A DNA stretch of 26,855 bases from Actinomycetes bacterium (GTDB lineage: Bacteria > Actinomycetota > Actinomycetes > JAHEKZ01): contig JBJMHG010000143.1 of NCBI GenBank assembly GCA_045807485.1, positions 1-26,855 of the forward strand. Direction: 5' to 3'. Shown piece after piece: positions 1 to 26,855 of the stretch (its first letter is position 1; each line of letters starts with the position of its first letter). Position numbers and translations under genes: made by a program. The notes under the pieces are model-generated. The model was not told where the DNA came from and made no database searches. It saw nothing but the letters and a program-made list of their open reading frames with translations.

Positions 1-649
1 TTGCGGGCTGACCTACCGGAGCGCGGTTCGCTGGTAGCACCAACATGACGACACCGATGACCAGACCCACTGCCAACCATCCGGCGAAGTTGACCATGGG
101 GACGCCTTCGATGCCCGGAACTTCGGGCGTGGTTGTCGACCAACGCCATGCGTCCAGGTCGACCATCATCGGATCGAGGAAGAAGTCCCACGCCATCAGT
201 GACCAGGCGGTGACGACCGGGATCAGCCATCGCCGCCAGACCAACGTCGACGCGGCGACGTGCGCCGGATAGGCCATCATCGCCCAGGCCAACGGGATGA
301 CAGCAGGGACGCCGAACAGGTCTGGACCGAGCACGTCGGTGTATGAGTAGTCACCGAACGGAATACCAGAAGTGGATCCGGACCGTTCAACTGCCCAACC
401 GATGGCAGGAACGACGAGGCCAACGATGACGAACCCGCGCCATCGGTGACATGCCGTGGCGTGAACCAGCGATGCCAGGAAGAAGGTCACCACCGTGACA
501 GCGGCGAGCGTCGGCTGCTGGGCTTCGTCAGTGAGGGGAAAGGCAATCTCGAGCGCGATCGTCGCGAGCACTAATACCCAGCCGAATCCCATCGAAAATG
601 GGGACGGTCTAACTGTGGGCGCCGGCCCGGTGTAGCTGCGCAGACTCAT
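1..649 (-). CDS. Carotenoid biosynthesis membrane protein, CruF-like carotenoid 1,2-hydratase family (DUF422); partial, 3' end outside the window
   Basis: Not in the ORF track (no stop in window). Manual translation from ATG 649: MSLRSYTGPAP...GWAVERSGSTSGIPFGDYSYTDVLGPDLFGVPAVIPLAWAMMAY...AWDFFLDPMMV...GVPMVNFAGW. The PFGxYxY, GVPxxIPLAW, WDxxLDP and PxxNFxGW motifs are typical of the family. ATG overlaps the DUF4126 stop (ATGA, 646-649). Confidence 0.85.
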   Translation of the reverse strand, partial: MSLRSYTGPAPTVRPSPFSMGFGWVLVLATIALEIAFPLTDEAQQPTLAAVTVVTFFLASLVHATACHRWRGFVIVGLVVPAIGWAVERSGSTSGIPFGDYSYTDVLGPDLFGVPAVIPLAWAMMAYPAHVAASTLVWRRWLIPVVTAWSLMAWDFFLDPMMVDLDAWRWSTTTPEVPGIEGVPMVNFAGWLAVGLVIGVVMLVLPANRAPVGQPA

Positions 650-1236
650 GGTTCCTCAGGTGCACGTCGTCGTTGTCGAGAGCGACGGTATCGGGTGATG
701 GCTTTCCAGAAGATCACGACTACGACAACTCCGCAGGTGAGCAGCACGGCTGCGATGAAAGCGGCAACCCACGGCGCAATGAATGCCATGAGAGTAACGA
801 CGAATACCGCAGCATCTTCCAAGAGGCTGACGATGATATTGCTGATCGGCTCTGGTGATGTGTTGACTGCAACTCTGGTGCCAGACTTCACGAGGTGGGA
901 CGCCAGAGCAGTACCACCACCAAGGCTCGCGAGCACAGCCTGGTCAAGCGACGACGCGTCGCCAGATATGAGCAGTGCGATTGCGGCACCGGCGACCGGA
1001 CGAATGGCGGTGTTGATCGCGTCCCAGGTCGAGTCGAGGTAGGCAGTCTTGTCGACGACGAAGTCGATCGCGGTGAGTATCGCTGCGGCGATGAGTACGT
1101 CGGTTCTCGTCAACGCATCGGGCACGCCGAGGTCACTGACTCGACCGACTATTCCCGCGAGCAGCACGACCAAGTAGGGGTTGATGCCGCTGGCCCAACC
1201 ACCGGTGAATACCAGAGGTACTAGATCAGTGGGCAT
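646..1236 (-). CDS. DUF4126 family integral membrane protein (196 aa)
   Basis: Start moved from the track's 1317 to ATG 1236, which overlaps the upstream stop (TGATG). Motifs GWASGINPY, DFVVDKTAYLDSTWDAINTAIRPVAGA and NTSPEPISNIIVSLLED; several hydrophobic helices and a basic C-terminal tail. Confidence 0.85.
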   Translation of the reverse strand: MPTDLVPLVFTGGWASGINPYLVVLLAGIVGRVSDLGVPDALTRTDVLIAAAILTAIDFVVDKTAYLDSTWDAINTAIRPVAGAAIALLISGDASSLDQAVLASLGGGTALASHLVKSGTRVAVNTSPEPISNIIVSLLEDAAVFVVTLMAFIAPWVAAFIAAVLLTCGVVVVVIFWKAITRYRRSRQRRRAPEEP

Positions 1237-1952
1237 CAGAGCTTCACCGAACGACCGCGGTAGGTGCCGCCGATCTCCTTGACGAGGAAGCGCGCGAAGA
1301 GCTCCTCGGTGAACCACCCGGTCTCGCGGGTGCGCTCGATCGCTCGACGGTGGCTCGAAGTCTCGTAGGCGAACGCATTCATCGAGGCCATGTCGTCCCA
1401 GACGCTGAACGTGCCTTGCAGTCCGATCGGCGCCTCACCGATGCTGAGCGACCATTGCAGACCCCGCTGTGTCGTGAGTGACGCGGCGACGTCCGGGACG
1501 CTGCGCCAGAAGTCGGTGAGCTGACTCCATCGGATGCGGGCACGGGTGATCGCGGCGACCGGACCGAGCGACTCGTCTTGTGCATGTGGTGATGGCGTAC
1601 CGAACGGACGGCGTCCAGACCACTCGCCGGTGCTGGACAGTGGGGTCATGAGGACGCGTGCGCGTTCGGTGCTGGCGGCGTCCCAACGACGTATGACGCG
1701 TGATTGCTCGAAGGTGGTCGCGGCGTGTGGGGCGTCCCAACATGCGAGCAGAGCCCAGTGCCGAGGATCGGCGTCCTGAGGGGCGAAGGTCATGCCGTTT
1801 CCGGTTCCGAGCACCTTGGCGAAGAGCAGCCCCGGGTATCCCGAAACCGCGAACCGATCACCGGCGACCCGAGCCAGGGCAGCAGGGATCTGGCGGGTGG
1901 AGACGCCCCAGACGTGCAGCGAAACCAGCGCAGGCACGAGGGACCGAGACAT
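1236..1952 (-). CDS. CrtA-like (spheroidene monooxygenase family) carotenoid monooxygenase (238 aa)
   Basis: Two repeated halves: GLLFAKVLGTGNG...WALLACW, and AITRARIRW...FWRSVP...IGEAPIGLQGTFSVW...FAY...H..AI.RT...WF.EELFARF. Conserved His in FAYETSSH. ATG 1952 chosen over GTG 1997 because of the adjacent -10 element. Confidence 0.8.
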   Translation of the reverse strand: MSRSLVPALVSLHVWGVSTRQIPAALARVAGDRFAVSGYPGLLFAKVLGTGNGMTFAPQDADPRHWALLACWDAPHAATTFEQSRVIRRWDAASTERARVLMTPLSSTGEWSGRRPFGTPSPHAQDESLGPVAAITRARIRWSQLTDFWRSVPDVAASLTTQRGLQWSLSIGEAPIGLQGTFSVWDDMASMNAFAYETSSHRRAIERTRETGWFTEELFARFLVKEIGGTYRGRSVKL

Positions 1953-1965
1953 GTAAATGACAGTA
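1953..1965 (-). promoter_or_regulatory. Putative -10 element (TACTGT) giving a leaderless transcript of the carotenoid operon
   Basis: Minus strand reads TACTGT-CATTTAC-ATG: TANNNT at 1965-1960, 7 nt, then ATG 1952. No Shine-Dalgarno and no convincing -35 seen. Confidence 0.5.
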
Positions 1966-2003
1966 GGCGCCGGGGGTTGACCCCACGGGCTGAGCACGCT
2001 TTA

Positions 2004-2039
2004 CTTCAGGTATTCGAACATGTGTTCGAATACCTGAAG
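2004..2039. repeat. 36-bp palindrome: 17-bp perfect inverted arms with a 2-nt spacer
   Basis: CTTCAGGTATTCGAACA-TG-TGTTCGAATACCTGAAG; arms 2004-2020 and 2023-2039 are exact reverse complements. Confidence 0.97.
2014..2029. promoter_or_regulatory. LexA operator (actinobacterial SOS box)
   Basis: TCGAAC-ATGT-GTTCGA matches the actinobacterial consensus TCGAAC-N4-GTTCGA exactly and lies upstream of DnaE2-like and DinB polymerase genes. Confidence 0.9.
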
Positions 2040-2054
2040 GAGGTCACGACCTCC
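2039..2054. repeat. 16-bp palindrome abutting the SOS palindrome
   Basis: GGAGGTC-AC-GACCTCC, 7-bp perfect arms. Confidence 0.8.
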
Positions 2055-2149
2055 GGGTAGACACCCCAGGTTGGTTGGACGGGACGGCGACCTCGACCCT
2101 CGTCGTTCCGTCCACCACCTGTTCCCGTGACCCATGCAAGGGGGCTCCC

Positions 2150-2473
2150 GTGCGACGAATCGACGAGGCGATCGAGTCCTTGGCGCCACCGAAGGTCGCC
2201 GGCACTCCGCTAGGAGCTCTAGAGGCACCGATGGCGTTCCGGTGGCGGGGCAGGCGCTATGTGGTCGACTCGGTGCTGGCCCACTGGGTCGAAACCGGCG
2301 CGTGGTGGCATCACACCGAGCGGCCCGACCGCGCCCCACAGCCGGCTGACCCTGAGCGCTGGCTCTGGCGAGTCGAGGCTGGCAGTAAGACCACCCAGAC
2401 CGGGGTCTTCGACCTTTGTCTCGAGCCCGACCCTCCGTCGGGGCGCTGGTCCCTGCACGCGATCTACGACTGA
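2150..2473 (+). CDS. DUF6504 family small protein (107 aa), resembles the ImuB C-terminal domain
   Basis: GTG 2150 preceded by AAGGGGG, in frame with track ORF 2075..2473. MRRIDEAIE...PMAFRWRGRRYVVDSVLAHWVETGAWW...WRVEA...GVFDL...RWSLHAIYD. The ImuB-C resemblance is by eye only. Confidence 0.8.
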   Translation: MRRIDEAIESLAPPKVAGTPLGALEAPMAFRWRGRRYVVDSVLAHWVETGAWWHHTERPDRAPQPADPERWLWRVEAGSKTTQTGVFDLCLEPDPPSGRWSLHAIYD

Positions 2474-2541
2474 CACAACTGACCTGCCACCGGAACAGAG
2501 TCCACTGAAAAGAGCCCACCGAAAAGAGGAGGACACTCACC

Positions 2542-3015
2542 ATGGCGACGACGACATCGTCTCCCGCAACGCGATCGCGATCATCATCGAGCTCGTCCTC
2601 GGGTTCATCTGTCCCACCGCGTGGGTCCTCCGGCAGCGTCCTCGACCTGCTGGCCGCGGCGCACCGGGGATTGACCGAAGCCGCAGTCGAACCGCGAGCC
2701 AGTCGCCGTTATGCCGTGGCGCACCTCGCGGCGTTGCGAGCGGCTGCGGCGGTCTTGGCGACTCGGGCAAGGCCAGGCGGACGCCGCGGCCCACGGAGCG
2801 CGTGGGAGCTGTTGGCACATGCCGCACCAGAGCTGTCCGAATGGGCCACCTTCTTCGCTGCCGGAGCCGGCAAACGGGCAGCGGCAGAGGCCGGACTCGA
2901 CGCGGTGACCACTCGAGAGGCTGACGACCTGTTGCGCGACGTCGACACCTTCTTGGCGTTGGCCGAGACGACGGTCGGCGTCCCACACCAGACCTCGCTA
3001 CCACGCGTCAGCTGA
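2542..3015 (+). CDS. SAV_6107-family HEPN domain protein (157 aa)
   Basis: GAGGAGGA RBS. Motifs RYAVAHLAALRAAAAVLA, SAWELL...APELSEWATFFAAGAGKRAAAEAG and READDLLRD; Ser-rich disordered N-terminus. Confidence 0.85.
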   Translation: MATTTSSPATRSRSSSSSSSGSSVPPRGSSGSVLDLLAAAHRGLTEAAVEPRASRRYAVAHLAALRAAAAVLATRARPGGRRGPRSAWELLAHAAPELSEWATFFAAGAGKRAAAEAGLDAVTTREADDLLRDVDTFLALAETTVGVPHQTSLPRVS

Positions 3016-3018
3016 CAG

Positions 3019-6000
3019 GTGTCCTTCCCGCATCTTCACGTCGCCTCCGGCTGGTCGTTGCGGCACGGTGCTTCCAGCCCCGAGCTGCTGGTCGAGGTCG
3101 CAGCTGAACGAGGTCTCACCACGTTGGCCTTGACCGATCGCGATGGTGTACGTGGCGCAGTCCGGTTCGCGCGTGCAGCGATGTCGGCCGGGATTGCCAC
3201 AGTTTTCGGCACTGACTTGGCGCTGGTCGGTTCCGACGTTCGAGGACCAACGTCGCCACTGCGGCCCTACGGTCCCGTGCCGACTAACCCGGTGCCGTAT
3301 ACCCGCCCGGTTCGTGCTCCGGTCAAGGGAGGGCGCTCTGTCGACCCGCGGTCGCCACGCGTCACGGTGCTGGCGCGAGGTCCACATGGTTGGGGGGCGC
3401 TCTGCCGGTTGGTCTCGGCAGCACATGCCAGAGGCGAAGCGCTCACCGGGCGAGGCCAGCCGGTGGTCGACCTACCACTCATTGCTGAGTACGCCGCCGA
3501 TGGTGCGTTGGTGGTATTGCTCGGTCCCGACTCCGACGTCGGCCGCCTGTTGGCTCGTCAGCGACCTGACCTGGCCACTGATCGTTGGCGGCTGTGGCAA
3601 AGCCAGATCCCTCAGCTGTGGTGCGAAGTGGTCAACCATCGCGGTGCAGATCCTGCTGGTCGATCGGCGGCTTTTGCCGGCCGGATGCTCCGGTGGGCGC
3701 ACGAACAGCGTGCTCGGGCACTGCTGACCAACACGGTTCGCTATGCCCGCCGTGAGGACGCCCCGGTTGCCGATGTGCTCGATGCCGCGCGCCGACTGGT
3801 GCCGCTCGACATCCGACACATAGATCGCCGCACCGGTGAGGGCTACTTGAAGTCGAGCGCCCAGATGGCTGAGGTCGCCAGTGAGGTGGCACGTCTTTCC
3901 GGAGTGGGCACTGAGCGAGCGACGACTCGCCAGCTGCTCGAGGCAACCGAGCGGCTGGCACACGAGTGCGTACTCGACCCGATCGATCACCTTGGTCTGG
4001 GGTCGGTTCACTTTCCTGAGCTCGAGGTGGTTGATCAGCAGGCAGTGGCGTCCGGCACGCCTGCAGATGTCGTGCTCCGCCGCCGCTGCGAAGTCGGCTG
4101 GTCGAGACGTGGTCTTCCAGAACGTGGCCAGAAATCACGCGAAGCACGTGAACGGCTCGAGCACGAGCTCGCGATCATCGCTGAGCTCCACTACGCCACC
4201 TACTTCCTCACCGTGGCTGACGTGGTCGACCTGATTCGCGAGATGCAGGTGAGGGTGGCAGCCAGGGGGTCAGGCGCTGGATCGCTGGTCACTTATCTTC
4301 TGGGCATCTCAGGAGTCGACCCGCTGCGTCACGACTTGTTGTTCGAACGCTTCCTTTCACCGCTGCGGCAGGCGCTGCCAGATATCGATGTCGATGTGGA
4401 GTCCGCCCGTCGTACCGACATCTACACCGCGATCTTCGAACGTTATGGGGCCGACCGAGTCGCGTGTGTCTCCATGGCCGACACCTATCGGGTCAGGCAT
4501 GCGATCCGCGACGTAGGTGCAGCTCTCGGACTCCCACCTTCAGAGGTCGACACTCTGGCGAAGGCGTTCCCGCACATCCGGGCCCGTGACGCACGAAACG
4601 CCCTCCGTGAGCTGCCTGAGCTCAGAGCGAGCCGAATCGCTGATGATCCCCGCACCCCGCTGTTGTTCTCGTTGGTGGAGCGACTCGACGGGCTGCCCCG
4701 TCATCTGGCTCTGCATCCTTGCGGGGTACTGCTCTCAGACATCACCTTGCTCGACCGCACCCCGGTGGAGTCGAGCGCGATGGGTTTTGCCATGAGCCAG
4801 TTCGACAAGGACGACGTCGAGCATCTCGGCCTGTTGAAGCTCGATGTCCTCGGGATCCGTATGCAGTCAGCCATGTCATACGCCCTTGACGAGATCGGGC
4901 GGGTCGAAGGAGCAGACCACCGCCCCGATCTGGACGCCGTACCGTTCGACGACCCAGCCACCTTCGACTTGATTCGTTCGACCCATACGTTGGGGTGCTT
5001 TCAGATCGAGTCACCAGGACAGCGCGAGCTGGTCGGCAAGTTTGCACCGGAGACTTTTGACGACCTGATCACCGATATCTCGCTGTTTCGGCCCGGTCCG
5101 GTGAAGTCGGACATGGTCAACCCCTTTCTGCGGGCTCGGCACGGATGGGTCGAGCCGCAGTACTTGCATCCAGATCTTGAGCCAGTCCTGAAGCCGACCT
5201 TCGGAGTCGTCGTCTTCCACGAACAGGTCATCGACATGCTTCACGTCATCGCCGGATGCTCACGTGCTGAAGGTGATGAGAAACGTCGTGCGCTCGGAGA
5301 CCCAGACGGGCAGGCCGAGACTCGGGAGTGGTTCTACCGACAAGCCACTGTTCGCGGATACGACCTGCCGACCATCGAGCGGATCTGGGAAGTACTACGA
5401 GCTTTCGCGTCGTTCGGCTTCTGCAAGGCACATGCTGCGGCGTTTGCGCTGCCTACATATCAGTCAGCCTGGCTCAAGGCTCACCACGCCGCCAGCTTTC
5501 TTGCCGGTGTGCTCACCCACGACCCTGGCATGTATCCGAAACGGTTGATTCTCGACGACGCGCGACAGTTCGGTATTTCGGTGCTGCCGGTCGACGTCAA
5601 CCTCTCGCGGCAGGGCTACCGGGTCGAGCGCGTGCAAGTGCTCGACACCGACATGGCTCTTCCTCCTCATCGAGTGCTTCCTCGAGTTGACCCCGAGGTC
5701 AGTCGTCGTCGCGGCGTCCTCGATCAACCTTTGCTTCCCGACGCGCGTGGCTACGGCATTCGAATCGCCTTGTCCGAGGTCAAGGGAATCAGTGAGACCG
5801 AAGTCGACCGGATCATCGCCGGACAGCCTTATCAGTCACTCACTGACTTCTGGCATCGTGCGGCGATTTCTCGTCCGGTGGTCGAGCGCTTGGTCCTTGC
5901 CGGCGCCTTCGACGATCTGCATGACATCGATCTCTCATTGCCCCAAGCGTCCGCCCGTCGTCGCGTGACGCGTCGAGACCTGCTGCTCCAGGTCGCAGAG

Positions 6001-6804
6001 CTTGATCGATGGACCGCCATGCCGGCATCGCGCCGTTCTCGTGCCAAAGACCAACCGATCAACGCTCAGCTGTCGCTTGCGCTCGGTCCATCGGACGAGC
6101 AGATCCTTCCGTCAGGTCTTCCAGAGATGACCGGAGCCGAACAGGTACGGGCCGAGCTCGACGTGCTCGGACTTGACGCCAGTCGGCACGTGGTCGACTT
6201 CTACACACCGTTGCTAAGAGCTCTCGAGGCGGTGCGCTCAGAGGATCTGCTCACGTGCCGGTCGCGCAGCGAGATTCTGGTCGCCGGGGTGAAAGTGGCG
6301 ACTCAGACCCCGCCGATCCGGTCAGGGCGGCGGGTCGTGTTCGTCACGCTCGATGACGCCACAGGACCGGTCGATGCCACCTTCTTCGAGGACGCGCAAG
6401 GTCCTTACGCGGCGACGCTGTTCCACTCGTGGCTACTGGTGATCCGTGGTGAGGTGCGAAGAACTGGCCCTCGGGGGATCTCGTTGCGAGCTACCGGGTG
6501 CTGGGAGCTCACTGGTCTGTACGACCTGTGGCAGCAGAACGGTATTCAGGCAGTTCTCGATCTGATCGACACCCCACCACCAGGATTTGGCGCTGATGAG
6601 GTCAGCGCGCCTGCTCCGGTTGCGCGTGAAGACCAGCCGTCTGGGTACACCGCCGGCGGAATGGGCCGTCGACGCGTTCTCGTCCACCCGAGCGGGTTCA
6701 AACAGTCGCCATATGCCGACGTCAAACCTGCCGGAGGCGACGTCAACCGCGGAACGCCACCACGCAAGCTCTGGCATTCCAGCCCAGGAAGCAGCGGCGG
6801 ATGA
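3019..6804 (+). CDS. dnaE2: C-family DNA polymerase III alpha homologue, error-prone DnaE2-like (1261 aa)
   Basis: PHP domain (HLHVAS, TDRDG), GRGS-type motif AARGSGAGS, catalytic PDIDVDVE (D457, D459) and KLDVLG (D609), SFGFCKAHAAAF, HhH (VKGISE), OB fold (TPPIRSGRRVVFVTLDD). PHP metal ligands are degenerate. Polymerase call is secure; the dnaE2 subclass is inferred from PHP degeneracy and SOS context. Confidence 0.88.
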   Translation: MSFPHLHVASGWSLRHGASSPELLVEVAAERGLTTLALTDRDGVRGAVRFARAAMSAGIATVFGTDLALVGSDVRGPTSPLRPYGPVPTNPVPYTRPVRAPVKGGRSVDPRSPRVTVLARGPHGWGALCRLVSAAHARGEALTGRGQPVVDLPLIAEYAADGALVVLLGPDSDVGRLLARQRPDLATDRWRLWQSQIPQLWCEVVNHRGADPAGRSAAFAGRMLRWAHEQRARALLTNTVRYARREDAPVADVLDAARRLVPLDIRHIDRRTGEGYLKSSAQMAEVASEVARLSGVGTERATTRQLLEATERLAHECVLDPIDHLGLGSVHFPELEVVDQQAVASGTPADVVLRRRCEVGWSRRGLPERGQKSREARERLEHELAIIAELHYATYFLTVADVVDLIREMQVRVAARGSGAGSLVTYLLGISGVDPLRHDLLFERFLSPLRQALPDIDVDVESARRTDIYTAIFERYGADRVACVSMADTYRVRHAIRDVGAALGLPPSEVDTLAKAFPHIRARDARNALRELPELRASRIADDPRTPLLFSLVERLDGLPRHLALHPCGVLLSDITLLDRTPVESSAMGFAMSQFDKDDVEHLGLLKLDVLGIRMQSAMSYALDEIGRVEGADHRPDLDAVPFDDPATFDLIRSTHTLGCFQIESPGQRELVGKFAPETFDDLITDISLFRPGPVKSDMVNPFLRARHGWVEPQYLHPDLEPVLKPTFGVVVFHEQVIDMLHVIAGCSRAEGDEKRRALGDPDGQAETREWFYRQATVRGYDLPTIERIWEVLRAFASFGFCKAHAAAFALPTYQSAWLKAHHAASFLAGVLTHDPGMYPKRLILDDARQFGISVLPVDVNLSRQGYRVERVQVLDTDMALPPHRVLPRVDPEVSRRRGVLDQPLLPDARGYGIRIALSEVKGISETEVDRIIAGQPYQSLTDFWHRAAISRPVVERLVLAGAFDDLHDIDLSLPQASARRRVTRRDLLLQVAELDRWTAMPASRRSRAKDQPINAQLSLALGPSDEQILPSGLPEMTGAEQVRAELDVLGLDASRHVVDFYTPLLRALEAVRSEDLLTCRSRSEILVAGVKVATQTPPIRSGRRVVFVTLDDATGPVDATFFEDAQGPYAATLFHSWLLVIRGEVRRTGPRGISLRATGCWELTGLYDLWQQNGIQAVLDLIDTPPPGFGADEVSAPAPVAREDQPSGYTAGGMGRRRVLVHPSGFKQSPYADVKPAGGDVNRGTPPRKLWHSSPGSSGG

Positions 6805-6841
6805 CGCCGATGGTGAGGCACCCAGGTAGGAGAATGCTGTC

Positions 6842-8104
6842 GTGAGCCGCCAGCAGCTCGACCGGGGTCGACCCGCGCTGACGCACGAGGCCGCGGCCCC
6901 TGATGGGGCCACCGACGACTCAGGCTGTCCGGTTCTTCATGTCGACATGGATGCCTTCTACGCCTCCGTCGAGCTTCGCGACTATCCCGAGCTGGTGGGA
7001 ACCCCGGTGGTCGTTGCAGGCGGTGGAAATCGCGGCGTCGTCCTTTCAGCCACCTACGAGGCAAGACGGTTCGGCGTCCACTCAGCCATGCCGACGTCTC
7101 GAGCCCGCAGGCTGTGTCCCAATGCCACGTTCTTAGAACCGCACCACGCCGAGTACTCACGTATCTCGCAGAACGTCATGGCGATCTTTGGGTCGATCAC
7201 CCCAGAAGTCGAGCCACTCAGTCTCGACGAGGCCTTTCTGGACGTCACCGGTTCGATCCGTCGACTGGGCTCGCCAGCGCAGATCGGTGAGCTGATCCGC
7301 ACCCGGGTTCACGACGAACAAGGCATCACCTGCTCGGTAGGCGTTGCGTCAACCAAGTTCGTGGCCAAGCTCGCATCGGGCCTGTGCAAGCCGGACGGAT
7401 TGCTGATCGTTCCTGCTGACGAGGTAGTTGACTTCTTGCACCCGCTCCAGATCGGCGCCCTCTGGGGAGTTGGCGACAAGACTGAAGAGACACTGAGCCG
7501 GTTGGGACTGCGGACTGTGGCCGATCTTGCCCATACCCCGGTCGGCACTTTGGAGCGTGCGCTCGGACCGGCCGCCGGACGACACCTGTGGGAACTCGCG
7601 TGGGGACGCGACGAGCGGGTGGTGGTCCCTGATGCCGCCGAGAAGAGTGTCAGCCGCGACCGCACGTTCGACGTTGATGTTGACGACCCAGAGATCGTTC
7701 GACGAGAGCTGCTGAGGCTCTCCCAGAGTGTCGCCTCTCAGCTTCGCAGCCACGACCTGGCTTCGCGCACCATCGCGGTGAAGATCAGGTTCGCCGACTT
7801 CAGCACCATCAGTCGGTCTCGCACCCTGGCGCACCCCACCGATATCGCTTACGACATCTACACCACGGCGGTGGGGTTGTACGAGGCGCTCGGCCTCGAC
7901 CGGGCCAGGATCCGGCTGGTGGGCGTCCGCGCCGAGGGGCTCATGGACGGTTCTACGGTCGCCCGTCAGCTGACCTTCGATGAGCAGCCAGAGGCCTGGC
8001 GTGATGCGGAGCGGGCCGCAGACCAAGCCGCCCAGCGATTCGGCCGGGGGGCAGTTCGCCCAGCGAGCCTGGTCGAACCACGCACCGATCGAGACTTATC
8101 GTGA
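6842..8104 (+). CDS. dinB: DNA polymerase IV (Y-family), catalytically intact (420 aa)
   Basis: HVDMDAFYASVE (D35), SATYEARRFGVHSAMP, SLDEAFLD (D129, E130), KFVAKLAS..KPDG, WGVG, little finger (VKIRFADF..ISRSRTL, IRLVGVR), C-terminal QLTF. AGGAG RBS upstream of GTG. Confidence 0.95.
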   Translation: MSRQQLDRGRPALTHEAAAPDGATDDSGCPVLHVDMDAFYASVELRDYPELVGTPVVVAGGGNRGVVLSATYEARRFGVHSAMPTSRARRLCPNATFLEPHHAEYSRISQNVMAIFGSITPEVEPLSLDEAFLDVTGSIRRLGSPAQIGELIRTRVHDEQGITCSVGVASTKFVAKLASGLCKPDGLLIVPADEVVDFLHPLQIGALWGVGDKTEETLSRLGLRTVADLAHTPVGTLERALGPAAGRHLWELAWGRDERVVVPDAAEKSVSRDRTFDVDVDDPEIVRRELLRLSQSVASQLRSHDLASRTIAVKIRFADFSTISRSRTLAHPTDIAYDIYTTAVGLYEALGLDRARIRLVGVRAEGLMDGSTVARQLTFDEQPEAWRDAERAADQAAQRFGRGAVRPASLVEPRTDRDLS

Positions 8105-8154
8105 GCCCCTCAGAGGTGCGAGACTCCAGCGACGGTGTCACACTGCCGATGAAA

Positions 8155-8181
8155 GAATCGGTGACGATTCGTCAAGGATTC
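8155..8181. promoter_or_regulatory. Imperfect 27-bp palindrome between dinB and DUF3040 (operator or weak hairpin)
   Basis: GAATC-GG-TGACGA-T-TCGTCA-AG-GATTC; 11 of 13 symmetric pairs are complementary, centre 8168. Confidence 0.4.
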
Positions 8182-8296
8182 CCCGGTGGTGTTTCGCTCC
8201 CGGCGCGAGGGCTTATCCTGGGATCTGGAGACACCGGTGAGGCTGTCGCAGCACCACGTCACCACTGAAGCCAAGTTCCGACCGCGAGGAGGGGCC

Positions 8297-8683
8297 ATGC
8301 CGCTCTCCGAGCACGAGCAGCGTCTGCTCGAGCAGATGGAGCGTCAGCTCTATGCCGACGACCCCAAGCTGGCTTCGACTCTGCGCGGCACCGGTCGCTC
8401 TCTTCGTTCCCGCCACCAGGTCGTCCTCGGTGCCATCGGGATCGTTCTCGGTCTGGTTCTCCTCGTTGCCGGAGTTGCTGCACCGCTCTGGCCGCTTGGC
8501 GTTGCAGGATTCTTGGTCATGCTTGGCAGCGGTTGGTGGGCGAGCTCCGGTTGGCACAGCAGAACCCCAGCCTCGGGCGGGGCGTCGTCTCGCGGTCAGT
8601 CAGGCAGCAGCGGCGCGCGCAAGGCGGGCTTCATGAACCGGATCGAGGAGCGCTGGGAGCGACGCCGCGAGGGTGACGGCTAA
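8297..8683 (+). CDS. DUF3040 domain membrane protein (128 aa)
   Basis: GAGGAGG RBS then MPLSEHEQRLLEQMERQLYADDPKLA (family signature), two TM helices, C-terminal FMNRIEERWERR. Start corrected from the track's 8186. Confidence 0.9.
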   Translation: MPLSEHEQRLLEQMERQLYADDPKLASTLRGTGRSLRSRHQVVLGAIGIVLGLVLLVAGVAAPLWPLGVAGFLVMLGSGWWASSGWHSRTPASGGASSRGQSGSSGARKAGFMNRIEERWERRREGDG

Positions 8684-11084
8684 ACCACCCCGTCGCGGTA
8701 CTCGACGCGTGACGCGTGACATCTGCTGTGCGCTCGTTGAGACCATTCCAGAGTTTCACCAACGCCTGACGACCTGATGCCGGCCACCACGCCACTTGGC
8801 GACGATCACGTGATGCGAGCGACCCGAAGATCTCAGTTCTGATCGCCTCGGCCATAACGCGAAGTCGTGTCGGCTCAGGTACCGCCACCTCGCCCCCGGC
8901 GTAGCGCAAGCGCTCCACCAGATTCGCCAGCTCACGCAGGTCTTCGCTGGCCCCAGCGGACAGGCGGCAGCGCTGAGGAAGTCGGCCGGCAATGTCTCGA
9001 GGGGTGTCGGTTTGGGCAGCTGGGATCTCGACGTCGATGGTGGCGTCCAGGATGTCGGCCCATGCTGCTTCTACCGCGTCACGGTCGGTGGCGAGTTGTC
9101 TCCACCTTCGGCGCCGCGTGATCCGCTCGGCCGTCATTGGCGCCAGTGCCACGAGGGCCCCGACAACGAGTGCGGTGAGTAGCAACCACCAGCGCGATGC
9201 CGTAGGACTGTCGCCGGCACCTTGTGAACCGTCGGCGGTGACGCCACTACCGCCGATGCCTCGGTTCGCCTTTCGCAGCTCGCGAAGGCCCGGACCCGGG
9301 CCGCCGTCTACTTTGAACGAGCCACCACCCCTGCGCAGGCTGATCGGCCCGGAGTTCTGACTTGGCTTGCCTGGCTGGACGTTCTCCTGCGGAGCCGGGG
9401 CGTAGACCGGGGTCGAACCGCCATCTCCGCCACCTGGCGTGGGTTCGAAGCGCACCCAACCGATCCCCTCGAACCACAGTTCCGGCCAGGCGTGAGCGTC
9501 GTGCGCACTGACCTGCCACACGCCGGCGCTGGTCTCTGAACCTGGCGTGTATCCGACGACTACCCGTGCTGGGATGTCGAGCGCTCGTGCCATCAACGCC
9601 ATCGTCGCCGCGAACTGTTCGCAGTAGCCGGACTTGTCGTACAGGAACTGCTGCAGGGCCTCGTTGTCGTTGCCACCCACCGTGTCCAAGCTGTAGTCGA
9701 AATCGGTACGGAACCAGTTCTGCAGCATCACCGCTCGTTCATAGTCGCTGCTGGCGCCATTGGTGATCCGGAATGGCAAATTCTTGAGCACGAGCGCCGT
9801 GTTGTCCGGAATCTCGGTAAGTGTCGAGTCGGGCGTTGTGGGGGACGGCGCGTTAGTCAGCTGCTCGACGGTGGGCGAGATCTCGCGCTCTGTGACGGTG
9901 TATCCGACGCCGAGGCTGCTCGTGTCGCCAGGGGTGAACACGTCGTGCGTGTCAGTGTCCCAACGCCAGTCGCCTGCAACGTCGATCTTCGATGCCGGGT
10001 ATGGAGTCGGCAGTCGCTTGCCGTCGAGTCCGTTGATTTGTATGTCATAGGTCGCCGACGACTGGGCGACGTCGTCCGAAAGACCTTCCGGAGTGGGAAT
10101 TCCATCGGCAACTTGCTGGTCTGCGCTGGCGCCAAGCTCTTCAAGTCGCCAGCTGAAGCCATCGAACGCGTCGAGGGTGGCCACCTGAAGGTAGTCAGGA
10201 CTCGTCGCGGTCGTCGAGTATGTCAGCACCGGACTGTCAGGGCCCAAACGAAGGTCGCGGCGTAAGTTCGTGATCGGGTTCAGCGTGGTGACGCGTTGTT
10301 CGGAGGTGTCAGCCGATCCTGGACCGTTGCCGTCTTCTTCCCCTGAGCCGAAACCGAAACGTCCGTCGTCAAGGCTCGGCAGAAAGATCGGAACGACAAC
10401 GGCTACCGCGAGCGCTGCAGCACCGAGGCGGCGGCCGGTTCCTCCGACGGCATGCATGCGTGAAGGAGCGTCGCCTTCGACCGGACGCCCCCACTTCGCC
10501 AGTTCGCGGCGTCCGTCGGTCAGCAGCAGCAGCAACCACCCTGCGCCGGCGAGCAGGAAAAGCGGCCAGGGCACCCCGTCGGGCAACACGACCGCGGGCA
10601 CCAGGTACAGCGCCAACAATGGAATCCCTGCGAGAGTGGCTTGCCGCCAGGTGACAGCGACCGCATCGACGATCCAAGCGATCAGCGCGACTCCGACGAC
10701 CACGAGGAACTGGACGCCTTCGGTGACGGTGATTGGTGCGACCTCAGCGTTGATGACTTCTTGACCGCGCTCGGCGAGCAGGCGGAACTCGTCCCAAACG
10801 TCCGGACCGGGGATCACCCAGAAGTAGGCGATGTCGCCCGCGAACATCCACGTGATGACGAGCAACAACGCAAGCCCCTGGCAGACGGTGACGAGCCAAC
10901 GCGGCCACGACAGCGTTCGCAACAACGTGCCAATCACCGTGACCGTTGCGACCGCCACCAAGGTCGCCATGAACCACGGGCCATCGCCCAAGGTCGGAGC
11001 AAGTGCAAACGTCGTCAGTATGACGGCGGCAGCTGCAGCGGCGCTTGGCATGAGCTGGTCGATGAACTCTCGGCGTCGAATCAC
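8631..11084 (-). CDS. Transglutaminase-like (TgpA-type) multi-pass membrane protein: N-terminal TM domain (DUF3488-like), TGase core, C-terminal TM plus DUF4129-like domain (817 aa)
   Basis: GYCEQFAATMALMARALDIPARVVVGY (catalytic Cys), DAHAWPELWFEGIGWVRFEPTP (His and acidic residue). GTGA overlap with the DUF58 stop. Confidence 0.9.
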   Translation of the reverse strand: MIRRREFIDQLMPSAAAAAAVILTTFALAPTLGDGPWFMATLVAVATVTVIGTLLRTLSWPRWLVTVCQGLALLLVITWMFAGDIAYFWVIPGPDVWDEFRLLAERGQEVINAEVAPITVTEGVQFLVVVGVALIAWIVDAVAVTWRQATLAGIPLLALYLVPAVVLPDGVPWPLFLLAGAGWLLLLLTDGRRELAKWGRPVEGDAPSRMHAVGGTGRRLGAAALAVAVVVPIFLPSLDDGRFGFGSGEEDGNGPGSADTSEQRVTTLNPITNLRRDLRLGPDSPVLTYSTTATSPDYLQVATLDAFDGFSWRLEELGASADQQVADGIPTPEGLSDDVAQSSATYDIQINGLDGKRLPTPYPASKIDVAGDWRWDTDTHDVFTPGDTSSLGVGYTVTEREISPTVEQLTNAPSPTTPDSTLTEIPDNTALVLKNLPFRITNGASSDYERAVMLQNWFRTDFDYSLDTVGGNDNEALQQFLYDKSGYCEQFAATMALMARALDIPARVVVGYTPGSETSAGVWQVSAHDAHAWPELWFEGIGWVRFEPTPGGGDGGSTPVYAPAPQENVQPGKPSQNSGPISLRRGGGSFKVDGGPGPGLRELRKANRGIGGSGVTADGSQGAGDSPTASRWWLLLTALVVGALVALAPMTAERITRRRRWRQLATDRDAVEAAWADILDATIDVEIPAAQTDTPRDIAGRLPQRCRLSAGASEDLRELANLVERLRYAGGEVAVPEPTRLRVMAEAIRTEIFGSLASRDRRQVAWWPASGRQALVKLWNGLNERTADVTRHASSTATGWFSRHPRGVAPSAPRSGS

Positions 11085-12352
11085 GCGGACACCTCGGGCG
11101 CGAGGGCCGCCGAAGCAAACGTGATCTCAGACCAGGCGTCAGCCAGCTGCTGCCCTTGACGCAGATTCACGACCGCCCAACCCGCTGCGCGCAGCAAGTC
11201 GGCGGCCGCCGACCCGTCTTCTTGGCGTGGCCGGGTGCCCCACGACGCGGTGTCGAGCGCAATCGCGACGGTGGCACCCATTCCGTGCCGGGCTCGCGCC
11301 AGCTGGTCGGCCTCTTTGAGGGTGAGCGCGCCGAGGACGAGAACCAGCAACCCGTCGCTTCCGTGCCGCACCGAGGTCACCAGACGATGGATGCTGCTGC
11401 CTCGGTCGGGCTCGGCGACGGCGAGTGCGTCGAGCAGCAACCCGGTGGGGTCTCCACCGGCGCCACCATCAACCGCGCTGCTGCTGCTCACCTCGCGTCC
11501 CTCAGTCACCAGACGTACGGCGTAGCCGCGATGCGACAGGTGCAGTGCGATCGAAGCGGACGCCTCAACGGCTCGTTCGAAGGTACCGGTGTAAGGGGAG
11601 TCGCCGACATGCGCGACCGGGCGATCATCGAGCAGGACGGTGGCCCGGCTCTCCCACGGCTGCTCCTCGCGGCGCACCATCAAGGTGTCGGTCTTGGCGG
11701 TCGCACGCCAATGCACGCGCCGCAGCTCGTCACCATGGCGGTACTCGCGGACGGCGACATCATCATCACCCGCGGACGCGATTGAACGAGCTCTGCTCTC
11801 GCCTGTGCCGGTCCAGTCGCCGGTCAATGCGACGGTGGGCAGCTGCTCGATGCGAGGGGTGACCAGCAGGTGTCGCTGTCCTCGGAACGAGCGGTCCAGC
11901 TGGCAGAACCCGAACGGATCTGCGAGGCGCACGGACAAGGGACCGATGGAGTAGCGCCCTCTCCTGCTGCTGTGCACCGGGTAGGTCACTGAGCGCGAGC
12001 TCTGCGGCGTGAGGCGGTCGACCACGAATCGAGGACGCGGCCCAAGTGATGAGGGGACGCCGTCTTCGATCAGGAGCAGCCCGGTCGGAAGGTGCGAGAC
12101 ATTCTCTACGCGCACGGTGACGCTGGCAGACTCACCGGCGGGAATGCGCGCCGGCTCAAGCGTGCGTCCTGAGGCCAGTCGGAACCTGGTGCGGGCCACG
12201 CTCGCCGCAGACAACAGGGGGAGCACCATGGCCAACAGTCCGACCCTCATGATGTCTTGCTGGTCGAGCATCGCGGCCAACAAGAACGCAGTAACGCCAG
12301 CCGCGAGAAGCGCACGCCCTCGCGGCGTCAGCCCGGTAAGCGCGGCCTTCAT
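11081..12352 (-). CDS. DUF58 domain protein, MoxR partner (423 aa)
   Basis: N-terminal TM pair, RRGRYSIGPLSVRLADPFG, VREYRHGDELRRVHWRATAK...LMVRREEQ; lies between MoxR and the transglutaminase gene. Confidence 0.92.
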   Translation of the reverse strand: MKAALTGLTPRGRALLAAGVTAFLLAAMLDQQDIMRVGLLAMVLPLLSAASVARTRFRLASGRTLEPARIPAGESASVTVRVENVSHLPTGLLLIEDGVPSSLGPRPRFVVDRLTPQSSRSVTYPVHSSRRGRYSIGPLSVRLADPFGFCQLDRSFRGQRHLLVTPRIEQLPTVALTGDWTGTGESRARSIASAGDDDVAVREYRHGDELRRVHWRATAKTDTLMVRREEQPWESRATVLLDDRPVAHVGDSPYTGTFERAVEASASIALHLSHRGYAVRLVTEGREVSSSSAVDGGAGGDPTGLLLDALAVAEPDRGSSIHRLVTSVRHGSDGLLVLVLGALTLKEADQLARARHGMGATVAIALDTASWGTRPRQEDGSAAADLLRAAGWAVVNLRQGQQLADAWSEITFASAALAPEVSA

Positions 12353-12353
12353 G

Positions 12354-13364
<1,011 letters not shown>

Positions 13365-13464
13365 TGAGCCTCCTGGTCAGGGCGTGGCCGGGAACGGCAC
13401 GTCATGCGGTCAGAACGTAAGGGTAAGCCGCCGAGACTCCGGCAGCACTGCCGATCATGGTGCT

Positions 13465-13478
13465 CCACTTCACACCAC
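13465..13478 (-). promoter_or_regulatory. Two GTGG boxes at 10-bp spacing facing the MoxR operon (possible MraZ sites)
   Basis: Plus-strand CCAC at 13465-13468 and 13475-13478; minus strand reads GTGGTGTGAA-GTGG. Confidence 0.35.
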
Positions 13479-13532
13479 GGCGATGACCTGGATCTTCGGG
13501 GCTAAAGGTATGGACAGCGGAGGCCGAAATGA

Positions 13533-13560
13533 TTGACCGTGGGGGAAAGTGGGGTACTGT
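13533..13560 (+). promoter_or_regulatory. Putative housekeeping sigma promoter of the dcw operon
   Basis: TTGACC (13533-13538), 16 bp, TACTGT (13555-13560), 40 bp upstream of the mraZ ATG. Confidence 0.6.
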
Positions 13561-13572
13561 GGCGAATCGTGG
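13539..13572 (+). promoter_or_regulatory. MraZ operator: four GTGG boxes with exact 10-bp period
   Basis: GTGG at 13539, 13549, 13559 and 13569, plus in-phase degenerate GAGG at 13579 and 13589, overlapping the promoter spacer and -10. MraZ is known to bind such tandem repeats upstream of its own gene. Confidence 0.85.
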
Positions 13573-13600
13573 ATGAGCGAGGAGCGGGGAGGTGGCCGGG

Positions 13601-14029
13601 ATGTTCCTGGGCGAGCACTACCCCAAGCTCGATGACAAGGGCCGCCTCTTTCTCCCCGCCAAGTTCCGCGACGAGCTGCAGGGGGGGCTGGTGATCACGA
13701 AGGGCCAGGAGCACGCGCTCTTCGTCTTCCCGCGCCAAGAGTTTGTCGAGTACACGCACCGGTTCGACTCAGTCCCGCTGTCGAACAAGCGGGCGCGTGA
13801 CTACATCCGTTTGTTGTTGTCCGGCGCGTCCGATGAGCTGCCCGACCGCCAAGGTCGGATCACGATTCCGCCCACGCTGCGTCAGTACGCGAGCTTGTCG
13901 AAGGAGTGCGCAGTGATCGGCGCAGGAGCACGCGTCGAGATCTGGGACTCCGCGCGCTGGTCGGAGTACCGGGCCAGCACCGAAGACGCTTACGCCGACT
14001 TGAGCGAGGAGGTGCTGCCGGGAATCTGA
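13601..14029 (+). CDS. mraZ: Division/cell-wall cluster transcriptional repressor MraZ (142 aa)
   Basis: MFLGEHYPKLDDKGRLFLPAKFR, second DRQGRITIP motif, GAGARVEIWD; GGAGG RBS. Confidence 0.97.
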   Translation: MFLGEHYPKLDDKGRLFLPAKFRDELQGGLVITKGQEHALFVFPRQEFVEYTHRFDSVPLSNKRARDYIRLLLSGASDELPDRQGRITIPPTLRQYASLSKECAVIGAGARVEIWDSARWSEYRASTEDAYADLSEEVLPGI

Positions 14030-14031
14030 GT

Positions 14032-14119
14032 CTGCTCGTCGTGGTCTTCCGCCGCTTGTCGCGCTGGCGCACCTTCCCCGGTGCCAGGACGACCAGCGGA
14101 GGAAGACCAGGTCGAGTAG
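14032..14119 (+). ncRNA. mraW RNA motif (actinobacterial cis-regulatory hairpin with CUUCCCC loop)
   Basis: Long hairpin: CTGCTCG/CGAGTAG (one G-U), TGGTCTTCC/GGAAGACCA, CCGCT/AGCGG, GTCG/CGAC, CTGG/CCAG and CACC/GGTG, with CTTCCCC (14073-14079) at the apex. Located upstream of rsmH (mraW), as described for this motif. Confidence 0.8.
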
Positions 14120-14136
14120 GGCACCTACCGGGCAAA

Positions 14137-14174
14137 CAAGGCATTCAGCAAGGCGCAAGGCAGCGAGCAAGGTC
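14137..14174 (+). repeat. Four CAAGG units forming an imperfect 19-bp tandem duplication
   Basis: CAAGG at 14137, 14149, 14156 and 14168; CAAGGCATTCAGCAAGGCG vs CAAGGCAGCGAGCAAGGTC (14/19 identical). Confidence 0.6.
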
Positions 14175-14204
14175 AGTAGTCCAGCCGCACGTGAAGGGTC
14201 GAGC

Positions 14205-14426
14205 ATGAGTGGCATCGTGGGGATGACGCCGATTCGCCGAATCGGTGTTGTGAGCGCGGCTGGCGCGTTGAGTCGGCGCATACGTCACCACTTGAGTTCT
14301 CCGATCACGCGGGTTCGAGCCGACGGAGGGTTGCCCCTGAGGCTCGCGCTACCGGCGGCGGTGACCATCACGGCCGTCGTGTCGTCTGCGATCGTCATCG
14401 TTGCCAGTGCGGCGAGACCGATATGA
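14205..14426 (+). CDS. Candidate 73-aa small membrane protein upstream of rsmH
   Basis: GAAGGG RBS 6 nt before ATG; Arg-rich N-half; hydrophobic C-terminal segment [24 protein letters not shown]; the stop overlaps the rsmH start (ATGA 14423-14426). Confidence 0.5.
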
Positions 14427-15382
14427 GCCACGGCTCTAGTCGCGGCGATGCTTTTGAGCACCTTCCTGTGCTGGCCGACCGCATCGTGGCGCTGCTGGCC
14501 CCAGCACTCCAGGAGCCGGGGGCGATCCTGGTCGATGCCACCGTGGGACTGGGCGGGCACAGCTCGGCGCTGCTTGCATCGTGCCCTCAAGCGCGTTTGG
14601 TCGGCATCGACCGAGACCCTGAGGCACTGCGGTTCGCCGAGAGCCGTTTGGCCGACTTTGCCGGCCGCACCACTTTCATCCACGCCGTCTACGACCAGTT
14701 GGACGCAGTCCTCGGTGCGCTCGGGTTTCCGCGCGTTCAGGGAGTGCTCTTCGACCTTGGCGTCTCGTCGATGCAGCTCGACGATGCGGGACGTGGGTTT
14801 GCCTATTCGTACGACGCACCACTCGACATGCGGATGGATCCGACCTCAGACCTCACCGCCGCGGACGTCGTCAACGGCTACTCAGCCGCTGAGCTCGCAC
14901 GGGTACTTCGCCAATACGGCGAGGAGAGGTTCGCAAGGAGAATCGCCCAACGCATTGTGGACTCCAGACCGCTGGCCTCGAGCGCCGAGTTGGTTGAGGT
15001 GATTCGAGCATCGGTTCCCGCGCCGGCCCAGCGCGAGGGCGGACATCCCGCAAAGCGCACGTTCCAGGCGCTCCGCATCGAGGTCAACGACGAGCTCGGG
15101 GCGCTGCAACGCGCGCTTCCCGCGGCCATCGATGCGTTGGCAGTGCATGGGCGCATCGTGGTCATGTCGTACCAGTCGCTGGAGGACCGGATCGCCAAAC
15201 AGGCCCTTGCTCAGGGCTTGCGTGATGACGTGCCGGAGGGACTCCCAGTCGCAGGACGCGGTCCCGAGTTGCGTCTGCTCACTCGCGGGGCAGAGCGAGC
15301 CAGCGAGGACGAGATCGAAGCCAACCCCAGGGCTATGTCGGTACGCGTGCGAGCTGCTGAGCGAATCAGGGAAGCCGCATGA
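14423..15382 (+). CDS. rsmH: 16S rRNA m4C1402 methyltransferase RsmH (MraW)
   Basis: [74 protein letters not shown]. Confidence 0.97.
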
Positions 15383-15993
15383 GCACCGCCACACTGCCAG
15401 GCCGGGGGCGGGCTGCCGCACCGGCACGAACCCAACCTGGTCGGCAGGTTCCCCGCCGTCCCCGTCCACCGGTCCGCGCGGTTCCGACCCGAACTGCACC
15501 AGCGCGGGCACCGTTCGTCGTGGCAGTGGTCATGTTGTTGTCTCTCGGTCTAGGTGCGCTGCTTCTCCTCAACACCCTGCTGGCGCAGGGATCGTTCACC
15601 TTGCACACCCTCAATGACCGAGTGGGCAGCCTGGTCGATCGCGAGCAGGCCCTGCAGCAGCGCGCCTCCGAACTCGCCGCACCGCAACGGTTGGCACGGC
15701 AGGCCCAGAAGCTAGGGATGGTGGCGTCACAGAACCCGGCCTTCTTACGGGCTTCGGACGGCAAGATTCTCGGCGAGCCGGTGCCGGCGGCTGCACAGAT
15801 CGAGCCCACGCCCGTGGTTGGATCGAGCGACCCTGCCACCACCGGCGGTAGCAGCACGGGCAACGGTGACGACTCCGGTGGCGACAAGAGCAACACCGGA
15901 GACCAGGGCAAGACTGACCAGGGCAAGAGTGATCAAGGCAAGAGTGACCAGGGCAAGAACGACGGCGGACACCATGGAGGAGCAGATCAGTGA
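15379..15993 (+). CDS. ftsL: Cell division protein FtsL-like, with a long low-complexity C-terminal tail
   Basis: Lies between rsmH and ftsI with ATGA/GTGA overlaps; basic Pro-rich N-terminus, one TM ([20 protein letters not shown]), coiled coil ending [13 protein letters not shown]. Confidence 0.8.
15901..15960 (+). repeat. Four in-frame 15-bp tandem repeats in ftsL encoding DQGK[T/S/S/N]
   Basis: GACCAGGGCAAGACT GACCAGGGCAAGAGT GATCAAGGCAAGAGT GACCAGGGCAAGAAC. Confidence 0.92.
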
Positions 15994-17726
15994 CGCCGCC
16001 TCGACGTTCGGCTGATCCGCGCAGGCGGTTGATGGCCGTGGGCATCCTGGTCGCGATCGTCATGTCGCTGTTCATGGGACGGCTACTGCAGCTGCAAGGT
16101 GTCGAAGCGGCCGCCTATGCCGCAACCGCGGAGCAAGAGAGGCTGCGCACCGTCACGATTCCCGCCACACGAGGATCGATCACTGACGCTGACGGCGTCG
16201 CACTGGCTACCACCGTGGAGGCTGTTGACGTCACCGCCGACCAGACTCAGATCCCCGATCCGCTTGCGGTTGCTGCGGCCCTGGCGCCGGTCCTGAACGA
16301 ACCGGTTGGTGTGCTTCGTGACCGGCTCGACGGCAACGAGGTGTTCGCCTACGTCGAACGATCGGTGTCGCCGAGAACGTGGGACAAGGTGTCAGCCCTG
16401 AGGCTTCCCGGTATCTACAGCCAACCCACAGCGAAGCGGGTCTACCCCCAGGGTTCGCTGGCGGCAGCGGTGTTGGGGTTCGTGGGCTCGGACGGTCACG
16501 GGCTCAGCGGCCTGGAGTACGGGCTCGACCAAGAGCTGGCGGGCCACGACGGTCACATGACCTACGAATCAGGTGCTGGTGGACGCGAGATCCCCAGCGG
16601 TGAGTCGCAGACCGACGAGCCCGTGTCGGGCGTCGACGTGCAGCTGACCATAGACAGTGACATTCAGTTCATCGCTGAGCGCGCGATCCGGGCCTCCGTC
16701 AAGCAGTCAGGCGCGCAAAACGGAACCGTCGTTGTGATGGACCCACGAACCGGCGAGGTTCGTGCACTGGCCACGTATCCATCCTTCAACCCGAGCGACC
16801 CCACCGCGGCCCCCGATGCGGACCGCGGGAATCGAGCAGTCAGCGATATCTACGAACCCGGCAGCACCAGCAAGGTCATGACGATGGCGGCTGCGCTGGA
16901 CGCCGGCGCCGTGCGCCCCAGCACTCCGATCACGGTCCCCCCGACCATCGTCCGCGGTGGTGCGACGATCAACGACCACGACCCACACGGAACCCTTCAC
17001 CTCACCGCAACGGGTGTTCTGGCGCAGTCGAGCAACATCGGTGCGGTGCTCATTGCGGAGCGGTTGGGCAACCAAGCCCTCTACAGCTATCTACGCAAGT
17101 TCGGAATGGGATCGACCAGCGGGCTCGACTTCCCCGGCGAGAGTGCGGGCCTACTTCCGAATGTGAAGGACTGGGGTCCGACGAACGCAGCGACTATTCC
17201 GTTCGGCCAGGGCATGTCTGTGAACGCCGTACAGGCCACTTCAGTGTTCGCGACCATTGCCAACAACGGGGTCCGAGTCGATCCGACCCTCGTCGCTGGC
17301 ACCACCGACGCCGAGGGGCAGTTCACCCCAGCGGCTCCGCCGGACCGTACTCGAGTGGTGACTGCGAAGACGTCGAAGACACTGAGCAAGATGATGGAGA
17401 CCGTGGTTTCAGACGTGGGAACAGCCCCCATGGCTCAGATCCCCGGTTACCGGGTGGCCGGCAAGACGGGAACGGCCCAGCGTGTCAACGACGCGTGCGG
17501 CTGCTATGTAGGCGGCGGCTACACGGCGTCCTTCATCGGCTTCGCTCCCGCCGACAAACCCGCTGTCGTGGTGTCAGTGACTCTGCAAGATCCCGTGAAT
17601 GGTCACTACGGCGGCGTGCTCGGTGGTCCGGTGTTCAAGCGGGTCACCTCATTCGCGCTGCAGAGTGAGCAGATCCCCCCGACACCCGACAAGCCTCCGT
17701 CGATGCGGTTGACCTTCAATCCCTAG
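15990..17726 (+). CDS. ftsI: Class B penicillin-binding protein FtsI (PBP3)
   Basis: N-terminal TM, RGSITD, GLSGLEY, SxxK (EPGSTSK), SxN (QSSNIG), KTG (AGKTGTAQ). Confidence 0.95.
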   Translation: MTPPRRSADPRRRLMAVGILVAIVMSLFMGRLLQLQGVEAAAYAATAEQERLRTVTIPATRGSITDADGVALATTVEAVDVTADQTQIPDPLAVAAALAPVLNEPVGVLRDRLDGNEVFAYVERSVSPRTWDKVSALRLPGIYSQPTAKRVYPQGSLAAAVLGFVGSDGHGLSGLEYGLDQELAGHDGHMTYESGAGGREIPSGESQTDEPVSGVDVQLTIDSDIQFIAERAIRASVKQSGAQNGTVVVMDPRTGEVRALATYPSFNPSDPTAAPDADRGNRAVSDIYEPGSTSKVMTMAAALDAGAVRPSTPITVPPTIVRGGATINDHDPHGTLHLTATGVLAQSSNIGAVLIAERLGNQALYSYLRKFGMGSTSGLDFPGESAGLLPNVKDWGPTNAATIPFGQGMSVNAVQATSVFATIANNGVRVDPTLVAGTTDAEGQFTPAAPPDRTRVVTAKTSKTLSKMMETVVSDVGTAPMAQIPGYRVAGKTGTAQRVNDACGCYVGGGYTASFIGFAPADKPAVVVSVTLQDPVNGHYGGVLGGPVFKRVTSFALQSEQIPPTPDKPPSMRLTFNP

Positions 17727-17735
17727 GGCTCTTCT

Positions 17736-19268
17736 ATGGACGCCCACCGAGACATCCCGCGGCCAACTCCGCACGCCATATCGCTCGCATCGGTGTGCCA
17801 GCGGCTTGGGTTTGAAGCGGGCAACGCAGCCGATGTCGAAGTGACCGGGGTCACCTTGGACTCGCGCGATGTGCGCGAAGGCGACCTGTTCATTGGGCTT
17901 GCTGGTGAGCGGGTGCATGGTGCGCGGTTCAGCGATCAAGCCGTGTCCTCGGGAGCCGTGGCGGTATTGACCGACGAAGCCGGCAGAGGGCTCGTGCCGC
18001 AAGGCGTCGGCTGCGTTGTCGTGAAAGCTCCGCGTCGACGCGTGGGAGACGTCGCAGCGGAGATCTATCGACGACCTGCTGACGACCTGCTGATGATGGG
18101 CGTTACGGGTACGAATGGAAAGACCACAACCACCTACCTTCTGGAGTCGGGCTTGCGTGAAGCCGGACACCGAACCGGTCTGGTCGGAACCGTCGGCACC
18201 GTCATCGACGGAGTCAGCTTCGAGACTTCCAAGACGACACCGGAGGCAACCGAGCTACATGCTCTGCTCGCCGTCATGCGTGAGCGAGGCGTCAGCGCTG
18301 TCGCGATGGAGGTCTCGAGTCACGCACTTGCCATGGGACGTGTAGACGGATTGGCGTTCGACGTCGTGGGCTTCACCCAGCTCAGCGTCGATCACCTCGA
18401 CTTTCATGGAACCGAAGAAGCGTACTTCGCTGCCAAGCTCCAGCTCTTCGGTCGAGATCACAGCCGACAGGCGGTCGTCACCATCGACGACGAGGGTGGG
18501 CGGCGAATTCTCGCAGGTGCCCAGGTGCCGGTCACGTCCCTCGGTCTGGCTGCCGATGCAGATTGGCAGATCACCAACATTCGAGAGCGCTCGGTCGGCG
18601 GATACCGTTACGAGCTGCAAGGGCCCGGGGATGAGGTTCGACCCTGCGAGGTCGCGCTCATCGGACGGTTCAACATCTCGAACGCCGCCCTGTCACAAGT
18701 CATGCTCGAACGGGCGGGAATCGACTGGGCCGCCTCTGCTCGTGGCATCGCGCGATGCACAGGCGTTCCCGGTCGGATGGAAAGGGTCGGCCCATCCGAC
18801 GTCGCCCTCGTCGTCGACTATGCCCACACAACGGACGCACTAGCGCGCGCCATTGATGCGGTGCGCCCAGACGGACAGGGGCGGGTCATCATCGCTTTCG
18901 GGTGCGGCGGCGATCGTGACCCGACCAAGCGTGGGCCGATGGGGGAGGTCGCAGCTCGGCAGGCGGACATCGTGGTGATCACCGACGACAACCCGCGCAG
19001 TGAGGCCCCAGAAGGCATCCGGCAGGCTGTACTCGCAGGTGCCGAGAGCGTTCCGCAACAGCAGCGAGCTGAAGTAGTAGTCGTCGGTGACAGGAGGGAC
19101 GCCATCGAGGCCGCAGTCCGTCGAGCACGCCGCGGTGACGTGGTGCTGGTGGCCGGCAAGGGCCACGAGACTGGTCAGGAGGTGAATGGCGTCGTGACGC
19201 CGTTCGACGACCGAGTCGAGCTCTTGGCGGCCTGGGAGCGGGTACAACCGCACCTGGAGCCAACGTGA
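17736..19268 (+). CDS. murE: UDP-MurNAc-dipeptide:diaminopimelate ligase MurE
   Basis: GVTGTNGKTT, TTPEA, MEVSSH, DHLDFHG, VPGRME, DYAHT, FGCGGDRD, DNPR (DAP-type), AGKGHE. Confidence 0.97.
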   Translation: MDAHRDIPRPTPHAISLASVCQRLGFEAGNAADVEVTGVTLDSRDVREGDLFIGLAGERVHGARFSDQAVSSGAVAVLTDEAGRGLVPQGVGCVVVKAPRRRVGDVAAEIYRRPADDLLMMGVTGTNGKTTTTYLLESGLREAGHRTGLVGTVGTVIDGVSFETSKTTPEATELHALLAVMRERGVSAVAMEVSSHALAMGRVDGLAFDVVGFTQLSVDHLDFHGTEEAYFAAKLQLFGRDHSRQAVVTIDDEGGRRILAGAQVPVTSLGLAADADWQITNIRERSVGGYRYELQGPGDEVRPCEVALIGRFNISNAALSQVMLERAGIDWAASARGIARCTGVPGRMERVGPSDVALVVDYAHTTDALARAIDAVRPDGQGRVIIAFGCGGDRDPTKRGPMGEVAARQADIVVITDDNPRSEAPEGIRQAVLAGAESVPQQQRAEVVVVGDRRDAIEAAVRRARRGDVVLVAGKGHETGQEVNGVVTPFDDRVELLAAWERVQPHLEPT

Positions 19269-20647
19269 TCGCTACGACGCTGGGCGAGGTTGCCACAGCC
19301 GTCGGTGGCACCCTCATCGATGCCGAGCCAGACACCCTGGCAACAGACGTCTGTTCTGACTCGCGGCTGGTGACCTCCGGTTCGCTGTTCGTGGCGATCG
19401 CCGGGAACCGGGTGGACGGACGAACCTTTGCCGCTGACGCCATGAGTGCTGGGGCCGTGGCAGTACTCGCAAGCACTGACACCGAAGCGCCCACCATCGT
19501 GGTTCCTGATGTGCTCGTTGCCCTCGGAGCGTTGGCGCGCTATCACCTCGGTCGGCTTCCGAATCTCACCGTCATCGCCATCACCGGATCGGTCGGTAAG
19601 ACGACTGCCAAAGATCTCACTGCGACAGTCCTCAGCTCCCACGGTCCAACGGTCTCGCCACCGGGATCTTTCAACAACGAGCTCGGGCTTCCATTGACGG
19701 TGTTGGAAGCCGATGAGTCGACGCGTTACCTCGTTCTCGAGATGGGTGCCCGCGGAAAGGGTCACATCGCGTACCTGTGCGGAGTGGCACCACCGCACAT
19801 CGGAGTCGAGCTCGGCGTGGGGACCGCCCACATCGGCGAGTTCGGAAGCCAAGAGTCCATCGCGCAAGCAAAGGCCGAGTTGGTGCAGGCACTGCCAGCT
19901 GATGGCATCGCCATCTTGAATCGTGATGACGCCTACGTCACGGCGATGGCTAGCGCGACCCGCGCAAGAGTCTTGTGGTTTGGATTCGGGTCCAACGCCC
20001 AGGTGACTGCACACGCGATCACAGCGGATGAGTTGGACCGCGCAAGCTTCAAGCTCGCCACCCCATCGGGTTCTGCACCGGTAACCCTGAAATACGTAGG
20101 CGCCCAGGCGATCCCGAATGCTCTCGCGTCTGCCGCTGTCGCCGAAGCGTTGGGCCTCAAACCTCGTGCCACGGCAGCGGCCCTCAGCGCCGCAGAGCCG
20201 CGCAGCAAGTGGCGAATGGAGGTGGCGAACAGATCAGACGGCCTGGTCGTCATCAACGACGCCTACAACGCCAGCCCTGAGTCGATGCGGGCTGCGCTGA
20301 AGTCTTTGAAGCAGATCGCCCACGGACGGCGGTGTTGGGCTGTGTTGGGCGAGATGCTCGAGCTGGGGGACACATCTGCTGCCGAACACGACGCGATCGG
20401 TCGTCTGGTTGTGCGCCTGGATGTGCAACGGTTGGTGGTCGTTGGCGAAGGCGCTCGGCCGATTCACCAGGCAGCCGGGCTCGAGGGGTCATGGGGTCAA
20501 GAGTCGATGTACGTTTCGGACGCCGACGCGGCACTGCAGGTTCTCCGCGACCAGCTTCAGCCCGACGACGTCGTCTTGGTGAAGGCGTCGCGGGCTGCAG
20601 GCCTCGAGGTCATCGCCGCGGCGCTGCTGGCTGAGGTGCCCGCGTGA
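19265..20647 (+). CDS. murF: UDP-MurNAc-tripeptide:D-Ala-D-Ala ligase MurF
   Basis: ITGSVGKTT, SFNNELGLP, LEMGA, INDAYNASPESM, LGEMLELG, KASR. Confidence 0.97.
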   Translation: MIATTLGEVATAVGGTLIDAEPDTLATDVCSDSRLVTSGSLFVAIAGNRVDGRTFAADAMSAGAVAVLASTDTEAPTIVVPDVLVALGALARYHLGRLPNLTVIAITGSVGKTTAKDLTATVLSSHGPTVSPPGSFNNELGLPLTVLEADESTRYLVLEMGARGKGHIAYLCGVAPPHIGVELGVGTAHIGEFGSQESIAQAKAELVQALPADGIAILNRDDAYVTAMASATRARVLWFGFGSNAQVTAHAITADELDRASFKLATPSGSAPVTLKYVGAQAIPNALASAAVAEALGLKPRATAAALSAAEPRSKWRMEVANRSDGLVVINDAYNASPESMRAALKSLKQIAHGRRCWAVLGEMLELGDTSAAEHDAIGRLVVRLDVQRLVVVGEGARPIHQAAGLEGSWGQESMYVSDADAALQVLRDQLQPDDVVLVKASRAAGLEVIAAALLAEVPA

Positions 20648-21729
20648 AGCTGGTACTGATCGCCGTCATCGCGAGCCTGGTGTTCTCATTCGCTGCGACA
20701 CCGTGGTGGGCGAAGTGGTTACGCACTCGGGGGTATGCACAATCGATTCGAGACGCTGAAGAGCTTGGATACGCGGTCCCCGACCACGCGGACAAGAAGG
20801 GCACGCCGTCGATGGGCGGCGTCGTGCTCGTGGCCGGCACCGTGGTCAGCTATGCCATCGCGCACGCCGTGGCCGGTAGCGGCCCAAGCGCCTCTGCCCT
20901 CCTGGTGCTCTTCTTGATGATCGGTTTGGCATCGGTCGGCTTCGCAGACGACTACATCAAAATCTTCCGACGCCGGTCCACGGGTTTGAGAGCCAAGACC
21001 AAACTGATCGGGCAAGCGGCTGTGGCAATCAGCTTCGCTGTCTTGGCACTCCAGTTTCCTAACACCGACGGACTGACACCTGCTACTCAGTACATCTCGT
21101 TCGTCCGCGACATCGCGTGGCTGTCCCTCCCGATCGTCATCTATGTGCTGTGGGTCTGGTTCATGGTTGCGGCCACGTCGAACGCCGTGAACATCACAGA
21201 TGGTCTCGATGGACTCGCTGCTGGCGCAGCCTCGATGGTGTTTGGTGCCTACGTCACGGTAGGTCTGTGGCAGTACAACCAACGTTGTGCGGACATCGTG
21301 CTGCCCAACTGCTACGAAGTGCGCAATCCACTAGACCTGGCCGTGATAGCCGCCGGGGTCATGGGTTCATGCTTTGGTTTCTTGTGGTGGAACGCTTCGC
21401 CTGCGCGAATCTTCATGGGTGACACGGGTTCTCTGGCGCTCGGCGGCGCCATGGCTGGGATCGCCATCTGCACCCGGACTGAACTGTTGCTTCCAGTACT
21501 CGCCGGGCTGTTCGTGATGATCACGGCGTCGGTGATCATCCAGGTTGCGTCCTTCAAGGCGACCGGTAGACGGGTGTTCTTGATGTCGCCAATTCAGCAT
21601 CATTTCGAACTCAAGGGCTGGCCCGAGGTACTGATCGTCACGCGGTTCTGGATCGTGTCGGGAATGTTCACCGGGCTTGGGTTCGTCCTGTTCTACACCG
21701 AGTGGCTCGGCGGAGGCGGCGTCGGGTGA
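20644..21729 (+). CDS. mraY: Phospho-MurNAc-pentapeptide transferase MraY
   Basis: KKGTPSMGG, GFADDYIK, NAVNITDGLDGLA, PARIFMGDTGSLALG, MSPIQHHFELKGW. Confidence 0.97.
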   Translation: MKLVLIAVIASLVFSFAATPWWAKWLRTRGYAQSIRDAEELGYAVPDHADKKGTPSMGGVVLVAGTVVSYAIAHAVAGSGPSASALLVLFLMIGLASVGFADDYIKIFRRRSTGLRAKTKLIGQAAVAISFAVLALQFPNTDGLTPATQYISFVRDIAWLSLPIVIYVLWVWFMVAATSNAVNITDGLDGLAAGAASMVFGAYVTVGLWQYNQRCADIVLPNCYEVRNPLDLAVIAAGVMGSCFGFLWWNASPARIFMGDTGSLALGGAMAGIAICTRTELLLPVLAGLFVMITASVIIQVASFKATGRRVFLMSPIQHHFELKGWPEVLIVTRFWIVSGMFTGLGFVLFYTEWLGGGGVG

Positions 21730-23168
21730 ACCCGATGTCGAACTGGCTGTCGACTGCTGACCGGTTCGCCGACTGGTCGGCAGTCTCCGCGACCGTCGCT
21801 GGTCTCGGCAGCTCTGGCTTCGCAGCAGCCGACGCCTTGCTGCGCGTTGGTGCACACGTCGAGGTGATTGACGCTGAGACACCGCTTGAGGGTGATGTGC
21901 GATCCCGGCGGGCCGAGATCTTGGACGCCCTCGGAGCCCGCGTACGACTTGGTGTTTCCGATGATGTCGTCATCGGCGGCGATCTCTTGGTGCCCTCCCC
22001 GGGGCTGCGGCCGAACCACCCCTGGATCGCCAGCACTCAGGCCTCCACCACCTGGAGCGGCGAGCAGCTGGCGTGGCAGCTGAGACCCCCAGCTGTGCCT
22101 TGGCTGACCGTCACAGGCACGAACGGAAAGACGACGACGGTGCAGATGGTCGATTCCATGCTCCGGCACAACGGTCAGGCCAGCCTTGCAGCGGGCAACA
22201 TCGGGCTACCACTTGCTGAGGCGATCTTCGTCGAGCCGACGCCTGAGGTGTTCGTCGTCGAGCTCTCGAGCTTTCAGCTGCATTTCACGTCAGGCGTCTC
22301 AGCACATTCTGCCGCCCTGCTCAACCTGGCACCCGACCATGTCGATTGGCACGGTTCCTATGACGCGTACGTCGAGGACAAAGCTCGGATCTTCAACCGA
22401 ACGCAGCAAACGATCGTCTACAACCACGACGACGCCAAGGTTGAACGACTCGCCGAGGCAGCAGACGTGGTTGAGGGTTGCCGTGCGGTCGGATTCACCT
22501 TGGGGGTCCCGAAGCGGTCGATGATGGGTGTCGTTGATGGCGTGCTGGTTGACCGCGCCTTCGGCGCCGAGCGCGCGACACACGCGCTAGAGCTGGTCGC
22601 GGCTGAGGCCCTCAGTAGTGACGCGCCTCACCTTGTCGCGGACACACTGGCGGCGGCGGCCTTGGCTCGCTCGTACGGCGTCAGCATCGATGCCGTACGG
22701 CAAGCCGCAGCTGGCTTCACCATGGCCGACCACAGAGGCGAAACCGTGGCGGTCACCTCAGGGGTTCGCTACGTGGACAACTCCAAAGCGACGAACGTGC
22801 ATGCCGCCGACGTTGCCTTGTCTGCCGAACCGAACGTGGTGTGGATCGCGGGGGGACTGGCCAAGGGCGGAAGGTTCGACGGCCTGTTCCGCGATCACCG
22901 AGAGCGACTTCGCGCGGTGGTCTTAATCGGTGCGGATCAGCTGCTATTGGCTGAGGCGGCCCGACGACACGCACCAGATGTGCCGCTGATCGCCATACCA
23001 GCCGGGGAGACTGAGCCCATGGAACATGCCGTTCGCGCCGCTGCCGCTGCTGCACAGCCTGGCGACGTCGTGTTGCTGGCGCCCGCGTGCGCGTCCATGG
23101 ATCAGTTCACCGACTACCGAGCGCGCGGTCGAGCTTTTGCGGAGGCCGTCGCTCGCCTGCAACGCTGA
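21726..23168 (+). CDS. murD: UDP-MurNAc-L-Ala:D-Glu ligase MurD
   Basis: GLGSSG, SPG, TGTNGKTTT, GNIG, ELSSFQL, LNLAPDHVDWH, DNSKATN, GGLAKG, LAPACASMDQF..Y..RG. Start set at GTG 21726 (GTGA overlap with mraY); ATG 21735 is possible. Confidence 0.95.
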   Translation: MNPMSNWLSTADRFADWSAVSATVAGLGSSGFAAADALLRVGAHVEVIDAETPLEGDVRSRRAEILDALGARVRLGVSDDVVIGGDLLVPSPGLRPNHPWIASTQASTTWSGEQLAWQLRPPAVPWLTVTGTNGKTTTVQMVDSMLRHNGQASLAAGNIGLPLAEAIFVEPTPEVFVVELSSFQLHFTSGVSAHSAALLNLAPDHVDWHGSYDAYVEDKARIFNRTQQTIVYNHDDAKVERLAEAADVVEGCRAVGFTLGVPKRSMMGVVDGVLVDRAFGAERATHALELVAAEALSSDAPHLVADTLAAAALARSYGVSIDAVRQAAAGFTMADHRGETVAVTSGVRYVDNSKATNVHAADVALSAEPNVVWIAGGLAKGGRFDGLFRDHRERLRAVVLIGADQLLLAEAARRHAPDVPLIAIPAGETEPMEHAVRAAAAAAQPGDVVLLAPACASMDQFTDYRARGRAFAEAVARLQR

Positions 23169-23178
23169 GGCAATAGGC

Positions 23179-24432
23179 ATGTCGGTCACTTCCCCTCCGC
23201 AGGCTTCAACAACCCGACCTTCAGTCATGGGATCGGCGCGTGCCGCGTTGGCCAGGCCGTTAGCGCCGTACTACCTCGTCCTGGGCAGCACCGTCATGCT
23301 CACCGCTCTTGGCCTGGTGATGGTGCTCTCGGCGTCCAGTGTCGAGTCGTACGCGTCGAGCGGTTCATCGTGGGTGATCGGTCAGCGACAGGCGTTGTTC
23401 GCCGCTGTCGGGGTGCCGCTCCTCGTCGTCGCAAGTCGACTTCCAACTCGGTGGTTTCGACGGCTGGCTTTTCCGCTTCTCGTTGTTGCGCTCGTTCTCT
23501 TGGTACTGGTTCTGGTGCCCGGGATCGGTGTGAGTGTCAACGGCAACCAGAACTGGATCGATGTGGGCGGGCCTTTCCGCATCCAACCTGCCGAACTGGC
23601 GAAGCTGGCCCTGGTTGTCTGGGGTGCAGACCTGCTGACCCGAAAACGCAAACTGCTCCACCAGCAGAAGCACGTTCTCATTCCACTTGTGCCGGTGTCC
23701 GCGTTGGTGGTTGGCCTGATCTTGCTGGGTGGTGACTTGGGCACGTCCTTGATCCTCATGGCGATCGTGGCCGGTCTGCTCTTCATCGCCGGCGCGCCGA
23801 TGCGAGTGTTTCTCGGCCTCGCGACACCTGTGCTGGTTCTGGTGCTCCTCATGATCTTTGAGAGAAGCACCCGTTTGTCGCGACTCCAGTCATTCCTCGA
23901 CCCGTTCGCCGACTACCAAGGTGCCGGCTGGCAAGCCGCACACAGCATGTTCGCTTTGGCATCTGGGGGTTGGTGGGGCGTCGGTCTCGGTGCGAGCCGC
24001 GAGAAGTGGGGCGCCTTGCCCGAAGCTCACACCGACTTCATCTTCGCGATCATCGGTGAAGAGCTCGGATTGGTCGGCACGATCACGGTGCTGCTGCTGT
24101 TCGGCGCGCTCATCCTCGGGGCACTCCGGATCGCACTGGCGACCGACGACCTCTTCGTCCGGTTCGCCGCGGGCGCCATGGTGGTTTGGATCGGGGTCCA
24201 GATGATTATCAACATCGGCGGAGTCTTGAGCGTCGTGCCGATTACCGGAGTTCCGCTGCCACTGGTCTCGTACGGGGGATCGGCACTCTTGGCCACGATG
24301 TTCGGGCTCGGCATGCTGCTGTCATTTGCTCGTGACCTCCCCGGTGCACGACAAGCGTTGGCAGCGCGTCGTCGGAGATGGTGGCGTCAGGTGCATCGGT
24401 CTCGCACGGGTGCCGGGGCTCGCGCAACGTGA
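23179..24432 (+). CDS. ftsW: SEDS peptidoglycan glycosyltransferase FtsW
   Basis: GLVMVLSAS, NGNQNWI, QPAELAK, DLGT, LPEAHTDFIFAIIGEELG, GVPLPLVSYGGS. Start moved from the track's 23026 to ATG 23179. Confidence 0.95.
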   Translation: MSVTSPPQASTTRPSVMGSARAALARPLAPYYLVLGSTVMLTALGLVMVLSASSVESYASSGSSWVIGQRQALFAAVGVPLLVVASRLPTRWFRRLAFPLLVVALVLLVLVLVPGIGVSVNGNQNWIDVGGPFRIQPAELAKLALVVWGADLLTRKRKLLHQQKHVLIPLVPVSALVVGLILLGGDLGTSLILMAIVAGLLFIAGAPMRVFLGLATPVLVLVLLMIFERSTRLSRLQSFLDPFADYQGAGWQAAHSMFALASGGWWGVGLGASREKWGALPEAHTDFIFAIIGEELGLVGTITVLLLFGALILGALRIALATDDLFVRFAAGAMVVWIGVQMIINIGGVLSVVPITGVPLPLVSYGGSALLATMFGLGMLLSFARDLPGARQALAARRRRWWRQVHRSRTGAGARAT

Positions 24433-25556
24433 GCGATCACGCGTCACCTCTGGTGGCGTCACGACCGCTCCGAGTCCTGCTCGCAGGTGGTGGCACTGCG
24501 GGGCACGTCGAGCCCGCTCTCTCGCTGGCAGATGCGCTGGTACGCCGTCGCCCCGGGACACTCATCACTGCTCTGGGCACGGAAACTGGTCTAGAGACCC
24601 AGCTGGTACCTGCTCGGGGCTACGCGCTGAGGCTGATCCCGAAAGTCAGCATGCCAAGAGGGAACTGGCGGAAGTGGTTCGGTGTCCCACCTGGCATGTG
24701 GTCAGCCGTCCGTGCCGTCAGACAAGTCGTGACCGCCGAGAGTATTGACGTGGTGGTGGGGTTCGGTGGCTATGTCGCCCTGCCCGCCTACATCGCGGCG
24801 CGGCGAGGTCGAGTGCCCTACGTAGTCCACGAGGCCAATGCACGTCCCGGCGTCGCCAACCGCATCGGAGCCCGGTTCACGCCATTTGTAGCGGTCAGCG
24901 TGCCCGCCACGATCGACGATCTGCCGCATGCCCAGCTGGTTGGCATCCCATTGCGCCGCAGCATCGCGACACTTGACCGTGAGGCGCTGCGCAAGCAGGC
25001 ACTGGACGCATTCGGTCTCGACGCCGGCCGACCCACCCTTCTGGTCTTTGGAGGATCGCAGGGGGCCAAGACCATCAACGACGCGATGCAGGGCTCTGCC
25101 CGACGCCTGCTGGAGTCAGGCGTCCAGATAATCCATGCCGTTGGCCCCCAGAACGAGGCTTCGATCGAGACCAAGTCAGACGATCCTCCGTACGTCGTGC
25201 TGAAGTACGTCGAGCGCATGGATCTCGCCTACGCCGCGGCTGACCTCGTGCTGGCGCGCTCGGGCGCGATGACCTGCGCCGAGCTCGCCGCAGTGGGATT
25301 GCCCGCAGTCTTCGTTCCCTATCCGCACAGCAACGGCGAGCAGGCCGTCAACGCCGAACCGATGGTGCGCAGCGGGGCCGCCGTCATCGTTCGCGACGAC
25401 GAGCTCAACGCGGTTGTCGTCGAGCATCTCGTCGGTAGCCTCATCCTGGACGCCGACCGGCTCTCAACGATGAGTGCAGCGGCACTTTCACTCGGCGCTC
25501 GTGATGCAGACGAACGTCTTGCGACACTGGTGCTACAGGCTGCGGCGGCGTCGTGA
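24429..25556 (+). CDS. murG: Lipid II GlcNAc transferase MurG
   Basis: AGGGTAGHVEP, GFGGYV, HEANARPGVANR, FGGSQGA, RSGAMTCAE, GEQAVNA. GTG 24429 overlaps the ftsW stop. Confidence 0.97.
   Translation: MSDHASPLVASRPLRVLLAGGGTAGHVEPALSLADALVRRRPGTLITALGTETGLETQLVPARGYALRLIPKVSMPRGNWRKWFGVPPGMWSAVRAVRQVVTAESIDVVVGFGGYVALPAYIAARRGRVPYVVHEANARPGVANRIGARFTPFVAVSVPATIDDLPHAQLVGIPLRRSIATLDREALRKQALDAFGLDAGRPTLLVFGGSQGAKTINDAMQGSARRLLESGVQIIHAVGPQNEASIETKSDDPPYVVLKYVERMDLAYAAADLVLARSGAMTCAELAAVGLPAVFVPYPHSNGEQAVNAEPMVRSGAAVIVRDDELNAVVVEHLVGSLILDADRLSTMSAAALSLGARDADERLATLVLQAAAAS

Positions 25557-26855: not shown

Follow-up and report, generated by a model that had tools for sequence, protein, structure and literature searches.

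The window analysed here is a stretch of 26,855 nt of contig JBJMHG010000143.1, and all coordinates are those of its forward strand. It carries an operon on the + strand in which a LexA box is followed by a short gene of the Pfam family DUF6504 (2150-2473), a gene for a HEPN_SAV_6107 protein (2542-3015), a second DnaE (3019-6804) and a Pol IV-type Y-family polymerase, PolY (6842-8104). The genes flanking this operon are unrelated. The first gene is the subject of this study. Based on Pfam, hhalign, an AF2 model, Foldseek and the ESM Atlas, we conclude that its 107-aa product is a stand-alone ImuB-C domain protein. Canonical ImuB, a protein of about 450-530 aa, consists of an inactive Y-family core, a RecA-NT motif and ImuB-C at the C-terminus.

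The DUF6504 gene and its family

The open reading frame at 2150-2473 (+ strand) starts with GTG and comprises 107 codons and a stop. A Shine-Dalgarno-like run, AAGGGGG, is located 6-7 nt 5' of the GTG at 2150, and the M-x-R-R-Y start of the DUF6504 family consensus matches this GTG. Pfam PF20114 (DUF6504) covers residues 2-106 of the 107 with an E value of 7.1e-18 and 65.2 bits against a cut-off of 24.2; the NCBIfam scan gave no model for the 107-aa protein. A preliminary description of the sequence had pointed to a pattern of aromatic and basic residues, and all of its motifs are present in the protein, namely P27-x-x-F30-R-W32-R-G-R35, W46-x-E48-x-x-x-W52-W53 and, at the extreme C-terminus, R99-W100-x-L102-x-x-x-Y106-D107. 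In an alignment of 66 DUF6504 homologues (A1), P27, W46, W52, W53, W73, R74 and W100 show no variation, and R35 is conserved to at least 90%. Given these invariant positions, the pattern is a genuine family signature.

When 1.84 billion representative proteins were searched exhaustively, 501 representative clusters reached E<=1e-3, and the top 150 of these relatives are all short (56-256 aa). In reference genomes, 145 related stretches passed tblastn confirmation. The 107-aa ORF is a genuine gene and a chance ORF is ruled out. Its identity as a canonical ImuB was considered and rejected, as it comprises only 107 aa, lacks an IMS domain and is directly preceded by a leader and a LexA box. Likewise, candidate ImuB-C fusions in other genomes, open frames of 377-425 aa, proved to be overlapping high-GC frames; the genes present there are ImuB-C and then HEPN or DnaE.

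Relationship to the ImuB C-terminus

The preliminary description had named a similar pattern for the C-terminal residues of ImuB. This holds for the mycobacterial ImuB tail, which reads ...T-I-R-G-R...W-x5-W-W...R-R-W-Y-L-E-G-I-Y-E. For profile comparison ten ImuB reference proteins were used. Two are from genomes of the window's class and match Mycobacterium ImuB records. The other eight are from plasmids, mostly from imuA-imuB-dnaE2 cassettes, of Manganitrophus, Microbacterium, Granulicella, Cereibacter, Janthinobacterium, Cupriavidus, Rhodanobacter and Kozakia. Alignment of A1 with these ten diverse tails by hhalign gave a probability of 94.2% and an E value of 1.2e-7 over 83 columns, end to end from the first strand to the last residue. 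With 56 ImuB C-termini the probability was 93.7%, the E value 1.9e-7 and the score 44.4. Controls remained far below this score: 19.3 for the reversed alignment, at most 15.7 for 60 column shuffles (mean 10.8, sd 2.0) and at most 24.6 for 60 block shuffles. The profile-profile score is thus about 17 sd above the column shuffles and almost twice the best block shuffle.

Comparison of a profile with single sequences gave a fainter signal. In three of six proteobacterial or acidobacterial ImuB proteins Pfam DUF6504 shows sub-threshold matches exactly at the C-terminus (E 0.0024-0.067), and Pfam scans found no match in mycobacterial, Microbacterium or Manganitrophus ImuB. An HMM built from A1 scored at most 15 bits on 232 ImuB sequences, which are mutually non-independent; in 229 of them its best domain fell at the C-terminal end. 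In the reverse direction, a thin ImuB-C HMM made from 10 sequences ranked the DUF6504 gene second among the six-frame ORFs of its genome, with a non-significant E value of 0.35. A single-sequence hhalign run with one mycobacterial ImuB tail (3.5%) was uninformative. Among 14 control genomes PF20114 was above its cut-off only in Caulobacter vibrioides, a match scored at the level of the genome. Caulobacter vibrioides is an organism with a characterised ImuB. As far as sequences can tell, the evidence for a link to ImuB is weak from profile to sequence, where the methods are at their limit, and clear from profile to profile.

Predicted structure

The AF2 model of the 107-aa protein, computed with A1, has a pLDDT of 84.9 and a pTM of 0.75 and is all beta, with seven strands. 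In a Foldseek search of 550,129 AFDB Swiss-Prot models two Caulobacter ImuB entries ranked first and second (probability 1.00, E 3.7e-3, TM by query 0.66, 23% identity, query residues 1-107). The third match had an E value of 1.7 and a TM of 0.24, leaving Caulobacter ImuB as the only credible match. We infer from the sequence that the matched region of Caulobacter ImuB is C-terminal, because Foldseek prints no target range.

Fold clusters of the AFDB revealed DUF6504-type small proteins only, and so did a search of the ESM Atlas by features, which returned DUF6504 clusters. By shape, the DUF6504 clusters of the ESM Atlas are followed by clusters of 503-550 aa, mostly with PF00817 (ImuB-type), from Acidobacteriota, Pseudomonadota and Planctomycetota. 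They match with a TM by query of 0.67-0.70 and an rmsd of 1.9-2.6 A over 84-91 residues. PF20114 itself is found on 12% of the members of a 510-aa PF00817 cluster and on 37% of those of a 319-aa cluster with IMS_C only.

Searches of the PDB gave no relative. By sequence, the family profile found noise only (coagulation factor VIII at E 0.4); by fold, Foldseek gave no match below E 1, and the best hits of an exhaustive VIA-align search (Z 5.9), cystatin-like or generic curved beta-sheets, were below noise level. As the sequence and fold searches were both empty, no solved relative and no SH3 assignment can be given. An SH3-like barrel and an S24 peptidase fold were rejected as candidates on the same three results. 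ImuB-C has been described as lacking a close PDB relative (PMC12926913), with which these searches agree. As judged by sequence profiles and the predicted fold, DUF6504 and ImuB-C are to be regarded as the same domain and the 107-aa gene as a free-standing copy of it. The notion that the protein is the same beta-rich module as the ImuB C-terminus, put forward in the preliminary description, is thereby borne out, with hhalign at 94% and Caulobacter ImuB on top of the Foldseek list.

The LexA box and the leader hairpin

A LexA (SOS) box of the actinobacterial type, TCGAAC-N4-GTTCGA, is found at 2014-2029. It is perfect (12/12), is the sole zero-mismatch LexA site within the window and is centred in a longer palindrome with 16-nt arms (2004-2039). 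LexA would be expected to bind this box. Of the 80 best related loci from reference genomes, 78 have a perfect LexA box upstream of the DUF6504 gene, at a distance of at most 260 nt.

The leader that separates the LexA box from the start codon contains a hairpin on the + strand (2076-2114) with a 15-bp stem and a 9-nt loop, CCUCGACCC. The z value of the leader fold is -2.96 versus shuffles, and a search of Rfam with the leader gave no match. The loop core TCGACCC occurs upstream in 73 of 81 loci, as compared to 13% of random 270-nt windows. Uninterrupted stems of at least 8 bp are present in 52 loci and comprise 44 different stem sequences, i.e. the loop is fixed and the stem covaries.

The HEPN_SAV_6107 protein and the polymerases of the operon

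The second gene (2542-3015, + strand) encodes a HEPN_SAV_6107 protein of 157 aa (Pfam PF18726, E 2.4e-33) in which a Ser-rich low-complexity N-terminus precedes a highly conserved helical domain. Many of its residues are invariant in 61 sequences, including R56-x4-H61, and it is more conserved than ImuB-C.

The DnaE gene starts at 3019, 3 nt past the HEPN stop. It encodes a second C-family polymerase of 1261 aa (3019-6804, + strand) with PHP, DNA_pol3_alpha, finger, HHH_6 and OB domains, which by context would be of DnaE2B type. The best NCBIfam model, 'error-prone DNA polymerase', stays below its cut-off. The genome has two PF07733 genes, one on contig C85 (340 bits, DnaE1-like) and the one in the window (252 bits). 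The window DnaE shares 30% identity with canonical DnaE2 and 27% with the DnaE1 of its own genome. It probably belongs to the published DnaE2B clade (PMC12926913), an assignment made by context and not by the tree of that paper.

The last gene of the operon (6842-8104, + strand) encodes a Y-family polymerase of the Pol IV/DinB type with 420 aa (IMS E 2e-51, IMS_C E 2e-27), which passes the Pol IV subfamily model of NCBIfam above its cut-off. Its catalytic motifs DMDAFYASVE and SLDEAF are present, and PolY is apparently catalytically intact, an active-looking enzyme. Towards its end a clamp-motif-like Q-L-T-F stretch is followed by a RecA-NT-like tail, ...A-A-Q-R-F-G-R-G-A-V-R-P.... Essentially all of 61 orthologues retain the tail pattern A-x-D-x-A-x-x-R-F-G-x-x-A-V-x-P, and the part of the tail beyond the RecA-NT motif is conserved as well. 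By inspection, with no statistic attached, the tail resembles the N-terminus of the genome's own RecA, QIERQFGKGSVMRLG (...I-E-R-Q-F-G-K-G-S-V-M-R...).

The domain scans, the LexA box and the related loci agree with the preliminary description in placing the DUF6504 gene at the head of an operon that has a LexA box and encodes a DnaE2-type enzyme and DinB.

Genome content and related loci

The source genome is a metagenome-assembled genome (MAG) that is 84% complete. A separate DnaE1 is encoded on contig C85, and RecA is encoded elsewhere; the RecA Pfam model has one match in the genome, RecA itself. PolY of the window is the single IMS (Y-family) gene. No ImuB-type Y-family gene was found in this MAG, and at 84% completeness the absence of ImuB counts as 'not found' only. 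In the same-genus genomes searched there were strong DinB-type IMS matches only and no weak ImuB-type match.

Close relatives of the genome are uncultured Actinomycetes, and more distant ones belong to Nocardioidaceae. Most of the 80 best related loci have the order ImuB-C, HEPN, DnaE, PolY. In about 70 of the 80, HEPN separates ImuB-C from DnaE, and about 9-10 loci are without HEPN. In more distant loci ImuB-C is directly upstream of DnaE with no HEPN between them. Four Marmoricola loci lack the intervening DnaE, ImuB-C, HEPN and PolY being contiguous, but a second DnaE is encoded elsewhere in each of the three genomes tested. PF20114 is present in 28 of 31 close relatives (own genome counted) and in 102 of 251 genomes sampled across Actinomycetota (E<=0.01). 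Unpublished genomes are included in the PF20114 tallies (G024, G031, G077 and G149) and in the IMS tally (G024); the conclusions are independent of them.

Discussion

Homology and fold identify the product of the first gene as ImuB-C. The order of the operon, a LexA box conserved across loci, a second DnaE and the failure to find an ImuB are direct observations too. From the make-up of the operon, together with the finding of no ImuB-type gene, we consider it highly probable that the gene is a free-standing ImuB-C that heads a LexA-repressed operon and belongs to the actinobacterial DnaE2B-[ImuB-C]-PolY-RecA 'split ImuB' mutasome. The mechanism would be as follows. DNA damage would lead to cleavage of LexA and to derepression of the operon. 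ImuB-C would bind the DnaE2-type polymerase at its PHP domain, as modelled for the mycobacterial mutasome. Together with PolY, which brings the clamp motif and RecA-NT, and with RecA itself, it would then form an ImuA-free translesion complex at the beta clamp. Contacts between the proteins, induction by the SOS response and mutagenesis are inferred parts of this scheme, and the adaptor role of ImuB-C is one that genomic context and published models suggest.

Stand-alone ImuB-C has been known for some time. The ImuB-C superfamily was defined in 2013 by Aravind and colleagues, who found it encoded on its own both in SOS operons, together with DinB, UmuC and DnaE2, and next to a variety of repair systems such as DinB, UmuC, Ku plus ligase and SplB photolyase (PMC3765255). 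In 2019 Timinskas and Venclovas described variants that lack ImuA and have a stand-alone ImuB-C, among them lexA-imuB-C-polY operons without DnaE2 in Geobacter and iPolY-imuB-C-dnaE2 in Kyrpidia; two-hybrid data as cited there indicate that the C-terminal region of ImuB binds DnaE2 and ImuA' (PMC6511836). A polymerase survey in NAR 2026 reported a DnaE2B group with an apparently active PolY, stand-alone ImuB-C and RecA that is found in Actinobacteria only, gave Tessaracoccus lapidicaptus as an example of this 'fourth DnaE2B group', and reported another group with ImuB-C and DnaE2B only (PMC12926913). In the AlphaFold models of that survey ImuB-C is a beta-barrel that sits on DnaE2's PHP domain and differs from the SH3-like barrel of UmuD' and YqjX, and its discussion lists ImuB-C among putative PolY-binding regulatory subunits (PMC12926913). 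As the operon of the window fits this description, the inference drawn in the preliminary description is correct but already published; it is not a new idea, since stand-alone ImuB-C is on record in the same actinobacterial context (PMC3765255, PMC6511836, PMC12926913). The label DUF6504 occurs in no searchable paper, and the Pfam family is without a functional name. The equation of DUF6504 with ImuB-C is implicit rather than stated.

The most serious alternative concerns the partner of ImuB-C. It might mainly be a regulatory subunit of PolY, a functional analogue of UmuD'/YolD that binds the PolY tail or RecA, with the DnaE2-type enzyme as a secondary passenger. The conserved PolY tail past the RecA-NT motif, the listing of ImuB-C among putative PolY-binding subunits (PMC12926913) and the four Marmoricola loci without DnaE speak for this, as do the Geobacter operons (PMC6511836), by which DnaE2 may not be the sole or primary partner. 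However, the three Marmoricola genomes tested keep a second DnaE elsewhere. Moreover, ImuB-C is directly 5' of DnaE in distant loci and occurs with DnaE2B only in a published group (PMC12926913), and the published models and the two-hybrid data, as cited, place it on DnaE2 and ImuA (PMC12926913, PMC6511836). We therefore regard a role centred on PolY as rather unlikely. Less probable still is the proposal of Aravind and colleagues (2013) that ImuB-C binds DNA and, as a sensor of damage or stalled forks, guides a neighbouring repair enzyme. The association of stand-alone ImuB-C with many different repair systems (PMC3765255) would fit a sensor, and basic and aromatic residues that are conserved, namely R35, R74 and five invariant Trp, would suit binding of nucleic acids. 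Yet the PDB searches recovered no nucleic-acid-binding fold, the best Z of at most 5.9 belonging to generic curved beta-sheets and Foldseek showing nothing below E 1, and what ImuB-C contacts in the published complex models is a protein, DnaE2, at its PHP domain (PMC12926913). The sensor role and the adaptor role are not mutually exclusive, and both the PolY-subunit and the sensor alternatives may be partly compatible with membership in the split mutasome.

Of a different kind is the objection that DUF6504 is an unrelated Trp-rich beta protein whose likeness to ImuB-C arose by convergence or chance. The low scores of the HMM on ImuB sequences (<=15 bits), the 3.5% of single-sequence hhalign and the lack of a PF20114 annotation in Pfam for the ImuB records examined would be in line with it. 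Against it stand the margin of the profile-profile score over both kinds of shuffles, a structural search that singles out ImuB, a match that stays in register over its full length, first strand to terminal W-x-L-x-x-x-Y-[DE], and the genomic context common to the DUF6504 gene and ImuB. Chance resemblance is essentially excluded, and we attach hardly any weight to this explanation.

Two parts of the operon, the conserved HEPN gene and the leader hairpin, are still unexplained. The word HEPN occurs 0 times in the main text of PMC12926913, where the leader hairpin is likewise unmentioned, and both features seem to be undescribed in the literature. HEPN_SAV_6107 and the hairpin might constitute a checkpoint at the RNA level on expression or assembly of the mutasome, with ImuB-C as one arm of a five-part unit. 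The invariant R-x4-H dyad of HEPN and the fixed CCUCGACCC loop on a freely covarying stem are the basis of this idea, which is speculative and in our estimation improbable. A hairpin strictly dependent on HEPN was set aside: only 2 of about 9 HEPN-less loci are without the loop motif, and strict dependence is unsupported because most of these loci keep it.

DUF6504, which is widespread in Actinomycetota, receives the functional name ImuB-C, and its annotation should be corrected to 'ImuB C-terminal domain protein'. Actinomycetota, including many uncultured lineages, would carry a split, ImuA-free SOS mutasome. With ImuB-C, an active PolY and DnaE2B as separate proteins, it would offer a compact natural system for dissecting the biochemistry of ImuB-C. 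The practical value is limited because the point is already in the literature.

Comparison with known systems

The locus is an ordinary member of a recently catalogued system. With the DnaE2B-[ImuB-C]-PolY-RecA group (PMC12926913) it shares a stand-alone ImuB-C, a second C-family polymerase, an active-looking PolY with a RecA-NT-like motif, a RecA encoded elsewhere and an actinobacterial host. It differs by the HEPN_SAV_6107 gene and the leader hairpin, which are absent from the main text of that paper. The stand-alone ImuB-C versions described in 2013 and 2019 (PMC3765255, PMC6511836), such as those of Geobacter and Kyrpidia, are likewise small and beta-rich, with conserved C-terminal Trp and basic residues, and are found in LexA-linked operons with mutagenic polymerases. 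In contrast to the operon of the window, DnaE2 is lacking in these examples, PolY is inactive or lexA is part of the operon, and none has been reported with HEPN.

Like the operon of the window, the canonical ImuA(')-ImuB-DnaE2 mutasome of Mycobacterium, Caulobacter and Pseudomonas is under SOS control and combines the ImuB-C module with a DnaE2-type polymerase and a RecA-NT beside the clamp motif. Here, however, ImuB-C is a separate protein of 107 aa, PolY keeps its catalytic residues whereas ImuB is dead, and the operon is without ImuA, for which RecA is the presumed replacement. The UmuD'/YolD (YqjX) subunits of Pol V-type systems are also small beta-rich accessory subunits of an SOS mutasome, but ImuB-C of the window matches them neither in sequence nor in fold (PDB sequence search, Foldseek, VIA-align). 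With respect to Pfam PF20114, the 107-aa protein is a clear member (65 bits), and the same model is also found on some ImuB clusters of the ESM Atlas.

Results

The leader of the ImuB-C operon

The LexA box (2014-2029) upstream of the gene for the stand-alone ImuB-C protein is embedded in a longer perfect palindrome (2004-2039), with 16-nt arms (CTTCAGGTATTCGAAC and its complement) and a 4-nt spacer. The flank is partly common to the relatives, in which ATAC follows the LexA box. Between the LexA box and the ImuB-C start codon, a leader hairpin is found on the forward strand (2076-2114), in which a 15-bp stem closes the loop CCUCGACCC. Of 81 related loci, 73 carry the core of this loop, TCGACCC, upstream of ImuB-C, as compared to 13% of random 270-nt windows. 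Uninterrupted stems of at least 8 bp were detected in 52 loci and comprise 44 distinct sequences, which indicates that the stem covaries around a fixed loop. Occurrence of the hairpin is independent of the HEPN gene in the related loci, and an Rfam search with the leader gave no match. The loop appears to resemble the anti-Shine-Dalgarno end of 16S rRNA (ACCUCC).

The DnaE-type polymerase and the distribution of ImuB

The DnaE-type polymerase carries a long low-complexity linker, followed by a terminal tail ending in P-R-K-L-W-H-S-S-P-G-S-S-G-G (6760-6804, forward strand). This C-terminal end is unlike that of a canonical DnaE2 and unlike that of the genome's own DnaE1. The extreme tail appears to be conserved among the relatives, since in most loci the tblastn alignments reach residue 1253-1260 of 1261. 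The gap between the DnaE and PolY genes is 37 nt in the window (6805-6841), whereas it measures 0.8-1.9 kb in many Nocardioidaceae-type relatives, leaving room for at least one additional gene.

G019, a genome of the same class, has no PF20114 hit, yet a 671-aa frame gives a weak hit to the Y-family polymerase core domain IMS (E 4e-11), of a kind typical of ImuB. In contrast, no weak ImuB-type IMS hit was found in the searched genomes of the DUF6504-bearing genus. This contrast, a single case, gives a hint that a genome encodes either a fused ImuB or a stand-alone ImuB-C, but not both.

The HEPN_SAV_6107 protein

The HEPN_SAV_6107 gene (2542-3015, forward strand) separates the ImuB-C gene from that of DnaE, as it does in about 70 of 80 related loci. 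In these loci its product is far more conserved (50-96% identity) than ImuB-C (31-71%). Across 61 sequences, R56-Y-A-x-A-H61 with R-x4-H spacing, K111-R112 and D128-D129 are among the invariant residues. The family is absent from the main text of the 2026 polymerase survey (PMC12926913). The 2013 HEPN survey (PMC3710099) entered it without a conserved Rx4-6H motif and without gene context.
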